Source of the DNA: Promethearchaeota archaeon | Lineage (GTDB): Archaea; Asgardarchaeota; Lokiarchaeia; Sigyniarchaeales; SOKP01 | Reading direction: 5' to 3' | Length of the DNA: 64,000 nt | Assembly: GCA_048938855.1 (NCBI GenBank) | Contig: JBHLLT010000001.1 | Location: 320,124-384,123, forward strand | Part shown: positions 1-64,000 of the stretch, piece by piece | Numbering within the stretch: position 1 is the stretch's first letter | How the letters are laid out: each line of letters opens with the position of its first letter | The notes under the pieces: generated by a model | Seen by the model: only the letters and a program-made list of their open reading frames with translations | What the model was told of the DNA's origin: nothing | The model's database searches: none | Position numbers and translations under genes: made by a program

Positions 1-18
1 AAACATGGAGAAAAATTT

Positions 19-2274
19 ATGTCATTAAAGGATTTCACAAAAGAAGTATTCACTCGATATGGTTTTACTGAAGAACATATTAACATATATTTAGTTTATT
101 TAAGAGTTCCACGAGCAACACCATCTGAAGTATTCATGACTTTAACAGAAGGAAATGAAGCTTTAACATACGATACTGTGTTAGAAGTCACTAATTGGTT
201 AGTTGAGAAGGGTTTCCTCAAGAGAGTTGAAGGCATTATAGATAGATACATCCCACTTCAGCCATTTTTTGAGTTATTTACTAACGAATCAGAAAAATTT
301 AGAAACGAAATCGGTGTAATTAAAGATAATATCTTAGCTGATCAATCTAATCGGTTTGAAAAGCTAGAAGAAATTCAAAACAAGAGTATTGGAGAAGTAG
401 AGACCGCTGTTGATAAACAAATCACTGAATTTTTCGAAGATTCTGATTCAAAGAATAACGATAAGAGGAATCGTATTGATAGTGCTACTAATCGTTTTAC
501 TGAAACCACTAAAACATTAGAAAGTAATATACATTCTATTATGGATAACCTTAATTCAAACCTAAAAAATATTTCAGAAACTACTGTTAGTAAAAACGAA
601 ACTGAAATAAATAAAACTAAAGATAATATTACCAGTATAATTTCAAATTTACTTAATGATTTTTCCGCCAGAGTTGAGAATTTAGATAAAGAATTAAAAA
701 TGGAACTTGATGAGCATGTAGAAAGACATAAAAATACCGCAAATCAACTTAAACCTAAAATAGATCAAATACTGGAAAAGTATCTCGAGCGGATGGATAG
801 AGTAGTTACCGATTTAAAAGCTAAAATTTCTAACTTATTAAAAGAACATACCACACATTTAAATAATACAACTGATACTCTCCAAACACGTCTAAAAGCT
901 ATAGTTGATGAGAGGCATCGAACTTTAACGGAGCAAACAAATGAGTTTAAAAATATGACATTGACTTTAATTGATAACTTACTTGAACATGCTAATAGAT
1001 TTACTGATTTTTCAGAAGATATGGGTAAAAAAGGCTTTTTCTGGATGGGAAAGAAAAAGAAATACAAAGCTCGACATGAAACAACTATTCAAAATATTTT
1101 ACAATACACCGAACCAATGAAACCTGATTTTACTAAGACTTGTGATGATTATATCACAAACACTCGAAGTACAACTGATAGTATTAAAACTGATGTAACT
1201 GATACAATGGTAAATGAAAATGATGGATTAGCAAATGAAACTAACGATCTTGACTATAAAGCACAAGAAACTATAGAAGCACAATTAGAGACTCTCGCTA
1301 CTGATTTAGCGGGAGAAGTAGACGATACCTTACAAACTGGTGTGAAAGATTGTTCTGATACAACAATAAAGTTAAAAGATACTTCAGAAAGCTCACTTAA
1401 ATCACACCATAGACAATATGATGAAGCAATAAACAATCACAAAGAAAGTTCATTGAAACATTATACTGATTTTGATCTTGAAGTAAAAAGAATAAGTGCA
1501 GATTGGACCAGAGATGTTAATACTAATTTTGAAAATGGCAAAAGAAATTGTTCAGAAAAAATAGATAGTGAAATACGATTATGGAATGCTGAAGCGAAAG
1601 ATACGGATACTAATTTAACCGATATGTTAGCAGATCATAAATCTAAATATGAACAAAACGCTAAAACACTTCAGAATAGTTTATCAAACACAACAAAAGA
1701 TACTATTCAAAATGTTAAAGATGCAATCGCAGATTTTACTCTGCAATTTATGAATTCAATTGATGATGCTACTGAATTAGGAGAAAGTAGTGAGAGTAAA
1801 TTAATTGATATTCATAATGCTTCAAGTTCAATTCCGGAAATCGCTAAAGTTACAACTTGGCCTGTGGTTGGAAAAGACGCCATGGTTGCGGCCATAAAAG
1901 ATGCTATTTATCGAGTAAAATCTTCGATTATAATCGTCACTCCATATGTGGTACCTGATATTTTACAGGTAGTTTCTGAGTATGCTTTCCAGAAAAAGGC
2001 AGCAAGGTTCATGCTCACCTCCCACTGGGATCTTTCCCAATACTCTGGAATTATAGGGAAGATGAAGCAACTTGGGAACATTCAATTTCGACAATTACAG
2101 ACAGCAGGAGAGTTTTTCGCGGTTACTAGAGATGCGGAGGAAGTCATCCTAGCCCCTGCCACAGATAAGGAAACCGAAATGATTGCTGTGGTTTCCAATC
2201 AAGAAGGATATTCAAAGTTATATAGTCAATTCATAGGACCAATCTTTCAGGCAAATTCGAGACCAATACGGTGA
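19..2274 (+). CDS. TrmB-like protein: N-terminal winged HTH, ~520-aa helical/coiled-coil insert, C-terminal TrmB effector-binding (PLD-fold) domain
   Basis: N-terminus GFTEEHINIYLVYL..ATPSEV..WLVEKGFL..RYIPLQP matches the TrmB wHTH pattern. C-terminus WPVVGKDAMVAAIKDAIYRVKSSIIIVTP..FAVTRDAEEVILAP matches the TrmB EBD/PLD-like fold, with no HKD motif. GGAG RBS upstream. Confidence 0.75.
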   Translation: MSLKDFTKEVFTRYGFTEEHINIYLVYLRVPRATPSEVFMTLTEGNEALTYDTVLEVTNWLVEKGFLKRVEGIIDRYIPLQPFFELFTNESEKFRNEIGVIKDNILADQSNRFEKLEEIQNKSIGEVETAVDKQITEFFEDSDSKNNDKRNRIDSATNRFTETTKTLESNIHSIMDNLNSNLKNISETTVSKNETEINKTKDNITSIISNLLNDFSARVENLDKELKMELDEHVERHKNTANQLKPKIDQILEKYLERMDRVVTDLKAKISNLLKEHTTHLNNTTDTLQTRLKAIVDERHRTLTEQTNEFKNMTLTLIDNLLEHANRFTDFSEDMGKKGFFWMGKKKKYKARHETTIQNILQYTEPMKPDFTKTCDDYITNTRSTTDSIKTDVTDTMVNENDGLANETNDLDYKAQETIEAQLETLATDLAGEVDDTLQTGVKDCSDTTIKLKDTSESSLKSHHRQYDEAINNHKESSLKHYTDFDLEVKRISADWTRDVNTNFENGKRNCSEKIDSEIRLWNAEAKDTDTNLTDMLADHKSKYEQNAKTLQNSLSNTTKDTIQNVKDAIADFTLQFMNSIDDATELGESSESKLIDIHNASSSIPEIAKVTTWPVVGKDAMVAAIKDAIYRVKSSIIIVTPYVVPDILQVVSEYAFQKKAARFMLTSHWDLSQYSGIIGKMKQLGNIQFRQLQTAGEFFAVTRDAEEVILAPATDKETEMIAVVSNQEGYSKLYSQFIGPIFQANSRPIR

Positions 2275-2490
2275 TTTCAGCAGAGAAAAAAGTCGAGAAA
2301 CAAAAACAAAACAAATTAAAAGAGTTTAGATATTTTTTCAATATTTTTTATTTATTAATAATTTCTATAGTATTACAAAACTATACTATAATTTCACCTT
2401 TTCTTTTCTATTTTTATATGTAAATTTGAATTTCAATTTTACAATAATGTTAAATAAATATAAAAATCTTTATTAATTCGATAAAAAGAA

Positions 2491-2916
2491 CTACCAATCT
2501 TTTTTAATCAATTTGTTTAAATCATGATATTCAGTTATTATCCAATTCATTATCTCTGATACTACTTCTTTAGATTCATTTTGTTCATTAAAAATTCGAT
2601 TTAAGTCATAAACGGGGAGTCCTACTCTGGTATATTGTAATCGTTCTTGCTCAAATCCGTTCTGAAGTAAGTGAACATTTACAATTTCTCTGATAAGTGG
2701 CGAAGTTATCAAATTCAGGTTTGTTGAAACTAAAAATCGTACTACTTGTTCAGTAATTTTTTTTGCATTAATTTTTGTAATATTTGTCTCCTTTAGGAGA
2801 GATTGGTAAATAAATCCTGGATGAAAAATATAGGTACCGGCTTTAGTATGAACTCTTGGCAGAAAATTTGAAAATTCAGGAAGTAGAGCGCTAGATTTCT
2901 TACTTTTTACAGACAC
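2491..2916 (-). CDS. Stand-alone ATP-cone domain protein resembling the N-terminus of archaeal class III ribonucleotide reductase
   Basis: SLLKET..AKKITEQV..ITSPLIREIVNVHLLQNGFEQERLQYTRVGLPVYDL follows the archaeal NrdD ATP-cone pattern (LTAPLIREIVN..TRLGLPVYD). No catalytic domain. Confidence 0.75.
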   Translation of the reverse strand: MSVKSKKSSALLPEFSNFLPRVHTKAGTYIFHPGFIYQSLLKETNITKINAKKITEQVVRFLVSTNLNLITSPLIREIVNVHLLQNGFEQERLQYTRVGLPVYDLNRIFNEQNESKEVVSEIMNWIITEYHDLNKLIKKDW

Positions 2917-3059
2917 GATTTAAAAATAGTATATTATTATTTAAGTAAAAAAAGATAAGGATTGTAAATAACTAATTGTAATATTGTAATATATACATCA
3001 ATTTAAAAATGGTTTAATGGGATTTGTTAAGATTCAGTATTCTTTTTTTATAATTTTGT

Positions 3060-4193
3060 TTAGAGTTGTATCCATATAGCAACCTCATTCGCGTCCCAAG
3101 CTGTGCCTAATATATCGATTTTATTATCATTGTTAATATCTATGGCAGAACAAGAAGAAGCACCATCAAAATTTGCTCCAACAACATGTTCAGCGAACCC
3201 TATGTTTCCAAAATTTTCAAACCAACTCACTTTATCTGCGAAAACTGCTGCACCAATAATATCAAAATCTCCATCTTTATCGAGATCAATCGGAAAAACA
3301 GAATTAGGTGCATTAACGGTAGAAACTTTATGTCTAATAAATACCAGATTACCAACATTTTCAAACCAATCGTTTGTATTTTGGGTTACCGAATTGGCAC
3401 AAATATCAATATCTCCATCATTATCCATATCGATAGGTTGTAGATCATGAACTCGTGCATAATTTGTTGTGAGTTGGATTTTTGTAAAGTTCTCTAAGCC
3501 ATCATTTTCCCAACAACAAATTTCTCCAGTATAGATATCTGACGTAGCACCAGTAATAATATCCACATCATTATCATTGTCTAAATCTGCAGCAAAAATG
3601 GATGCATGTCCTTCGTCTGATATTTCCGGATATCCGATTGAGATGATATGTTCGGTAAAGGTTTGATTTCCATCATTCTCCCACCAGGTAACTTCTTGAA
3701 TACCTGTACTTAGAATATCATTATCTCCATCAAGGTCAACGTCATAAGTATTAATGCTGTAAGCAGATTCATAATTTATAGCAATTACATGTTTTGTAAA
3801 TATTGAATCATTGTTTTCCCACCATGCAAGCTGATCACCCGACCAACTTGGTCCTAAAACATCTGGATCTCCATCCAAGTCTACATCACCAACGTTAATA
3901 AAGAATACTTCGGGAAAATTATTTTCAATGATATGTTGAGTGAAATTGAGATCATTATTTTCCCACCAAGCAATGTCACCAAGCCCATCTGATGATGAGA
4001 TTACATCAATGTCTCCATCTCCATCAACATCGGCTCCATAAATTCGTCCGGGTTGAATAAAATTACTGGCTAAAATAATCTTTGTAAAATTTGGTAAATT
4101 AGTGTAATGTAAGAGTGTTAAGTTTAATCCAATTCCAACAGTAGCACCAGCAACGATAATTAAAGTTAAAACTATTTGTAGAGTTTTTTTCAA
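3060..4193 (-). CDS. Membrane-anchored/secreted FG-GAP (VCBS-like) repeat beta-propeller protein
   Basis: Hydrophobic N-terminal anchor and seven DxDxDxDxD-type repeats (e.g. ADVDGDGDIDV, GDVDLDGDPDV, IDLDKDGDFDI), most followed by W-[WF]-E-N. Confidence 0.85.
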   Translation of the reverse strand: MKKTLQIVLTLIIVAGATVGIGLNLTLLHYTNLPNFTKIILASNFIQPGRIYGADVDGDGDIDVISSSDGLGDIAWWENNDLNFTQHIIENNFPEVFFINVGDVDLDGDPDVLGPSWSGDQLAWWENNDSIFTKHVIAINYESAYSINTYDVDLDGDNDILSTGIQEVTWWENDGNQTFTEHIISIGYPEISDEGHASIFAADLDNDNDVDIITGATSDIYTGEICCWENDGLENFTKIQLTTNYARVHDLQPIDMDNDGDIDICANSVTQNTNDWFENVGNLVFIRHKVSTVNAPNSVFPIDLDKDGDFDIIGAAVFADKVSWFENFGNIGFAEHVVGANFDGASSCSAIDINNDNKIDILGTAWDANEVAIWIQL

Positions 4194-4364
4194 AATATAA
4201 CTACACCAAATTCATTAAAGTTTGTTAAGGTGCTTTAATTTAAATTATATATAATTCTTATGATAGAAAGGTTTTTTTTTCTCAATATTACGATTTTTGA
4301 GATAATAAATATTTAGACAATGAAATACTAATTTCAATTAGTTGACTATAGATAAATCTTTTAA

Positions 4365-5624
4365 ATGACTGATGATATGTCTGAAAAAAAAGTTGAATTA
4401 ATGGCTCCATTAAAAAATTATAAATCCTTAAATGCAGTGTTAGGGAAAGCTGATGCTGTATATTTTGGTGTTGAATCATTTAACATGAGAATGTATAGTG
4501 ATAATTTTAAACTGCAAGATTTAAAGAATATTGTAAAAGATTGTCATGAAAATAATACTCATGCATATCTAACTACAAATATAGTAATTTACGAAAACGA
4601 ATTCTCTCTATTAGATAAAATATTAGATAGAGCTGTAGAGGCTGAAATCGATGCGGTGATTATTCATGATATTGGTGCTATTCAGTTAGCAAAAGAAAAG
4701 GGATTAAATTTTCACATATCCACCCAAGCTAATATTTCTAATTCTCGATCAGCAAAATTTTATGAGTCGTTAGGAGCTCAAAGGTTAATTCTTGCAAGAG
4801 AATTATCGCTTGAGCAAATTAAAGAAATTAAAAATAATATAAATAAATGTGAAATTGAAACTTTCGTTCACGGAGCCCAATGTACTTCAATTTCTGGTCG
4901 TTGTTATTTCTCCGCTGAAATTTGCCAATCTCAAGATTACTCAGCCAATAGAGGGAAATGCGTCCAACCTTGCAGAAGAAAATGGCGAGTTTATGATGAT
5001 CAAGATAACCAGTTTCTCTATGATGGCGTTTTTTTTATTAATACAAAGGATCTCTGTATGATAGAACACATTCCAAAATTAATTGATGCTGGCATTGATG
5101 CATTTAAGATTGAAGGTCGAATGAGAGATCCAATATATATTGAAGAAGCGACATTATGTTATAGGGAGGCTATTGATTCTTATTATAATAATACTTTTAC
5201 TCAGGATAAGGTTAAACAATGGCTTAATCGATTAAATAGAGTATATAATAGAGGTTTTTCTACGGGATTTTATTTTGGATTGCCAAAAGGGAGTGAAATT
5301 CAGAGAGAATATGATGGTAATATCTCTGATTATAAAAAAATTGAGATTGGAAAAGTCTTGAATTACTATCCAGAAAAGAAGGCAGTCAAAATTCTTTTAA
5401 CAGCGGGTCAACTCAAATTAAAAGATGAAATTTTCATTATAGGAACACACACAGATACATATCTTAGACAGGAAATAAAGTCTATTCAAATTAAGCAAAA
5501 GAAAAATTTGACTGAAACCCCACAGGTTTTTTCTAAGGAAGAACGAATAGCAGTGGGTATAACTGTTGATAAACCAGTTAAAAAAAATGATAAAGTTTTC
5601 AAGTTAGAACGAGTGGATAATTAA
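4365..5624 (+). CDS. Peptidase U32 family Fe-S protein (TrhP/RlhA-like RNA hydroxylation)
   Basis: ELMAP, GKADAVYFG, HISTQANISN, ILARELSL, FVHGAQCTSISGRC..NRGKCVQPCR, KIEGRMR motifs. Confidence 0.9.
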   Translation: MTDDMSEKKVELMAPLKNYKSLNAVLGKADAVYFGVESFNMRMYSDNFKLQDLKNIVKDCHENNTHAYLTTNIVIYENEFSLLDKILDRAVEAEIDAVIIHDIGAIQLAKEKGLNFHISTQANISNSRSAKFYESLGAQRLILARELSLEQIKEIKNNINKCEIETFVHGAQCTSISGRCYFSAEICQSQDYSANRGKCVQPCRRKWRVYDDQDNQFLYDGVFFINTKDLCMIEHIPKLIDAGIDAFKIEGRMRDPIYIEEATLCYREAIDSYYNNTFTQDKVKQWLNRLNRVYNRGFSTGFYFGLPKGSEIQREYDGNISDYKKIEIGKVLNYYPEKKAVKILLTAGQLKLKDEIFIIGTHTDTYLRQEIKSIQIKQKKNLTETPQVFSKEERIAVGITVDKPVKKNDKVFKLERVDN

Positions 5625-5632
5625 AAATTAAA

Positions 5633-6946
5633 TTAGTCCCATTTGGGACCTCCTGATTTTTCTACTGTATTATCATCGTCTTCGGAGTGAATTCTTTTAA
5701 GATCTATATCTTGATAACCGGGAAGAACACCTAACATCCTTCTCATGGCAAATTCAACATCTTTAGCGCTTGCAATAAATCTTCCAACAATTAAAATATC
5801 TGCTCCTTGATCTAATGCATATGATGCACTGCTTGGTTCAATTCCTCCAGCAACAGCTACTAACACTCTATCTCTTCCTGAAGCTTTCTTTTGATTTGCA
5901 TATAATTCTTTAATTTTTGGAACTAATGCCCATCTTGCTTTTTGAGAAGCATCTGGAGAGCTAGCTCCTTCTGTTGATTGCTCAACGTCAATTGCTCTAT
6001 GTATTATTACAACATCAGGTGTTTGTCTTAATGAACTGAGTTTCTCAACCGGGTTTTGAACTTCCATTGTATCAACAAAAGCATGTATCCCTAATCTTTG
6101 TGCTTCTAATATAAACTTATCAAGAGAAGCTGTTGCAGCTAAACCACTAGCAACAACAGCATCTGCAGTGGCATCAAAAGCAAAGTCAACTTCTAACTTT
6201 CCAACGTCTAACGTCTTTAAATCCGCAACAATAAATTTATCTCTAGCCACTTCACGGATCTTTTTAATAGACTCAACACCATATTTTTTAAGAAAAGGAG
6301 TGCCCACTTCGAGTATAATTCGGTCGCTTTTTGGCAATTCTTTAACAACTTTCATTTGTCTTTCCAGAGCAGGATGATCTAAAGCTACCTGGATATATGG
6401 GGGTCTCCAGAGTCTAGGAACTCGAATTCCAGCAACAGGGTGTTTTGCTCGATCTTTATCATAAAATATCTTCTCAATTGGGGGATAACTTTTTAGAGCT
6501 CTCTGGATTGCTAATTTTGTAGCCCCATAATTGTATTGATAAATTTTACGATAATCTTTAGCTTCTGGATGTATATACACGCTTGCTATAATAAGCCAAT
6601 CCTCTATTTTATTCATAGGAATAAGACCTTCTTCGACAGCATCAGCTATCCCTTTAGCAACCGCAGCCTGAGCAGGTCCAAAGATTTTGCTCGCATCTTC
6701 CATTTTGGCAACAGTGACTTTAGGAACTATTAAACTAACTGGTTTTGCCAATAGATTAGGGCGGATTCCTGCGAGTAATCCGCCATGACCTTTAGAAGGT
6801 GTACTTAACGCATTCGCGAAAGAAACTCCTACAGGTCCATCCTTAGATCCAATAATCAAATCTATGTGTGCTAAATTTGGATCACTAGCATCTCCCACAA
6901 GTGCCTCGCCGACATAATATTCAATAGCTTTAGGCATGATTTTCAC
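5633..6946 (-). CDS. fae-hps: Bifunctional formaldehyde-activating enzyme / 3-hexulose-6-phosphate synthase
   Basis: N-terminal Fae motifs (GEALVG, AHIDLIIG, IRPNL, FGPAQAAVAK, YQYNYGATKLAI). C-terminal HPS barrel (YIQVALD, ILEVGTP, VADLKTLDVG, AVAGGI, ILIVGR). Likely ATG start at 6937. Confidence 0.9.
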   Translation of the reverse strand: MKIMPKAIEYYVGEALVGDASDPNLAHIDLIIGSKDGPVGVSFANALSTPSKGHGGLLAGIRPNLLAKPVSLIVPKVTVAKMEDASKIFGPAQAAVAKGIADAVEEGLIPMNKIEDWLIIASVYIHPEAKDYRKIYQYNYGATKLAIQRALKSYPPIEKIFYDKDRAKHPVAGIRVPRLWRPPYIQVALDHPALERQMKVVKELPKSDRIILEVGTPFLKKYGVESIKKIREVARDKFIVADLKTLDVGKLEVDFAFDATADAVVASGLAATASLDKFILEAQRLGIHAFVDTMEVQNPVEKLSSLRQTPDVVIIHRAIDVEQSTEGASSPDASQKARWALVPKIKELYANQKKASGRDRVLVAVAGGIEPSSASYALDQGADILIVGRFIASAKDVEFAMRRMLGVLPGYQDIDLKRIHSEDDDNTVEKSGGPKWD

Positions 6947-7247
6947 TTTATTTTTTTACTTTGAGTTTAAATTTTTGTATAATTTTGCTGAGTTTTTCTA
7001 TTTATAATAGTGTGTGTTATGGATAATATAAAAAATTGATTATCTACATTATTTGAGAGTTAATCTTCCATTAATAAAATTATCCTTGCTTGAAATTAAA
7101 AATAGCCAATAGAAAGAATTGTTAAAATCTTTAATATTCACAGTTTATTTGTATTTTTTTCAGAGAGTACGGAAATTTTATATATTTGAATTGACATTTA
7201 TATCAAAAAGCAAAATGTTAAATTACAGAGTATAGAGGGAAAAATAA

Positions 7248-7550
7248 GTGGTATATACAATGACTGAAGGGAAATTCCCTAAAAAGCCGGGATATGGAAA
7301 TATTATAGTCACCTGTAGAAAAGATTTTAGAAATTTTAAAAAAGATAATGGAAATAGACTGATTGAACATTTTCAATCAAGAATCGAATTATTTCAGCAA
7401 TTGGGTGCTCCTAACAAGGAAGTTTTAACTCAAAAAGAGGAATTAGAAAGTGTGAGAAAACTACTCCAAGAAGGCAAAGAAGAGGTTGCATTCTCAGTAT
7501 TTTTTCGGACTTTTCCAAGTTGTCTACCTCACAGATCACATAACCTGTAA
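7248..7550 (+). CDS. Small hypothetical protein
   Basis: Clean ORF between flanking genes with typical codon usage; no recognisable motif. Confidence 0.6.
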   Translation: MVYTMTEGKFPKKPGYGNIIVTCRKDFRNFKKDNGNRLIEHFQSRIELFQQLGAPNKEVLTQKEELESVRKLLQEGKEEVAFSVFFRTFPSCLPHRSHNL

Positions 7551-7565
7551 GAAAAATGACTTATT

Positions 7566-7892
7566 TCATAAGTTTTCGATAGATTTTATTTTCCACAAGT
7601 AATTTTCAAGATCTACCTTAAATCCATCTGAAATTTTAATCCCTTCCTGTTCTAAAAGGTTTTTTTGATATTGTCGGTCTTCTATTGATTTAAGAGATAT
7701 GTTTCCATTTGAACTGATGACCCTATGCCAAGGTAAATTATATTTTTTGGAGGATGAATGTAAAACCCATGAAACTTGGCGAGCAGCTTTTGGATTTCCT
7801 GCTAGTTTGGCAATGAATCCATACGTAAGAACCTTTCCTGCTGGTATGGATTTAATAATATGAATAATTTGCTCAGTAAAATCACTAGGAAT
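7566..7892 (-). CDS. Alkyltransferase-like (ATL, MGMT family) DNA-binding protein; absent from ORF track, probable ATT start
   Basis: Manual translation: (I)PSDFTEQIIHIIKSIPAGKVLTYGFIAKLAGNPKAARQVSWVLHSSSKKYNLPWHRVISSNG..LLEQEGI. PWHRV replaces the catalytic PCHRV, as in ATL proteins. GGGTG RBS 7 nt upstream of ATT. Confidence 0.85.
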   Translation of the reverse strand: MPSDFTEQIIHIIKSIPAGKVLTYGFIAKLAGNPKAARQVSWVLHSSSKKYNLPWHRVISSNGNISLKSIEDRQYQKNLLEQEGIKISDGFKVDLENYLWKIKSIENL

Positions 7893-7924
7893 TATAATAC
7901 ACCCATTAAGATTATAACATATAA

Positions 7925-9271
7925 TTAAATTTTTCTTTGATACTTATTTTCGATATCTTTTGCATATTTATAGAGTATTTCTAATTTTTCTTGCTTTAAT
8001 TCTTTTGTCTCAAATATAAGATGATTACAATCATATTTAGAAAAATTATTTTCGAATATTCTAATTTGAAAATTTTCTTTTTCCTCCCAAAGGCGTGAGC
8101 CTGGATACGGAGTTGCTACGAAGTAATTCAACTCATCTTTCTCGTCTAGTGGAAGAGATTTTATATAATCAACTGTCTCATGAAAGCTTTCTTCAGTTTC
8201 TCCAGGTAAACCTAATACAAAATATACCTGAAGGGCAATATCATTGTTTTTAAGATTTATAATACCTTCTCTTACGCGTTCAGGGTCTTGATATTTGAAA
8301 TTTGTTTTTAAGACTCCCTCATTTGCAGACTCTATTCCCGTTGCTACTAAATTACATCCTGCTTGTTTTAATAGATGCGCTTCTTCGGGGGTTATGGTAT
8401 CTACTCTTATTTCACAACCCCATGGAATTTTTATATTATTTTCAATAAACATTTTGCAGAAATTTCTGAAAAACTCTTTATTAATATTCACGTTGTCATA
8501 AAAATTGATATGGGTATAAGTTTGTAATGATCGAATATCTTTAATCTCTTTTAAAATTGAATTAATGGTCCTAATTCTTGTAGTCTTGAAAAGATTTTGT
8601 CTTGAGCAAAATGAACATTGATTAGGGCATCCTCTATTAACTATGACGTTAGCAACAGTATAATAATAGTATTCTTGAAGTAATTTATATCGGGCAGGTA
8701 AGGGTAGACTCTCTAATTCAGTAGTTTGGACAGGAGGATTGGTAATTAATTTTCCTTTTGAATCGATATAGGCAAGCCCGTTAATAGTATGTAGATGATC
8801 GTCATATTTTCTGAACTTTTGGTGTTTTAAAATCAGAGGTACCAAAAATTTAACTAACTGTAGAAAGGAATTTTCAGCTTCTCCTATGCATATAAAATCA
8901 ATTAAATTTTCAGTTTTTACATCATGTTCTAGGACTTCCTTGTAAGTAAAAGAGACATGAGGTCCGCCCAATATTATAATATTCTCCTGACTTTGATTTT
9001 TTATTATTCTTGCGATATCTAATGCTATATCAAAGGTATTTGTGAGAGAAGTAATCCCGAAGATGTGATAATCAGCTATTCTTTCATTGATTAAATCTTT
9101 CAACTCATTCTTATCAAAATCAATAAATTGTTCAAGATCGAGAATGTCTACTGGAATACCATTTTTTTCTAAAATTGCAGCTATATAAAGTAATCCCAAA
9201 TTTGGTTCTCGAAAATACTGTGTGCGAACTTCTGAAGGTTTTGAAGTTCTAGGATTAATTAGTAGAATCAT
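7925..9271 (-). CDS. B12-binding radical SAM protein (class B methyltransferase-like)
   Basis: PNLGLLYIAAIL, ILGGPHVS, GEAE cobalamin-domain motifs; NRGCPNQCSFC cluster motif; GIES, GLPGET, TPYPGS. Confidence 0.9.
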   Translation of the reverse strand: MILLINPRTSKPSEVRTQYFREPNLGLLYIAAILEKNGIPVDILDLEQFIDFDKNELKDLINERIADYHIFGITSLTNTFDIALDIARIIKNQSQENIIILGGPHVSFTYKEVLEHDVKTENLIDFICIGEAENSFLQLVKFLVPLILKHQKFRKYDDHLHTINGLAYIDSKGKLITNPPVQTTELESLPLPARYKLLQEYYYYTVANVIVNRGCPNQCSFCSRQNLFKTTRIRTINSILKEIKDIRSLQTYTHINFYDNVNINKEFFRNFCKMFIENNIKIPWGCEIRVDTITPEEAHLLKQAGCNLVATGIESANEGVLKTNFKYQDPERVREGIINLKNNDIALQVYFVLGLPGETEESFHETVDYIKSLPLDEKDELNYFVATPYPGSRLWEEKENFQIRIFENNFSKYDCNHLIFETKELKQEKLEILYKYAKDIENKYQRKI

Positions 9272-9272
9272 T

Positions 9273-10133
9273 TCAAATACTTTTATCGTTTTCTTGAGTG
9301 TCTTGCTCGTTTTCTTTGGTGTCTTGTTCGTTTTCTTTGGTGTCTTGTTCGTTCTCTTTAATTTGTTTTGATATTTGAAATGCCTTTATTAAAGATTTCA
9401 TAGAACCCGGTTTATTGAATTTGTCTTCATAGATGACTGGAATATCAATTTTAAAAACAGGAGATTTATCATCTTCATGTACAAATAATTCAATACCTTG
9501 AATCATTCTCTCTTTAATAATTAATCGTGTAGAATAATTATGATCTTGAAAAAAAGTAAAACCATTATTCAATCTTCCCAGTTTTATCGTTTTAAAGCTT
9601 GTGTTTTCTTCTTTTAAAAAAGAATCAGTAATTTCTTCATCAGTAAATATAGACCCACCTATTATCATGAATCTTCTTAATAGATTATCGGGATTCGGTA
9701 ATTCATTGACATATTCAATAGCTTTATTAATTTTCGGATTTGTAATCGAAACATCTGCCATAATATTATTAGGAGTAGGGTCTGGGAAATCTTGTTTTAC
9801 GATTGGATTAGCTCTTCCACCACCAATGGGTTTGCTAAGTAGCTCTTGAAATTCTTTATCTTCACGTGAATATAAATTTAAAGGATATACTTTATAAAAT
9901 AGTCGTAATTGCTTCCTTAACATTCCCGCTAGAATACCACCATATATTTGAAGTTTAAGAGGACTCTGAGAACCACTATATATCCAAATTCTCTTAGTAT
10001 CATGATCTACTAGTAAATATACTTTATCATTATTCTCTTCATTCAGAATATCACTTACATTCTGTCCTTCTACTATTTCTTGAGTTTCCATGTAAGGGAA
10101 TTCTGCTAATTCAAGTACTTCAAATATTTGCAT
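9273..10133 (-). CDS. Asgard-type protein with a divergent N-terminal gelsolin-like domain and an unknown C-terminal domain
   Basis: DILN..KVYLLVDHDTKRIWIYSGSQS resembles the gelsolin core (F/Y-I-L-D...I-Y/W-x-W-x-G-xxS), with Y in place of W. Confidence 0.55.
   Translation of the reverse strand: MQIFEVLELAEFPYMETQEIVEGQNVSDILNEENNDKVYLLVDHDTKRIWIYSGSQSPLKLQIYGGILAGMLRKQLRLFYKVYPLNLYSREDKEFQELLSKPIGGGRANPIVKQDFPDPTPNNIMADVSITNPKINKAIEYVNELPNPDNLLRRFMIIGGSIFTDEEITDSFLKEENTSFKTIKLGRLNNGFTFFQDHNYSTRLIIKERMIQGIELFVHEDDKSPVFKIDIPVIYEDKFNKPGSMKSLIKAFQISKQIKENEQDTKENEQDTKENEQDTQENDKSI
9298..9360. repeat. 21-bp tandem repeat x3, plus a degenerate copy, encoding (KENEQDT)n
   Basis: gtgtcttg(c/t)tcgtt(t/c)tcttt(g/a) units at 9298, 9319 and 9340. 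Confidence 0.9.
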
Positions 10134-10269
10134 ATATGAATATCCATTAATTTCTTCTATATTTTTTATAGGTAATTCGAGAAAATAAATTTCATTATCC
10201 TTAATCAGTAAAAAAATAAAAAAAATTTAGAATTTTATAGTCAATTTCATTAAAATATTAAATTAATGT

Positions 10270-12033
10270 TTATTCCCGATAGGTTGGATACCAGTATAAG
10301 AATCTCATACAATTATATGGAAATCCTTTTAAAGAGGTAGCATGAATAAAATAGAGTTTATCATATTGTAATGGTATGTGGTAGTATTGCACATCAATAA
10401 CATATCCTTGAAGTCTCTTATATAGAATATTTCTAGCTGCTATATTTGTTTCAGTAATACATTGTTCTAAAAGATATTGTATGTATGGATCGTTAATTCT
10501 GGCATAGTTTGAAGCAGATTCATTATTTACTAACGGCTCAATCATATTAAAAGCTTCAAAATACTTAGAACCCCATCCAAGATAATAGATGTGAAGTCGA
10601 TCAGGATGATCTTTACCCATTTGGATAAATTGATCCCAAGTCAATATTTGTGCGTGAATATCGATTCCAATAAGATCCATATCCTCCGTGAACCGTTGGA
10701 TAAGAAGCTCCATGAAATGACTAGCTACATTATGGCGGAAATTCCATTGACTATTTGAAAAGTTTCCTGCACCAGCAGTTGGTACAAATTGGGCATCTTT
10801 CCAATCTTGTTCATTAGCTCCTGGAGTGAATATATCTCCAACTTGAGAGCCAACCTGCCAACCAACTCCAAAACCCATAGATTGCATAATTGTTCTGGCT
10901 TTTGGGATATCATACTTGGCTCCGTGGGTTGATGAGTTATGCGCAGGAAACCCAGGTGGCACTAATGAATTAGCTCTCACAGTCCTATGTTCCTCGATTT
11001 CTTGATTGAGGTATGTATAATTAAACGCGTGTGAAATTACCATCCTCCAAGTTCGGTTTATAATTTCAGAGTTAAATGTAATGTACCAATAGATTGAACC
11101 ATTAATATAATCATGAACCCCATCTCCAGTGAACGTGATATTGGAATTTGGCTCCACACAACTTTTTAGCCCATTAGGCCATTGACCTAACCAGTCAATA
11201 TCTAAATTAGACATAGCTTCACATAGAGCAACAGCATGTGGATAAAACATATAAACAATCTCATCCCAATAAGCACCAGTTCTCCAATATCTTTCCCACC
11301 GGGCAAATCGAACCTCAGAATTAGGAATATATCTTATTAATTTGAATGGTCCTGTACCAATAACGAGATCTTCATCAACATCTAACATTTTATTTGTAGG
11401 AGTAGAATCAGGATGGACAATTGCGCTTGCAGTATAACCAAGTAATCCTTCAACTGGGGCATAAGGGCGATTTAATTTAAGACTTACAATATAATCACCA
11501 GTAGCAAAACTTAAAGTATCATTAAATATGGGAATCCCATCACTAAATTTATATAGAGCGTGAGGGGCAGCCATGGTATATACATCAGGATCTAAGGTTC
11601 CTGTCCAATTACCAAAAAAGTTAATACGAGTAATTGTATGTAGAATACAATCTGCTGTAAAGCGTGAGCCGTCATGGAAGAATACGTTTTCTCGCAGTTT
11701 GAATTCAATGGTTGTATTATCAGGCCAATACCATGATTCAGCAAGTCGTCCAACAAGCGGAAGGTCTGGATCAGTTAAATCATACGCAATGAGGGTTTCA
11801 ACCACTTGATCGAGCATGTCTTTTGAAACGCTGTCCCAACAATCTACAGGATCCATAGTAACTGGATTAGAACTCCTTGCTACTCTCAAAATTTCTCCAG
11901 ATTCACCAGATTCAGCAGATTTACCAATAACCAGAAAAGTGAAAAGAACGTTGCCAAGACCAGAAGCTGCTAATACGACTGATAAAACAATTATTACTAA
12001 TTTTTTTTTCTCCATTTCCATTTTTATACACAT
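10270..12033 (-). CDS. ABC transporter substrate-binding protein, family 5 (OppA/DppA-like)
   Basis: N-terminal TM anchor; TMDPVD, VVETLIAYD, LAESW, FKLRENVFFHDGSRFTA, IGTGPFKL motifs. Confidence 0.9.
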   Translation of the reverse strand: MCIKMEMEKKKLVIIVLSVVLAASGLGNVLFTFLVIGKSAESGESGEILRVARSSNPVTMDPVDCWDSVSKDMLDQVVETLIAYDLTDPDLPLVGRLAESWYWPDNTTIEFKLRENVFFHDGSRFTADCILHTITRINFFGNWTGTLDPDVYTMAAPHALYKFSDGIPIFNDTLSFATGDYIVSLKLNRPYAPVEGLLGYTASAIVHPDSTPTNKMLDVDEDLVIGTGPFKLIRYIPNSEVRFARWERYWRTGAYWDEIVYMFYPHAVALCEAMSNLDIDWLGQWPNGLKSCVEPNSNITFTGDGVHDYINGSIYWYITFNSEIINRTWRMVISHAFNYTYLNQEIEEHRTVRANSLVPPGFPAHNSSTHGAKYDIPKARTIMQSMGFGVGWQVGSQVGDIFTPGANEQDWKDAQFVPTAGAGNFSNSQWNFRHNVASHFMELLIQRFTEDMDLIGIDIHAQILTWDQFIQMGKDHPDRLHIYYLGWGSKYFEAFNMIEPLVNNESASNYARINDPYIQYLLEQCITETNIAARNILYKRLQGYVIDVQYYHIPLQYDKLYFIHATSLKGFPYNCMRFLYWYPTYRE

Positions 12034-12075
12034 TTCTCAAATTTATTTTGTTATATTAAAATAATATATCCAATG

Positions 12076-13812
12076 TTATTCCCGGTATGTGGGATACCAA
12101 TATAAAAGTCTCATACAGTTATATGGGAATCCTTTTAAGCTGGAAGCGTGAACAGTGTAGATTTTATCATATTCTAGAGGCATATGGTATGCATATTTAT
12201 CAATAATTAAATATTGAAGTTTCTTATAGTATTTATTTCTCATTTGAGTGTCAGTTTCAGCCATAGTAAGATCTAAAAGCGCATTGATTTCTGGATTGTC
12301 TATTTCCGCTAGGTTGGAGGAAGATTCCGGGTTGACTAGTGGTTCTATCATACTAAATGTTTCAAAGTAATCTGGTCCCCATCCTACGAAAAATATATCA
12401 TATGGAGTTTCCCACCATGGATCCCACCAATCCCAACTGCTGCCACCATAGATTGTAATTCCTATGCGATCCATATCCTCAGTGAATCGTTGGATAAGAA
12501 GTTCCAAAAAATGACTAGCAACATTGCGTCGGAAATAAAAACCATCATTTGAAAAATTCCCCTGTTTTGGTACGAATTGTGCAATTGTCCACTGAAATTC
12601 ATCAGTTCCAGGAATGAATTGGTCTCCATTCATACTGCCTACATCCCATCCTACTCCATAACCCATACTTTGCATATATTGCCTTGCTTTTGGGACATCA
12701 TAGTTAGCACCTTTTACTGATGCGTTGTGTGCAGGAAATCCCGGTGGAACTAATGAGTTTGCTCTTACCATATTATCTTCTGTAATTTCATGGATTAAGT
12801 ATGAATAGTTAAAAGCATATGAAATGGCTTTTCTCCAAGTCCAATTTATATATGAAGATTTAAATGCAATATACCAATAGATTGACGCATTGATATAATC
12901 ATGAACCCCATCACCAGTTACGGTAATACCTGGATGCGCTTCAAAATCAGGCTTGAGGGAAGAGATGCCATGCCCCAAAAAATCAACCTTTCCTGCTAAC
13001 AATGCGTTGTTCGCAGTAACAGCGTCTCTATAATATACGTAGACAATTTGATCCCAAAAAGCTCCAGTTCTCCAATATCTCTCCCATCGAGCAAATCGAA
13101 TCTCTGAGGTAGGAATATATCTAATTAATTTGAAAGGGCCAGTCCCAATAACGAGATCTTTACTGATATCCAACATTTTATCTGCAGGAGTAGAATCAGG
13201 ATGAACTATTGAACTTGCCGTATAAGCAAGTAATCCTTCAACTGGTCCATAGGGCCGATTTAATTTCAGAGTTACATTATAATCATCAGTAGCATAACTT
13301 AAAGTATCATTAAAGATAGGAATTCCATCTCTAAATTTATAAAGTGAATGCGGAAAAGCCATATATACAGTATCAGGCAATGTACCAGACCAATTACCAA
13401 AATAATTAATTCTTGTAATTGTATACAAAACACAATCTGCGGTAAACCGTGAACCATCATGAAAAAACACATTTTCTCGTAGTTTGAATTCAATAGTTGT
13501 ATCATCAGGCCAATACCATGATTCTGCAAGGCGTCCTACAAGTGGAAGGTCTGGATCAGTTAAATCATACGCAATGAGAGTCTCAAGCACTTGATCAAGC
13601 ATATCATTTGATATACTATCCCATGTATCTACAGGGTCCATAGTAACTGGATTAGATGTCCTTGCTACTCTGAGAATTGCTCCAGTTTCAGTATTACGAT
13701 TAAAAATTGAAGAAAGTATCACCGCACTAAAACTGCTAAAAACGACAATATTAGCTATCAATGCAATAAAAATTGCCCAATTCAGAATTTTATTTTTGGA
13801 ATTGTCTCTCAC
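12076..13812 (-). CDS. ABC transporter substrate-binding protein, family 5 (tandem paralog)
   Basis: Same SBP_bac_5 motifs as the neighbour, with long identical stretches and the same YWYPTYRE C-terminus. Confidence 0.9.
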   Translation of the reverse strand: MRDNSKNKILNWAIFIALIANIVVFSSFSAVILSSIFNRNTETGAILRVARTSNPVTMDPVDTWDSISNDMLDQVLETLIAYDLTDPDLPLVGRLAESWYWPDDTTIEFKLRENVFFHDGSRFTADCVLYTITRINYFGNWSGTLPDTVYMAFPHSLYKFRDGIPIFNDTLSYATDDYNVTLKLNRPYGPVEGLLAYTASSIVHPDSTPADKMLDISKDLVIGTGPFKLIRYIPTSEIRFARWERYWRTGAFWDQIVYVYYRDAVTANNALLAGKVDFLGHGISSLKPDFEAHPGITVTGDGVHDYINASIYWYIAFKSSYINWTWRKAISYAFNYSYLIHEITEDNMVRANSLVPPGFPAHNASVKGANYDVPKARQYMQSMGYGVGWDVGSMNGDQFIPGTDEFQWTIAQFVPKQGNFSNDGFYFRRNVASHFLELLIQRFTEDMDRIGITIYGGSSWDWWDPWWETPYDIFFVGWGPDYFETFSMIEPLVNPESSSNLAEIDNPEINALLDLTMAETDTQMRNKYYKKLQYLIIDKYAYHMPLEYDKIYTVHASSLKGFPYNCMRLLYWYPTYRE

Positions 13813-14072
13813 AATAAGTCCTAAATGATTATTAAATAGCCAGTTAAGGTATTAAATACTGTTTGGTTTTCTCTTTATTATTGAATATTTTCTTCATAGA
13901 ACTTTTTAAATATTTGCTTATTATTTTTTATTTTTTAAAATATCCCCACTTTCATTCTATATTTATGAACTACTATTGAAACATTCTTGCTTTATCACTA
14001 TCCATAAAATTTTTATGAAAATAAACATTTTAGATGTTAATCTTGCTTTTTTAAGATTGATATTGATGCATC

Positions 14073-14471
14073 GTGAGTTCTGAAAAAATAGTCTATAAAT
14101 TGAACATTAGTGGTGGAAGTGAGGGTCCCGGTAAAGGATTATCTAAATTAATCGAGATTGATGAAAAGAAATTTCGATTTGATGGGATGAAAATCGGAGA
14201 AACTATCAAGGGAGGAGTTATCGGTTTTCCCAATTATGAATTTGAAATTACAGGAGGGAGCGATTCGAGCGGATTTCCCATGAGGAAAAGCGTTCATGGT
14301 CCTGTTAAAAAGAAGATCCTTGTATCGAAAAGAGGAATTGGGTACAAACCTCAAAGAAAGGGCCAAAAGAGGAGAAAAACAGTTCGAGGCAATGAAGTCA
14401 CTCACAATATGACTTTAATTAACCTAAAAGTTGTAAAATACGGAGAAGCCGAACTCTTTAAGAAAGAATAG
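14073..14471 (+). CDS. rps6e: 30S ribosomal protein S6e
   Basis: GMKIGE, YEFEITGGSDSSGFPMR, GQKRRKTVRGN, INLKV. Confidence 0.95.
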   Translation: MSSEKIVYKLNISGGSEGPGKGLSKLIEIDEKKFRFDGMKIGETIKGGVIGFPNYEFEITGGSDSSGFPMRKSVHGPVKKKILVSKRGIGYKPQRKGQKRRKTVRGNEVTHNMTLINLKVVKYGEAELFKKE

Positions 14472-14498
14472 AGTAAATATTACTAAAGATGAAAAATC

Positions 14499-14681
14499 AT
14501 GGTTAAAGTTAAAAAATGTAGTTTTTGTGGTTATGACATCCCAATTGGTAGGGGGTTAATGTATGTAAGAAGAGATGGCACAGTTCTGAATTTTTGTGCT
14601 AACAAATGTCGTAAAGCCATGCTAGACTATAAAAAAAAGGCAAGAAAAACAAGATGGACATCCTATTACGGGAAACAATAG
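14499..14681 (+). CDS. rpl24e: 50S ribosomal protein L24e
   Basis: CSFCGYDIPIGRGLMYVRRDG..FCANKC..RKTRWT. Confidence 0.95.
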   Translation: MVKVKKCSFCGYDIPIGRGLMYVRRDGTVLNFCANKCRKAMLDYKKKARKTRWTSYYGKQ

Positions 14682-14718
14682 TTGAATTCTATTTTTTTTA
14701 AAAGATATTGTCAAAAAC

Positions 14719-14919
14719 CTATTGAAGTCTAGGAAACTTCAAAAGTTCATCTATCAAATCTACATGCCCAACAATCATTCTTTTACAACAGAAGCGTTCA
14801 ATACCAAGCTCTTTGAAAGCTTTTTCTGAAGATTCACCTTTTTCTAACATTTCTAAATAAGGTTTGTACACATGAGCGATGAGCTTACCACAAGAAAAAC
14901 AACGAATAGGTATAATCAT
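14719..14919 (-). CDS. rpoN: RNA polymerase subunit Rpo10 (N)
   Basis: MIIPIRCFSCGK..LGIERFCCKRMI. Confidence 0.96.
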   Translation of the reverse strand: MIIPIRCFSCGKLIAHVYKPYLEMLEKGESSEKAFKELGIERFCCKRMIVGHVDLIDELLKFPRLQ

Positions 14920-14981
14920 AATTTTATAAAAGAAGCATTTTAAAAAAATTTTTAGTTTTTTTATATGACTCTGTATTTCTT

Positions 14982-17282
14982 TTAACGAGCATCCAAATTA
15001 ATATTCGCAGAACAATTCTTACATTGAATAGATTCTCCACCTAAGAATTTCTCAACTAAATCACTTGATATTAAAGTATAACAATATGGACAAAACTTCG
15101 ACATTACGGTAACCCTCATATCATAAAATTTTTCATCAGGTTTAATTACTTTTTCAAGAATTAATTGTTTCCTAACACGGTCGCCCACTTCAGCGAGAAA
15201 AGCGGTGATTTGTTCATCCTCATCACCAGAGACTTCTAATTCTAGCACTTTATTTTCACCATCTAACATTACGTAGGGAATTATTCTTTGCTTTTTCACT
15301 TTAGTTATCCCATAAAACCAGGCTTCACCAAATTTGTTTTCTTCATCAAATTCTTTATATACCAATTTAATATCAAATTTACCTAGTACTGACACAATCG
15401 ATGAAAAAATTGTATTTGCTTTTTCAGGATCTGCTATAGGGAAAACTTTTTTATCCCGATTTGCAAGAGAGCGAACGAGACTTTTAACTCGGGCTAAATT
15501 GGCTTCATCTTCAGTAAAAAATATTGGACATGATATTCCGATCATCTTAGGTCTCATTGGTATAGCATGAGGTTTTTCTTTTGCGTCAAAAAAACTTACC
15601 GTAACATTTACAGAACTCTCCATACAATTAACAGGTTCAAGATAGAGTGAGACTGCTTGCTTTTCATGAGGTCCTAATTTATCAAGTAGAAGACCATCTC
15701 CTTTTCTTTCATAATTAGGCTCATGCATTATCCATTTTAATGCTATAGGGAGATCAAAAGCAAGTCTTAAATTAGTAAAGGTGAAACTGGTATTATTTAT
15801 TACTCCTACCTTAAACCTCACTTGACCGCCAATAAACTCATATTCTCTGATAATGGATAAAATGCTATCTTGATCTCCATCTTTAAGAATAGTAGGTATT
15901 TTTCTTAGTCCAATATCGTCATCCCTCTTCTCTTGAATTGAGGAACGCAGAAATTGAGCATTCTTTATTTTTGTTTCTAATTTATTAAGGATATTTTTAA
16001 ATTCATCAGATTGTTCACTATTTTCCTTTATTTCAGAATATGATGCTATTATATCATTTACCAACTCAATTGCTTTAGTTGCATCCTCCCTTTGTATCTT
16101 CTTTATTTGTTTTAATTTTTTATCAATTTCTAAAATTTTGACTTCAGTTTCATGAAATTTTAATTGGTCTTTTATTTCTGAAATTCTTTGTTCCACATCT
16201 TCCACAGAATCATTAAAATTTTCTGATTTACTTAGAACTAAGCAAGCTTCATAATCATTTACAGCTAAAGTCCATACTTTTTGAGCTTGAAATAGTTTTT
16301 CTTTATTATAATAACTCAATGCCTTAAAATCAAGGATGTTTCCTCTTTTTTCATAAGCTCCAATCAAAGAGATATTGATTTCTTTTACTAAGTCATTGTT
16401 TTGCTCATTTCCAAGATTTTTAAAATATTCAACACCTTCGATCAAGAATTTTATTATTCTGTCAAGTGATTGTTTATTATATTGCAAATTCTTTTTAGAG
16501 ATCACTCTTTTCGCATAATTTAAAACATAATTCAATCGATTTTGATAAAACATTTCTTTCTCTTTTGTGGTAAGAATATATTTCTCTTTTTTTGTTGATA
16601 AAATAAAATTAAATAAAAATAGTAAATCAGCAGCAATTATCGAGAAAATAATAATAATGAATGGAGTTAGAGTAAGGTAAAACTGATGGATTCTGGTTGG
16701 ATTATTACTATCAGCTATACTTAAATATAATCCAAATACAAGTTGTATAATTATCAACATGCTTGATTCATACTTATCCATTAAGTATACAAATTTAACA
16801 TTGGGTAATCTATGAAATCGAGTATAAAATTTGGATTTTAAAGCTTCTGAAAATGTGAAAAGAGTAACTAAAATAGAAAAAACTATCCCTAAACTAATCC
16901 AAATTAGTATAAAAATATGCAGCATGAACCATATATTTCTGTATGAAGAAAATCCGGCAATCCAAGCATAGAATATTAAATTAAACCAAAATAAAGAGAA
17001 TAAGCTTATCGCCTTAACAATTCCTCTAAATTGGGTAGTTTTATTATTTAAAATATAAAAAATAATAATTGTCCAAAAAAAACATCCAAGAGATAAGAGA
17101 AAGAAACTATTAATATTTAAAAGATAATCATCAGACAAATATAACCAATTAAAAGCAAAATAGAAAAAATTAATATTCACTTCATCGAGATAAATTAATA
17201 TTTGAAAACCCCAGTAAAGGGTTCCAGCTAGAAGAATTAAAAAAAATATTAGAAATAAAAAATATCGTACTTTTTTTCGCAT
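14982..17282 (-). CDS. Polytopic membrane protein with TPR/helical stalk, Ig-like + platform (adaptin appendage-like) domain and C-terminal Zn ribbon
   Basis: About 6 hydrophobic segments in aa 1-230, then a helical middle. Beta-rich REYEFIGGQVRFKVGVINNT..LYLEP domain, an alpha/beta subdomain, and CPYC..CKNC. Confidence 0.65.
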   Translation of the reverse strand: MRKKVRYFLFLIFFLILLAGTLYWGFQILIYLDEVNINFFYFAFNWLYLSDDYLLNINSFFLLSLGCFFWTIIIFYILNNKTTQFRGIVKAISLFSLFWFNLIFYAWIAGFSSYRNIWFMLHIFILIWISLGIVFSILVTLFTFSEALKSKFYTRFHRLPNVKFVYLMDKYESSMLIIIQLVFGLYLSIADSNNPTRIHQFYLTLTPFIIIIFSIIAADLLFLFNFILSTKKEKYILTTKEKEMFYQNRLNYVLNYAKRVISKKNLQYNKQSLDRIIKFLIEGVEYFKNLGNEQNNDLVKEINISLIGAYEKRGNILDFKALSYYNKEKLFQAQKVWTLAVNDYEACLVLSKSENFNDSVEDVEQRISEIKDQLKFHETEVKILEIDKKLKQIKKIQREDATKAIELVNDIIASYSEIKENSEQSDEFKNILNKLETKIKNAQFLRSSIQEKRDDDIGLRKIPTILKDGDQDSILSIIREYEFIGGQVRFKVGVINNTSFTFTNLRLAFDLPIALKWIMHEPNYERKGDGLLLDKLGPHEKQAVSLYLEPVNCMESSVNVTVSFFDAKEKPHAIPMRPKMIGISCPIFFTEDEANLARVKSLVRSLANRDKKVFPIADPEKANTIFSSIVSVLGKFDIKLVYKEFDEENKFGEAWFYGITKVKKQRIIPYVMLDGENKVLELEVSGDEDEQITAFLAEVGDRVRKQLILEKVIKPDEKFYDMRVTVMSKFCPYCYTLISSDLVEKFLGGESIQCKNCSANINLDAR

Positions 17283-17327
17283 TTAATCCCTCAATTTTGA
17301 TTTTAAATCCTGTATTATTTATCTATT

Positions 17328-19691
17328 CTAATCAATTTTAATGTTTACACAACAATTTTCACAAACAATGGCTTCTCCATTACTAAATTTCTCAATAGCT
17401 TCAGATGGTATGAGTGTAAAACAATATGGACACAAACATGATAAAATCGCAATTCTCATATCATAGAATCCTTCTTCAGAAGTAATTATGTTATTTTCAA
17501 TTAATTTTTGTCTTACACGATCTCCTATCTCAGCTAGAAATGCTGTTATTTGTTCTTCATTATTACCAGAAACTTCAAATTCTAAGGTCTTTCTATCTCC
17601 ATCTAATAGAACATTCATTACAAGTCTTTCTTTCTTAACTTTTGTAATCCCAAAAAACCATGCTTCTCCAAAATTATTATCTTCAAAGAACTCATTAGAG
17701 ATTAATTTTATATCAAATTGTTCTAAGACTGCGAGAATCGAAGAAAAAATTGAGCTTGCCTTATCAGAATCGATAATCGGAAACACTTTTTTATCTCGGT
17801 GTGTAAGATTACGTCTTAAACTTTTAACTCTGGCTAAATTAGCATCAGATTCTGTGAAAAATATTGGACATGAAATTCCAATCATTTTCGGTTTCATGGG
17901 TATTGCATGCGGTTTATCTTTCACATCAAAAAAACCTACCGTGGCATTTACATGGCTCTCCATACAATTAAGTGGTTCAAAATAAAGAGATATTGCTCGT
18001 TTTTCTCTCGCTCCCAATTTTGGGATAAGAATACTATCTCCCTTTCGATTGTAATTTGGTTCATGTGTTATCCATTTTAAAGATTTAGGTAAATCAAAAG
18101 TTATCCGTAAATTAGTTAATGGATAATTTGTATTATTTATCAAGCCCATTTTGAATCTTACTTGTCCTCCAATAAATTCATATTCTCTAACAATCGAAAG
18201 TATCTGTTTTACAATCTCATCCTTAATTACCGAAGCAATTTCAAACTCGCTTAACTCATCCACATCAAATTTCACTCGTTTTTCCAATGGCTTTATCCCC
18301 ATTGATTTATCTAAACTCTCCTGAAGTTTTTCTTGAAACAGTCTGACGTTCAGAAGACGATTTTGTATTTTTTCTGCGTAATCTTCATATATTTTGAAGT
18401 TTTGAGCTTTCTTTTTTGCATCCGAATAAGTTAGTATAATATTATCTGTTAATTTAATTGTTTTAACTAATTCCTGATCTTGTATTTCATGAGCAGTTTT
18501 TAGTGCATCATCTGCCTTTTTAATCATCATTTCAATTTCTAACCGTTTAAGATTCTTAGTTATGTCTTCAATTTTCAATATAATTTCTATACGAGATGCT
18601 TTAGATTTACCATACATCTTCAATCGAAGTATGGAATTAAGATCCTCAATAGCTGCGCTCCACTCTTGTTTAGCAGTATTCAAATCTAATTCCATGTAGG
18701 CTTTTTGAGCATTTTGAAAATGCACTATAACAGCACCATTATAAGCATCATTTAAATTTTCTTTTAATATTCTAAGATTTACATTTATTAATTTCTTCTG
18801 GATAACCATCTTAGAAAAACGTGAATAAATTTGAATTGCTTCTTTCCAGCTTTCTATTGCTAGTTCATATGATTCTTCTTCATAATACCTACTTCCCTCA
18901 TCTATTAGTCTCTTAAAATTTTGTAAAAGTTTATCAAAATTGCTTGTATAGGGCAGATCTTTTTTGAGTTTGATGTGAGTGGGATAACTTTCCTTTTTTG
19001 AATACAGATAATTAATATCATAAAGAAAGTTAATCACTATTAGTGTTAAAAATAAATAAATAGAAGTAAGATAGTTAATTCCTGAAGTACTTAATGCTGA
19101 GGACACTATAAAAAATATCCCCAAGATTAAGATTAGCAAAACAAAAATTCTGAGTTGCATTTTTTCTAAAAAATCAGCAATATTAATTATATACGGTTTC
19201 GGTTCTGATGGAATTTTATCTATTTCCATGGAATCTCTATACAGACGATTTTTTATTATTGGTTTATAAATACGATATGATATAGAGTTTATCACCATAA
19301 TTCCCGCTAATAAGAGTCCTGAACCAACCCAAAAGCGTAATAGAATTTGAAGTATAAGCCAAGAATTTAAGAAAGATTCTAAACCAATACTACTTAAAAA
19401 TACACATATACCAAACCAGAATGGAAAAAACATAACTATTGATTTAATTCCCCTTCTGAACCTTTCTTTATTAAATGTCCCAAAATAATAAACAATAATC
19501 GACCATGAAAAGCAACCTATAAAATAAGAATGAAATACATTAAAATATACCTCACCATCCTCATAGAGTCCTCCCCATCCGAATATCCATTTAAAAAACA
19601 TTTCAAATTGATAATTGTAAACTGTAGGACTGAGTAATGTAAAACCCCCAAAAATCAAAATTGGTAAAAAATATTTGGATTTTTTATTCAT
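17328..19691 (-). CDS. Paralog of 14982..17282 (TM domain, TPR-like helices, appendage-like domain, Zn ribbon)
   Basis: Same architecture. TPR-like LIDEGSRYYEEESYELAIESWKEAIQIY; C-terminal ~290 aa highly similar to the neighbour; CPYC..CENC. Confidence 0.65.
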   Translation of the reverse strand: MNKKSKYFLPILIFGGFTLLSPTVYNYQFEMFFKWIFGWGGLYEDGEVYFNVFHSYFIGCFSWSIIVYYFGTFNKERFRRGIKSIVMFFPFWFGICVFLSSIGLESFLNSWLILQILLRFWVGSGLLLAGIMVINSISYRIYKPIIKNRLYRDSMEIDKIPSEPKPYIINIADFLEKMQLRIFVLLILILGIFFIVSSALSTSGINYLTSIYLFLTLIVINFLYDINYLYSKKESYPTHIKLKKDLPYTSNFDKLLQNFKRLIDEGSRYYEEESYELAIESWKEAIQIYSRFSKMVIQKKLINVNLRILKENLNDAYNGAVIVHFQNAQKAYMELDLNTAKQEWSAAIEDLNSILRLKMYGKSKASRIEIILKIEDITKNLKRLEIEMMIKKADDALKTAHEIQDQELVKTIKLTDNIILTYSDAKKKAQNFKIYEDYAEKIQNRLLNVRLFQEKLQESLDKSMGIKPLEKRVKFDVDELSEFEIASVIKDEIVKQILSIVREYEFIGGQVRFKMGLINNTNYPLTNLRITFDLPKSLKWITHEPNYNRKGDSILIPKLGAREKRAISLYFEPLNCMESHVNATVGFFDVKDKPHAIPMKPKMIGISCPIFFTESDANLARVKSLRRNLTHRDKKVFPIIDSDKASSIFSSILAVLEQFDIKLISNEFFEDNNFGEAWFFGITKVKKERLVMNVLLDGDRKTLEFEVSGNNEEQITAFLAEIGDRVRQKLIENNIITSEEGFYDMRIAILSCLCPYCFTLIPSEAIEKFSNGEAIVCENCCVNIKID

Positions 19692-19960
19692 TTAATACTT
19701 CCCTCATTAAATCTTTTTTATAAGTAAATTTTTATTTGTTGAATGAATTTCAGTTCTTTATTTTTATTGGAAGATTTAATAAATAGAAATTTAAACTTTT
19801 TCGTTTGCATTCAATCTTTTTGGAATTTTTATACATTTATTATATGTTGTTTAAAGTCAAAATTAAAAAAACCAAAGCATATCACACTTAATTTTGAAAT
19901 TCTTAGCAAATTTAAATCAAAAATTTTATTTAACATCTCTTACTACTGTTTATATACTAT

Positions 19961-20012
19961 CTCGATGAATTATGAAAATATATCTAAAATTATGTATATT
20001 CGAAGGAGATGA
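19961..20012 (+). promoter_or_regulatory. Putative kink-turn in the rpl7ae 5' UTR overlapping the RBS (GGAGATGA)
   Basis: UGAAU(19966-70)/AUUCG(19998-20002) stem, 3-nt bulge AAG, tandem G.A/A.G (19964-65 with 20006-07), then G-C and A-U pairs. Confidence 0.5.
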
Positions 20013-20018
20013 TTAATA

Positions 20019-20390
20019 ATTTCTTATGTTAGATTTAAGATTCCAGATAAACTGAAAACTCAACTTAAGAATGCTTTAGGTCAAATAGCAGAAACAAGAG
20101 ATTCAAAGATTCGTAGAGGAATGAATGAAGTTACAAAATCGATTGAACGCGTTCAAGCAAAACTAGTGGTAATGGCTGAAGACGTAAGCCCTCCAGAAAT
20201 ACTCTTTCATATTCCCCTGTTATGTGAAGAAAAGGGTATACCTTATGGATATCTTTCCACTAAAAAAGAACTGGGAAATACAGTCAGAATCAACGTATCA
20301 TCAAGTGCTATTTCAGTTGAAAATGGAGGAACAGGTAATGATGGTATTTTAAATGATGTTATTAAAAAACTCGAAGAAGCAAAGAAGTAG
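20019..20390 (+). CDS. rpl7ae: Ribosomal protein L7Ae; start upstream of the ORF-track ATG, probably ATT at 20019 or ATA at 20016
   Basis: In-frame upstream sequence SYVRFKIPDKLK..RDSKIRRG matches the L7Ae N-terminus. Core NEVTKSIER..LVVMAEDVSPPEILFHIPLLCEEKGIPY..KKELG. In-frame TGA at 20010-20012 bounds the ORF. Confidence 0.93.
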   Translation: MSYVRFKIPDKLKTQLKNALGQIAETRDSKIRRGMNEVTKSIERVQAKLVVMAEDVSPPEILFHIPLLCEEKGIPYGYLSTKKELGNTVRINVSSSAISVENGGTGNDGILNDVIKKLEEAKK

Positions 20391-20402
20391 TGGTGAGTAC
20401 AT

Positions 20403-20648
20403 ATGGTTAAATTAGACAAATCAAAAGGAGCATCAGTACAAGATTTATCTACTTCCGCACAGGTAATTCAAATTATTGGACGAACTGGTCTCACAGGAGA
20501 AATCACTCAAATCAAAGTACGCATTCTTGAGGGCCCCGATAAAAACCGAATCCTTACTCGAAATGTTAAAGGTCCTGTTAAAATGAATGATATTGTTATA
20601 TTGAGAGAAGTGGAACGAGAAGCTCGTAAAATTCGAGGGCGTCGTTAA
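20403..20648 (+). CDS. rps28e: 30S ribosomal protein S28e
   Basis: [46 protein letters not shown]. Confidence 0.95.
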
Positions 20649-20706
20649 TTGTCCTTATAAATCTCGATATTAAATTAAAAAAATACTTTTTTTCTCTATT
20701 CTCAAT

Positions 20707-20862
20707 TTAAATTTTAAATTTTATTATTTCATTTTTTAATTTTTCTGCCAAGTCTCTTAATTTATTTGCTGTTGACGAAACTTCTTCCGTTGAAGCAGAT
20801 TGTTGTTCAGTGGACGAATTTATCCTATTTATAGAATAAGTATGTTTATATACTAAAATCAA
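20707..20862 (-). pseudogene. Remnant or mini-ORF matching the C-terminal helix of a methyl-accepting chemotaxis protein
   Basis: Manual translation ..INSSTEQQSASTEEVSSTANKLRDLAEKLKNEIIKFKI* has the MCP C-terminal methylation-helix pattern (EQQSAS-EE-SSTA-L-LA-L). Only 51 codons from a TTG. Confidence 0.6.
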
Positions 20863-20897
20863 TTTAGTAGTACTTTATAAATCTGTGCTGAGATAGT

Positions 20898-21419
20898 TTG
20901 TATATGTTCTATACCATTCTCGATGATTTTATTCTTTATCAGCAGCTGACATTAAAACCTTTAAAATATTCGAATTTCGAACTCAAATTATATAATTATT
21001 TTTATAATAAGACACAAGTAAACCCATCATATATTATTCTCATTAATATCGAAGGTAATGATTTTATTTTCTTCTTCGTAAAAAAAGATGAATATTTCCA
21101 AGCAAAGACAGTTCTAAATTCAATAAGGAATAACATTAAGCATAAAAAAGTAATGATAATTAGATTTGATAATATTTTAATAAATCTAATCTTTAATTTA
21201 TTTCCTGATTTATGTATCGATGACATTGAGATTGAAATAAACAAAGAAAAAGCCAATTATGAAGTATCAATTTATTTTTTAAGAGAATTAAATATATATC
21301 ATATAGCGGTGGGAGAGCGTGGTAGTTATATTAAAGCTGTAAATAAGTTAATGGAGAAATATATTACGTTTAACAATTGTTATACCCCTCTAACGATAAA
21401 GTGTAGGGTAACTGATTAA
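20898..21419 (+). CDS. Divergent archaeal NusA-like KH-domain protein
   Basis: IFFFVKK..KKVMIIR..LIFNLFP..IDDIEI..IAVGERGSYIKAVNKL follows the two-KH archaeal NusA layout. The first KH GxxG is degenerate. Confidence 0.65.
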   Translation: MYMFYTILDDFILYQQLTLKPLKYSNFELKLYNYFYNKTQVNPSYIILINIEGNDFIFFFVKKDEYFQAKTVLNSIRNNIKHKKVMIIRFDNILINLIFNLFPDLCIDDIEIEINKEKANYEVSIYFLRELNIYHIAVGERGSYIKAVNKLMEKYITFNNCYTPLTIKCRVTD

Positions 21420-21427
21420 TTTCAGAT

Positions 21428-22009
21428 TTATTTTCCCGATAAAGCTTTTAATTCTGCGATCAACCAGCAAACTTCTTCATAAGTGGATGAAGATTTGTAA
21501 ATTTCCTCTGCTTTTTTCTTTATTTCCCTCTCAGAAGCATCTTCTTTTATAAATTTCATTTGTATCTCTGCTAGTTTTCTACACAGATCTTTATAATCAT
21601 GGCTTTCTTGTGCAATTTTATGTGCTTCAATTGTAATTTCTGCTTCAAAATCTGGGTCTATACCCGCTTCTATAAGCTCTTGAGTATCATTAATGCGAAT
21701 TTTTAACTCAGGTCTTTTTGCAAATTCAGTGCCAGATTCTAATCCTTTCTTTAATAAGTCCATTAATACTAAAAATGATCCAAATTCTTGATTTTGCTTG
21801 AGAATTTGTATCTTAACGCGTTTACTTTTTTGTTCTTTCAGCTTCTCGGTTCTTTTTATGCTTAAATCTTTCTTTTTGCTAGAAACTTTTGAACCTATCC
21901 ATAAATATAAGGTTTTAATATCATCAATTAAAAAGACTTTGTTTTCATTGAAATCCACTTTGGTAACCTTTCTTAAAGCGCCATTTTCAGTAATGCTATA
22001 TAAAATCAT
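21428..22009 (-). CDS. Gelsolin-domain protein with C-terminal helical repeats (1DGelX-like)
   Basis: DFNENKVFLIDDIKTLYLWIGSKVS..IQILKQNQEFGSF is a gelsolin domain. Duplicated C-terminal motif A..I......Y.[DE][LV]C..[LI]AE. Confidence 0.8.
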   Translation of the reverse strand: MILYSITENGALRKVTKVDFNENKVFLIDDIKTLYLWIGSKVSSKKKDLSIKRTEKLKEQKSKRVKIQILKQNQEFGSFLVLMDLLKKGLESGTEFAKRPELKIRINDTQELIEAGIDPDFEAEITIEAHKIAQESHDYKDLCRKLAEIQMKFIKEDASEREIKKKAEEIYKSSSTYEEVCWLIAELKALSGK

Positions 22010-22102
22010 TCGAGTTCTCTTAGAAATTAAATATAATATAGTAAATAGAAGTATAAAAATGATATAAATCTTTATTACATATTTCCGAACAAAAAAGATT
22101 GT

Positions 22103-22312
22103 TTAGGGAATTTCCTCAAAATAACCAAGCAATTTGAGATTTTTATACTCATCATGGAGAAAATCCCGTAAGGCAGTTCGAATTGCTTCCGATCTTGAGG
22201 CAACAATTTTCATACTAATAAGTTTTTTAATATTTTCATCGTAAATTTCGGGCAAATTAATGGTTATATTCACCATTTTCTTTTTCTTCTTGTTATTTTC
22301 TTTATCTTCCAT
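22103..22312 (-). CDS. Ribbon-helix-helix (CopG/NikR-like) transcriptional regulator
   Basis: NITINLPEIYDENIKKLI..SRSEAIRTALRDFL. Confidence 0.88.
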   Translation of the reverse strand: MEDKENNKKKKKMVNITINLPEIYDENIKKLISMKIVASRSEAIRTALRDFLHDEYKNLKLLGYFEEIP

Positions 22313-22604
22313 GAAAATTGCTCCAAAAATTTCTGTTTCTAAATTTCTCTTATTTCCAATGATAAAAGTGAATTAGAAAGAAGATATATTCTTTGCCCTT
22401 AATTATTCACTCTTTTCCAATATTATATTATAAGTTAAGTATCTTATTAAATGTTTTTGGCTTTCTACCTTCGCTATAAAATTATTTTGATTATTTAATT
22501 ACATAGATGAACGTTTGGTATGACAAATAAATAGTATAGATGAAAATATTTTACTATTCCTATAAGATATTATTCAAGATACCTAGAAGGAGAAGTTGAT
22601 AAAA

Positions 22605-23297
22605 TTATAATCTCTCTTCCGATTTAATATACCTACCACGGCTTTCAATGGCGTCTATGTTTTTAACAATATTTTTCCACTCATTTAATCCTACTTTTTC
22701 GTACTCAGATTTGTATCCTTCAAGAAATGCATCAAAACAAAATTTATAATATTTACCATGAGAAGATATAAGGACTCTTTTAAAGAGGTGTAGATCAACG
22801 CTTTTATCTTCTACAGTATTGGAATACTCATGTAACCCAAAATCTATAAGGAAAATGTTTTCTTCTGGAGTTATAATTATATTACTTGTAGTTATATCGC
22901 CGTGGATATGTCCATTTATATGTAGTTTTGCTATAGTTCCTCCAATTCTATTAAAATAGGATTGTTTTTTGTTTTCATCTAAATTGTGTAAGATTTCTTT
23001 TAATTTTGCACCTTTTATATATTTCATGACAATGGTAGAATTAGAGGTATCAATTTCAAATACTTGTGGTACATATATCCCATAATTCTTCACTCTTATT
23101 AACGCCCGAGCCTCATTTAATGTTCTCTCTGTTCTAATTTTCTTATCCAATTCCATTGTTCGATATTTCTTAGGAATTCTATACTTAAATATTACTTCCT
23201 TTCCAAACCAGTGGCCATAGTACAGGTTTGCCTCTGCTCCTTTTCTTATGATTTTTTCCTTTTTTACAGTATGACTCAAAAAATCTACAACCTCCAA
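22605..23297 (-). CDS. bud32: KEOPS kinase Bud32
   Basis: KGAEANLY, KYRIPKKYR, RTLNEARAL, HGDITTSN, IDFGL, EDKSVDLHL, RGRY. Real start may be TTG at 23279, after GGAGG. Confidence 0.95.
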   Translation of the reverse strand: MEVVDFLSHTVKKEKIIRKGAEANLYYGHWFGKEVIFKYRIPKKYRTMELDKKIRTERTLNEARALIRVKNYGIYVPQVFEIDTSNSTIVMKYIKGAKLKEILHNLDENKKQSYFNRIGGTIAKLHINGHIHGDITTSNIIITPEENIFLIDFGLHEYSNTVEDKSVDLHLFKRVLISSHGKYYKFCFDAFLEGYKSEYEKVGLNEWKNIVKNIDAIESRGRYIKSEERL

Positions 23298-24304
23298 GGA
23301 ATTGGTATTTGATCCATTCTCTCTTTAGGTTTAATCTTAGTCTCAGAAATTTCATGACCTCCTTCTGCTTGATATCTTAAAATTCCTGCCCAACCTATCA
23401 TAGCACCATTATCACCAGCATATCTTAAGGGAACAACTTCAAATCTTGCATTATGCTCCTTACTGATATATTCTATCATAGATTGTAGTCTCTTGTTAGC
23501 GGCTACGCCTCCCGTGAGGAGGACTTCATTCTTTTCTGTATGAGCTAAAGCTCTTTCAGTAACTTCTGTTAGCATCCCAAAAGCTGTTTCTTGTAAAGAA
23601 AAAGCAATATCTCCTAAATTATATTTTTTATTATAATCTTCAGATTGAAGTAAATACTTTGTAGCGGTATAAAGTCCTGAGAATGATAGATCCATACCTT
23701 TCACTACATAAGGTAATTGAATATATTCCCTTTTAGATTCTAAAGCTAATTTTTCAATTTTAGGACCGCCTGGATGCTGTAGTCCTGCATCTCTAGCGAA
23801 TGAATCAATCATATTTCCAATTGCTAGATCAAGTGTTTCTCCAAATATTTGATATCTTTTGGATTCAAATGCACTTATAATAGTATTCCCTCCACTCACG
23901 TAAACAGCCAGGGGATCTTTAATGTTACACATTAATCTACCTATTTCTATGTGTGCTATACAATGATTCACTCCTACAATAGGAATATTTAAAAGTTGAC
24001 TTAACATTCGAGCTACTAACGCGCCTATTTTCAGGACTGGACCTAAACCAGGACTTTGGCTAAATGCTATTAAATTTATGTCCCTTATGGAAAGATTGGA
24101 TTCTAATAGGGCTTTATTTATTATCTTCATAAAGTTATTTAAATGTTGTTCCCTGACTAAAGCCGGGTGAAGCCCTCCTTCATCTGGTATGAAAATATCA
24201 TTTATAAGACTATGTACTTTTCCTTTAAAATTAATTATACCTACTGAAAATGTATGTGCTGTAGATTCAATGCCTAAACATATTTTTTCCATTAATTTCG
24301 CCAA
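23285..24304 (-). CDS. kae1: tRNA N6-threonylcarbamoyltransferase Kae1
   Basis: LGIESTAHTF, GVNHCIAHIEIG, YVSGGNT, GETLD, LPYVVKGMDLSFSG, GGVAANKRLQ, GDNGAMI. Confidence 0.96.
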   Translation of the reverse strand: MAKLMEKICLGIESTAHTFSVGIINFKGKVHSLINDIFIPDEGGLHPALVREQHLNNFMKIINKALLESNLSIRDINLIAFSQSPGLGPVLKIGALVARMLSQLLNIPIVGVNHCIAHIEIGRLMCNIKDPLAVYVSGGNTIISAFESKRYQIFGETLDLAIGNMIDSFARDAGLQHPGGPKIEKLALESKREYIQLPYVVKGMDLSFSGLYTATKYLLQSEDYNKKYNLGDIAFSLQETAFGMLTEVTERALAHTEKNEVLLTGGVAANKRLQSMIEYISKEHNARFEVVPLRYAGDNGAMIGWAGILRYQAEGGHEISETKIKPKERMDQIPIPWRL

Positions 24305-24411
24305 ATTTTGAAGCCGGAATAATAATTAATAAAGTTAAATAGTGAAATACTTCTAAATTATTGGTTAAAATCTATTTTTTTAGTTAAGAAAGATTTCAAA
24401 ATTCATTAAAG

Positions 24412-24618
24412 CTATGCTTTTTGACGTTTACGAGGAGTCCGTCTAGTAGTTTTAGTCTTTGGAGCGCCTTTTCTTTTAAATACTGTATATCCACATTTCC
24501 CACAAGACCATCTGTCATAGTGTGATGCTAGAAAGTAGGAGGGACCACATTTAGGACATGTACGGTGCGTTCTAACCAATTTATTTCCTTCAATTTTATA
24601 ATAATTCGAAGAAGTCAT
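24412..24618 (-). CDS. rps27ae: 30S ribosomal protein S27ae
   Basis: YYKIEG..CPKCGPSYFLASHYDRWSCGKCGYT; conserved gene order. Confidence 0.95.
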   Translation of the reverse strand: MTSSNYYKIEGNKLVRTHRTCPKCGPSYFLASHYDRWSCGKCGYTVFKRKGAPKTKTTRRTPRKRQKA

Positions 24619-24647
24619 CTCAATCTGATAAAATATGTTAATCTGTT

Positions 24648-25007
24648 TTAATAATCAAATAGATGTTTATAGGGTTCTTTTCTTTTTTTCAATTGAATGA
24701 TTTCAGTTCTTTTTTCTTTTTCAAGGTTACGTACTTGAATATGGAAAGGCTCGAAGTAAGAGAGCTCCTTAGCATTTTCATATATATAAGCCGTTCCAAT
24801 TGTATACGTTGCTCCAAAATGAGTTCCTAGGTTTTTAATTATTGTTAATTTTTCATTACTTCCTTGCATTGCTGCAATTTTTTCCTTAATTTCTATTCTA
24901 TTTGGAGTCCCTGTACCAAAATTATCAATTCTAAATTTCAGTTCCGTTCGATTTATTAAGGGGTTTTTCTTCTCTTCCAAGATCTCAATATTTAACGACA
25001 TTTTCAA
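24648..25007 (-). CDS. rps24e: 30S ribosomal protein S24e
   Basis: NPLINRTEL..GTPNR..THFG..GTAYIY; synteny. Confidence 0.93.
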   Translation of the reverse strand: MKMSLNIEILEEKKNPLINRTELKFRIDNFGTGTPNRIEIKEKIAAMQGSNEKLTIIKNLGTHFGATYTIGTAYIYENAKELSYFEPFHIQVRNLEKEKRTEIIQLKKRKEPYKHLFDY

Positions 25008-25146
25008 CGTTTAAACTTTTTATAACATCTATTAATTAATGATTTTTACTATTTTATATCCTTCAAAAGAATAGATAAAAAATAAAATTTTGCTTTTTAT
25101 TAAAGAGAAAAGTTAAAAGGATTATTGAATATTTAAAAAGAAATGT

Positions 25147-25743
25147 TTAGAACTTTTCCATAATGCCAATAACATTTTTAACCTTTTCTTGAATGTTTTC
25201 ATCAACATCAACAATGACGATTCCTTCGGGAATTACGAAATTAGAATCCGTTATTGGTGGTTGTCCATAAAAACAATAATTTTTTACTCCCTCTATTAGA
25301 GGAATTTCAAGAATAAGTGGTAATATTAATAAATCTTCCTCTCCCTTAGTTATTTTGATTAGCGTTCTTTTCTCTGAAGTAATTGTGTTTCTAAGGATTT
25401 TCCAACATTCTTTAGAGATTGTTCCTTCAGGATTTTGAAACTTAATCGTATGTTTAAAATAATCCTCAAAATCTAAATTAATTTGATTTCTTCGGGTTTT
25501 TTCATCTATTATACAAATCTTAACATAATTCTTCAAAAAATTATTCCTTAAAAAATCATTCGCTACAATATCACCAACAATATAAAAGTTTATCGTAAGT
25601 CCCGATTTAACTTTATCTTTAAAAATGTTTTCTACTTGAGTTATTGTTTCTTCTCGAGTTCCTGCTATAAGGATATCAAGAGGTTCAGCAAATAAGTATC
25701 TTTTATCTTGAGGAATTCTTAAATTTAAATCCATCTGAATCAA
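25147..25743 (-). CDS. DUF359 GTP-dependent dephospho-CoA kinase
   Basis: VGDIV, IIDEKTRR, NPEGTI, GEEDLLILP, YGQP motifs; usual position between spt4 and rps24e. Confidence 0.9.
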   Translation of the reverse strand: MIQMDLNLRIPQDKRYLFAEPLDILIAGTREETITQVENIFKDKVKSGLTINFYIVGDIVANDFLRNNFLKNYVKICIIDEKTRRNQINLDFEDYFKHTIKFQNPEGTISKECWKILRNTITSEKRTLIKITKGEEDLLILPLILEIPLIEGVKNYCFYGQPPITDSNFVIPEGIVIVDVDENIQEKVKNVIGIMEKF

Positions 25744-25792
25744 GATTATAAAATCAAATAAATTAATAAAAGTAATCTAAATGATTAGACTT

Positions 25793-25981
25793 TTAGCGTA
25801 CTCTTAAAGCATACTTTCCAGGATATACAACTTTTAAATGGGCAGCAAATTTAGATTCTTTAGGATTAATAATAATAACCTCTCCTGTAAAATCTTCGCT
25901 TAGAGTATGTGTCTTACATTTAGGACATATAGTTTCGTTTTTGGTTATTAAATGACAATTTTTACAAGCTTTTTCTTTCAT
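25793..25981 (-). CDS. spt4: Transcription elongation factor Spt4 (RpoE'')
   Basis: KACKNCHLI..CPKC..LSEDFTG..PGKYALRVR. Confidence 0.95.
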   Translation of the reverse strand: MKEKACKNCHLITKNETICPKCKTHTLSEDFTGEVIIINPKESKFAAHLKVVYPGKYALRVR

Positions 25982-26006
25982 TTTTTTTATCTTTTTTCTT
26001 TAATTA

Positions 26007-26621
26007 CTATTCTTTTATCTCTTCTTCTTCATCGGATTCAGTGGGTTTACCTTCTTTTTCTACATAGGTTTCTTCAATATCTTCTTCAATCCATTCCTGC
26101 TTTCCGAGAAATTTTTGTCGCATCGTTAAACCAAGTTTTCCACTTCGGCCAGTGCCTAATGAAACAGCAATAATCTTAGCTCTAACTTGATCATTTACTT
26201 CAAGAATTTTCCCTGTTTCTTTACCAATGAATCTGTTTCCAACTTGTTCATAAGAAATATAGTCGTCACAGATTTGGGATACATGCACTAATCCATCTAA
26301 TGGCCCTAGACGTACAAATGAGCCAAAATCAACAATTTCTACTACAGTTCCTTCAACCACTTCTGAAACTGTTGGTTTAAATGTTAAAATAGTGAATTCT
26401 ACCTCATGAAAGGTATTTGCATTTCCTGGTATGATTATCCCTTTTCCAACATTTAGTACATCAACAACTGCGATTATAAAACCATAATCTCGAGTTATGA
26501 TCCCTTCATAATCTTCTGAAAGTATTATTCTTGCACTTACATCTTTCTCTTGACCAAATAAAAATGGAGGTATCTCGATTTTTCCTTCAATAGTGTATAA
26601 TTTGAACATAAGAACTTCCAC
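26007..26621 (-). CDS. rpoE: RNA polymerase subunit Rpo7 (E')
   Basis: IPPFLFG, GKGIIIPG, EVVEGTV..FGSFVRLGPLDGLVHVSQI, GLTMRQ..LGK. Confidence 0.96.
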   Translation of the reverse strand: MEVLMFKLYTIEGKIEIPPFLFGQEKDVSARIILSEDYEGIITRDYGFIIAVVDVLNVGKGIIIPGNANTFHEVEFTILTFKPTVSEVVEGTVVEIVDFGSFVRLGPLDGLVHVSQICDDYISYEQVGNRFIGKETGKILEVNDQVRAKIIAVSLGTGRSGKLGLTMRQKFLGKQEWIEEDIEETYVEKEGKPTESDEEEEIKE

Positions 26622-26873
26622 GTAAGAATAGTGAAATTTAACTAAGTCTAGTACTTGATAAAATGAACTAAAAAATTAATATTTTGTGATTTTATCTTCC
26701 CATCTAAAGTAGCTTATTTAAAGCTTTAAAAATAAGTAATAAAAGAAAGATTCGAAAAATCTTAGATTTTCAAATTTATAGGAGAATTGTTTATATTATT
26801 CTTGGAGTATTAATTTTATATTTTTTTAATTACATTTTTAATTTCTTATGGTTTTTCACCGTTAGTGGATAAT

Positions 26874-27185
26874 CTATTTATTTTTCGTAAGAGATAGCCT
26901 AATAGGTCTGAAATCTACCACTCTTTGAATTTTTGCTTTAACAGAAGGATCATTTTCAAGGTAATTTTTAGCTTCTTCTTCTTTTTCCACTTCAAAGATT
27001 ATTACTCCAAAGGGATCATCAGGTATTAATGTTGGTCCAGCTAAAAATAACTTACCTTGGTTCAACAAAGATTGTAAATAGAGAAAATGATCAGACATGA
27101 TTTTATCTTCAGCATCTTTAGGATTTGTTATGAAATCTTGACGATAGGGTTTTATAACAGCAAAAAAATGTTGTCTATTTGCCAT
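26874..27185 (-). CDS. YciI-family protein
   Basis: HFLYL..GKLFLAGP..GVIIFE..EEA..NDP. Confidence 0.85.
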   Translation of the reverse strand: MANRQHFFAVIKPYRQDFITNPKDAEDKIMSDHFLYLQSLLNQGKLFLAGPTLIPDDPFGVIIFEVEKEEEAKNYLENDPSVKAKIQRVVDFRPIRLSLTKNK

Positions 27186-27319
27186 AATTATTTGAGATTT
27201 TTATTAATAGTTATTAGATAATTTAATGGAATTAAAATAAATATTATTTTAACTTCTTATAAATCAATATTAATAATGAATAATCATAAATAATTAAAAA
27301 TCAAATTAAATGTGGCAAA

Positions 27320-28105
27320 ATGACAATTAAGATCCGCGATATGACCAAGGATGATGAATATTATGTTGGTACTTGTACTCATGTAAATGAAAACAACATA
27401 GAGCGTGAATCATCATGCCCACGCCGTATATCTTGGCTTAAAAGTATGGAAAAAGAGGGATTGAAAGTTAAGGTAGCTTTGATAGATGGTATTCATGCTG
27501 GATTTTTATATTTAATGCCAATTGAAATAAATCCTTGGTCAATACACGGTAAGGATTTAATGGTATTTCCTTGCCTAGTTTCACAATCTAGATTTTCTAA
27601 AATGGGAATTGGAGTTAAGTTAATTAAAGCAGCAGAAGAAGAGATAAGACTCCAAAATCGTAAAGGAATTGCCACTTTAGGTTATTTCTGGGACTTTTGG
27701 TTCATGCCCGCGAAATATTTTTTAAAATTGGGATTTAAAATTGCAGAAAAACGTGGTGAGGAAGCGATTCTTTGGAAACCATTTGATCAAAATGCTGAAC
27801 CACCTCACTTCCGAAAGGAAAATTATGAATTTAAACCGATTGAGGGAAAAGTCGTTATAGATTTATTTTGGAATCGATTTTGTTTAACTAGTGATGTTGA
27901 AGCACAAAGAGTGCGAGAAGTAGTTTCAGAATATGGAAATGATGTAATTCTAAATGATTTTTCTGCTTTAGATCAAAACATTTTGAAAAAATATGGTATT
28001 GGACGTAGAATTTATGTTAATGGAAAAATGATCGAGACAGGACCGGAAATAGAAAAACAGGAGCTTAGAGAAGCGATTCGAATAGCTAAAATTAATCTAA
28101 ATTAA
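27320..28105 (+). CDS. GNAT acetyltransferase with C-terminal thioredoxin-like (YoaP-like) domain
   Basis: AGFLYLMP, CLV..KMGIGVKLIKAAEE, YFLKLGF; C-terminal VIDLFWNRFC..YGI..IYVNGK. Confidence 0.75.
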   Translation: MTIKIRDMTKDDEYYVGTCTHVNENNIERESSCPRRISWLKSMEKEGLKVKVALIDGIHAGFLYLMPIEINPWSIHGKDLMVFPCLVSQSRFSKMGIGVKLIKAAEEEIRLQNRKGIATLGYFWDFWFMPAKYFLKLGFKIAEKRGEEAILWKPFDQNAEPPHFRKENYEFKPIEGKVVIDLFWNRFCLTSDVEAQRVREVVSEYGNDVILNDFSALDQNILKKYGIGRRIYVNGKMIETGPEIEKQELREAIRIAKINLN

Positions 28106-28126
28106 CAATTTCGATAAAAAATGAAT

Positions 28127-28501
28127 CTATCTTTTATTCTTCGACTTTTTTAAGAAATCTTTCCTAATTGGATAAAAAATATCAAGCATAATAAAGGGCT
28201 TATCACCTATACATGTATCTCCATGAGGTATCCCACTTGGTATTGAATAAAAATCACCTTGTTTCACTATCCTCTCTTCATCTCCAATTCTAAGTTTTGC
28301 TTGGCCTCTATAAACCATACCAATTTGCTCATGTTTATGAGAATGTATTGGAACAGTATACCCGGGAAGTGTAGCATTTAACGCCATAGTCATTTTCCCG
28401 CTATCTAATCCAGTAAGAATAGTGGTCTCTAACCCTTCCATTTGCATAAACTTAGGAGCATCCTCTATATTTATAAAGTAAGAACTTGTTTTATTTTCCA
28501 T
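28127..28501 (-). CDS. Cupin domain protein
   Basis: PIHSHKHEQIGMV..G..GD..IPSGIPH..DIFYPIR. Confidence 0.9.
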   Translation of the reverse strand: MENKTSSYFINIEDAPKFMQMEGLETTILTGLDSGKMTMALNATLPGYTVPIHSHKHEQIGMVYRGQAKLRIGDEERIVKQGDFYSIPSGIPHGDTCIGDKPFIMLDIFYPIRKDFLKKSKNKR

Positions 28502-28625
28502 TTAAATCTACCTCAATATAATTTAATTAACAGCTTTTAATAAATCAACTGAGTATGATTTTATTAATAATTTCATTACTATACTAAATTAATTAGGTAA
28601 TTAAATAGTATGAAGTGAGAATTCA

Positions 28626-29351
28626 ATGGATAGGAATCGACCTGAAACCACTCTTTTTCTTATGCAGTCTTTGGATGGAAAAATATCTACAGGGAATGTT
28701 GATGAACGCGATCAGGAAATTGACTTTCCAAAAATCAAAGGTATTAAAGAAGGGAATTACCAATATTATGAATTCTTATTTAAGACTGACAGAGTCGCTT
28801 TAATTAGCGGAAAAGTATTAGCTAAGATTGGTACTAATTCCCGTGAAAAAGAGGATGACCATAAGGATGTAAGCCTTATTATTATTGATCGCAAACCGCA
28901 CCTTACAAAAAAGGGTGTCGATTATCTAGTTAATTCATTTAAGTCAATCTTTGTTGTTACGAATAATAAAGATCATCCGGCATTTGAGTTCCCAAATGTA
29001 CAAGATCTCAATATCATTTATTATTCAAATGAAGTTAATCTTGAGGAGTTATTTTTAAAACTTAAGCAAGATTATAAAATTGACAGGATTTCAATCCAAT
29101 CCGGAGGAACTTTAAATGCATTATTTCTAAAATATAAACTTATAGATCATGTTTCAATAATAGTAGCACCCTGTCTAATTGGCGGAAAAGATACTCCTAC
29201 TTCAATAGATGGCTTCGCTCCTCAAACTGATGATGATTTATTAAATATTAAAGCTTTGACGCTTAAGAAATGTGAAGTGTTAAAACATTCATATCTCCAT
29301 CTATACTATGATGTGATAAATGAAACAGTTAAAGAAGAAAGTTTAGATTAA
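28626..29351 (+). CDS. RibD C-terminal / DHFR-like reductase
   Basis: MQSLDGKIST, IQSGGTLNA, LIDHVSIIVAPCLIGGKDTPT. Confidence 0.85.
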   Translation: MDRNRPETTLFLMQSLDGKISTGNVDERDQEIDFPKIKGIKEGNYQYYEFLFKTDRVALISGKVLAKIGTNSREKEDDHKDVSLIIIDRKPHLTKKGVDYLVNSFKSIFVVTNNKDHPAFEFPNVQDLNIIYYSNEVNLEELFLKLKQDYKIDRISIQSGGTLNALFLKYKLIDHVSIIVAPCLIGGKDTPTSIDGFAPQTDDDLLNIKALTLKKCEVLKHSYLHLYYDVINETVKEESLD

Positions 29352-29720
29352 CTTAGCGATTTTTTCGCATGTTCTTTTGCAATCTAAAAATATTAATCCT
29401 AATCTTACATCCTTCGTAGTAGAAACAGTTAATACAGCATTGGGGCCCGCTTGTAGTACGAGGAGATAGCCATCGCTACCCTTCACATATAGCTGATCGA
29501 ATTCCCCCTTTTCCATCTCGATAACAGACCTTTCGGCTAAGGAGAGCAACGCTGCAGTCATCGCGGCAATCCTCGTCTCATCAACTCCTTGAGGAAGAGC
29601 AGATGCAATTGGTAAACCTTCAGCTGAAACAATCGCGGCAGCCTTTACCTCTGGAATTGCTGCGAGCAATTTCTTCAAGATATCATCAAGATTCTCTGTT
29701 GTTGGCTCCAAGGGGATCAT
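29343..29720 (-). CDS. Roadblock/LC7 (MglB-like) protein
   Basis: EVKAAAIVSAEGLPIASAL..ETRIAAMTAALLSLAER..LYVKGSDGY..RLGLIFLD. Confidence 0.93.
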   Translation of the reverse strand: MIPLEPTTENLDDILKKLLAAIPEVKAAAIVSAEGLPIASALPQGVDETRIAAMTAALLSLAERSVIEMEKGEFDQLYVKGSDGYLLVLQAGPNAVLTVSTTKDVRLGLIFLDCKRTCEKIAKLI

Positions 29721-29957
29721 TTTATTTGGTAATTTAAATTAGAATATATTTCACAAAATTTTGAGATTTATAATCTTACTTACTATTATAGATATAATTT
29801 ACTTATTTTAATTTTATTTAATTTTTTTTATTTCTTACTTTGTAATAAATTATATTATTATTTCCTTATTAATCTAGTTTAGAAAATTTCTAAGTTTAGA
29901 CTCTTAAACACTGTTATTATTTTTAGAAAACTTTACTTGTACTAATTATCAAAATTA

Positions 29958-31007
29958 TTATTTAAATATTTTAGCCGTTTCAATTATTGCATTAATATTT
30001 TTGGGGTCACATTTTCTATTGATTTGTTGTGATGGAGATATTACCAACGGGCAATTATATTCTTTGGCTTTAGAAATCAATTTTTTAGTATAGTCTTTTA
30101 CTTCCTGTGGGGTGCCAAAAGTGAGGAGACTCATATCTAAATTCCCAATAAAACAGATCTGATTTTTAAATTTCTTGAAAAGGCTAAATATATCAACTCC
30201 CGAACTAGGTTCTAGACTTTGAAGGGCATCAAAACCTAGATCTATAAACGTACTGATCATATCAGAAATATAACCATCAGAGTGTAGTATAACATAATGC
30301 TTTTTTTGGTGAATAATATCAATAATTTTCTTATATTCGTCAAAGAATAGCTTTCTCCATCTCTCTTTAGATATAAAAGTTCTTTTTTTATATCCAATAT
30401 CATCTGCTATTAAGAATGTTGTAGCACCTGTGCGCTGAATTTTTTGTATTAACGTGTTCAGATAATTTGAGAAAAAATGAAGCACTTTTTCAATGAATGA
30501 TATATCCTTATTTAAGCATTTAGCAAAAAATTTTATGCCCATTGATTGCCAAGTTTTTTCAAATAATCCGGGTAAGGAGATAACAAATTCTAAATTATGA
30601 TTTGTTGTATCTAAAAAACTTCTTAAATTCATAAGATTTTCTTCAGAAGGCAGGTTTAGATGTTCCCAATTATCAATAATCTCTTCACTTTTAAATACTC
30701 CATCCCACATATACCAGTTTCCCTTGTATAACCGCCCCCATCCATCAACTCTTATTTGATCATTCAGAATATAACCACCTTTTCCACGACGGAAATCCCA
30801 TATAGAGATAGCATCAAAACCCATTTGTTCAATAATGCTATAGTTTTTATTATTTAATATTAAATTCACTTTCTCAGGCTTAAGCTTATATTGTATTATG
30901 TAATTTTCAATAAACTCAGATTCGGGGTATCCAGTGCAATATATTGGAATTTCAGACGTGATTTCTTTTGATAAAGCTTTAATAAAATTACTTAAGTAGG
31001 GAGACAT
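29958..31007 (-). CDS. Uroporphyrinogen decarboxylase / MtaA-CmuA family protein
   Basis: DGWGR, IADDIGYK, ILHSDG, GFDALQSLEP, CFIGNLD, GTPQEV. ATG at 31007 preferred over TTG at 31079, which abuts the divergent gene. Confidence 0.85.
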   Translation of the reverse strand: MSPYLSNFIKALSKEITSEIPIYCTGYPESEFIENYIIQYKLKPEKVNLILNNKNYSIIEQMGFDAISIWDFRRGKGGYILNDQIRVDGWGRLYKGNWYMWDGVFKSEEIIDNWEHLNLPSEENLMNLRSFLDTTNHNLEFVISLPGLFEKTWQSMGIKFFAKCLNKDISFIEKVLHFFSNYLNTLIQKIQRTGATTFLIADDIGYKKRTFISKERWRKLFFDEYKKIIDIIHQKKHYVILHSDGYISDMISTFIDLGFDALQSLEPSSGVDIFSLFKKFKNQICFIGNLDMSLLTFGTPQEVKDYTKKLISKAKEYNCPLVISPSQQINRKCDPKNINAIIETAKIFK

Positions 31008-31087
31008 TCTTTTATAGACTAAAGCGAAATTAATTATTAGAGTATAAATTATTTCAATAATTAATATAATTCTTTTCAAGATTTATT

Positions 31088-32236
31088 ATGAATTACTGGG
31101 AGGTTGTTGATAGTCTATATAATATAACTCTATCTCTCGCATTTTTTACTCTCATGTTTTTATTGTTTTATATTGGGGTAAAGGGATTTAGAAACAAAAA
31201 TAAGTATGGTGGAGTATCAACAGTTGTATGTGGTATCTGTTTTTTAATTTTTGGATATTTTAATGCTATTGGAAGATTTTTTCCTTATCCATACAATGGA
31301 TTTATGGTATGGTGGATAATGTTTATAATCATATTTAGCTTCAGTTTTATGGGGATAATTAAGAGGATAAAAAACAAAATGGCCTTAGAGGGTTCGCAAA
31401 ATATCTTAGAAGAAGGCCGAAAACCTATTTTAAGAAGGTATATTGATAGAATGACAAAAGGAAATCCTTACAGAGCAGAGATCACTTTTAAAATGGAGTT
31501 AGTTAGAAAAAGTTTTCATTTAATGGGATTACTGCTGATTCTTGCTTATTTCGGATTTTTTTCTCTTCTTTATCCAGTAACACGCATAATAAATGATAGT
31601 GTAATTGAATTAATTAATCATATTCAACCCGCTTATGAACTAATTTGGGGTTCAGTATCGATGTATCCATTTGGGATAGGTGATCCTCAAGCTGTCGAAT
31701 ATCTCACTATGATGGCGTTGATTGGTTCACTCATGTTTGCGATAATTCCTGATCTGATAAGAATTATTTGGGGGCCTGAATATTCTATTTTCAACTTTTT
31801 ATCTCATTCAATGTTAAGAAACAAAGAGATAAATGCTGCAGGACCACAGATTTATATTATTACAGGATTTATTTTTTCTTATATGCTCTACATGGCGGGG
31901 ATAATTCATATTTTAGCATTTTTTGCAGGGATACTTATAGCATGTCTTTCGGATGCTGCTGCTGCATTAATAGGAAGAGGATATGGAAAGCGTAAAGTAA
32001 AAGTAATGAGCAAAGAGACTAAATCAGTTGAAGGATTTCTAGCAGGAACAATATTAGCATATTTAATTGGATTGATTCTTGTGGGGCCTATTTATGCGAT
32101 CATTGGAGCAATAGTTTTCTTTATAACAGATTATTTTCCAATATATACAGCAGATAATATTCTAAATCCTATATTTATTCCAATAGGTTTTCAGCTTTTT
32201 ATCGTTTTATTAGGATTGCCAGTAGGATGGTTTTAA
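31088..32236 (+). CDS. CTP-dependent dolichol/phytol/diacylglycerol kinase family membrane protein with extra N-terminal TMs
   Basis: ELVRKSFHL, SDAAAALIGRGYG, KSVEGFLAG, DNILNP motifs. Confidence 0.8.
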   Translation: MNYWEVVDSLYNITLSLAFFTLMFLLFYIGVKGFRNKNKYGGVSTVVCGICFLIFGYFNAIGRFFPYPYNGFMVWWIMFIIIFSFSFMGIIKRIKNKMALEGSQNILEEGRKPILRRYIDRMTKGNPYRAEITFKMELVRKSFHLMGLLLILAYFGFFSLLYPVTRIINDSVIELINHIQPAYELIWGSVSMYPFGIGDPQAVEYLTMMALIGSLMFAIIPDLIRIIWGPEYSIFNFLSHSMLRNKEINAAGPQIYIITGFIFSYMLYMAGIIHILAFFAGILIACLSDAAAALIGRGYGKRKVKVMSKETKSVEGFLAGTILAYLIGLILVGPIYAIIGAIVFFITDYFPIYTADNILNPIFIPIGFQLFIVLLGLPVGWF

Positions 32237-32243
32237 TTTTAAA

Positions 32244-33086
32244 ATGCGAGCACTTATTGATGACCTGAAAGATTTACAATTGGCTATTTTTGATTTAGAT
32301 GGGGTAATATACCGGGGAGAGTCATTAATCCCCAATACTGATAGGATAATTATCGAATTAAGAGAGCACTCTATTAAGGTTATTTATAATTCTAATAATT
32401 CCACAGCAACTCGAAAGACTTACGTTAATAGATTGAAAAAATTCAATATAGAATGTAAAGAGTCTGATTTTTATACTAGTGCATCCATAACTTCTGCCGA
32501 AATCACAAAATTAAAAGAAAAAGCTAATATATTTGTGATTGGTGAAATCGGATTAAAATCAGAATTAAAAGCTCAAGGGCATAATGTAATAGAAGAGGTT
32601 TCTGATTTTAATGATATTGACTTTGTTATTGTAGGTCTTGACAGAGAATTCAATTATCAAAAATTAGCAACAGCCCAAAAATGTATTTTGGAAGGGAAAG
32701 CTCAATTTTATGCAACAAATGCAGATTCTACATTACCAGTTGCTCGTGGTCTTAAACCTGGGGCTGGTGTAATGGTGAATGCACTAATGACATGTACCAA
32801 TAAGGAACCAATAAAGATTTTTGGTAAACCTGAACCGTTTGGTATCAATTTGATCTTAAATGATTCTAAAATTCCTGCTAAAAATGCATGCATTTTTGGA
32901 GATCGTTTGAATACTGATATAATCGCAGGTAATAGAGCGGGTATAAAAAGTATAGCTGTTTTAACAGGAGTAACTACTCTTGAAATGATTGAAGATTTAA
33001 AAGCTAGAAGTAATAAATTCCAAATTGTCGATAAAAATTTAATTCCAGATTTAGTAATTAAAAATTTAGAAGAGATTTTTAAATAA
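32244..33086 (+). CDS. HAD-IIA hydrolase (NagD family)
   Basis: FDLDGVIY, SNNS, ATNAD, GKPEP, GDRLNTDI. Confidence 0.92.
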   Translation: MRALIDDLKDLQLAIFDLDGVIYRGESLIPNTDRIIIELREHSIKVIYNSNNSTATRKTYVNRLKKFNIECKESDFYTSASITSAEITKLKEKANIFVIGEIGLKSELKAQGHNVIEEVSDFNDIDFVIVGLDREFNYQKLATAQKCILEGKAQFYATNADSTLPVARGLKPGAGVMVNALMTCTNKEPIKIFGKPEPFGINLILNDSKIPAKNACIFGDRLNTDIIAGNRAGIKSIAVLTGVTTLEMIEDLKARSNKFQIVDKNLIPDLVIKNLEEIFK

Positions 33087-33105
33087 TAGAGTTATTAAAG
33101 CATCT

Positions 33106-33645
33106 CTATAAGAGTCCTGCTTTGATCAGCATTAAACGGCTTATTTCTTGGAAAATATCTTCCACATTTTCTCCACTTTTCGCGGAACATTCAAGATAAC
33201 CAAAAAGATTATTCTCTTTAGCCATTTCAAGTGCTTCTTCTCGAGACACAGCTCTTTTATACTCAAGATCTAGTTTGCTACCAACCATGAGAACAGGCAT
33301 TTGTTGGGTATCAGCTTTATAACCCTTTTTAAAAATTTCAATCCAATCATGAAAATTTTTAAGACTAGTATATCTTGTTATATCAAACATAAAAACCCCT
33401 CCAGCTGCACCAACTACATAGCTAGGCATAAGAAATCTAAACCTATCCTCTCCCGCAAAATCCCAGATTTGTAAACCAACTCGTTTTCCATCTATATCAA
33501 CCTTTTTTACGTGAAAATCCACACCTATTGTAAGTTGTGAATCACTCTTAAAGACCCCGGTTAAATATCGATTAATTAGGGTGGTCTTTCCTACACCTCC
33601 ATCCCCGAAAAAAACTATTTTAAACATAGCATCGCTAACAGACAT
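33106..33645 (-). CDS. Rab/Ras-like small GTPase
   Basis: GDGGVGKT, TIGVDF, WDFAGE, GSKLD, ECSAK; no C-terminal prenylation Cys. Confidence 0.93.
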   Translation of the reverse strand: MSVSDAMFKIVFFGDGGVGKTTLINRYLTGVFKSDSQLTIGVDFHVKKVDIDGKRVGLQIWDFAGEDRFRFLMPSYVVGAAGGVFMFDITRYTSLKNFHDWIEIFKKGYKADTQQMPVLMVGSKLDLEYKRAVSREEALEMAKENNLFGYLECSAKSGENVEDIFQEISRLMLIKAGLL

Positions 33646-33877
33646 TTTCTCCAGCCTATCGTTAAATTAATTATTCTTTAAAGCATCCTTCTTGAGTAAG
33701 TGAAATTTCAAATACTGGTTGGTAAAAATATTTGATATCACTTATTTAATAAATATAATAGATTAGATTTTTAAAAATAATTGTTTTTAGATACCTAATA
33801 ATCTCAAATTTAAAATTTTTTTTATAATTTGTAACAAGAAATATTATAAAAAACACAAAATTAAATCATCTTAAATT

Positions 33878-35032
33878 ATGTCTACAAGAGTTTCTATTGT
33901 AAATGTAAATGATTATGGTTCTATTCCTGAAGCCATATTTGCTGCAATAAAATTAATTGAAAACAACCTCTCGTTTGATATATCCACTTCAGAAAAAATA
34001 CTTTTAAAACCAAATTTACTTAGAGCAAGCAAAGATGCATGTTCCCAATCTAGCTTTGTTGAAGGTGTTATATTATATTTAAAAGACCAAGGTGTTTCAA
34101 TGGACAAAGTCTTTCTCGGAGATTCTCCAGGGCAGCAAGGAAAATCGGTTTCAGATATAGCTAAAGAAATTGGTATGTTGGAATTATGTGAGAAGAATGG
34201 AATTACACTAGTTGATTTTGGGAGTGAAGCACCAGAAGTAGAAATAATCGACAATGCTGTTAATATGAAAGAATATCGAGTTGCTAAAGCCGTTAAGGAA
34301 TGTGATATTCTAATAAATTTACCGAAACTAAAAAGTCATGGAGAAGCGACAATGACAGGGGCGATTAAAAATTATTGGGGCATTATTCCAGGAGGATTGA
34401 AAGCTAAATATCATTTATTAGGAAAATCTGCAGATCAATTTGGACAAGTTCTTGCCGATAATTTTTCGTGGATAGTAAAAAATAAACCAAATAGACTAAC
34501 AGTATACGATTTGCAACGGATTATGGAAGGAGCAATGGGACCTAATGCTGGGAAAATGACTAAATGGGATTTAATTCTGGTAGGTACAGACGAATTAGCA
34601 TTAGATGTAGTTGCGTTAGAAATAGGGAAACGAAAAGCAAAAATTGTTCCACATGTGAAAAGTGCTATTGAAAGAAATTTGGGAGTAGGTAGCTTAGAGA
34701 ATATAGAGGTTGTTGGATTAACTTTAGAGGAGGCAAAGAAGCTTACGCCAAAATTCAATATTCCAGGAAGAACTATGACACGTTTTATTAGTTTTATGTC
34801 CAGTCATATGGCATATAAAGTAATAAAAAGAATTCCTAATTTAATTAAAAAAAAATGTGTACAATGTGGTCAATGCGCACAAAACTGTCCTGCTGAAGCA
34901 ATTGAATTTGAAAAAGGAAAATATCCAGTTTTTCTAAGGAAAAAATGTATTAGCTGTCTATGTTGTTTTGAACTCTGTCCCGAGGATGCAATTGAAGCAA
35001 AAAGTAGGGGTTTAGCTGGATTTTTTGATTAA
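33878..35032 (+). CDS. DUF362 protein with C-terminal 2x[4Fe-4S] ferredoxin domain
   Basis: ILLKPNL, GDSPG, INLPKLKSH, TGAIKN..G, CVQCGQCAQNCP and CISCLCCFELCP. Confidence 0.9.
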   Translation: MSTRVSIVNVNDYGSIPEAIFAAIKLIENNLSFDISTSEKILLKPNLLRASKDACSQSSFVEGVILYLKDQGVSMDKVFLGDSPGQQGKSVSDIAKEIGMLELCEKNGITLVDFGSEAPEVEIIDNAVNMKEYRVAKAVKECDILINLPKLKSHGEATMTGAIKNYWGIIPGGLKAKYHLLGKSADQFGQVLADNFSWIVKNKPNRLTVYDLQRIMEGAMGPNAGKMTKWDLILVGTDELALDVVALEIGKRKAKIVPHVKSAIERNLGVGSLENIEVVGLTLEEAKKLTPKFNIPGRTMTRFISFMSSHMAYKVIKRIPNLIKKKCVQCGQCAQNCPAEAIEFEKGKYPVFLRKKCISCLCCFELCPEDAIEAKSRGLAGFFD

Positions 35033-36444
35033 TCCTTTTTTTTCAATAATTTAGAATAATGTTCTAGAAAATAATAATTAGCTAGTCTAGTATTAATTAT
35101 AGAGTCATATTGAATAAATTCATTAGTAGAATGGGCAAAACCCCCAATACCTAACCCTCCAGTTATGAAATTCAAATTTAAATCCTTCTGAATTTTACTT
35201 AATGGAGCTGCCGCGGCACTCAATGGCCATAATTCAGTTGATACACCTATACGGTTGGCACTCTCTTTAAGACTTCTAACAAGGAGAGAATATTTTTGAA
35301 CTCTTGAACTTTCATAACCTAAATTTTTAGTAATCTCAATTTGAGATTTAGTATTTTTGGAGAAATTCTTTATCTTTTCTTTAATTTCATTAAATACTAT
35401 CTCAGTTGCTACTTGATGAGCGAACCTGATATCAATATTGCATAAAGCTTGATTAGGTACATAATTTTTTGTTCCTTGTTCTAAAAATCCTGATTTTAAA
35501 GTTGAAATGTTGAACGTAGGGTTAAAGAGGTAATTAACAAATGCTTTATAAGGATCATCTTCGATTACCTGCGTTATTCCCGCTTTTTGTTTAATGATTT
35601 CAATATCTACATTTTTTATAAGTGAATCAATAAGAGATTGTTCCTCATCTGTGAGTACATATGGTTTTTTTAAACTATCAATTTGAAATTGGTTATTTGA
35701 ATATATTGTATTAAGTAAAGAAACTAAATCAATTGCCGGATTAGGAATCATACTGCTAAAGGCTGAGTGAGGTTCTTCATTTTTTGAGGAAATCTTTATA
35801 GAAAGTGATAAGATCCCTTTATATCCTAATTTTAAAACTAGGTTTCCATTAATATCTTGTTTTGTTGCAGGATAATAAGCATCAACACAATTGCCAAAAA
35901 TTTTTCGATTAGTGCTACTTTCAAGAAATTTTAGAAGAGATGGAGAACCTTTTTCTTCCTCACCATCAAATAAAAGGAGTAAGGAAACTGGCAATTTATG
36001 TTTTTTTTTCAAGATTTTTACGATATTCAAGAAACATAATAAGGGCGTTTTAGAATTATAAGCACCTCTAGCTATAATACATTCACCTAATTTATTTAAA
36101 GGGGGAGGTAAAATCTTAAGTTCAGCTCCAAATGGACTACTTATCCACTCTTTTTCTTTGTTAACAGGCTGAGTATCATACATCATATAAATTAAGAGCT
36201 GTCTTTTTAAATCTCCCTCTACTTTAGCAACGATAATTGGACTTGTTATGCCATCATATACATTAATATTCTCCGAAATATCAGAGATATAAGAGACAAT
36301 AAAATTTTTTGCTTTTTCAATCCCTTCAGAATTAAGGGTATTGCTTGGAATTTTTAGAAATTGAATTAGTTCATGGTCAATGAAATTTTTATTAGAATTA
36401 TGTATTAAGTTGATAATCTTCTTTCCTGAGTTTGGGATTTCCAT
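35029..36444 (-). CDS. M20 family metallopeptidase/deacylase (variant metal ligands)
   Basis: YDTQP, ARGA..K, DGEEEKGS, LGYKGI, AHSTNE. Confidence 0.85.
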   Translation of the reverse strand: MEIPNSGKKIINLIHNSNKNFIDHELIQFLKIPSNTLNSEGIEKAKNFIVSYISDISENINVYDGITSPIIVAKVEGDLKRQLLIYMMYDTQPVNKEKEWISSPFGAELKILPPPLNKLGECIIARGAYNSKTPLLCFLNIVKILKKKHKLPVSLLLLFDGEEEKGSPSLLKFLESSTNRKIFGNCVDAYYPATKQDINGNLVLKLGYKGILSLSIKISSKNEEPHSAFSSMIPNPAIDLVSLLNTIYSNNQFQIDSLKKPYVLTDEEQSLIDSLIKNVDIEIIKQKAGITQVIEDDPYKAFVNYLFNPTFNISTLKSGFLEQGTKNYVPNQALCNIDIRFAHQVATEIVFNEIKEKIKNFSKNTKSQIEITKNLGYESSRVQKYSLLVRSLKESANRIGVSTELWPLSAAAAPLSKIQKDLNLNFITGGLGIGGFAHSTNEFIQYDSIINTRLANYYFLEHYSKLLKKKD

Positions 36445-36513
36445 ATATAATATAATAATTAAATAGTTTTATTTAATTGTCCATATTTATAGAAACTGAT
36501 CTAAATTAAATTT

Positions 36514-36900
36514 ATGAATAGTATGAGTCATTCTAATTTACAGAATCAAAGTGAGTTATTTCAACTAATAAATGATTTGAAAACTAACGGGAATTTGGAT
36601 GGAGCTATTTTTGCATATAGAGACGGAGGACTTATAATAGAAAGTTTAAGAAATAAGGTTAAAGGTAAAGAACTAGTATCAATGTGTGCTTCTGTTTTGG
36701 AAAGTGCCGTAGGAATAGGAGACGCTATAGGTTCTCAAAAAATTAATAAAATCATAGCGGAATTAGAAGGAAAAACAATTTTAATTTTTGAGTGTGATAC
36801 TAATACATTTCTGATATTGATTATAAACAGGGAATCTGATACATCCTATATTTTCAACAGGTTAGAGGAACTAGTTCATAAAGTGATTAAAATGTATTAA
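36514..36900 (+). CDS. Divergent roadblock/LC7 protein
   Basis: LDGAIFAYRDGGLI..VSMCASVL..IIAE..ILIF..FLILI roadblock pattern. Confidence 0.8.
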   Translation: MNSMSHSNLQNQSELFQLINDLKTNGNLDGAIFAYRDGGLIIESLRNKVKGKELVSMCASVLESAVGIGDAIGSQKINKIIAELEGKTILIFECDTNTFLILIINRESDTSYIFNRLEELVHKVIKMY

Positions 36901-36921
36901 ACTTAAATAAAGATTCTATTT

Positions 36922-38598
36922 CTACAGGTAATTCATCCATTTGGGATCGATCTGATTAAGAGCATTCTCAATTTCTTTTCGTACATCCCAATTATCATCT
37001 CCTAATCCATTTATCAATGGTTTAATTGCGTCTTTATTCCCTATTTCACCTAAAGCTTTAATCGCAGAAATTTTTATCTTATCATCATTTTCTTTTAATA
37101 ATTGAATGAATGGTTCAATTGAATCAACATCTTTAAGTTTTCCTAATGCCATAGCGGCCCAACTTTTTATGTATACATCTTCATCATTTAAACAAGAAAT
37201 TAAAGAATCTAATGATTCTTTACTACCAGTTCTTAACAATAAACTGACTGCTGCTCTACGCGTTTTCCAATTTTGGCTATTTAATGAGCTGATCGCAAAA
37301 TCCATGACTTTTCTATTTTCAAATTTGCCTAGTGCATCGATAACAGCTTTTCTTACACTTCCATTTTCATCTTCTATTAACTTAAACAAGTGATCAATTG
37401 TATCTGGATCAGCGATTTCACCAATAATTTTGGCACAAAACATTCTAATTTGCCAAGATTTATCTGATAATCCCATTATAATCTTATTATCAACTTTATT
37501 TTCCAAAATTCTTAATAAAGACCGATAGGCCGATCCACGTAAGCTTGCAACAGTACTATTAAAAATTGACAGGAGTAAATCAATCGATTGATTGTCATTT
37601 AAAAGGCCTAATAGTTTTATAGCTTCTCTTCGCGCATTAATGTTTCTACTTTTGATTACATCGTATAGGACTTCAAATGATTTTAATTTCTTGAGAATTT
37701 TATAAAGTGCGTTTTTTGCTAGACTACGGATTTTTGTATCCTTTTCTTTTAGTAAATCCATTAATGGTTTAATTGCCTTCTTACTTCCAACATTACCTAA
37801 AACTCGAATGGCTTCCTTTTTTACTTCTAAATCAGGGTCTTTTAATAAGTCTAAAATATGCCTAACATTTTTTAATTCAATAATTCCATCTAATGCTTTA
37901 ACTGAATTTTTCCGTATTATTGGATCTTTGTCTTGTAAAAAATTAATTAAGACAGTTTCACTTTCTTTGTTTTTAATTTTTCCAAGAATTATTGGGAGCT
38001 CTCTTTTAATATAAAGATCTTCTGTGTTAACGAAATCATTAATAATTTGTAAATTTACTTTACTTCCAATTTTTACAATTGTATTCATTAACGGATTATA
38101 AATTTCGGTGTTTCTAAAATGTAGTATATTAATTAACGGTATTAGTGCTTCGCTGGCGGTAGTTTTTCCCAATTGTTCAATTACTTTTTCTTTTACTTCA
38201 AAATCGGGATCATTTAAAGCTTCAATGAAGAACGTGATGGAATTATTTAGTTGACTTTGTCCTACTATTTCTATAAGGTTTTTTTTGACTGAACCATCTT
38301 TACAGTTCTTATACTGTTCTTTTAAGAATACAATTCCTTCTTTTTGATAACAATTAGCTAAGATTGTGATTAATTTAATTCTTAATTGGGGATGTTGTTC
38401 ATTTAAGAAGATATTTTTTATATCTTGAAACCGCTTATTTTTATCGTCCTTATAATCAACTAATAGTTCTGCTGCTTTCAATTTGCTTTCAATATTTTGG
38501 GAGGAAGATAATATTGATATGAGCATTTCAACAGCTTCATCTGGTTCCATAGTTTTTAATTTTTCAACTAACTGATCACTGTTAAAACTCATTACCAA
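36922..38598 (-). CDS. HEAT (PBS-lyase-like) repeat protein
   Basis: Many ~31-aa repeats: L.D.D..VR..A..ALG.IG...AI.PL. Confidence 0.92.
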   Translation of the reverse strand: MVMSFNSDQLVEKLKTMEPDEAVEMLISILSSSQNIESKLKAAELLVDYKDDKNKRFQDIKNIFLNEQHPQLRIKLITILANCYQKEGIVFLKEQYKNCKDGSVKKNLIEIVGQSQLNNSITFFIEALNDPDFEVKEKVIEQLGKTTASEALIPLINILHFRNTEIYNPLMNTIVKIGSKVNLQIINDFVNTEDLYIKRELPIILGKIKNKESETVLINFLQDKDPIIRKNSVKALDGIIELKNVRHILDLLKDPDLEVKKEAIRVLGNVGSKKAIKPLMDLLKEKDTKIRSLAKNALYKILKKLKSFEVLYDVIKSRNINARREAIKLLGLLNDNQSIDLLLSIFNSTVASLRGSAYRSLLRILENKVDNKIIMGLSDKSWQIRMFCAKIIGEIADPDTIDHLFKLIEDENGSVRKAVIDALGKFENRKVMDFAISSLNSQNWKTRRAAVSLLLRTGSKESLDSLISCLNDEDVYIKSWAAMALGKLKDVDSIEPFIQLLKENDDKIKISAIKALGEIGNKDAIKPLINGLGDDNWDVRKEIENALNQIDPKWMNYL

Positions 38599-38717
38599 AA
38601 CCTGAAATTATGATAGTTTATACTGAGTATAGCAAACAATAAAATCTTTGAAATATTAATAAAAAGCTGGTTTATTTATGTTTATTCTTTCAAGTAAAAA
38701 AGATTGAAACCAGTATT

Positions 38718-39560
38718 ATGGTAAAGTATAATATTAGAAAACCAACAGATAAAGAAATTTTAAAATGTATAAATGTACTTTATTCTGCTTTTGATAGACC
38801 TCTCCCAACAAAGATAAAAGTAGAAGAAAAAATATGGAAAGCTTTAATAGAATCAGAAATTGGCACATTCCTTATCTCTGAGGAAAATGGAAAACTTTTC
38901 GGTGTTGGAGGAGTATTTTTTTTCGGGAAAGTCAGTAGTTTTGGATATATGGCTGTATTACCAGAATACAGATGTAAAGGAATAGGAACTGAGATTTTTA
39001 AAAGTTTGTTGGAGATTGCTAATCAAATGAAATGTGAAACAAATTTTCTGTATGCTTCTAAATTAGGAAAACCAATCTATCAAAAATTTGGTTTTCAAGA
39101 AAGCTTTTATGCCACAATGTATCAATTATCAAAACAGAAACCAGAATTTCAAATTCATAATTATAGAGTTAAGGAATTGAAAAAGATTCCAAAATGGATA
39201 TTAAGTCTTGATAAGCAAGCAATAGGATATGATCGTGAAAGATATTTGACGTTTAGAGTCGAATTTGGAGCGAAAATCTTGGCTGTAGAAAATGTAGGGT
39301 TTGGTTTATTAGCAAATTCGCGTTTAGGTCCATTAATAGCAACAAATCAAATTGTTGCTCAACAGATAGTTAAGAAAAGTGTAAATTTAGGTGCTGATCA
39401 TATGATAGTTACGAACCACAACTATATTCCGAAACCATTGTTCAAATCAATAAATCTAGTAGAAGAAGAAAAGAATGCTAATGTTAAGATGGTTCGAGGA
39501 AAAAAACTCTCTGAAAAATTAAGTTTATTGTATGCTATTGCTACATATGCTAAAGGGTAA
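38718..39560 (+). CDS. GNAT acetyltransferase (tandem-domain, YitH-like)
   Basis: MAVLPEYRCKGIG, LYASKLGKPIYQKFGF, D..AIGYDR, LGPLIA. Confidence 0.85.
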   Translation: MVKYNIRKPTDKEILKCINVLYSAFDRPLPTKIKVEEKIWKALIESEIGTFLISEENGKLFGVGGVFFFGKVSSFGYMAVLPEYRCKGIGTEIFKSLLEIANQMKCETNFLYASKLGKPIYQKFGFQESFYATMYQLSKQKPEFQIHNYRVKELKKIPKWILSLDKQAIGYDRERYLTFRVEFGAKILAVENVGFGLLANSRLGPLIATNQIVAQQIVKKSVNLGADHMIVTNHNYIPKPLFKSINLVEEEKNANVKMVRGKKLSEKLSLLYAIATYAKG

Positions 39561-39563
39561 AAG

Positions 39564-40070
39564 TTAATTCTTTATTGATTTTGTTCTACGAATTCGAATT
39601 TTTTTTAATGAAAGTAAATACAAAATTCCTGCAATAAATTGTAAATAGATCGCGACATATGGCCAATAATAGTTGATCCCCCAAAAAGTTGGATACCCCC
39701 TTACAACAATATAGATAACTTGTAAGCCAATTATGAGAAAGAGAGGGGTAGCAATCATAAAAATCCCTCCAATGTAATAATACATTAATTTTAATTGCTG
39801 CTGCCTTTTTTCTTTTAATAATATGAAAAAGATTAAAAAACAACTTACGAAGATAAAAATTGAAGAAATTATACCTGGAATTAAAAATTCTAATTCCAAA
39901 TCAAAGGTAAATCCAATTTCACTTGAATTTAACCCGAAAAAGAGAGTAAGACCCCAAAACCAAAAGTTGTACATATAATTAGGGCTAATATGGAAAATTA
40001 CTGGAGTGAATAATGAAATAATACCAATCATTCCGGAAGATAATGAGATTTTATTATAAACCGATTTCAT
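39564..40070 (-). CDS. Hypothetical membrane protein (~4 TM)
   Basis: Several hydrophobic segments and a basic C-terminal tail. Confidence 0.7.
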   Translation of the reverse strand: MKSVYNKISLSSGMIGIISLFTPVIFHISPNYMYNFWFWGLTLFFGLNSSEIGFTFDLELEFLIPGIISSIFIFVSCFLIFFILLKEKRQQQLKLMYYYIGGIFMIATPLFLIIGLQVIYIVVRGYPTFWGINYYWPYVAIYLQFIAGILYLLSLKKIRIRRTKSIKN

Positions 40071-40196
40071 ACGTTTTAACGATTTTTAATGTGAAGTTTT
40101 ATTAGATTAATTATTATAATTAATTCTATTAAAAATTGATTAAAAAGAGTATCAATCCAATAAATACAAAAAGAAAAAATAAAATAAATTAAAAAA

Positions 40197-42179
40197 TTAA
40201 CCTATTTCAACGTCTATTTTCTTACGTTCTTTAAGTAAATCGTCTACTACAGAAGGATCTGCTAGGGTTGTGACATTTCCAATATCAGTACCGGCAGCAA
40301 TCGCTTTTAAGATTCTTCGCATTATCTTACCACTTCTCGTTTTAGGTAGAGCATCAGCAAATTGTATGACATCAGGTTGGAATACTGGGCCAATCTCATT
40401 TCTTACATGCATTCTTATTTCCTTAGCTAATTTAGCTGATTTTTCAACTCCTTGCATAAGAGTTACATAGGCCCAGATAGCTTGTCCCTTGATTTTATGA
40501 GGAAAAGGAGCGACAGCGGCTTCAGCTACTTGCGGATGACTCACGAGAGCAGACTCTACTTCCATTGTTCCTATTCTATGACCGGATACTTTAATAACAT
40601 CATCAAGTCTACCTAAAATCCAATAGTAGCCATCTTCATCACGTCTAGCACCATCTCCAGTATAATAACATCCAGGATAGCGTTCTAAATAAGTAGAAAT
40701 AAACCTCTCAGTATTGCCCCAAACATCTCTTAACATACCTGGCCAAGGTTGGCCCATTGCGAAATAACCTCCTTCATTGGGTTCGGTTATTACATCACCC
40801 TCTAAGTCAAAGATGACTGGCTTAATACCTAAGAATGGCATACAACAAGAACCAGGTTTAGTTGGTGTTGCTGTTGCAATAGGAGTCATAATAAAACCCC
40901 CTGTTTCTGTTTGCCAATAAGTATCTACTATTGGGCATTTTTCTTTTCCGACTATTCTATGATACCAGGTCCAAGCCTCAGGATTAATTGGTTCTCCAAC
41001 TGTTCCTAACACTTTTAAAGAACTAAGATCATGCTTATTTACTAACTCATCACCAAACCTCATTAAAGCCCTTATAGCTGTAGGGGCAGTATAAAAGTGT
41101 GTTACTTTATGATCTTCACAAATCTGCCAAAATCTATCATTATTAGGGTAAGTCGGAACCCCTTCATACATAAGGGTAGTTGCACCATTTGCCAAAGGTC
41201 CATAAACGATATAACTATGACCGGTAATCCATCCAATGTCTGCTGTACAATACCAGATATCTCCTTCATGGTAATTAAATACAATTCTATGGGAAAAGGA
41301 TGTGTAGAGAATATAGCCTGCTGTGGTGTGTTTTACACCTTTAGGTTTTCCCGTTGTTCCACTTGTGTATAAAATAAACAATGTATCCTCAGAATCCATG
41401 ACCTCAGGTTCACATTCTTCACTCATACCATCTATGAATTCATGATACCAGATATCTCTACTAGTATGAGGAACTTCATTTCCTGATCGTTTCACAACAA
41501 TAACATGTTCTATTGTTGGAACTTCATCAATTATTTGTACAACATCAGCCATTTTTGGATAATATTTTCCTGCTCTTACAGTTTCATCACTAGTAAATAA
41601 TAGTCTTGAGTCGGAGTCGTCAACTCTATCTTTCACAGCTTCTTTAGAAAATCCTCCAAATACAATTGAATGAATGACTCCAATCCGAGCACACGCTAAC
41701 ATAATTATTGCTAATTCTGGAATCATTGGTAACCATATTGTAACTCGATCTCCTTTTTTCAAGCCAAGTTTCCTCATCCCATTTGCGACTTTATTCACTT
41801 CCCTTAAAAGTTCATTATATGTATAGGTCTTTGCTTGACGAGGTTCATCAGCTTCCCATATAATAGCTAATTTATCTCCATTCCCTGCTTTCACATGTCG
41901 ATCTAAGCAATTAAATGCTACATTTAGTTTTCCACCAACAAACCATTTTCCGGGGAATAAATCTGTTTTTTCCCATACTTTTTCATATGGTTCAATCCAA
42001 TCTAGTGATTTTGCTTGTTCTCCCCAAAATCCTTCCATATCTTCAATAGATTGTTGATAAAGCTTTTTGTATTCTTCCGAGGAAATCCCTGTTTTTACAA
42101 ATTCGGGATTCAAGTCTTTAGGATTAAAAATGCGGTTCTCGGTTAAAATACTTTCCATTTTATTGTCTTCTTCAGACAT
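40197..42179 (-). CDS. acsA: AMP-forming acetyl-CoA synthetase
   Basis: LYTSGTTGKPKG, CTADIGWITGHSY, TVGEPINP, DTYWQTETGG, YTGDGA, GRLDDVIKVSGHRIG, PKTRSGKIMRR. Confidence 0.96.
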   Translation of the reverse strand: MSEEDNKMESILTENRIFNPKDLNPEFVKTGISSEEYKKLYQQSIEDMEGFWGEQAKSLDWIEPYEKVWEKTDLFPGKWFVGGKLNVAFNCLDRHVKAGNGDKLAIIWEADEPRQAKTYTYNELLREVNKVANGMRKLGLKKGDRVTIWLPMIPELAIIMLACARIGVIHSIVFGGFSKEAVKDRVDDSDSRLLFTSDETVRAGKYYPKMADVVQIIDEVPTIEHVIVVKRSGNEVPHTSRDIWYHEFIDGMSEECEPEVMDSEDTLFILYTSGTTGKPKGVKHTTAGYILYTSFSHRIVFNYHEGDIWYCTADIGWITGHSYIVYGPLANGATTLMYEGVPTYPNNDRFWQICEDHKVTHFYTAPTAIRALMRFGDELVNKHDLSSLKVLGTVGEPINPEAWTWYHRIVGKEKCPIVDTYWQTETGGFIMTPIATATPTKPGSCCMPFLGIKPVIFDLEGDVITEPNEGGYFAMGQPWPGMLRDVWGNTERFISTYLERYPGCYYTGDGARRDEDGYYWILGRLDDVIKVSGHRIGTMEVESALVSHPQVAEAAVAPFPHKIKGQAIWAYVTLMQGVEKSAKLAKEIRMHVRNEIGPVFQPDVIQFADALPKTRSGKIMRRILKAIAAGTDIGNVTTLADPSVVDDLLKERKKIDVEIG

Positions 42180-42588
42180 ATTACTTCACATTATTAGTTT
42201 TTTTCGTATAAGATTATATTCATTTGATATTTAACTAAATTCTATAAAAATTTTAAAGATCTCTTTCCACCCTCATCAATTTTAAAGTTTTTGGTTTAAT
42301 ATAAACAAGAGGGAAACAATTGAGAATTATTTTGTATTGCTTTTAAACATTTTATTTATAGATCAATTAAGATGAGCCTTATTACATAGGATTTAATAAT
42401 CTAGATATTTGAAAAGTTAATTTTTTATTAGAGTGGTAAATTCTAAATTTGAGAGGAAGTATAATTTTTAAACCCATTTTATTTAAACTTTCAAAAACAA
42501 TATAATATTGTTATTTTTAATTGAAGCTTATATAATAAATAATATTTGAATAAAATAACAAAAAATTTTGAGGAAGTAGATCAATTTT

Positions 42589-44478
42589 ATGACATTTGAT
42601 TGGAGGGAACAGTGGAAAGATAAGGAAATCTCAGTATCAGAAGCAATAGAGAAAATAATACCCGGGAATCGAGTTTTTATTGATTCTGGATGTGCTGAAC
42701 CGCAATTGTTAACATCAGAATTAATCAAACACTCAGAAAAGTTAATTGATACTGAAATTCTTCATTTTTTAACAATTGGCCCTGAAAAATATTTTAAGGA
42801 TAAAGCTGAAGATCTTTTTAGACATAATGCTTTTTTCATAGGAAAGACCCTACGTGAGGAAATAAATAGAGGACAAGCAGATTATACACCGATATACGCT
42901 AGTGAAATTCCTTCTTTGTTTCAATCAGGTAGAAAACATATTGATGTAGCCCTTATCCAAGTTACTCCTCCTGATCCATATGGTTTTTGTTCCTTAGGAA
43001 TTAATGTTGATATTGCAAAACCAATAGCACAATCATCTTACCTTACTATTGCAGAAATTAATCCTCAAATGCCTCGAACTTTGGGAAATAGTTTTATTCA
43101 TATGAAAGAAATAGACTATTTTGTGTATAATGACACTCCTTTGCTACAATTTTATTTTGATGAACCAGATGAAATTGCACAAAGAATAGGAAGAAATTTG
43201 GCTAATTTAATTGAAAACAAATCAACCATTCACATAGGGTTCGGCGATCTTCCCAATGCGGCTTTAAAGTATTTAGAAGATAAAAAGGATCTTGGAATGC
43301 ATTCTCATTATATTACAGATAATGTAATACCACTTATTGAAGGAGGAGTATTAACATGTCGAAAGAAAAATTTTCATCCTGAAAAAATCATAACCAGTTT
43401 TGCTCTAGGAACTAAAAAATTATACAATTTCATACAAAATAATCCTTATATAGAATTTTTTCCTTCTGATTATGTCTGTAATCCAAAGTATATTGGCATG
43501 AATAAAAATATGGTCTCAATAAATTCCGCCCGACAGATTGATTTAACAGGGCAAGTAAATGCAGCAACCGAAGGTTATCGTTTCTATTCTGGATTAGGCG
43601 AGACTATTGATTTTATGAGGGGGGCTGCATTTTCTAAAGGAGGAAAGCCTATTATAATAATCCCTTCAACATCTAGAGATGGTAAAAAATCACGTATAGT
43701 ACCTCATTTAGATGAAGGTGCTGGAATATTATTGTCTCGTGGCGATGTTCATTATGTTGTAACTGAGTGGGGTGTAGCTTACCTTCATGGTAAAACTATT
43801 CGTGAAAGAGTTCTTGAATTGATTTGTATAGCACACCCAAAATTCCGACAAACACTTTTAGATGAAGCTAAGAAATTAAATTATATTTTTTCTGATCAAA
43901 TGCTTCCGTGCGATGAAGATGGTCGAATCTGTTTATATCCCTCGGAATATGAAACAATTTTTATAACAAAAGATAAAGAAAAAATAAATATTCGCCCTGT
44001 AAAAACTACAGATGAACAAGCATTAAAAGAATTGTATTATTCTTTAAATGAAAGAGATAGGTATTTAAGATTTTTCGAATTGAGGAAGGAATTCACTCAT
44101 TCAAAAACTCAGAGTGAAGTAAATATTGATTATGACAATGTATTTTCATTAGGAGCATTTATTGGGGAAATAGGTAAAGAAGAAATGATAGGAAGCGCTA
44201 CTTATTATTTAAATCCTGAAATGAATATGGCAGAGTATAGTTTTTTGGTTAGAGAAGATTATAGGGGAAAAGGTGTTGGGACTTTTTTATACCAACATAT
44301 TATTATTATCGCCAAGGAGAAAGGTATAAAGGGATTCTATGGGAACATCCACATTCAAAATAAAGAAACAATTCGTGTTATTCATAAGGGAGGTTATACT
44401 AAGATAACTCCTCCAGATATCGGAGAAAAAGAATTGTTTTACAGAGTCTTCTTTGATAAAGAGGATGCTATTAAATAA
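42589..44478 (+). CDS. Acetyl-CoA hydrolase/CoA-transferase-like domain fused to a Pat-type GNAT acetyltransferase
   Basis: IDVALIQVTPPD, EINPQMPRT, IDLTGQV, DFMRGA, VVTEWG..LHGK, IAHPKFR. C-terminal IRPVK..D..LYYSL..RYLRFF..AEYSFLV..YRGKGVG. Confidence 0.9.
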   Translation: MTFDWREQWKDKEISVSEAIEKIIPGNRVFIDSGCAEPQLLTSELIKHSEKLIDTEILHFLTIGPEKYFKDKAEDLFRHNAFFIGKTLREEINRGQADYTPIYASEIPSLFQSGRKHIDVALIQVTPPDPYGFCSLGINVDIAKPIAQSSYLTIAEINPQMPRTLGNSFIHMKEIDYFVYNDTPLLQFYFDEPDEIAQRIGRNLANLIENKSTIHIGFGDLPNAALKYLEDKKDLGMHSHYITDNVIPLIEGGVLTCRKKNFHPEKIITSFALGTKKLYNFIQNNPYIEFFPSDYVCNPKYIGMNKNMVSINSARQIDLTGQVNAATEGYRFYSGLGETIDFMRGAAFSKGGKPIIIIPSTSRDGKKSRIVPHLDEGAGILLSRGDVHYVVTEWGVAYLHGKTIRERVLELICIAHPKFRQTLLDEAKKLNYIFSDQMLPCDEDGRICLYPSEYETIFITKDKEKINIRPVKTTDEQALKELYYSLNERDRYLRFFELRKEFTHSKTQSEVNIDYDNVFSLGAFIGEIGKEEMIGSATYYLNPEMNMAEYSFLVREDYRGKGVGTFLYQHIIIIAKEKGIKGFYGNIHIQNKETIRVIHKGGYTKITPPDIGEKELFYRVFFDKEDAIK

Positions 44479-44527
44479 ATTATCCATATTTTTATTTTTC
44501 TTCTTTAATTAATGTTCTTGTTGTTAT

Positions 44528-45322
44528 ATGAGATTTAAATTTACAGATTTTCATGTTCACACCAGACCATGGAGTACAGATGTAGCACAAGATGGCCCTA
44601 CTTTTGAAGATTATATCGAAGTAGCACAAGAGCATCAAATTAATGTCTGTTTCCTAAACCATTATGAACTTTATTATGTAGAGAACGACAAGACTAATCC
44701 ATTCTATAATGGAAAAATTAATAACTATCTTGAAGAGATCGATGTATTAAAAGAGACCTATGATTTCATACTCAGTGGATTAGAAGTTGAATATTATGAG
44801 AATAAGGAACTTAAGATAATTGAATTTATGGATGATTACAGTAAAGAATTTGATTTTATTGGGGGTTCTATTCATGAATGGATAATTGGATATCCTATTA
44901 CCACAAAATCAGGATTAGAAAGACTACTTGAAAAAATACCAATGAAAAAAATTATAGATGACTATTTTAACATAAGTACAAAAATGATTAATTCCCAAAT
45001 TTTCAAAAATATATGCCATCTTGACACTATCTTTCGCTATATTAATAATAATGAGTTCGTACCCGAAAATAATTGTGATGTATCTGATAATCGAATATTA
45101 GAATTAGGTAGATTATGCATAAAAAACAATCTACGAGTAGAAATGAATTTATCGGGATTACGATTTCCAATAAAAAGATCATTTCCTTCTATGGATGTGA
45201 TAAAAACATTAAAAAAAGAAGGGGGTAATATATTTGTGGGATCTGATTCACATTCTTTAGATTATTTTAAAGAACAAATCCCTAAAGTAATAGAAGCTTA
45301 TAGAGTAATAAATGCACATTAA
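44528..45322 (+). CDS. PHP-family phosphoesterase (HisJ/HisK-like)
   Basis: DFHVHT, GLEVEY, DFIGGSIH, CHLD, EMN, GSDSH. Confidence 0.88.
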   Translation: MRFKFTDFHVHTRPWSTDVAQDGPTFEDYIEVAQEHQINVCFLNHYELYYVENDKTNPFYNGKINNYLEEIDVLKETYDFILSGLEVEYYENKELKIIEFMDDYSKEFDFIGGSIHEWIIGYPITTKSGLERLLEKIPMKKIIDDYFNISTKMINSQIFKNICHLDTIFRYINNNEFVPENNCDVSDNRILELGRLCIKNNLRVEMNLSGLRFPIKRSFPSMDVIKTLKKEGGNIFVGSDSHSLDYFKEQIPKVIEAYRVINAH

Positions 45323-45345
45323 ACATTTTAGGAATTAAGGTTAAT

Positions 45346-46065
45346 ATGGAATTTAAAGAATTTTCAAATAAAATTGATAAATGGGATCAAAAGATTATTT
45401 TAAAATATAATGGATTTGGTGGTAGACCATTCACTATTTTTCTTAGAATACTTTCCTTTTTTGGTCGAGAAACTCTGTGGCTTTTGTTAATCGCTTTTTA
45501 TCTATTTGTTTGGTATGATCCATTTTTATTATCTTATATATCTGCTACATTTCTTACAGGATTATTTTTAATTTTAATCATAAAATATTTAGTAAAAAGG
45601 AAAAGACCATTTGAAAGATTTGAAGAAGGAAAAATAGTGGTTTTAGAGGGAAAACCTACCTCGAGAAGCTTTCCTTCATGGCATTCTTATAATGTTACGT
45701 CACAGGGTCTATTGTTTAGCCTAATTTTTATTAAATCACCAATTATTAGTATTTTACTTCTCATACTTGTGGTGGTAGTTTCTTTTTCAAGAATTCAACT
45801 TGGTGTTCATTATCCTTCTGATGTCATATTTGGTTGCATTTTTGGTATAGCAGGATTTTTTATATCAATATTTTTAATCAGTCCTCTTATATTAAAACTA
45901 TTAACCTATCTAGAACAGTTTATACCATTTGAAATTCAATATCAAGGAATAAACTCATTATTATTCAGTAACATATGGTATATGCTACTCTCGATTAGTG
46001 TGTTTCTTGCGATTCTTGTTCTAAGTTTATATAAAAAAATTTTAGGATTATTTAAGAAATATTAG
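45346..46065 (+). CDS. PAP2-family membrane phosphatase
   Basis: KYLVKRKRP, SFPSWHS, SRIQLGVHYPSDV. Confidence 0.92.
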   Translation: MEFKEFSNKIDKWDQKIILKYNGFGGRPFTIFLRILSFFGRETLWLLLIAFYLFVWYDPFLLSYISATFLTGLFLILIIKYLVKRKRPFERFEEGKIVVLEGKPTSRSFPSWHSYNVTSQGLLFSLIFIKSPIISILLLILVVVVSFSRIQLGVHYPSDVIFGCIFGIAGFFISIFLISPLILKLLTYLEQFIPFEIQYQGINSLLFSNIWYMLLSISVFLAILVLSLYKKILGLFKKY

Positions 46066-46074
46066 AGAAAGAAG

Positions 46075-47322
46075 TTAAAGATTTAGACTTTTTCTCTTGC
46101 TAAATAAATCTTTTAATTCATTAAGGACATTTAAGCGAGTATTTTCTTGACGACGTGGAGCTGGTTGATTAGGGTTAGCAATTTCAATAGGGATACCACT
46201 TTGAGCAACTTGAAAAGCTCCCGATTCTATAGCTCTGAGTCGGTTATCAATATCATTGAGTTGCATTGATATACTTTCAGATAAACGTATAACTGCATTT
46301 AACGTTTCTTCTAATGTCTTACCAAGACCCTCTACTTTTCGTACCGTAGGATCGGTTAAAGAATGACCTGCACTCATCAAATTTTTTACATATTTAGCAA
46401 ATTGAGGTTCACGAGAAATGAGAGAATATATTGATGTTAAGTAGATCTCAATTTCAAAATTAATGTTTTTATCTTTTATTAGTTCATTTAGGTTATCTTT
46501 AACAAGTTCAATATTTAAGAGTATCTTTGGATCATTTTTCAAATCTGGATCATATTTGTGGAGGAATAATAATATATATGGATTTTCTTCTAATAAAGTA
46601 ATTGACTCCATGATTTTTTCAAAATATTTAAGAGATTCCTCAAACCTTTCGGGTCGTTGTACATCAATCACATATATAAGTAAATCTAACTCGACAAAAT
46701 ATTGTTCTGGATTATTTAAATACCGTTCTCGGTATTCTTCTTGCCCACCTAAATCCCAAATATATAAAGATAAAGTTTCACTCCCAAACTTCATCCGAAC
46801 AACTCCTTTGGTTGGATGAGTATCTATCAAATCACCAATACCTAAACGTCCGCCAAATTTAGATAAGAGTGAAGTTTTCCCTGCTTCATCCAATCCAACA
46901 CATAATACTTTTTGTTTAGTTGTTTCAAGTCCTTCTTTTTCTTCTTTAACACTAGTAATAAGAGAACTAATTGTTGCTGCTTTCTTAAGCTGAGTTTCCA
47001 GATTAGGATATTTTCCTTTTAATTCCTCAATTTTCTTCTGCAGATCAATGGCCAATCCAATTGAATCGTCTGTTTCTTCAATTTCAATCAAACTGCCAAA
47101 CGGATTTTCTTTATTTAATTTTGAAGCATCTCTAATAGTCGATATGTTAAATAGTTGTTTTATGATTTCGGATTCTTCTTTGTCAATAAATTTATATGAA
47201 TCAATGTGTAATTTTAAGATATCATCAATTTCTTTTAATTTATCAGTTTTAGCAAATTTAGGTTCTAGAAATTTTGAGATGACATTTATCAAGCTAGAGA
47301 CTTCAGTAGACATAGTAATCAA
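46075..47322 (-). CDS. Arf-like GTPase with N-terminal helical/HhH-like extension and C-terminal coiled coil
   Basis: GLDEAGKTS, PTKG, WDLGGQEEYR, IYVID, HKYD, TSI. Confidence 0.85.
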   Translation of the reverse strand: MITMSTEVSSLINVISKFLEPKFAKTDKLKEIDDILKLHIDSYKFIDKEESEIIKQLFNISTIRDASKLNKENPFGSLIEIEETDDSIGLAIDLQKKIEELKGKYPNLETQLKKAATISSLITSVKEEKEGLETTKQKVLCVGLDEAGKTSLLSKFGGRLGIGDLIDTHPTKGVVRMKFGSETLSLYIWDLGGQEEYRERYLNNPEQYFVELDLLIYVIDVQRPERFEESLKYFEKIMESITLLEENPYILLFLHKYDPDLKNDPKILLNIELVKDNLNELIKDKNINFEIEIYLTSIYSLISREPQFAKYVKNLMSAGHSLTDPTVRKVEGLGKTLEETLNAVIRLSESISMQLNDIDNRLRAIESGAFQVAQSGIPIEIANPNQPAPRRQENTRLNVLNELKDLFSKRKSLNL

Positions 47323-47515
47323 CGATCTTTCTTTATTATTAATAGGTTGATTTAATTTTTATTCTTAATTATTACTATACTAGTTAAAAAGATAAAGATA
47401 TAAATTTTTCACAAGTTTAATTGAAATTGATCACACTTATATATTTTAGAATTTATGTAATTCTAAGAAGTTAAAATTAAAAATTCAATTACAATCCTTC
47501 AGCATCTTATAAACT

Positions 47516-48439
47516 ATGCCAGCACATTTTGAAGATGACGATTTTTTTGAAGATGGAGCAGAGGAAGGACCACCATGTTGTGATAGTCCAAAGATAAGTG
47601 AAGAAGATGGCTTCTATGTTTGTTTAAATTGTGGTTTTGTTTACTCACGTATTCTTGATGATAGTCCTCGAAGAGCTTTTACTCAGGAAGAAATTCAAAA
47701 ACGAAAAAGCAACGAGAGGGTATATAGCCCTATTGGTCCAAGAACAATTATAAGAGGTTCTAGAGATGCTAGAGGTACTCTACTTAGCCCAAAATATAAG
47801 TCAAAATTTAATCGATTAGCTAAAATTCATAGATCACTAACTACTAGCTATGAGAGAAATTTATGGATTGCTTTGCCAAATTTACAACGTTTACAAAAAA
47901 GACTTGGTATTCCAGATGCAGTAGCAGAAGATGCTCTTCGCATTTACACTCAGACAGTAAAGAAAAAGTTGACAATGGGCCGGAGTATTGACACTTTACT
48001 GTCTGCTTCGATTTTTGCAGCTTTGCGAGTACATGGTATACCCAGAACTGCCGAAGAAATTACTAAAGTTGCTCAGATTCCTAAAAAGAAAGTGATTAAA
48101 AGTTATCGCTTAATACTGATGGAAGTTTTACCTAAATTAGGTTTGAAAGTGACCCATTTTTCTAGTGAACGTTATGTGGATAAATTTAATGAAGAACTAA
48201 AGCTTTCTATGAAATGCCGAAACATTGCGGTTAAGATCATTGAAAAGGCTAGAGAGAGTGGATTTAATTCCGCTGGAAAGGATCCTAAAGGAATTGCTGC
48301 CGCTGCTATCTATATAGGCTCCAAAATTTGCAATGAAAATAGAACCCAGAAAGAAATTAGCAAGTTGGCGCGGGTTACTGAAGTCACTCTCCGAATGAGA
48401 GTAAAGGATTTACAGAAATATGCTAATATGGTCGATTAA
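47516..48439 (+). CDS. tfb: Transcription initiation factor TFB (divergent paralog)
   Basis: Zn ribbon CCD..VCLNCG, ERNL..AL, GRSI, IPRT, GKDPKGIAAAAIY, TQKEI..VTEVTLR cyclin repeats. Confidence 0.92.
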   Translation: MPAHFEDDDFFEDGAEEGPPCCDSPKISEEDGFYVCLNCGFVYSRILDDSPRRAFTQEEIQKRKSNERVYSPIGPRTIIRGSRDARGTLLSPKYKSKFNRLAKIHRSLTTSYERNLWIALPNLQRLQKRLGIPDAVAEDALRIYTQTVKKKLTMGRSIDTLLSASIFAALRVHGIPRTAEEITKVAQIPKKKVIKSYRLILMEVLPKLGLKVTHFSSERYVDKFNEELKLSMKCRNIAVKIIEKARESGFNSAGKDPKGIAAAAIYIGSKICNENRTQKEISKLARVTEVTLRMRVKDLQKYANMVD

Positions 48440-48452
48440 AATATTAATATTC

Positions 48453-51400
48453 TTAAATTTGAATTAATACTTTTTCTTCTTCAAATAAAGGTAATAATTC
48501 TAGCATTTCTTTGATTTTTGATAGATAGTGATCAATATTATAGATTTTTATATCTATCAAAAACTCAATTAGCATAATGTAAAATGTTTCTTGAACTAAT
48601 TTTTTATTAACTCCAAGGCTATTTAAATAGGCACTTAAATTTGTTTTCACTAATTTTAAAGGTTGTCCAGTTTTTAACAGAGCTAATCCATGCAATGCCA
48701 TCATTAAGGAGCTAATTTCAAAATCTTTTATTTTAGAGAAAAATTTATTTCCCAAATTTAAATATTCTTCTGCTACTTCTTTAAATTTCTTTAATTTTAG
48801 TAGTTCTATTATAGGAGCAAAATATCTTCTCATATAGGGCCCTCGCCTTCTTAAAATTTGGTTTTGGCTTCTTTTAGCATCCCCAGCTTTTACTTGTATT
48901 TTACCCCATCTTTGATTTAAATCTATCTGTATTTTAGATTTCTCTCCAATATCTTCCCGTGATAAAATTAATTTATTTTCTTTATTCTCTTTGTATTCTT
49001 CCCCTATTAAGTCCTTCACAAATGATAATTCCTCATCAAATAACGGAAGATCTTCAGAATGTCTTATTGCGTAGTTGTATTTTTCCTCGTTTTGAGATCG
49101 TTTCAAATCAATAATATATTCAATCAATGTAACTGGAAAAGCTTCAGAAAATGATTTACCTAAACCAGATAATTTCTTTTTTGTTTCATCTATTAATTTT
49201 TTAGCATCTTCAAACTTATTTTGTTTGATAAGAATTAGACCAGCAATAGCTAAAGAAACTCCTGCTATTTTATATTTCTTGGTTAAATTTAGTCGAGTTA
49301 TTGAATTTTTATAAAGCTCAAGTGCCTCATCATATTGTTGATTTTTCAAATGAATTAAACACTCATTAAAATATCCCCTTTTTAATCCCTTTCTTTCTTT
49401 TAAGTCATTTTCTTTATCTAATCTAGCTTCCTGTGCTCGTTTTTCTATGATAGTATCTTTTTCCTTTAATTCTTCTCCTTTGCGAGCTTCAGTAGCTTTT
49501 TTAGACATAATTTCACTTTTTTCAGCTTCAAGTTTCACGATTTCTTTATGTAATTCTTTCTTATAAGCAGCTTTTTCTATTTTATCATTATAAACATGAG
49601 CAAGATGTAAATTTCCTAATTTAATATAGATCTCGGTAATCCTTTTATAAATTTTGTCAAAAGTGATCTTAGGAGTTTCCTCCTTTTCCAAATAAGCTGA
49701 AGCTAAAGTTATTACTTTCTTAACGAGCATTTCTGCTTTATCAATAACTTTCTGGGCAGAATCGTCAGAAAGAACCTCATTCTCATTTAATATCCTTAAT
49801 GCTTCAGTCTTTATAACTTTAATAAAGAGTAGAGTTATTTCTTTTGATTGATCATACAACATTTGATCTCGGTGGATTCTATTTGTTTTTTCGAAAATTT
49901 TATCCAGTCTTTTGTAGTCGGCAATATTTCTTAGTTCTTTCAATTTTTGGTCGAATTTTGGAAAAATTCTAGTTAAATATTTAGTTTTCATATCAATAGA
50001 GAGTTCTTCAAAAAACACAAAAAAAGTCTCAAACTCCATCCCCTCTAATAGCATATCCATAGAATTCGTTAGAATTTGATCTTTAATCTCTTGTTTTCCA
50101 ATAGTTTTTAGATAATCTGCTTGTTTTTTCAAGTGATTAGCCGCTTTTATGAAATTACCATCTTTTGCAAATTCATTAGCTTCTGAAATTGTCTTTGTGT
50201 TAAGCCCTATTATTATATCTTGTTCTGCTTTAGCAAAGTCTCGAATAAATTGAACTCCTTTATTAATGTAATCTTCAACTTCTCTTCTCCTTGAAGCCCT
50301 AAATTCATCTTCATAATTATCTCTAATATTGGCCAAGTTTTCTCTTATTTCTCTTGATTCTAGCTTGCCAATTAGAACAGAAGCTGTTTCAAAATTATTA
50401 TCTTCCAAACAAAGGGTGATTAAATCTTCTAAAGATGAATCTATATTTTTTTTTTTAACACTAAATGAACCCATCCACAAATTCTCAAGTTCATCAAATG
50501 ATCTTTTAGCAGCATGTTTCTTTTTATCTTTAATTTGCTGTTCTAATAGAATAATTAATAAGTCTGCAAGTTTATTAGCCAATTTTTTAATTTCATCAAA
50601 AAGATCCTCTTTTTGATATCTATTAATTGCTTTATACAATTGGTCTTTAGCTTGTTCTAATTTATTTTGACCCATTAAATGGTTTGCTTCTTCGATTATT
50701 TTCTGTGAAATTTCTTGTAAAATTTTTATTACATCTTTATGGGGTAAACTTTGGAGGATTCTGAATGCGTCTTCTACTCTACATGCTGAGATCCATGAGT
50801 TAACAGCTAGTTCAAATGCTTTATTAATAAATTGAGAATCTAATGCCTCTATACTTGCCCATTGAGCAGCCTGTTCATATTGCCTTGCAGCCTTATCATA
50901 CTCACTTTTTTTAAAAAATTGAGTCCCCTCCCATAGAATTTGATCTGCATACTTCTTTTTAAAATTACGGGATTTAATTTTATCATATTTTTCCGTCATT
51001 TCACTAGCTTGTAAATAAAGATTCAATTTTGAATATAAATAAGCTGCTTGCTCACTTATTATGAAAAGTTCTTCTTTATTATAAATATCAGCAATTTGAG
51101 CTGCTTTTCTGATAGCTTGAGCTGCATAAAAGTAGTTTTTGTTATTAAAATACACGTTAGCCATTTGAATAAAAATTGGAAATCTCATCCAAGCATTTTC
51201 TATATTTAATGGCGTATCTCCATTTATCATAGCTAAACATAAACATTGAAGAATTTGATTAAAATTTTCTGGAGCAAGATTTACAAAAGCTTCAAGATTA
51301 GGGAAATTAACCCATATATGTGTTAGTAAATCGTTAACAGTGATTGGAAGAATACCATTCTGATCATAAAAAACAATTATAGTTGGAATAGCTCTATTAT

Positions 51401-51701
51401 TTTTTTTTGAAAATATATCCGGGAGTATCATTTCAAATAATTCCAATTCTTCTTGGTTTATTGGATTTATAAAATATATTATACCATCTACCGTTTGAAT
51501 TATTTCATCTAAATCAGCTGAGACACTCATTAAACAATCTATTTCCAAATCACACATAGAATCTAAAGTTTTTACTGGTTTATACCATGAAATAAAATTC
51601 TCTTTATCTTCTCCCGGTTCACCAAAAGCTCTTGAGATATAGTAGTGAATATCATCTAGATTTGAACCAATAACTAATGTTCGGAAATAAAATATTGACA
51701 T
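48453..51701 (-). CDS. Large alpha-solenoid (TPR/SNAP-like) protein with N-terminal degenerate small-GTPase-like domain
   Basis: N-terminal FRTLVIG..CDLEID..VDGIIYFINP..IPTIIV strand order like a Ras fold, but without GxxxxGK. The rest is helical repeats (YDKAARQYEQAA, YDEALELYKNS). Confidence 0.6.
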   Translation of the reverse strand: MSIFYFRTLVIGSNLDDIHYYISRAFGEPGEDKENFISWYKPVKTLDSMCDLEIDCLMSVSADLDEIIQTVDGIIYFINPINQEELELFEMILPDIFSKKNNRAIPTIIVFYDQNGILPITVNDLLTHIWVNFPNLEAFVNLAPENFNQILQCLCLAMINGDTPLNIENAWMRFPIFIQMANVYFNNKNYFYAAQAIRKAAQIADIYNKEELFIISEQAAYLYSKLNLYLQASEMTEKYDKIKSRNFKKKYADQILWEGTQFFKKSEYDKAARQYEQAAQWASIEALDSQFINKAFELAVNSWISACRVEDAFRILQSLPHKDVIKILQEISQKIIEEANHLMGQNKLEQAKDQLYKAINRYQKEDLFDEIKKLANKLADLLIILLEQQIKDKKKHAAKRSFDELENLWMGSFSVKKKNIDSSLEDLITLCLEDNNFETASVLIGKLESREIRENLANIRDNYEDEFRASRRREVEDYINKGVQFIRDFAKAEQDIIIGLNTKTISEANEFAKDGNFIKAANHLKKQADYLKTIGKQEIKDQILTNSMDMLLEGMEFETFFVFFEELSIDMKTKYLTRIFPKFDQKLKELRNIADYKRLDKIFEKTNRIHRDQMLYDQSKEITLLFIKVIKTEALRILNENEVLSDDSAQKVIDKAEMLVKKVITLASAYLEKEETPKITFDKIYKRITEIYIKLGNLHLAHVYNDKIEKAAYKKELHKEIVKLEAEKSEIMSKKATEARKGEELKEKDTIIEKRAQEARLDKENDLKERKGLKRGYFNECLIHLKNQQYDEALELYKNSITRLNLTKKYKIAGVSLAIAGLILIKQNKFEDAKKLIDETKKKLSGLGKSFSEAFPVTLIEYIIDLKRSQNEEKYNYAIRHSEDLPLFDEELSFVKDLIGEEYKENKENKLILSREDIGEKSKIQIDLNQRWGKIQVKAGDAKRSQNQILRRRGPYMRRYFAPIIELLKLKKFKEVAEEYLNLGNKFFSKIKDFEISSLMMALHGLALLKTGQPLKLVKTNLSAYLNSLGVNKKLVQETFYIMLIEFLIDIKIYNIDHYLSKIKEMLELLPLFEEEKVLIQI

Positions 51702-51898
51702 TTTTTACAAAATTAACTTGAATATTTCAACTTCTATTGATTGATTAATTCAATCTTAATTTTAAAGATTTTTGAACACATAAAAATAATAGTATAAAAC
51801 ATTTGAAAACTATTTAAAAGAATAGAATTCTTTTTATAATAATTATTTGAGTTTGAGAATTTATATCTTTGTTTTAAACCATATTCGGAGATTTAACA

Positions 51899-52561
51899 TT
51901 GGATTACTTAGAGAGAAATTACCATATTATAAAGGAAAGAATGATAGAGCAAATGGAAAAAAGCCTTGAGTTAGGAAGAACACTTATAGACACTGAATTG
52001 GATATGGGTTTAATAAACTTCATAATAAAGCCCTTAGTCAAAACTTTCTATGATTATTGGGCAAAAAATGAAGCAAGATCTGGAACATTAAAACAAATTG
52101 AGATAACTTTAAATTCTGGTAAGCGACTCCTGTTAAATGGTAAAACTGAAGAGAGTTTCACAAAAATACTTGAGGAAAATTTTCCAAAATATTTAGAAGC
52201 AGATCAAACATCCCAGCAATGCTCAAAAAGTCATAAAAACTATGAAAAACTTAAACAAGTTGCTAAAGAAACGTTTAAAAATTACTTAGAAGAAGTTGTA
52301 AGATTTCTAGAAATAAAAGAGGATGTAGATAACTATGGAGATTTATGTCGTGCTGCATTTCCTTCTAAAGAAGTAGCACGAGTGAATTTAATGAAACAGT
52401 TAGAATTTACTGATAAAGGCATTAAAATTGTGGAGGAGGATATGGGAATACTAAAAATCCCAATGGGAAGGAAAATAATTGTTAAAGCTCTTAGACAAGG
52501 CTTTAATTTAACTAAAAAGGAGTTTATAGCATCAATCAATGATACTTATTATAATGACTAG
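51899..52561 (+). CDS. Hypothetical all-alpha protein
   Basis: GGAG RBS with TTG start; clear paralog of the next gene. Confidence 0.75.
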   Translation: MDYLERNYHIIKERMIEQMEKSLELGRTLIDTELDMGLINFIIKPLVKTFYDYWAKNEARSGTLKQIEITLNSGKRLLLNGKTEESFTKILEENFPKYLEADQTSQQCSKSHKNYEKLKQVAKETFKNYLEEVVRFLEIKEDVDNYGDLCRAAFPSKEVARVNLMKQLEFTDKGIKIVEEDMGILKIPMGRKIIVKALRQGFNLTKKEFIASINDTYYND

Positions 52562-52671
52562 CTAAATTATTAATTTTATAAAAGATTTTAACAGATAAGT
52601 TCAGATAATAACTAAAAATAAATGATTTAACACACAAAAATTAATTGCATTAAAGAAATTGGAGTCGAATA

Positions 52672-53331
52672 ATGGAATACTTAGAGAGAAATTACAAGAT
52701 TGTAGAAAAAAGAATGATTGAGCAAATGGAGACTAGTTTAAATTACGGTCAAGAGCTCATTGACTCTGAAGTAGATGCTGGGAGTCTTAATTTCGTTATT
52801 AAACCAATAGTAAAATCATTTTATAAATATTGGTCTGATAAGGATGCTAAAGTAGGGACATTAGCTCAAATAAAAATCACTCTTGATTCTGCAAAAGAGT
52901 TTTTAAAGAGTGGTGATGGTTCTAAGGAACAATTGAATAAAATAATTAATAGAAATTTTCCGATATATCTGAAAAACGACCAGACATATATACAATGTAA
53001 GGAAACGCATAGCAATTATAAAAAGCTAGAAGAAGTAACAAAAAAATGTTTTATTACCCAAGTAGAAGAAACCATCCTTTTTTTTAATGTAAATAACGAT
53101 GTTAAAGATTACAATGAGTTATCTAAATTAACTTATAAAACAAAAGAAAAAGCTTATGAAGCATTAAAGCGTCAACTTGATTATAATGATGAAGGAATCT
53201 CAATTGTTGAAAAAGACGATTCTATTCTGAAAGTTCCTCTAGGAAAAAACATAATTCTGAAAGTATTACGTATGGGTTTTGAAATGACGAAAGAGAAGCT
53301 AATTGAAGAACTTGATACGATATTCAATTAA
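52672..53331 (+). CDS. Hypothetical all-alpha protein (tandem paralog)
   Basis: Shares YLERNY..RMIEQME.SL, NF.IKP.VK.FY.YW, GTL.QI.ITL, NFP.YL..DQT..QC...H.NY.KL, ILK.P.G..II.K.LR.GF with the previous gene. Confidence 0.75.
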   Translation: MEYLERNYKIVEKRMIEQMETSLNYGQELIDSEVDAGSLNFVIKPIVKSFYKYWSDKDAKVGTLAQIKITLDSAKEFLKSGDGSKEQLNKIINRNFPIYLKNDQTYIQCKETHSNYKKLEEVTKKCFITQVEETILFFNVNNDVKDYNELSKLTYKTKEKAYEALKRQLDYNDEGISIVEKDDSILKVPLGKNIILKVLRMGFEMTKEKLIEELDTIFN

Positions 53332-53373
53332 GTTTATTTCAAACAATAAATAAAATAGAATGAAGAGGGTATT

Positions 53374-54432
53374 TTGACTGAATCTACTCATCATGAAGAG
53401 CAATATAGTCTTTTAAGACGTATTTTTTTAAATTTATTCATAATTGCTTTCATTACTATATCTTATGTCTATATTTCTGAACCTTTTGGCTCAATCTCAA
53501 CTATTTATATTAATAATCAACCGATTTCCATAAGTTTTACAATATCACTTCTGCTTTTTACATTTTTAGCTGTTTTAGCAGGTCCTATTAATGGGTTAAT
53601 CACAGGATTTTTAGGAGAATTTCTTTTTCAATTAGCGTTTTATGGAACAATTTATCTTGAATGGTGTTTAATTATCGCTTTTTATGGTTTTTTAGTTGGA
53701 ATCTATAAATATCAACCTTTAAAATATCATAAAAGAATTAACGTATTCTATAGCTTCATTGCATTACTAATTTCTTCATTTATTATTTTTTGGATAATAA
53801 TTCCTTTTCAAATTCTTTTTCATCCAGGTCAATATACCCTTGAAGACATTTTTATTAATTATGGTTTCAAATTCTTACTCAATATTCTTGTCTCAGTTTT
53901 AATTTTTATTCCAATGTTATTGTTTCTGTATGATATAGCGTTCGCTAAGGAAGAGAGAGAAATATATCAAATGTTTTTAACTCATCATCCTTTATCTGCG
54001 AGTGATCATACATTTTTTCTTAAATTTGGTAGAACAAAAATCTACTTTTGTTCAAGGTGTTCAGGAGTAATTCTTGGAGGATTGATTGCCCTTTTCACAA
54101 CATACTTATTATTTAAAATTTACCATGTTGAGTTTAGTGCAGAAATTGCTTTACTGCTTTGTATTATTCTTCCTATACCCGGATTAATAGATTGGGGAAC
54201 GCAGAGACTTTTATTAAGAAAGAGTTCTACTAAATCTAGATTATTTACTGGATTTATAATTGGTTTAGCTTTACATTTTATGAGTTATACTTATAAATAT
54301 TATTTTTACACAATGATCATTCTTACAATATATTTTTCAATATTTGGTTTGTTAGTGTATCTAGGACATAAAAAAGAAATGAGACAATTGAAAGAGGAAA
54401 TGAATGAATTATCCATTGAGCATGAGCCTTAA
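53374..54432 (+). CDS. ECF S-component-like domain fused to a DUF2085-like membrane domain
   Basis: AVLAGPINGLITGFLGE..W....AFYGFLVG (ECF-S). HHP....HTF..YFCSRCSG..P..IDWGTQ..SRLFTGFIIG (DUF2085). Confidence 0.7.
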   Translation: MTESTHHEEQYSLLRRIFLNLFIIAFITISYVYISEPFGSISTIYINNQPISISFTISLLLFTFLAVLAGPINGLITGFLGEFLFQLAFYGTIYLEWCLIIAFYGFLVGIYKYQPLKYHKRINVFYSFIALLISSFIIFWIIIPFQILFHPGQYTLEDIFINYGFKFLLNILVSVLIFIPMLLFLYDIAFAKEEREIYQMFLTHHPLSASDHTFFLKFGRTKIYFCSRCSGVILGGLIALFTTYLLFKIYHVEFSAEIALLLCIILPIPGLIDWGTQRLLLRKSSTKSRLFTGFIIGLALHFMSYTYKYYFYTMIILTIYFSIFGLLVYLGHKKEMRQLKEEMNELSIEHEP

Positions 54433-54447
54433 TCTGACTTTAAAATT

Positions 54448-54954
54448 ATGCAAAATATAATATATATTCATGGTCTTGAAAGTTCAGGAAAAGCTTTCAA
54501 AGGACAAAATCTCAAAAGATGGATACCTGAATGCCTTACTCCTGATTTTGAAACCTATAATCCAAGCATTCCAATCAAGAGTCTATTAAAAATTCGAATG
54601 GAACAATTATATTCTATATTAATGGAAAAAAGTCCTTGGATAATTATTGGTTCTAGTTTCGGAGGTCTTATGGCTGTCTTGTTTACTTCTCAAAATCCTC
54701 ATAATGTGTCAAAATTAATTTTACTCGCTCCATATTTATCCTCAACTAGGTTAAATCCTAAAATTCATTCCAAATTAAAAATTCCTGTTATTGTATACCA
54801 TGGTAAACATGATAAAGTAGTTTCAGCTAATCAGTCAAAAATTGTTGCTGAAAAAATATTTTCTAATCTTAAGTACAATATAGTAGATGATGATCATTCT
54901 CTTCATACAACGTTTTTAACTTTGGATTGGAAGAATCTTATAAAAATAAATTAG
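54448..54954 (+). CDS. Alpha/beta hydrolase (YqiA-like esterase)
   Basis: YIHGLESS, IGSSFGG, HGKHDKVV, DDHSL. Confidence 0.88.
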   Translation: MQNIIYIHGLESSGKAFKGQNLKRWIPECLTPDFETYNPSIPIKSLLKIRMEQLYSILMEKSPWIIIGSSFGGLMAVLFTSQNPHNVSKLILLAPYLSSTRLNPKIHSKLKIPVIVYHGKHDKVVSANQSKIVAEKIFSNLKYNIVDDDHSLHTTFLTLDWKNLIKIN

Positions 54955-55068
54955 ATCTTCTCAGATCTTATTCTTATAAGTTTCAAAAATTGGACTCCAA
55001 GAATTTTAAAATCAAATCCAAATACAATTTTATTAGGAAAAAGTGCAAGAAAAATTGGATGAAAAATA

Positions 55069-55557
55069 ATGGATTGGCAAACTTTTCTCGAAAATATTGG
55101 ATTATGGTTCAACACGTTTATCGAATGGTATATAGAACAACCTTTATACGGGCAAGTACTAGTCATTATTGGTATAGTTGCCGTATTAGCTTTAACAGTA
55201 ACTCTACTTTATTATATTATTAAGGGAGTTGCATATTTAATCTATTATACAATTAAAGGGGTGTTTTACCTCCTCAAATATATTGGATATGGAATTTACA
55301 AATTATTTGAAGGTTTTTATTTTCTAGTTTCAGGGAAATCAAAACTCAAGACAAAAAAGAATGAAGAAATTACCATAGAGAATAAAAATTCAAAATACCA
55401 GCAAGTTCTTCCATTAAAATTCTGTAGTGAGTGTGGAAAAAGAATTTCAATGAGTATGAAAAATCATTTAAAGTCAAATGAAAATGTATTTTGTGTGAAT
55501 TGTGGTACAAGATTAAATAGAAAAAACGTAATGTATTCCCTTGCTGCCTCTCACTAA
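55069..55557 (+). CDS. Membrane protein with C-terminal Zn ribbon
   Basis: Hydrophobic/amphipathic helices with an 11-residue YYxIKGVxYL repeat; FCSECG..FCVNCG. Confidence 0.7.
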   Translation: MDWQTFLENIGLWFNTFIEWYIEQPLYGQVLVIIGIVAVLALTVTLLYYIIKGVAYLIYYTIKGVFYLLKYIGYGIYKLFEGFYFLVSGKSKLKTKKNEEITIENKNSKYQQVLPLKFCSECGKRISMSMKNHLKSNENVFCVNCGTRLNRKNVMYSLAASH

Positions 55558-55624
55558 TTACAATTTAATCCATAATATTCGAAAAAAATTAAAGTAAAAA
55601 TGAATAATTTTAATAAAGGTGTAA

Positions 55625-57274
55625 TTGAAAAGAATGACTAAAATTTTTGTCTGTCGGGAATGTGGATATGCTTTCCCTCAAGAGCTTTCTCACTTAATTG
55701 AAAGTAATATTCAAGTTTATTGTGAAAGATGTGGTTCTCCTTTTATATTGGAAGGAGTAGAATTCAAACCTGCTCCAACTCCATATATAAGGCAGAAAAA
55801 GCCATACCATACAATCCCTGAAATAAAATCATCAAGTTTAGATAAGTTTATTCAAGTTTTAAATAAAATTTCTTCTTTACCATTTTTTATTTTCTTATTC
55901 TATTTGGTAGTGGCAATAATTGTAAATTTATTTCCATTCTTTGGATTTTATAATCTATTCGATAACATTGCTCGTATTATAATTTGCTTTTTTCTAATCT
56001 CTTATGATAGAATTCATCTTAATAAAAAAATTAAAGAAAAAAATTATAATGAAATTTTTCTGGATGCTTTTTGTTGGGGAATATTAGGATGCATTATGTA
56101 TGGTCTAGGAGTAATAATTCTTATTAAAGGAATATTTATCATAATATACATACTTACATCCTCCCAAAATAAAGATTTTAAAGCCTATAATTATGGTCTA
56201 CTTGCAAAAGATTCATTAAATTATTTTTCTAATAAAGCAGGATTTATAATTATATTATATAGTTTATATGTTGCATTTTCACAGGGGATTTATCTTCCTG
56301 GGGGAGGTAGTGTTTTAATACCCTTTCCATTTGGCATCCAAATTGCCTTAGGAGTAATAAGTTATTTTATTCTTCTCATCATCGCTGTAATTATGTTACT
56401 AATTGATGGTGGAATGAAAAAACGAATAAAAGAAAAGCAAAAGTTCGCACCTATAGATGGCATTAAATTTATGATCATTGGGATTTTAGGAACAATGTTT
56501 TTTGCTGCAGGTATTTTTGTTTTACTAAAAGGAATCTTGATTCTTATCCTAAGTTTTGGAAAACCTTCAGAAAAAGCCCAAAAAATAATTGATGTTGAAA
56601 AACCAAGAATATCCGTTCCTACACCACCTATTCCACCAACTCCACCTATTCCACCTGAACCTTATAGAAAGTTAGAGGAACCTCGTATAGTAACTGCTGA
56701 AGAAAAGGATATTGAATTAAAAATTGTTAAAGAACCTGTTGAGATTCAAGAACCAGAGACTATTGAACAAGAAAAATTAGGCTTTGAACAAGAAAAAATC
56801 GAAATTGAACAAGAAAAAATGGAAGAAATACCCCCAATAGAAATCGAAGAAATACCACCAAAATTAGATAAAGAAGAAAGAGCAAAAAGAGAAGAAGAAT
56901 ACAAATTAAAGCTACATGACTCACTTCTACCTGTAAAAGATGAAAAAGATAAAAAATTAGTTAAAGAATATTTCTCAAAAATATTTGCAGTCCTCTCAAG
57001 AGATTTAAGGAAGCAAATAAATGACCTAAAGATCACGAAAAAAGAGAAGAAAGAGCTATTAGAAGAACTTGCTTTTTTAACAAATGAGGAGCAGGTTAAG
57101 TATATCGAAGCAATTGTTAATTTATATAAGGAGATACCTAAAAGATTAATAAACAGAATCCGAAAACTCCCTAATGTTAAACCAGTACACTATGATAAGA
57201 TTGTTGAAGAATTAAAATATATGGATTATGAAGAACAAGTAAGATTTGTTCAATTTTTAGAGGAAAATGCCTAA
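55625..57274 (+). CDS. Zn-ribbon + polytopic membrane domain + Pro/Glu-rich linker + helical C-terminal domain protein
   Basis: CRECG..CERCG; about 8 TM segments with an internal duplication (GILG.....G..[IV]L[IL]KGI); PTPPIPPTPPIPP; two EL.....EEQV repeats. Confidence 0.7.
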   Translation: MKRMTKIFVCRECGYAFPQELSHLIESNIQVYCERCGSPFILEGVEFKPAPTPYIRQKKPYHTIPEIKSSSLDKFIQVLNKISSLPFFIFLFYLVVAIIVNLFPFFGFYNLFDNIARIIICFFLISYDRIHLNKKIKEKNYNEIFLDAFCWGILGCIMYGLGVIILIKGIFIIIYILTSSQNKDFKAYNYGLLAKDSLNYFSNKAGFIIILYSLYVAFSQGIYLPGGGSVLIPFPFGIQIALGVISYFILLIIAVIMLLIDGGMKKRIKEKQKFAPIDGIKFMIIGILGTMFFAAGIFVLLKGILILILSFGKPSEKAQKIIDVEKPRISVPTPPIPPTPPIPPEPYRKLEEPRIVTAEEKDIELKIVKEPVEIQEPETIEQEKLGFEQEKIEIEQEKMEEIPPIEIEEIPPKLDKEERAKREEEYKLKLHDSLLPVKDEKDKKLVKEYFSKIFAVLSRDLRKQINDLKITKKEKKELLEELAFLTNEEQVKYIEAIVNLYKEIPKRLINRIRKLPNVKPVHYDKIVEELKYMDYEEQVRFVQFLEENA

Positions 57275-57276
57275 AG

Positions 57277-58173
57277 ATGTCGCTTGAAAAAAGAAGAGAA
57301 CCAAAAGGAAATAAGGAAAAGAAAAAGTTACAGGAGAGTTCATTTAGGCGCCTTGATTTTAAACCATTAGGAGAAATGAGGGAAGTAGCCTTAGAAACAG
57401 AAGTAATTAAAGAGGAAATTGTTGAAGAGCTAAGTGAGATTGAAAAAGATGTTTTAAAAATTGCAGAAGATATATTAAAACTAAAGCGATATGACACTGA
57501 ATTTGAAATTATATCGGAAGCTCAAATCCAAAAATTTCCTATAATTGAAAAATTATATGCTAAGTGTATAGCTAAACTTTCATATAAAAAGGGATATAGT
57601 AAAGAAGATATATTTCTGGCAATTCGAGGTTTAGAAGAGAAAAATTGGATTGTTACAAATGAACGACGTACCAAATTAGAGATATTAAGCAATGACAAAT
57701 TGATGAGGATACTAAATTTCATAAAAAATAACCCAGGAATACACGCACGGGATGAAAAAATCGAAGAAGAATTAAGTATAACAAGAACTCCCTTCTTAAA
57801 GCATGTTATGACACTTGAAAGGTTCGAACTAATAAGATCTAAAAAAATTGGAAAAACTCTTCACTATTTTTTAAGCGATGTACCTGAGGATTATCAAGAA
57901 TTTAAAGTAATCTTTTTAAATCCATTAATCCCTAAAATATTAGAAGAAATTTTCAAGGATGAAGAAATAACAGTAAGTAAAATTGGCGAAAATCTTGATA
58001 TTTATTCTGGAACAATTCTTTATCATATAAAAAAGTTAAAAGAACTTAATCTTATGAGAACTTTTAAAAATAAAGAAGGAAAAAAGATCTTTCTGGTTAA
58101 TTTTGAGCTATTAAAATTATATAATGATTTTTTTACTGAACCTGACTTTTCTCAACTACTAAAAGGACTTTAA
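57277..58173 (+). CDS. Multi-winged-HTH transcriptional regulator (HVO_0163-like)
   Basis: RILNFIKNNPGIH, HVMTLERFELI.S...GK..HYF, GTILYHIKKLKELNL; begins 2 nt after the upstream stop. Confidence 0.75.
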   Translation: MSLEKRREPKGNKEKKKLQESSFRRLDFKPLGEMREVALETEVIKEEIVEELSEIEKDVLKIAEDILKLKRYDTEFEIISEAQIQKFPIIEKLYAKCIAKLSYKKGYSKEDIFLAIRGLEEKNWIVTNERRTKLEILSNDKLMRILNFIKNNPGIHARDEKIEEELSITRTPFLKHVMTLERFELIRSKKIGKTLHYFLSDVPEDYQEFKVIFLNPLIPKILEEIFKDEEITVSKIGENLDIYSGTILYHIKKLKELNLMRTFKNKEGKKIFLVNFELLKLYNDFFTEPDFSQLLKGL

Positions 58174-58175
58174 GA

Positions 58176-59060
58176 CTAAATTAACTCCTGATTCACCTGT
58201 GGTAAAGAATTGATCAGGATTTTGATCGAATTATCGATTCCATTCTCCATATCTGGGTGAATTTCGTTTGATTTAAGTAAATCATATTTTGGATGGCCTG
58301 GCAAATCTGACACGGAAAGAATGGAACTAGTTTTTAGATTGTAGATTTTTCCTAATAAGAATAAAATTGAAGACTCCATATCAATACATTGCACGTTAAT
58401 TGAATCCAGTGCTCTTACAAAATCTAGACTCTCGCAAAATAGAGCATCGGTTGTCCATAAGTCTACTGCTTTTACTTTACCCCTTAAAAGTGATGTGTCT
58501 TTATTTAAAAGCACTTGATTTAATTTCTCATCGGGCTTTGATATAAAAATTGTTTGATTTCCCGTGAATAAGTTTTGAAATTTTCCTAATGGATTAGAAA
58601 TTGATTCAAGTTCATTCATTATAGCTGGGTATTCCCTAAAATATTGAGGACAGGTTCCATCATCGCAATAAGCCAACTTTGGTATTAATACATCTCCAAT
58701 ATTAATTGGGACAACCATATTTTCTATTCCACCACAAACATCAACTCGAATTATAATTTTTGTTTTACACCGCTTTAAAGCTTCTACTACCATAGCGCAA
58801 TTTGGTGCTCCAATTAATGAACGAATAATACTCACCTTTACATTGTTTAGCTCTCCATTATACACTCTTCCATAACTATGTTTATTTTGTAATTTCTGTA
58901 CTAATTTCTTCATCACTGTTTTAATTGCGGGAAGAATGACAATTTCATTTACGTTTGAGGGCCTTGTTTCTAAGATCATACGTACGACTTTCTCATCAAC
59001 CGAAATAAACTTTAAACCTACATTGAGCAACTCGCTTTTAATTCTATTAAACATTTTCAA
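58176..59060 (-). CDS. Purine/uridine nucleoside phosphorylase family protein
   Basis: IGAPNCAMVVEAL, IIRVDVCGG, IGDVLIP..A..DDGT, WTTDALF, IDMESS, VSD. Confidence 0.85.
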   Translation of the reverse strand: MKMFNRIKSELLNVGLKFISVDEKVVRMILETRPSNVNEIVILPAIKTVMKKLVQKLQNKHSYGRVYNGELNNVKVSIIRSLIGAPNCAMVVEALKRCKTKIIIRVDVCGGIENMVVPINIGDVLIPKLAYCDDGTCPQYFREYPAIMNELESISNPLGKFQNLFTGNQTIFISKPDEKLNQVLLNKDTSLLRGKVKAVDLWTTDALFCESLDFVRALDSINVQCIDMESSILFLLGKIYNLKTSSILSVSDLPGHPKYDLLKSNEIHPDMENGIDNSIKILINSLPQVNQELI

Positions 59061-59230
59061 TCAGAATTTAATTTATCTTAGTAAACCAAATATGAAATTT
59101 TAATTATAATCTATAAGTATTGTACTAATTATTTACCTACTTATAATTTTAAAGAATATAATTTAATATCTTAATAAAATACATTTATTTATATATATTA
59201 GTGAGAATTTGGATTTAACGTGGTATTGCA

Positions 59231-60523
59231 ATGAATAACAGGTTTATCGTCGATAATAAAATTACAAATGAATTCGTAGAAACATATACTAAAACAACTT
59301 ACAGAATAGTAGGAGATAACAAACATTCATCAATTAAACCTTGTCATTGGCTCGAACAAAGATTAGCAACGGGAAGAGATAATCGTAATTGTTATAAAGG
59401 AGTTTTTGGAATCCAAAGTCATAGATGTTTACAAAATACACCTTCATTGCCTTTTTGTAACCACCAATGTGTTTTTTGCTGGAGAGATATTGAGACTGGA
59501 TCACTAGGAAGTGAATTTGTTGTTGAACCAGATGATCCTAAAATTCTTATTGATGAAATGTTAAGACATCATAAAGATATAATTCAAAACCATTTACCCC
59601 TAAGGCGATACCTTGATAATTATGAAATTATGATTGATATCCTCTATTATATGCTTTTAAATTCTAAAGAAACCCATAGTATAGATTCCCTCAGTAATAA
59701 TATTCATGTTTCAAAAAATAAAATTGAACGGGCAGCCACTCTTCTGAAGAACCAAGAATTCATAAAGCCATTAAAATCTTTAAGTAATCAATTTAAATTA
59801 GATCATGATATAAATTCTTGTATTAGCTCTCGAGAAGAAATAGAAAGATTAATTAATAGAGCACTAACCACTCCTGATGAAATTATGCAGGCACACATTG
59901 AAGCTCTAAGACCAAATCACGCGGCTATATCTCTTGATGGGGAACCACTTTTATATCCAAGGATATCTGAATATATTCAGGAATTTAGGAATCGTAAAAT
60001 GACCACTTTTGTTGTTACTAATGGTACATTACCAAAAAAGATTATGAGTTTAGAATCGTATCCCTCTCAACTATATATCACATTACCAGCTTCTAATGAA
60101 CAAGTCTACAAGAAAGTGTGTCGTCCTATGATAAAAAATGGTTGGGATAAGATTATGGATAGTCTTGATTCGATAGAATCCTTATCTTGTAGAACTTTAA
60201 TACGATTTACTGCAGTAAAAAATTTGAATATCAATGAAGAACTAATAAAGGAATATGCTAAAATAATTGAAAAAGCGAATCCTAATTTTTTTGAAATTAA
60301 GGGTTTCACATTACAAGCCAGAGCTTTATTGATAAAGAATAGATTGAAAAGTGTCAAGGAAGTTAGTGATTTCTTTCCAGAATATGAATTTTTAGAAAAA
60401 TATGCTCAAAAATTTGAAAAAATTAGTGGCTTTCCTTTGATTTATAGAAATAAACCAAGCAGAGATTTTCTATTTGCCGTAAATTGGGATCAAAATAAAG
60501 ATCCAAGAATTTCTAATCCTTAA
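59231..60523 (+). CDS. taw1: 4-demethylwyosine synthase Taw1/Tyw1 (radical SAM) with internal insertion
   Basis: HSSIKPCHW, CYK..FGIQSHRCLQNTP, CNHQCVFCWR, HAAISLDGEPLLYP, TFVVTNGT, PSQLYI. Confidence 0.9.
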   Translation: MNNRFIVDNKITNEFVETYTKTTYRIVGDNKHSSIKPCHWLEQRLATGRDNRNCYKGVFGIQSHRCLQNTPSLPFCNHQCVFCWRDIETGSLGSEFVVEPDDPKILIDEMLRHHKDIIQNHLPLRRYLDNYEIMIDILYYMLLNSKETHSIDSLSNNIHVSKNKIERAATLLKNQEFIKPLKSLSNQFKLDHDINSCISSREEIERLINRALTTPDEIMQAHIEALRPNHAAISLDGEPLLYPRISEYIQEFRNRKMTTFVVTNGTLPKKIMSLESYPSQLYITLPASNEQVYKKVCRPMIKNGWDKIMDSLDSIESLSCRTLIRFTAVKNLNINEELIKEYAKIIEKANPNFFEIKGFTLQARALLIKNRLKSVKEVSDFFPEYEFLEKYAQKFEKISGFPLIYRNKPSRDFLFAVNWDQNKDPRISNP

Positions 60524-61154
60524 GATCTATGTATTTTTGAATTATTGCTTTTAATTTACCGAGATTTATTTTTTTTAAAGCCGAAAATTCTAAGTATGGT
60601 ATTATTGACTTATCTTTAGACTCATGGTCATTCAAATGGCTTAACTGTAAACCATATTCTTTTGATGTTTTAATAAATAATTCTATAATTTTTTTTTGAT
60701 CAACATTAGAGACTTTATCAATTTTGTTAATGAGAATTAAATATGGAATTTCAAATTCCTTTAAAAATTGAATCAATTCAAAACTTAATGGGATTGTTCT
60801 ATTATTTTGAATAAAATACTTTATAATCTCATCCTCAATTCTCAATATGTTTATTACTATTAACCCAAAAAAATAATCAGTAAAGTGCTTTTCAATATGA
60901 AGTACTATTTGTTTTTTAATATGTTCCCCTCTTCTTCGGCTAGATTGCCCCACATATCCAAAACCAGGAAGATCAACTATATTATAAGGTAAATTCTTTT
61001 GAGTATGAGATTTTATTAGTAAGGTACTACCTGGAATCTTACCAATTTTTCCTTTAAAATTTCTAGGATTAGGCATTAATAATTTAGTTATTGAAGATTT
61101 GCCTACATTTGAATTTCCTATAATTAATAATGATGGTTTTTTAGTCATTGTCAT
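60513..61154 (-). CDS. engB: EngB/YsxC-family GTP-binding protein
   Basis: GNSNVGKSS, GKIPGST, VDLPGFGY, INKIDK, FSA. Confidence 0.85.
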   Translation of the reverse strand: MTMTKKPSLLIIGNSNVGKSSITKLLMPNPRNFKGKIGKIPGSTLLIKSHTQKNLPYNIVDLPGFGYVGQSSRRRGEHIKKQIVLHIEKHFTDYFFGLIVINILRIEDEIIKYFIQNNRTIPLSFELIQFLKEFEIPYLILINKIDKVSNVDQKKIIELFIKTSKEYGLQLSHLNDHESKDKSIIPYLEFSALKKINLGKLKAIIQKYIDLKD

Positions 61155-61209
61155 TTACAAAAATCTTTAAACAATCAAGATAAAAATAACTACATTCTAC
61201 GGGAGACGC

Positions 61210-62103
61210 TTAGATATCTTTAAAAAAGTCGCCTTCCAAAAACTCTTTAAACATTTTCTTTTTCTCTTCTTCTTTTATAATAGGTCTTGTACTGATTGGT
61301 TCCCCAGCTTGCTCTAAAAGTTCTTTTAAAGTATCAACATTGACATTGATTTTAAATTTTCCATCTCTTAGAAATCTTACCACCTGTCTCTCATTCAGCG
61401 TCAATCTTAAAATATAACCTAATCCAAAATAAAATTGATGTTCAGGTATAGGATCGATTGGAGATTTACTTGTTACTTCTTTTAAAACATCGTAAAGCAA
61501 TGTTTTTGAAGCGATATTATCTTCCACATTAATGGTTAAATAATACAGAGCATGATACCATATCTTATCACGTTTATTTTTAATATATTCTAAAAATTTC
61601 TCAGTTGTTATAACTTCTTTTTTTTCAATTTTTTTCCTTTTTAATAGCTCTTGTTTAATCCTATCTTCCAACTCTTTAGATACAGCTTGATCATATTGAA
61701 TTTCACCTTCTGGTTTGGCTACTTCCTGTAATTCGTCTTGCTTTACGGATTCAATCGCTTCCTGCATTTCTCTTAATTCATCAAAATCGATTTCATCCAT
61801 ATCAGAAAAATCAGAGATCATGCTCTCCTTGATTTCTTCTTGACTCTTGATTTCTTCCACAAGTATTTCTTCAGAAATAATTTCACTGGAAATTATGCTA
61901 TCATCATGTAATTCTTCACTCTCTTTAACCTTTTCAATCGCTTCTTGTATTTCTTGAAGTTCATCAAAATCCAAATCTTCCATGTCAGAGAAATCTGTTT
62001 CAAGTGTTTTCATATCTCTAAGGTAAGCTTCCAAATCATCCTCTTCTAATTGATTTTCTTCCATAGATAAATCATCAATTTCTTCTTTTTGTTTTTCATT
62101 CAT
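61210..62103 (-). CDS. Hypothetical protein with acidic repeated N-terminus and wHTH-like C-terminal domain
   Basis: Two DFSDM...DFDEL.E.QEAIE.VK repeats; compact C-terminal domain KIWYHALYYL..FYFGLGYILRL..VVRF..GKFKIN. Confidence 0.6.
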   Translation of the reverse strand: MNEKQKEEIDDLSMEENQLEEDDLEAYLRDMKTLETDFSDMEDLDFDELQEIQEAIEKVKESEELHDDSIISSEIISEEILVEEIKSQEEIKESMISDFSDMDEIDFDELREMQEAIESVKQDELQEVAKPEGEIQYDQAVSKELEDRIKQELLKRKKIEKKEVITTEKFLEYIKNKRDKIWYHALYYLTINVEDNIASKTLLYDVLKEVTSKSPIDPIPEHQFYFGLGYILRLTLNERQVVRFLRDGKFKINVNVDTLKELLEQAGEPISTRPIIKEEEKKKMFKEFLEGDFFKDI

Positions 62104-62203
62104 AATATTTGAAAATGTAATTTATAAAATTCTTGATATTTATATAATTAAAATATTGACATTCGAATAATTAAAATTGTCCTAAATATTAATAGACTTT
62201 AGT

Positions 62204-62917
62204 ATGGAAAAAATTACTTTAAGTGACTATAAGGGAATAATTTTTGATTTAGATGGTGTAATTTATGATATTACTGAAGCTATAAAGAAAGCGGTAGACG
62301 ATGGTATTGAAAAATATCAATTGGAGAATATAAATCGTGATGACGTAATGGAGGAAATTGCTCATCTAATTGAAGAGATACAAAATTATCCTGTCCCTAA
62401 AATACTCTTAAATTCCTTTGAATTACTACAAGTAAAATTCCTTGAAGGACTTAGTTTTTTCAAGAAATTACGTATCGCTATTTTCTTATTCAACCAATTC
62501 AATAAATATAAGGAGGAAGAATCAACTCTTTTTAAAGGAGTCGATAAATTAATATCAAAGTTGGCTAAAAATGTGAAACTAGCAATATTAACAAATAATA
62601 AAAGCCAATACGCAGAGGAAGTACTAGAAAAATTTAATATCTCAGAATTTTTCGATTTAATAATAGGATTTAATGATGTAACAGAAGTTAAACCTAATCC
62701 CGAAGGCATCATAAAAATTCTTGATAAATGGAATTTGAAACCTTCCGATGCCATATTTATAGGAGATATGACTACAGATGTAGATGCTGGGAAAGCTGCT
62801 AAAGTTAAAATGATATGCGTTGCAAGCGGTTTAGCTCAAAAGCAAACATTACTCGAACATAAACCGGATATCTTAGTTGACAATACTGAAAGTCTAATTG
62901 AAATTTTCAACTTCTGA
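62204..62917 (+). CDS. HAD-IA hydrolase (phosphoglycolate phosphatase-like)
   Basis: IFDLDGVI, ILTNN, KPNPEG, FIGDMTTDV. Confidence 0.9.
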   Translation: MEKITLSDYKGIIFDLDGVIYDITEAIKKAVDDGIEKYQLENINRDDVMEEIAHLIEEIQNYPVPKILLNSFELLQVKFLEGLSFFKKLRIAIFLFNQFNKYKEEESTLFKGVDKLISKLAKNVKLAILTNNKSQYAEEVLEKFNISEFFDLIIGFNDVTEVKPNPEGIIKILDKWNLKPSDAIFIGDMTTDVDAGKAAKVKMICVASGLAQKQTLLEHKPDILVDNTESLIEIFNF

Positions 62918-63050
62918 ACCTATACTGTTTCTGAAAATATACTGATTTTGGTATTCTCTTCCTATTTATAACAAAAAGTTTTAGAAATGCTTAAAAGATC
63001 TTATTTTTACTATATAAAAAAGAATTATTAGAAAATATAATTCAGAGAAA

Positions 63051-63605
63051 ATGAGCAATAAAGCTTTTGGGTTTAAGATTGTTGTTGTGGGAGATGCAGC
63101 AGTTGGTAAAACTTCATTAATTAAAAGATATACAACAAATACGTTTGAAAAAGATTATATCTCTACCTTAGGGATGCAATTTTCAAGATATGAGGAAACA
63201 ATAAGCGGGATAATGGTTGAATTGTTTTTATGGGATTTAGCCGGGCAAGAATCATTTGCTACGCTACGTGATAGATTTTATAAAGGAAGTAGAGGTGCTA
63301 TTATTGTGTTTTCTCTTACTCCTGAAGAAATTGAATCTTATCATCATATTGATAATTGGTTAAGACATATAAAAGATGCTTGTGGGAATATACCAATAGT
63401 ATTATTTGGAAATAAGGCTGATTTAGTCGATCAAAATGCACTAGCATCTAGTCCTAATTATGAAACTTCAGATGTTCATGTTCAGAAATTTGCACAAGAT
63501 CGTAATATCAGTGAATATTTCAGAACAAGTGCTTTAACTGGACAAGGAGTTACAGAAGCATTTCAAACCTTAGTGAGGAAATTATATCATCGCGTAACGC
63601 GATAA
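63051..63605 (+). CDS. Rab-like small GTPase
   Basis: GDAAVGKTS, STLG, WDLAGQ, GNKAD, TSALTG. Confidence 0.93.
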   Translation: MSNKAFGFKIVVVGDAAVGKTSLIKRYTTNTFEKDYISTLGMQFSRYEETISGIMVELFLWDLAGQESFATLRDRFYKGSRGAIIVFSLTPEEIESYHHIDNWLRHIKDACGNIPIVLFGNKADLVDQNALASSPNYETSDVHVQKFAQDRNISEYFRTSALTGQGVTEAFQTLVRKLYHRVTR

Positions 63606-63811
63606 CAAATTCTCAAATTGCTCTTATCTTTTTATATTTAAGTTAAATCTAATTTTATATCGCCTTGTATATTGAGATAATATATTCTTTTTAATTTTAG
63701 GAGTATAGATCATTCATCGAATTAATGCTGATTAATACATTGTAAAAATTTAAAATATCTGATTTTTACTATTTAAAAAAGGAAATTAGTCATAAAGGTA
63801 GATTAAGCAAA

Positions 63812-64000
63812 ATGGCTGGTGAAGGATATGGTTTTAAAATTACCATAATAGGAGATGGCGGAGTAGGAAAAACATCCTTGATTAAAAAATATACCCAAGG
63901 AACTTTTCAGAAGGAGTACTTAGCAACATTGGGAACTCAATTTTCAAAATATGAAGAAGAAATTGACGGTGAGAAAGTTACTTTATTTCTTTGGGATATC
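63812..64000 (+). CDS. Rab-like small GTPase, 5' part (truncated by window end)
   Basis: Manual translation MAGEGYGFKITIIGDGGVGKTSLIKKYTQGTFQKEYLATLGTQFSKYEEEIDGEKVTLFLWDI. Confidence 0.9.
   Translation, partial: MAGEGYGFKITIIGDGGVGKTSLIKKYTQGTFQKEYLATLGTQFSKYEEEIDGEKVTLFLWDI

Follow-up and report, generated by a model that had tools for sequence, protein, structure and literature searches.

A TrmB-related protein of Asgard archaea with two matched helical arms and a central basic and aromatic apex: a candidate fixed-length strut

The gene and its two terminal domains

The window, that is the whole stretch of 64,000 nucleotides analysed, comes from a Loki-type Asgard archaeon and carries a gene at positions 19 to 2274 of the + strand, which encodes a protein of 751 aa followed by a stop codon. 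The gene appears to be monocistronic, as it is flanked upstream by a divergent gene and downstream by a convergent ORF. The start MSLKE and the equal length are common to more than 100 homologues. The length is exactly 751 aa down to ~65% identity and 749–751 aa at ~62% identity, and this near-fixed length argues for selection on the length of the rod described below. Within its own family, 62 of 68 genomes were found to have the gene, and among high-quality Asgard genomes 64 of 90; most carry one copy only, and all named relatives are from Asgard archaea. Comparison of Heimdall-, Jord-, Baldr- and Loki-type contigs revealed no conserved neighbour gene shared across the lineages, and the only synteny is vertical, within the Loki family. 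No description of this rod-protein family was found in the literature. The preliminary description of the ORF as a TrmB-type winged helix-turn-helix (wHTH), a helical region and a PLD-like domain within 751 aa was confirmed.

The N-terminal domain (aa 1–82, positions 19 to 264, + strand) is a wHTH of the TrmB type. AlphaFold2 gives the secondary structure H-H-H-H-strand-strand for these residues, and the family profile, when compared with the PDB, matched TrmB (3qph, E = 1.5e-9) and TrmBL2 (E = 2e-8). For the single 751-aa query the Pfam TrmB match (E = 0.21) is below the cut-off; remote relatives match PF01978 outright. The recognition helix (aa ~48–64) is acidic and poorly conserved, being the least conserved 20-aa window of the whole protein, and its net charge ranges from -3 to 0 in the family and is +2 in both TrmB and TrmBL2. 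The wing (aa 65–80) is basic and conserved. In the profile alignment, Tyr50 and Asp51 of TrmB (V-Y-D), which read DNA, align with Leu55 and Glu56 (V54-L55-E56); the Tyr50 column is occupied by L, T or A in the relatives, and the DNA-reading Tyr is absent from the family. It had been proposed at first that this wHTH forms the DNA or nucleoid end of a tether. The domain itself stands, on the model secondary structure as well as the profile match, and the DNA end is weakened by the loss of the DNA-reading Tyr and by the acidic, least conserved recognition helix; a head, moreover, would have a single wHTH. From the sequence, it is doubtful that the head binds DNA.

The C-terminal domain (aa 610–751, positions 1846 to 2271, + strand) is a PLD-like alpha/beta domain of the TrmB type. 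Its sequence profile gave only marginal matches to PDB sequences (TrmB, E = 0.12; FAM83B, E = 0.11), and fold comparison was therefore needed to establish the identity of the domain. Using VIA-align, a match to the first subdomain of the TrmB effector domain (2f5t, residues 110–242) was obtained with Z 18.5 and an rmsd of 1.8 Å over 131 residues, followed by 3qph (Z 17.7), TrmBL2 (Z 16.1) and other PLD-fold proteins (Z 12–15). The matches to 2f5t and TrmBL2 bear out the initial assignment to the TrmB effector/PLD fold. Pfam gave no match on the query's own C-terminal domain; PF11495 (Regulator_TrmB) was matched by 7 of 32 relatives of the domain, with a best E of 3e-6. The HxK(x)4D (HKD) motif, the catalytic motif of PLD superfamily enzymes, does not occur in the query or in any of the 293 family proteins. 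The sole His of the domain is H669, and the conserved residues are N687, R691, R704, D705, E707 and E708. The domain aligns solely with TrmB residues 108–242 and the chain stops at aa 751, right after it, so that the sugar-binding beta-barrel of the second subdomain, which TrmB and TrmBL1 possess, is absent.

The same two domains, in the same order and without an HKD motif, are found in TrmBL2, the chromatin protein of Thermococcales (5bpd, 5box, 5bpi, 5bqt), and in TrmB (3qph, 2f5t), and the missing beta-barrel is shared with TrmBL2. The replaced Tyr50/Asp51, the acidic recognition helix and the restriction of the named relatives to Asgard archaea set the present protein apart from both. As both TrmB domains are present and some relatives are annotated as 'sugar-specific transcriptional regulator TrmB', one might think of an ordinary ligand-responsive TrmB transcription factor, in which the long linker is a neutral or sensor decoration. 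We regard this as very improbable. In addition to the loss of Tyr50/Asp51, the weak conservation of the recognition helix and the absence of the beta-barrel, the two wHTH domains of a dimer would be unable to reach adjacent major grooves. Moreover, the exact conservation of length and the phase-keeping insertions (see below) point to selection on the rod itself.

The helical rod and its matched arms

The region between the two domains (aa 83–605) contains 3 Pro and 10 Gly in 523 residues, in agreement with the nearly Pro/Gly-free helical span of ~520 aa noted earlier. Fourier analysis gave a single peak at 3.65 residues, whose power of 382 compares with a mean maximum of 56 in shuffled sequences, and the autocorrelation is highest at lags 11, 22 and 44. 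The 11/22 periodicity, which had been called apparent, is therefore real and corresponds to a strong 11/3 (hendecad) pattern. Arm 1 (aa 83–337, positions 265 to 1029, + strand) is one continuous helix with an unbroken hendecad phase, hydrophobic positions a/e/h and a net charge of -13. Arm 2 (positions 1054 to 1827, + strand) consists of helices aa 346–364 and 367–603 with a kink at P366 and has a net charge of -23. The shaft as a whole thus carries -36, and the same charge polarity was observed in six relatives. Cysteines are present only at 375, 445 and 511, none of them at the apex. ZorA of NCBIfam matched the rod with E = 2e-6 and 26 bits against a cut-off of 190, and this match was treated as coiled-coil noise, as were the Pfam matches to Baculo_PEP_C, Exonuc_VII_L and V-SNARE, all far below their cut-offs.

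The beginning of arm 1 is still covered by the TrmBL2 profile match, and structurally TrmBL2 (5box) matches aa 566–751, i.e., the end of arm 2 together with the C-terminal domain. Since the matches reach both arm ends, the rod is an insertion inside the linker helix of TrmBL2, whose two ends are represented by the beginning of arm 1 and the final part of arm 2. In TrmB the two domains are joined by one short amphipathic coiled-coil helix, alpha5 (PMC4158304), which is not so here: the linker comprises ~520 residues, with two hendecad arms and a conserved apex, against ~30–45 residues in TrmB and TrmBL2.

Helices with 11/22-mer repeats are also a property of apolipoproteins and perilipins, and the amphipathic helices might likewise rest flat on a lipid surface from end to end. 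The 11/3 periodicity is held in common, weak PDB matches to ApoA-IV and ApoA-I were obtained, and a sub-threshold Pfam match to Apolipoprotein A1/A4/E (PF01442) covers aa 170–321 (E = 1.7e-8, 34.8 bits). These 34.8 bits are far below the cut-off of 90, however, and the repeats have no Pro punctuation, with 3 Pro in the whole region. Hydrophobic residues occupy only ~3 of every 11 positions, and the helices have a strongly acidic character. Independent lipid-bound helices, besides, need no arms that are matched to the residue, and a lipid-coating role is accordingly given very little credence.

The matching of the arms was established in 20 relatives belonging to 11 length classes, in which arm 1 ranges from 257 to 407 residues and arm 2 from 269 to 419. 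Arm 2 exceeds arm 1 by exactly 12 residues in 16 of the 20 proteins and by 14–16 in the other four (r = 0.9997, slope 0.99), and in the classes with a difference of exactly 12 both arms have grown equally. That the two arms co-vary in length, an expectation voiced at the outset for homologues, was thus borne out. Relatives carry insertions of 44–150 residues in arm 1 after aa 166 (positions 514 to 519, + strand) and insertions of the same size in a mirroring zone of arm 2 at aa 499–522 (positions 1513 to 1584, + strand). A form of 1050 aa is encoded by a closed genome of 4.36 Mb that belongs to the same order. The sites are mirrored about residue 342, both growth zones are made up of 22-residue tandem repeats, and all length increments keep the helical phase within 33 degrees.

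Co-evolution between the arms points in the same direction. Among the top 200 inter-arm pairs ranked by MI-APC, 19 lie within 3 of i+j = 681–683 where 5.9 are expected (p = 7e-6), a modest signal given that Neff is 42, that phylogeny is included and that ~480 offsets were scanned, which brings the corrected p to ~3e-3. The anti-diagonal peak at i+j = 681–686 is the maximum of the scan, and the sum of residue numbers 339 and 344, the two glycines of the apex, is 683. When smoothed entropy is compared between arm 1 and the mirror image of arm 2, the maximum is at i+j = 682 (r = 0.46), but a parallel offset reaches r = 0.69, so that this conservation-symmetry comparison does not discriminate. In the full-length AlphaFold2 model, pLDDT falls below 50 solely at aa 337–346, and the sole break is at aa 338–345. 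The fragment aa 262–421 was modelled as a two-helix hairpin with pLDDT 88.5 and pTM 0.67. The structures that match it best are, without exception, antiparallel two-helix hairpins, namely the Smc arm, the Rad50 rod, the dynein stalk, chemoreceptors and PI3K iSH2; these matches, from which the hairpin shape was read over fragment residues 1–160, are all generic (Z ≤10.7, Foldseek E >0.03). Complex prediction of arm 1 (aa 84–337) with arm 2 (aa 346–606) gave a score of 0.14 against a mark of 0.32, a value that counts neither for nor against the pairing. Matched lengths, mirrored insertions, the co-evolution anti-diagonal and the fragment model together uphold the antiparallel arrangement of the arms about the motif, and it is very likely that the arms pair in this manner.

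Antiparallel pairing could be realized within one chain or between two. In an extended antiparallel homodimer, each chain would contribute a helix of ~520 residues, kinked centrally, to a rod of ~76 nm with a mixed head at each end (the wHTH of one chain and the PLD-like domain of the other) and a double basic and aromatic patch at mid-rod. Such a dimer would link two partners that are far apart and attach to a surface through its middle. There is a precedent in TrmB, in which the alpha5 helices of the subunits pair antiparallel through F81/I91' and F84/L88' (PMC4158304). Arm matching, mirror insertions and anti-diagonal co-evolution are predicted by this arrangement too, which would fit the sequence-based pairing evidence equally well, and AlphaFold2 run on a monomer can satisfy inter-chain contacts only within one chain. 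Nevertheless, G339 and G344 are nearly invariant, the centre of remote relatives has two Pro within a few residues (KPFP, KKPDP, KPVTKP), which break a helix and suit a turn, and the fragment model folds back with the high pLDDT given above. We therefore consider the open dimer rather unlikely and infer that the rod is probably an intramolecular hairpin. At ~38–39 nm the length first estimated for such a hairpin stands. That folding back keeps the TrmB head intact, as first suggested, is tentative: in TrmBL2 the two domains lie at opposite ends of one helix, and a head with the domains side by side would instead resemble half of the domain-swapped TrmB dimer (PMC4158304).

The apex

The apex comprises aa 336–353 (GKKGFFWMGKKKKYKARH; positions 1024 to 1077, + strand), and the motif GKKGFFWMGKKKKY occupies aa 336–349 (nt 1024–1065). 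The arithmetic midpoint of aa 83–605 is residue 344, which lies inside this motif. Among ~118 close homologues the pattern KKGF[FL]W[MLVA]GKKxKY is near-invariant, and more distant relatives have a G, one of FFW, FFF, LFF or AWKALF, and a K-rich run at the exact centre. The central position claimed originally for the FFW/K-rich motif is thus established, and the motif is conserved in kind across the order. Several Asgard relatives of 20–25% identity have a G/P break at the predicted centre, which in four of them adjoins Phe and Lys/Arg; the break is missing in 8 of 17 remote relatives (enrichment p = 0.02). Around the apex, a module of ~50 residues includes the invariant F310, L317, D319, N320, L321, K368 and F371.

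On the Wimley-White interfacial scale no other 5-mer of the protein has a free energy as low as that of GFFWM (-4.33 kcal/mol), and net charge reaches its maximum (+8) in the surrounding 17-mer. On a rod that is acidic elsewhere, the apex is the only cationic spot and also the most lipid-seeking one. The relative P0123 differs in that its apex has only a slight positive charge (+1 to +3) and low hydrophobicity. The chemistry of the tip fits a putative lipid-binding function. The membrane-targeting helix of E. coli MinD is KKGFLKRLFGG, and this motif is established as an amphipathic helix that binds lipid (PMC8155659). The KKGFL variant of the apex is identical with the first five residues of the MinD C-terminus, and in both hydrophobic and basic residues then follow. 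This five-residue identity may be due to chance, and the likeness would be one of sequence and chemistry only. Unlike that of MinD, the apex motif is internal, at the hairpin tip rather than at the C-terminus, and has more aromatics and more charge. One short motif of the MinD kind is too weak alone for membrane binding (PMC8155659), so that the apex would need avidity. Taken together, these features suggest that the apex possibly binds membrane, a proposal which we hold as tentative.

A patch of poly-Lys and aromatic residues can also bind nucleic acid. The apex might then hold DNA or RNA instead of lipid, and the protein might serve in chromatin as TrmBL2 does, spacing or bridging segments of nucleic acid, or the nucleoid and another structure. 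This would agree with the chromatin protein TrmBL2 being the closest solved relative, with the charge of +8 and aromatics that could stack on bases, and with the basic, conserved wing of the wHTH. The shaft of -36, the acidic recognition helix and the lost DNA-reading Tyr argue against it, and four consecutive hydrophobic residues as in FFWM, or a run such as FFF, are more typical of interfacial insertion than of binding to a DNA backbone. A bridge or spacer between nucleic acids is hence considered unlikely.

Chemoreceptor hairpins evolve by symmetric insertions and deletions around a conserved tip. The rod resembles their cytoplasmic part as an antiparallel two-helix hairpin with length classes generated by symmetric insertions and with a conserved tip, and Foldseek ranked chemoreceptors first for the fragment (1qu7, TMq 0.56; 3g67, TMq 0.52). 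It differs in having no match to the MCP signalling domain, a repeat of 11/22 instead of 7, a TrmB-like head and no transmembrane segment. The symmetric indels around a conserved tip recall hairpins with docking tips, such as the chemoreceptor tip that binds CheA/CheW, the dynein stalk and the Rad50 hook, and hairpins of this kind are the best matches of the fragment model. Together with the ~50-residue apex module and its several invariant residues, this could mean that the apex docks a partner protein, or other copies of itself to form lattices, bundles or filaments. Yet the charge of +8 disfavours tip-to-tip association in the absence of a polyanion. The sequence varies (FFW, FFF, AWKALF) with the chemistry kept, which suits a generic surface better than a specific interface, and no neighbour gene co-occurs. 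A tip for protein interaction or self-assembly is, like the open dimer, judged to be rather unlikely.

A candidate strut and its possible meaning

In its overall plan, a globular head to which both termini of one chain contribute, a long and probably intramolecular antiparallel coiled coil (38–61 nm here) and a specialised apex, the protein resembles SMC, Rad50 and MukB, and the fragment model aligns over its full length with rod segments of Smc and Rad50. Pfam and NCBIfam scans, in contrast, revealed no ATPase family, and the protein has no ABC ATPase head, hinge domain or CxxC zinc hook; the repeat is of hendecad type and not heptad-based, and there is no sequence relationship.

We propose, as a tentative account held with something less than even confidence as a whole, that the 751-aa protein is derived, in Asgard archaea only, from a protein like TrmBL2 with its wHTH, single linker helix and PLD-like domain, and that it is folded back into a rod and docked on the membrane as a strut. 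The linker helix would have grown, through tandem duplications of 22-residue units matched between the arms, into a pair of antiparallel hendecad helices. These most likely form an intramolecular two-helix hairpin, ~38 nm long here and up to ~61 nm in relatives, at whose base the wHTH would lie next to the PLD-like domain. At the far end of the acidic rod, a conserved knob made up of glycine, a cluster of aromatic and hydrophobic residues and a poly-lysine collar would attach the rod by its end to an anionic surface, for which the membrane, on its cytoplasmic side, is the likeliest candidate. Repulsion by such a surface would make the acidic shaft stand off from it, and the protein would act as a fixed-length strut or ruler that holds its head at a set distance from the membrane. 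The head may bind DNA non-canonically, without reading the sequence, or a protein or small-molecule partner.

A more far-reaching proposal is that of an Asgard-wide molecular ruler, in which a wHTH head that does not read sequence ties chromatin to the inner face of the membrane at a lineage-specific 38–61 nm, the spacing having been adjusted over evolutionary time through 22-residue duplications that match between the arms. This extension is speculative and, in our estimate, improbable. If true, such a ruler would be a prokaryotic analogue, and possibly a functional forerunner, of the tethering of chromatin to the envelope in eukaryotes.

What has been found looks like a previously undescribed fixed-length strut of TrmB descent. 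It is built as a measuring rod would be, the length being held to the residue within lineages and altered only in matched, phase-preserving steps between them, and one end has the chemistry of a membrane anchor while the other is derived from a chromatin protein or regulator. A small transcription-factor fold would thereby have given rise to an SMC-like architecture that lacks an ATPase. No closer relatives of eukaryotes are known than the Asgard archaea, whose cell organisation is poorly understood. If the protein is a membrane-anchored strut, it would provide a concrete handle on the spacing of the nucleoid or of organelle-like structures in Asgard cells, and species with the 38-nm and the 61-nm forms should differ in this spacing.

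Gene, end domains and origin of the rod

The 751-aa rod protein is encoded on the + strand at window 19-2274 (G000:C34:320142-322394), as one copy in a 3.95-Mb genome which is 97% complete; the G+C content of the window is ~30%. The gene appears to stand alone, since the aldo/keto reductase gene upstream is divergent and the downstream 141-aa ORF (window 2491-2916, − strand), which has no Pfam family and is not retained beside the gene in relatives, is convergent. Gene neighbours vary among lineages, and inside the Loki family only inherited synteny was observed. A fusion of formaldehyde-activating enzyme with an OMP-decarboxylase/HUMPS-family domain (Fae + PF00215; window 5633-6946, − strand) is kept near the gene within this family, and the second gene downstream (window 3060-4193, − strand) encodes 377 aa with four FG-GAP-like repeats, of the integrin-alpha-type beta-propeller kind (PF13517, E=7e-31). 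Outside the window, on its upstream side, locus L002:8620-9870 (i.e., G000:C34 ~316.6-317.9 kb, − strand) codes for a 416-aa protein bearing HTH_HVO_0163_N and HTH_24 domains, which is followed by a 232-aa protein without family; the pair is also found upstream of the rod-protein gene in one further contig of the Loki family (L009) and is absent in the locus L010.

The single sequence gave no match above threshold in Pfam and NCBIfam; TrmB (E=0.21) and Apolipoprotein (34.8 bits vs a cut-off of 90) were sub-threshold. With a profile of 20 N-termini, TrmB (3qph, E=1.5e-9) and TrmBL2 (E=2e-8) were retrieved from the PDB. The full-length AlphaFold2 model, built on a 61-sequence alignment (mean pLDDT 75.7), predicts a wHTH (aa 8-79), the helix of arm 1 (aa 83-337), a low-confidence loop (aa 338-345), the helices of arm 2 (aa 346-364 and 367-603) and an alpha/beta domain (aa 613-749). 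Structural comparison aligns the latter with the first subdomain of the TrmB effector domain (Z 18.5, rmsd 1.8 Å over 131 residues; residues 110-242 of 2f5t) and with TrmBL2 (Z 16.1), and, at lower scores (Z 12-15), with PLD-fold proteins, among them Nuc, NucT, FAM83 and Zucchini. PF11495 (Regulator_TrmB) was matched by 7 of 32 relatives of this domain, and none of the family members has an HxK(x)4D motif. The protein stops after the PLD-like domain and is therefore, like TrmBL2, without the sugar-binding barrel. Because the profile match to TrmBL2 continues into the start of arm 1 and the structural match to TrmBL2 5box spans aa 566-751, the rod is an insertion within a TrmBL2-type linker helix.

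The PLD-like domain was also observed behind a short N-terminal helix in stand-alone proteins of 190-230 aa (P0156, P0158, P0178, P0187, P0195, P0196), with a long poly-Lys/Glu tail at the end, e.g., KKKIKDAKKKAKKERKKEKK; these appear to be a small family of paralogues that has a basic appendage of its own. The domain has been recruited into other architectures as well, being N-terminal (aa ~20-143) in the otherwise unrelated proteins P0145 (749 aa) and P0264 (746 aa).

Pairing of the arms

The preliminary description, which placed a basic-aromatic motif at the midpoint of a helical region poor in Pro and Gly with 11/22-residue periodicity, holds in every part. Residues 83-605 contain 3 Pro and 10 Gly, and residue 344 is the arithmetic midpoint of this span. 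Fourier analysis of its hydrophobicity revealed a single dominant peak at 3.65 residues (11/3; power 382 vs a mean shuffle maximum of 56), with autocorrelation maxima at lags 11, 22 and 44. Heptad periodicity contributes little, and the phase of the hendecads is unbroken along arm 1. Hydrophobic residues occupy ~3/11 of the positions, which gives a narrow seam as in two-stranded packing.

A word-indexed search found >120 homologues of 72-96% identity, and among the matches listed all but three are exactly 751 aa long. The exhaustive search of 50%-identity representatives yielded 180 relatives. Among them are full-length proteins of 755-1050 aa that are 35-50% identical, as well as remote forms reaching ~1300 aa. 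Arm lengths were counted as residues between the four conserved anchors P82, G339, G344 and T613. In seven aligned length classes, arm 1 spans 257-407 residues and arm 2 269-419, the difference being exactly 12 in all seven. Addition of 13 orthologues from other genomes of the phylum gave 20 proteins in 11 length classes. For 16 of them the arms differ by 12, and for four, whose tip is one residue shorter, by 14-16; the two arms covary in length (r = 0.9997, slope 0.99). In arm 1 the insertions follow residue 166 and in arm 2 they lie at residues 499-522, mirrored about residue 342. Where the arm difference of a class is exactly 12, the two arms have lengthened equally. The increments of 11, 40, 44, 51, 62, 84, 106 and 150 all preserve the 11/3 phase of the helix to within 33 degrees, and the longest form has plain 22-residue tandem repeats in both growth zones. 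As an independent test, co-evolution was analysed by MI with APC correction over 16,236 inter-arm pairs in 118 ungapped close homologues. Nineteen of the top 200 pairs fall on the anti-diagonal i+j=681-686 vs 5.9 expected (p=7e-6), a signal that is modest, given Neff 42 and uncorrected phylogeny. This anti-diagonal is the maximum of the entire scan, and 339+344=683.

The AlphaFold2 model of the fragment aa 262-421 (pLDDT 88.5, pTM 0.67) consists of a helix (263-336), a three-residue K-K-G turn, a second helix (340-364), a kink at P366 and a third helix (367-420). Its top PDB matches are all two-helix antiparallel hairpins aligned across the whole fragment (among them a P. yayanosii Smc arm segment, Rad50 rod, dynein stalk, CheZ, chemoreceptors, PI3K iSH2), though these are generic (Z at most 10.7) and inform on the shape of the model alone. 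Taken together, matched arms, mirror insertions, anti-diagonal MI and the fragment model support well that the arms pair ANTIPARALLEL about the motif, and with it the hairpin proposed earlier or, more safely, an antiparallel rod. A continuous parallel coiled coil, which the preliminary description had given as one of its refuting outcomes, predicts no arm matching, no mirror insertions and no anti-diagonal signal.

The sequence evidence fits equally an extended antiparallel homodimer, for which TrmB itself offers a precedent, its alpha5 helices being paired antiparallel across subunits through the contacts F81/I91' and F84/L88' (PMC4158304). Nevertheless, G339 and G344 are nearly invariant at the centre, and remote relatives carry paired prolines (KPFP, KKPDP, KPVTKP) at the predicted centre; for these reasons the intramolecular hairpin is probably the correct architecture. 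The calculated rod length is ~38 nm here (255 helical residues per arm) and ~61 nm in the 1050-aa forms.

The 1050-aa form (loci L021 and L017, genomes G089 and G213) occurs in a genome of the same order that is closed as one 4.36-Mb contig (G213) and may be that of a cultured strain fit for experiments. The Hel-/Thorarchaeota relatives P0166, P0172, P0223, P0236 and P0262 (1100-1300 aa) have rods of 880-1090 residues, and no G/P break was found at their predicted centre; these rods may fold differently, with several segments or an elbow, or the anchors used may be off.

Apex and head

The apex motif GKKGFFWMGKKKKY (aa 336-349) was expected to be conserved and central, and it is both: KKGF[FL]W[MLVA]GKKxKYKARH is almost invariant in ~118 close homologues. 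Variants across the order, such as KRGSAWKALFxGKHK, VGFFFGKKKK, IGLFFTKKKK and QGIFFFKGKR, each combine a glycine with a cluster of aromatic/hydrophobic residues and a stretch of basic ones, and all sit at the geometric centre; the sequence varies but the chemistry stays. Among Jord-, Heimdall- and other Asgard relatives of 20-25% identity, a G/P break marks the predicted centre in about half (enrichment p=0.02), and four of these have Phe together with Lys/Arg there.

GFFWM is the 5-mer of lowest Wimley-White interfacial free energy in the protein (−4.33 kcal/mol), and net charge peaks in the 17-mer around it (+8). Arm 1 has a net charge of −13 and arm 2 of −23 (protein pI 5.1), and this layout of anionic shaft and cationic tip is common to six divergent relatives. 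The first five residues of the KKGFL variant are identical with the membrane-targeting helix of E. coli MinD (KKGFLKRLFGG, taken from the genome), the function of which has been described (PMC8155659). A membrane role of the apex is plausible from its composition: the cationic aromatic tip would dock end-on on an anionic bilayer while repulsion would keep the acidic shaft off. A nucleic acid or a protein partner is a possible target instead of the bilayer.

At the other end, the case for a DNA contact of the proposed DNA-membrane tether is weakened. The DNA-reading residues of TrmB proteins, Y50/D51 (PMC4158304, Table 1), align to L55/E56 in a column unconserved in the family. The recognition helix has a net charge of −3 to 0 across the family vs +2 in TrmB and TrmBL2, and it is the least conserved 20-residue window of the entire protein (0.20 pairwise identity). 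The wing (FLKK..G..R[YF]) is basic and conserved. Moreover, each head has a single wHTH in the hairpin and the open dimer alike, and therefore the TrmB mode, with two recognition helices in adjacent grooves, is impossible. Canonical operator binding is an unlikely role for the head. It may instead contact DNA non-specifically, engage a protein partner, or hold a ligand in the polar pocket that is conserved in the PLD-like domain (N687, R691, R704, D705, E707, E708).

Distribution and significance

All relatives with a source name are Asgard (Loki/Promethearchaeota, Hel-, Thor-, Hod-, Heimdall-, Jord-, Baldr- or Sigynarchaeota). At E<=1e-10, this one query detected the gene in 62 of the 68 genomes of its own family, in 6 of the 7 genomes of the second family in its order and in 64 of the 90 high-quality genomes of the phylum, mostly as one copy per genome. 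No published description of the family was found in the literature searched. Within the TrmB/TrmBL2 family, the rod protein represents a new variant of the architecture, laid out like an SMC protein but lacking the ATPase, and is most likely a fixed-length strut.

Follow-up and report, generated by a model that had tools for sequence, protein, structure and literature searches.

Does the protein encoded back to back with acsA in this Asgard archaeon acetylate the acsA product, and what has become of the CoA-transferase to which its acetyltransferase domain is fused? Bacteria control acetyl-CoA synthetase by reversibly acetylating a lysine, a metabolic switch familiar from textbooks; to our knowledge, little has been learned about such control in archaea and, for the Asgard lineage, the nearest to eukaryotes, nothing. 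In the window, the whole stretch of 64,000 nucleotides that was analysed, a 409-bp spacer separates acsA from the divergent fusion gene. This arrangement was pointed out in a sequence-only reading, which took the fusion for a dead CoA-transferase turned sensor of acyl-CoA. On balance, and with a modest lean, we favour the explanation that the fusion belongs to the Pat class of protein lysine acetyltransferases, carries a regulatory domain of a new kind and likely switches AcsA off through acetylation of Lys618. The features of the locus are as follows.

40197-42179, minus strand: acsA, AMP-forming acetate-CoA ligase of 660 aa (TIGR02188 match)
40326-40328, minus strand: AAG codon of Lys618 in the PKTRSGK motif (PX4GK) of AcsA (computed position)
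42180-42588, no strand: divergent spacer of 409 bp between acsA and the fusion gene
42589-44478, plus strand: fusion gene, 629 aa, CoA-transferase-like module and Pat-type GNAT (Pfam, phmmer)
42619-43134, plus strand: CoA-transferase N-terminal domain, residues 11-182 (AcetylCoA_hydro N, PF02550, E 2e-30)
43231-43233, plus strand: His215 codon, replacing a Gln 93% conserved in canonical relatives
43306-43308, plus strand: CAT codon of His240, where canonical enzymes have the catalytic Glu nucleophile (aligned with 9vag, 3eh7 and 2oas)
43408-43869, plus strand: CoA-transferase C-terminal domain, residues 274-427 (AcetylCoA_hyd_C, PF13336, E 2e-59)
43477-43479, plus strand: Cys297 codon, replacing an Asn 96% conserved in canonical rows
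43591-43614, plus strand: GLGETIDF, residues 335-342, replacing GxGGQxDF
43915-44397, plus strand: Pat-type linker and GNAT domain, residues 443-603 (phmmer to the SlPatA GNAT and PatZ)
44233-44235, plus strand: Glu549 codon, catalytic-base equivalent (alignment to PatZ Glu809 and SlPatA Glu123)
44263-44280, plus strand: Arg559-Gly-Lys-Gly562-Val-Gly564, acetyl-CoA phosphate loop (R/Q-x-x-G-x-G/A motif)

The likeness of the C-terminal part to Pat enzymes, suggested earlier from its motifs, held in database searches. With its 'YP' linker, the GNAT part gave its best phmmer matches to the GNAT of S. lividans PatA (3e-15) and to E. coli PatZ (4e-14), followed by Sulfolobus Pat and M. tuberculosis Pat; these four account for eight of its nine PDB sequence matches, and every one of its nearest relatives of solved structure is a protein lysine acetyltransferase, three of them acting on Acs. 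Glu549 aligns to residue 809 of chain 9it0 (PatZ), and PatZ Glu809 and SlPatA Glu123 are the catalytic bases of these enzymes (PMC12184503). Among 121 representatives of the fusion clade the Glu is present in all, as is Arg559, and Gly562 in 119; the latter two belong to the acetyl-CoA loop motif R/Q-x-x-G-x-G/A (PMC8556138). Judged by these residues, the GNAT is of Pat type with its catalytic features intact. Pat-type GNAT domains were found in this genome only in its two CoA-transferase fusions.

The prospective substrate was equally clear. AcsA scored 950 bits on TIGR02188 (cut-off 725), and a search of its own genome returned one full AcsA match together with 14 distant AMP-binding paralogues, so that the gene at 40197-42179 is the sole true AcsA orthologue in the genome. 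The acetylatable lysine that had been read in PKTRSGK is indeed retained: Lys618 is the equivalent of Lys609 of S. enterica Acs, which is acetylated by Pat (PMC12184503).

Linkage of the two genes recurs. Within the family, 28 loci could be evaluated; in 27 of them acs diverges from the remodelled fusion type, and in the single exception it lies 13 kb off on the same contig. An alignment of 18 relatives' spacers showed a single block at least 80% conserved, A/T-rich with a TATA-like TTTATA, at 42342-42375. In family f9, acs is divergent in 19/19 evaluable loci, with an MFS transporter between in the two loci read; in family f18 it adjoins the fusion, and genus g2 lacks both acs and the fusion. 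Among 80 loci spread over many bacterial phyla and other archaeal ones, 12 had a true acs within 8 kb of the fusion, that is 15% of loci vs. approximately 1% expected from one or two copies and a 16-kb window, the expectation being a rough estimate.

Because the downstream genes in family f1 (PHP phosphatase, PAP2, GTPase, TFB) equal acs in synteny although they are unrelated, acs linkage within f1 alone is weak evidence. This reach of within-family synteny to unrelated genes gives some weight to the view that the acs neighbourhood is not an enzyme-substrate pairing, and that the fusion acetylates lysines more generally at the acetyl-CoA node (with other acyl-CoA synthetases or the ADP-forming acetyl-CoA synthetase as targets) or is a small-molecule N-acetyltransferase. 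The 14 further AMP-binding paralogues point the same way, as does the finding that beyond the Asgard lineages the fusions most often neighbour ADP-forming acetyl-CoA synthetase (38/80 loci). We nevertheless hold this view unlikely: no fewer than three Asgard lineages and several other phyla show acs adjacency, at a rate far above the estimated expectation, and acs is the sole neighbour common across lineages, none of the other neighbour genes of the window recurring outside the family. In addition, the second fusion of the same genome, an intact one, is not linked to acs, suggesting that the two fusions divide the work. Acs may be one among several targets of the fusions.

Results of our structural comparisons showed that the two-domain alpha/beta fold of CoA-transferases is intact in the fusion. 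By phmmer against PDB chains it matched 4-hydroxybutyrate CoA-transferases over the full length (E 5e-117 to 2e-98); Foldseek superposed the module on the CoA complex 2oas with a TM of 0.95 and an rmsd of 1.5 Å, and the AlphaFold2 model of the fusion had a mean pLDDT of 91.7 and a pTM of 0.88. The phmmer alignments place HSHY opposite HTEM and GLGET opposite GfGGQ, and since they pair these residues the changes from Glu to His and from GGQ to GET do not go back to a guess from motifs. Both changes had been claimed before, with the codon of His240 correctly located, and alignment to 4-hydroxybutyrate CoA-transferases confirmed them; the other coordinates given in that reading proved right as well. 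The fusion lacks the catalytic Glu of class I CoA-transferases, the GxGGQxDF loop (Gly338 became Glu/Asp and Gln339 Thr) and the conserved carboxamide Asn that buttresses the nucleophile, which is Cys297 instead. On TIGR03948 (butyryl-CoA:acetate CoA-transferase) it scored 252 bits, below the equivalog cut-off of 674.8.

Of 73 columns at least 85% conserved among 75 canonical relatives, 63 are retained in the fusion clade, and the sole fixed changes are Q215H, E240H, N297C, G338E/D and Q339T. The replaced positions are the nucleophile and surroundings of class I CoA-transferases (PMC3180442, PMC4876117). In these enzymes the Glu is essential, forming an acyl-glutamyl anhydride and a glutamyl-CoA thioester (PMC3180442, PMC4876117), and the Gly of the GGQ loop is strictly conserved superfamily-wide and offers its backbone amide as the external oxyanion hole; the canonical equivalents of 240, 297 and 338 all contact the reacting carbonyl (PMC4876117). 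By a constant offset from the nucleophile, Cys297 is probably the equivalent of Asn347 in the internal oxyanion hole of AarC, and by constant offset alone position 338 would correspond to AarC Gly388 in the external one.

The new residues are as strongly kept as the old ones were. Among the 121 clade representatives (cluster representatives, at least 75% identity), His occupies position 240 in 116, Tyr in four and Leu in one; position 338 is Glu in 63 and Asp in 58, hence an acid throughout; His215 and Cys297 occur in 121/121 and Thr339 in 120/121. As the same residues recur across these representatives, the replacements are not due to chance. Identity over the 121 relatives was 0.82 in the N-terminal and 0.81 in the C-terminal CoA-transferase domain vs. 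0.795 in the GNAT; the module is as conserved as the GNAT and is therefore remodelled, not decaying. The loss of the canonical nucleophile is conserved and derived, having arisen within a clade whose nearest relatives retain Glu. In the wider family Glu240 changed at least 14 times in fusions vs. twice in stand-alone enzymes, which fits catalysis becoming dispensable after fusion. To call the module dead, as the sequence-only reading did, is right as to the canonical nucleophile but too simple, since five positions of the centre were jointly replaced by a conserved new set.

That reading had joined a dead module to control of Acs acetylation, but acs linkage proved not to depend on the loss of Glu. 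The acs-linked Asgard fusions of f9 and f18 retain HTE[ML]/GIGGQ, and acs-linked bacterial relatives likewise retain Glu and GGQ. Because they do, the module may be a working enzyme ancestrally, and the sensing idea is not required for acs linkage. Nor is the design peculiar to this archaeon, belonging as it does to a very large family widespread in Bacteria and Archaea.

Because the acid at 338 is invariant, there is room both for a new catalytic centre and for a carboxylate that substitutes spatially for the lost one. The former would be a new catalytic or covalent-sensing centre, a triad of Cys297, His240 or His215, and Asp/Glu338 at the acyl-CoA thioester site. The acyl group, or CoA in disulfide linkage, would be transferred to Cys297, and the module could be a thioesterase, a relay of acyl groups to the GNAT or a covalent sensor of acyl-CoA or redox state. 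If the five co-replaced residues form such a Cys-based centre, it would be a covalent signal from acyl-CoA or the CoA thiol (redox), not reversible binding, that controls Acs acetylation, and the CoA-transferase scaffold would have gained a novel chemistry. The replacements do look non-random, with His215, His240, Cys297 and the invariant acid resembling a purpose-built centre, three of whose positions (240, 297 and 338) touch the reacting carbonyl in canonical enzymes, and Asn297 was changed to Cys again in other fusion lineages with a changed Glu. Yet the triad is not common to the sister sequence P0123, which has Phe240 and Ser297, five clade members carry Tyr or Leu instead of His240, and Glu and Asp hold 338 in equal shares, a looseness that does not suit a catalytic residue with an exact placement. 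We regard such a centre as rather improbable. Very improbable is a bifunctional transferase and acetyltransferase in which the carboxylate of Glu/Asp338 serves as the new nucleophile: an acid at 338 was confined to sequences without Glu240 (16 rows vs. 0/112 in a sample of 164 relatives) and in three or four separate lineages, but an independent-pairs test of this covariation, a test without power, gave a median p of 1, close relatives alternate Glu and Asp, neither Gln339 nor the Asn at 297, presumed to belong to the internal oxyanion hole, is retained, position 338 normally holds the strictly conserved Gly that supplies the amide of the external oxyanion hole (PMC4876117), and the TIGR03948 score is 252 bits vs. 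a cut-off of 675.

Among known systems, the fusion most resembles the Pat enzymes of types I and II (S. enterica Pat; E. coli PatZ/YfiQ, 9it0/9isq; S. lividans PatA GNAT, 4nxy/4u5y). They share the GNAT cassette ('YP' linker, catalytic Glu, acetyl-CoA loop), its fusion to a large CoA-ester-related domain that lost its own catalytic residue, and a genetic tie to an AMP-forming Acs with a PX4GK lysine. The large domain differs, being of class I CoA-transferase fold (~430 aa) in the fusion and of NDP-forming acyl-CoA-synthetase fold (~700 aa) in types I and II; the missing residue is the Glu nucleophile in the former and a His in the latter. Unlike these Pat enzymes, many relatives of the fusion keep an apparently active module, and its allostery and Acs acetylation are putative. 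Type III enzymes (M. tuberculosis Pat with cAMP, 4orf; actinomycete ACT-GNAT; M. xanthus MxKat with NADP+) have the same layout of N-terminal sensor and C-terminal Pat-type GNAT, the latter acting on Acs, as is predicted for the fusion; the candidate sensor domain of the fusion has another fold, and the mycobacterial Pat model NF058543 gave 45.7 bits (cut-off 460). AbfT of C. aminobutyricum (3gk7), S. oneidensis 2oas and Y. pestis RipA (3qli) are homologous over the full length of the module, with 37-41% identity in structure-based alignment and a TM of 0.93-0.95. Unlike these 4-hydroxybutyrate/butyryl-CoA transferases, the fusion carries a GNAT, has the nucleophile Glu, GGQ loop and conserved Asn and Gln replaced, and falls far under the curated equivalog cut-off. 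In B. subtilis (acuABC divergent from acsA), a GNAT gene also diverges from acsA in a genome with deacetylases, but AcuA consists of one GNAT domain from a different subfamily, and AcuB, which may be its sensor, is not fused to it.

We return to the regulated Pat-class acetyltransferase as the preferred reading. In the single family of Lokiarchaeia-like Asgard archaea that makes up the clade, the module appears to have lost glutamyl-CoA chemistry and to have kept its fold and a conservation like that of ligand binding. It would bind CoA or acyl-CoA with no turnover and would set the activity of the GNAT through fixed packing against it, probably also through oligomerisation. There is precedent in Pat types I and II, whose acyl-CoA-synthetase domain has no catalytic activity but binds acetyl-CoA and stimulates the GNAT (PMC8556138, PMC12184503). 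With acetyl-CoA, the GNAT would acetylate Lys618 of AcsA and so block adenylate formation, and a sirtuin or HDAC-type deacetylase encoded elsewhere in the genome, which holds three SIR2 and at least three HDAC genes, would remove the acetyl group. All of these steps are inferred, Acs acetylation from gene linkage.

No paper describing the CoA-transferase-GNAT design was found in the literature, and the types in the published Pat classifications consulted (NDP-forming acyl-CoA synthetase-like, cAMP, ACT, NADP+) do not include a CoA-transferase-like regulatory domain. If the preferred reading is true, the fusion would represent a sixth kind of regulatory module for the Pat family, and one very widespread in uncultured Bacteria and Archaea. 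Its relatives would form a natural series from apparently active to remodelled modules that could show an enzyme domain becoming a sensor, and a likely writer of Acs acetylation would be named for Lokiarchaeia-like archaea.

The window, which has a G+C content of about 30%, carries genes of archaeal and Asgard type, including those for TFB, an Arf/Rag-like GTPase and HEAT-repeat proteins (Pfam). Within it, acsA, encoding an AMP-forming acetyl-CoA synthetase, lies divergent from a gene for a CoA-transferase-like module fused to a GNAT acetyltransferase (the fusion), with 409 bp between the two:

40197-42179, minus strand: acsA, 660 aa, scoring as a full acetate-CoA ligase equivalog (TIGR02188, 950 bits against a cut-off of 725)
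40326-40328, minus strand: codon of AcsA Lys618, in PKTRSGK (position computed)
42589-44478, plus strand: fusion gene, 629 aa, with both halves of the acetyl-CoA hydrolase/transferase fold and the GNAT domain

AcsA is the sole acetate-CoA ligase equivalog of the genome, which encodes 14 distant AMP-binding paralogues besides, and it retains the acetylatable lysine as proposed from the sequence alone. The MAGs that carry the nearest homologues of the fusion bear the labels Lokiarchaeota, Promethearchaeota, Hodarchaeota, Thorarchaeota and Hermodarchaeota. In the spacer between the two genes, an A/T-rich block at 42342-42375 (TTTAAACATTTTATTTATAG...) is conserved in 18 relatives and is possibly a BRE/TATA element. 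A scan of the locus for sigma-70 promoters and terminators gave hits at shuffle level only, the sigma-70 model not being applicable to an archaeon. Downstream of acs (38718-40070) there is an ORF of 168 aa for which neither Pfam nor NCBIfam gave a match; the opposite strand carries a gene for a 280-aa two-domain GNAT (Acetyltransf_9/7 and Acetyltransf_18).

The last 190 residues of the fusion, the 'YP' linker included, match the GNAT domains of S. lividans PatA, E. coli PatZ, Sulfolobus Pat and M. tuberculosis Pat, in agreement with the Pat likeness noted in the sequence-only reading. Glu549 aligns to residue 809 of PatZ, its catalytic Glu (PMC12184503), and the acetyl-CoA loop reads Arg559-x-x-Gly562-x-Gly564. 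We lean towards the reading that the fusion is a Pat-class acetyltransferase, by analogy with Pat/PatZ. In this enzyme the CoA-transferase-like module would stand in for the dead acyl-CoA-synthetase domain of Pat/PatZ, the part responsible there for acetyl-CoA binding, oligomer formation, GNAT opening and the shape of the Acs pocket (PMC8556138, PMC12184503). Two further members of the CoA-transferase family are encoded in the same genome:

Contig 49, 262867-264672 (L002:913-2820), minus strand: second fusion, 635 aa, 51% identical to the window fusion, with HSEV/GIGGQVDF intact
Stand-alone transferase, 431 aa, active site intact

The GNAT domains of the two fusions are the only Pat-type ones found in the genome. 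The second fusion is surrounded by radical-SAM, HhH-GPD, TatD and ThyA-like genes, with no acs near it at the contig 49 locus, and may serve other targets. Elsewhere the genome has three genes for sirtuins and at least three of HDAC type; one sirtuin gene has a paralogous AMP-binding acyl-CoA synthetase gene about 1 kb away (contig 49, 375255-378367), a possible eraser-substrate pair.

We see only a small chance that Acs is not the specific target of the window fusion, and the gene neighbourhoods bear on this point. A fusion of this kind is present in 165 of 301 sampled genomes of the phylum. Its His240 type (at least 70% identity) is restricted to the window's own family (f1), where it occurs in most genera; genus g2 of this family is without both fusion and acs. 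Thirty f1 loci were fetched, 28 of them with sufficient flank to be judged. Here acs was divergent within 1.3 kb of the fusion in 21, separated from it by about 2 kb of inserted, unrelated genes in six and 13 kb off on the same contig in one. The expected acsA linkage was thereby borne out, acs being divergent in 27/28 f1 loci and also in all 19 evaluable loci of a second Asgard family (f9). Since the downstream genes are equally syntenic in f1, linkage in this family is by itself weak evidence. Recurrence in other lineages is the stronger evidence: besides f9, the fusion stands tail-to-tail with acs in a third Asgard family (f18), and a scan of species genomes placed a true acs (at least 49% identical) within 8 kb of the fusion in 12 of the best 80 loci. 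The fusions in these 80 are all full-length and come from Myxococcota, Planctomycetota, Chloroflexota, Acidobacteriota, Thermoplasmata, Methanothrix and many other groups; the motif regex applied to the loci was crude and the scan pattern contained HTE, which biases the scan to intact sites, so that no conclusion on Glu loss was drawn from it. No other window neighbour of the fusion recurs outside f1.

The downstream genes (44528-46065) lie on the same strand as the fusion and encode a HisJ-like PHP phosphatase (264 aa; its start is 50 bp past the fusion stop) followed by a PAP2 phosphatase. Both are syntenic with the fusion in 7/7 larger f1 loci, with no recurrence near fusions outside f1, and they may be co-transcribed with it. 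In f9, both spacers read (L064:4305-5657, L067:8115-9398) have an MFS transporter gene before and co-oriented with acs, and the two together diverge from an intact-site fusion; this looks like an uptake-activation unit for acetate (or another carboxylate) with its modifier. Several acs matches in relatives include TAA/TAG codons in frame (one or two) or are split in two (e.g. G144:C2:88609-90639 and G210:C10:621054-623185); this may reflect misassembly, broken genes or run-through of the alignment at the natural stop. In many related genomes the fusion or acs is at a contig end.

Residues 1-430 of the fusion align with solved 4-hydroxybutyrate CoA-transferases without large gaps (E 5e-117 to 2e-98). 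HSHY falls opposite HTEM, so His240 (43306-43308) occupies the position of the nucleophile Glu, and GLGET falls opposite GfGGQ; both the replacement of Glu by His and the altered GxGGQxDF loop had been proposed from the sequence and were confirmed. This Glu has been described as essential in family I CoA-transferases, as in RipA (Glu249; PMC3180442) and AarC (Glu294; PMC4876117). As a reference we used 75 relatives that retain both Glu and GGQ, among which 73 columns are at least 85% conserved. The window's clade (121 cluster representatives, 75-89% identical) retains 63 of these columns and shows five fixed differences: Gln215>His (121/121), Glu240>His (116/121; Tyr in 4, Leu in 1), Asn297>Cys (121/121), Gly338>Glu/Asp (63 and 58, respectively) and Gln339>Thr (120/121). 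By their constant offset from the nucleophile, positions 297 and 338 would correspond to AarC Asn347 and Gly388, the internal and external oxyanion holes (PMC4876117). We read the change as a concerted remodelling of the site that is conserved in the clade and, on the tree below, derived.

Mean identity within the clade is 0.82 and 0.81 for the CoA-transferase halves and 0.795 for the GNAT. A decaying relic was rejected, as the conservation of the CoA-transferase domain equals that of the GNAT. AlphaFold2 predicts the protein confidently as a single body (pLDDT 91.7, pTM 0.88), and the model superposes on the CoA complex 2oas with a TM of 0.95 and an rmsd of 1.5 Å. That the rebuilt pocket forms a new Cys297-His-acid centre seems to us improbable. 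Least probable is that a carboxylate relocated to 338 keeps CoA transfer going, the refuter named in the sequence-only reading: an acid at 338 does occur only where Glu240 is lost (16 rows vs. 0/112, given as counts, the independent-pairs test being without power), but Asn297 and Gln339 are lost at the same time and Glu and Asp alternate at 338. Apart from the fusions, a clade of stand-alone homologues of about 425 aa (P0212, P0220, P0223, P0234, P0239, P0241, P0245, P0252, P0259, P0266 and P0269) carries Gly in place of the nucleophile and His in place of Asn297 but keeps GGQ, a putative further non-canonical active site in the family.

In a maximum-likelihood tree built without the trait's own columns, the clade (support 100/99) groups with one Phe240 sequence (100/100), and both nest in a group (96/92, then 100/100) whose remaining members keep Glu. 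This nesting makes His the derived state; an ancestral His was rejected. Fusions make up about two thirds of the best 150 representatives (50% clustering). Glu is absent in 38 of 100 fusions analysed, with at least 14 changes on the tree, and stand-alone enzymes show two changes; these counts, for which the independent-pairs test of fusion vs. Glu loss had no power, would fit catalysis being dispensable once the module is fused to a GNAT. The fusions adjoining acs in f9 and f18 keep HTE[ML]/GIGGQ, so the tie to acs is older than the loss of Glu and independent of it. The proposal of a dead transferase tied to Acs control therefore holds for the loss of Glu in the window fusion, but not for a dependence of the acs tie on that loss.

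An ADP-forming acetyl-CoA synthetase (both subunits or domains) lies within 8 kb of the fusion in 38 of the best 80 loci (L079-L158), spanning many phyla of Bacteria and Archaea; of the 12 loci with acs linkage, 10 carry it too. This linkage places the fusion family at the acetate/acetyl-CoA node at large. In the Asgard f1 and f9 loci this synthetase is almost never beside the fusion, which indicates that in the Asgard lineage the fusion is paired with Acs alone.

In the classifications of prokaryotic lysine acetyltransferases consulted (PMC8556138 among them), the regulatory domains named are of the NDP-forming synthetase-like, cAMP, ACT and NADP+ kinds, and a CoA-transferase domain is absent. 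Going by reviews, which describe it as a Rossmann fold, the NADP+ domain of MxKat differs from the module of the fusion. Our full-text literature search found no paper describing a CoA-transferase-GNAT fusion, and database names of the homologues are only 'GNAT family N-acetyltransferase' or 'acyl-CoA hydrolase/GNAT'. Pat-type control of Acs is itself known; what is new here would be such control with a new regulatory module, remodelled in the window's clade.
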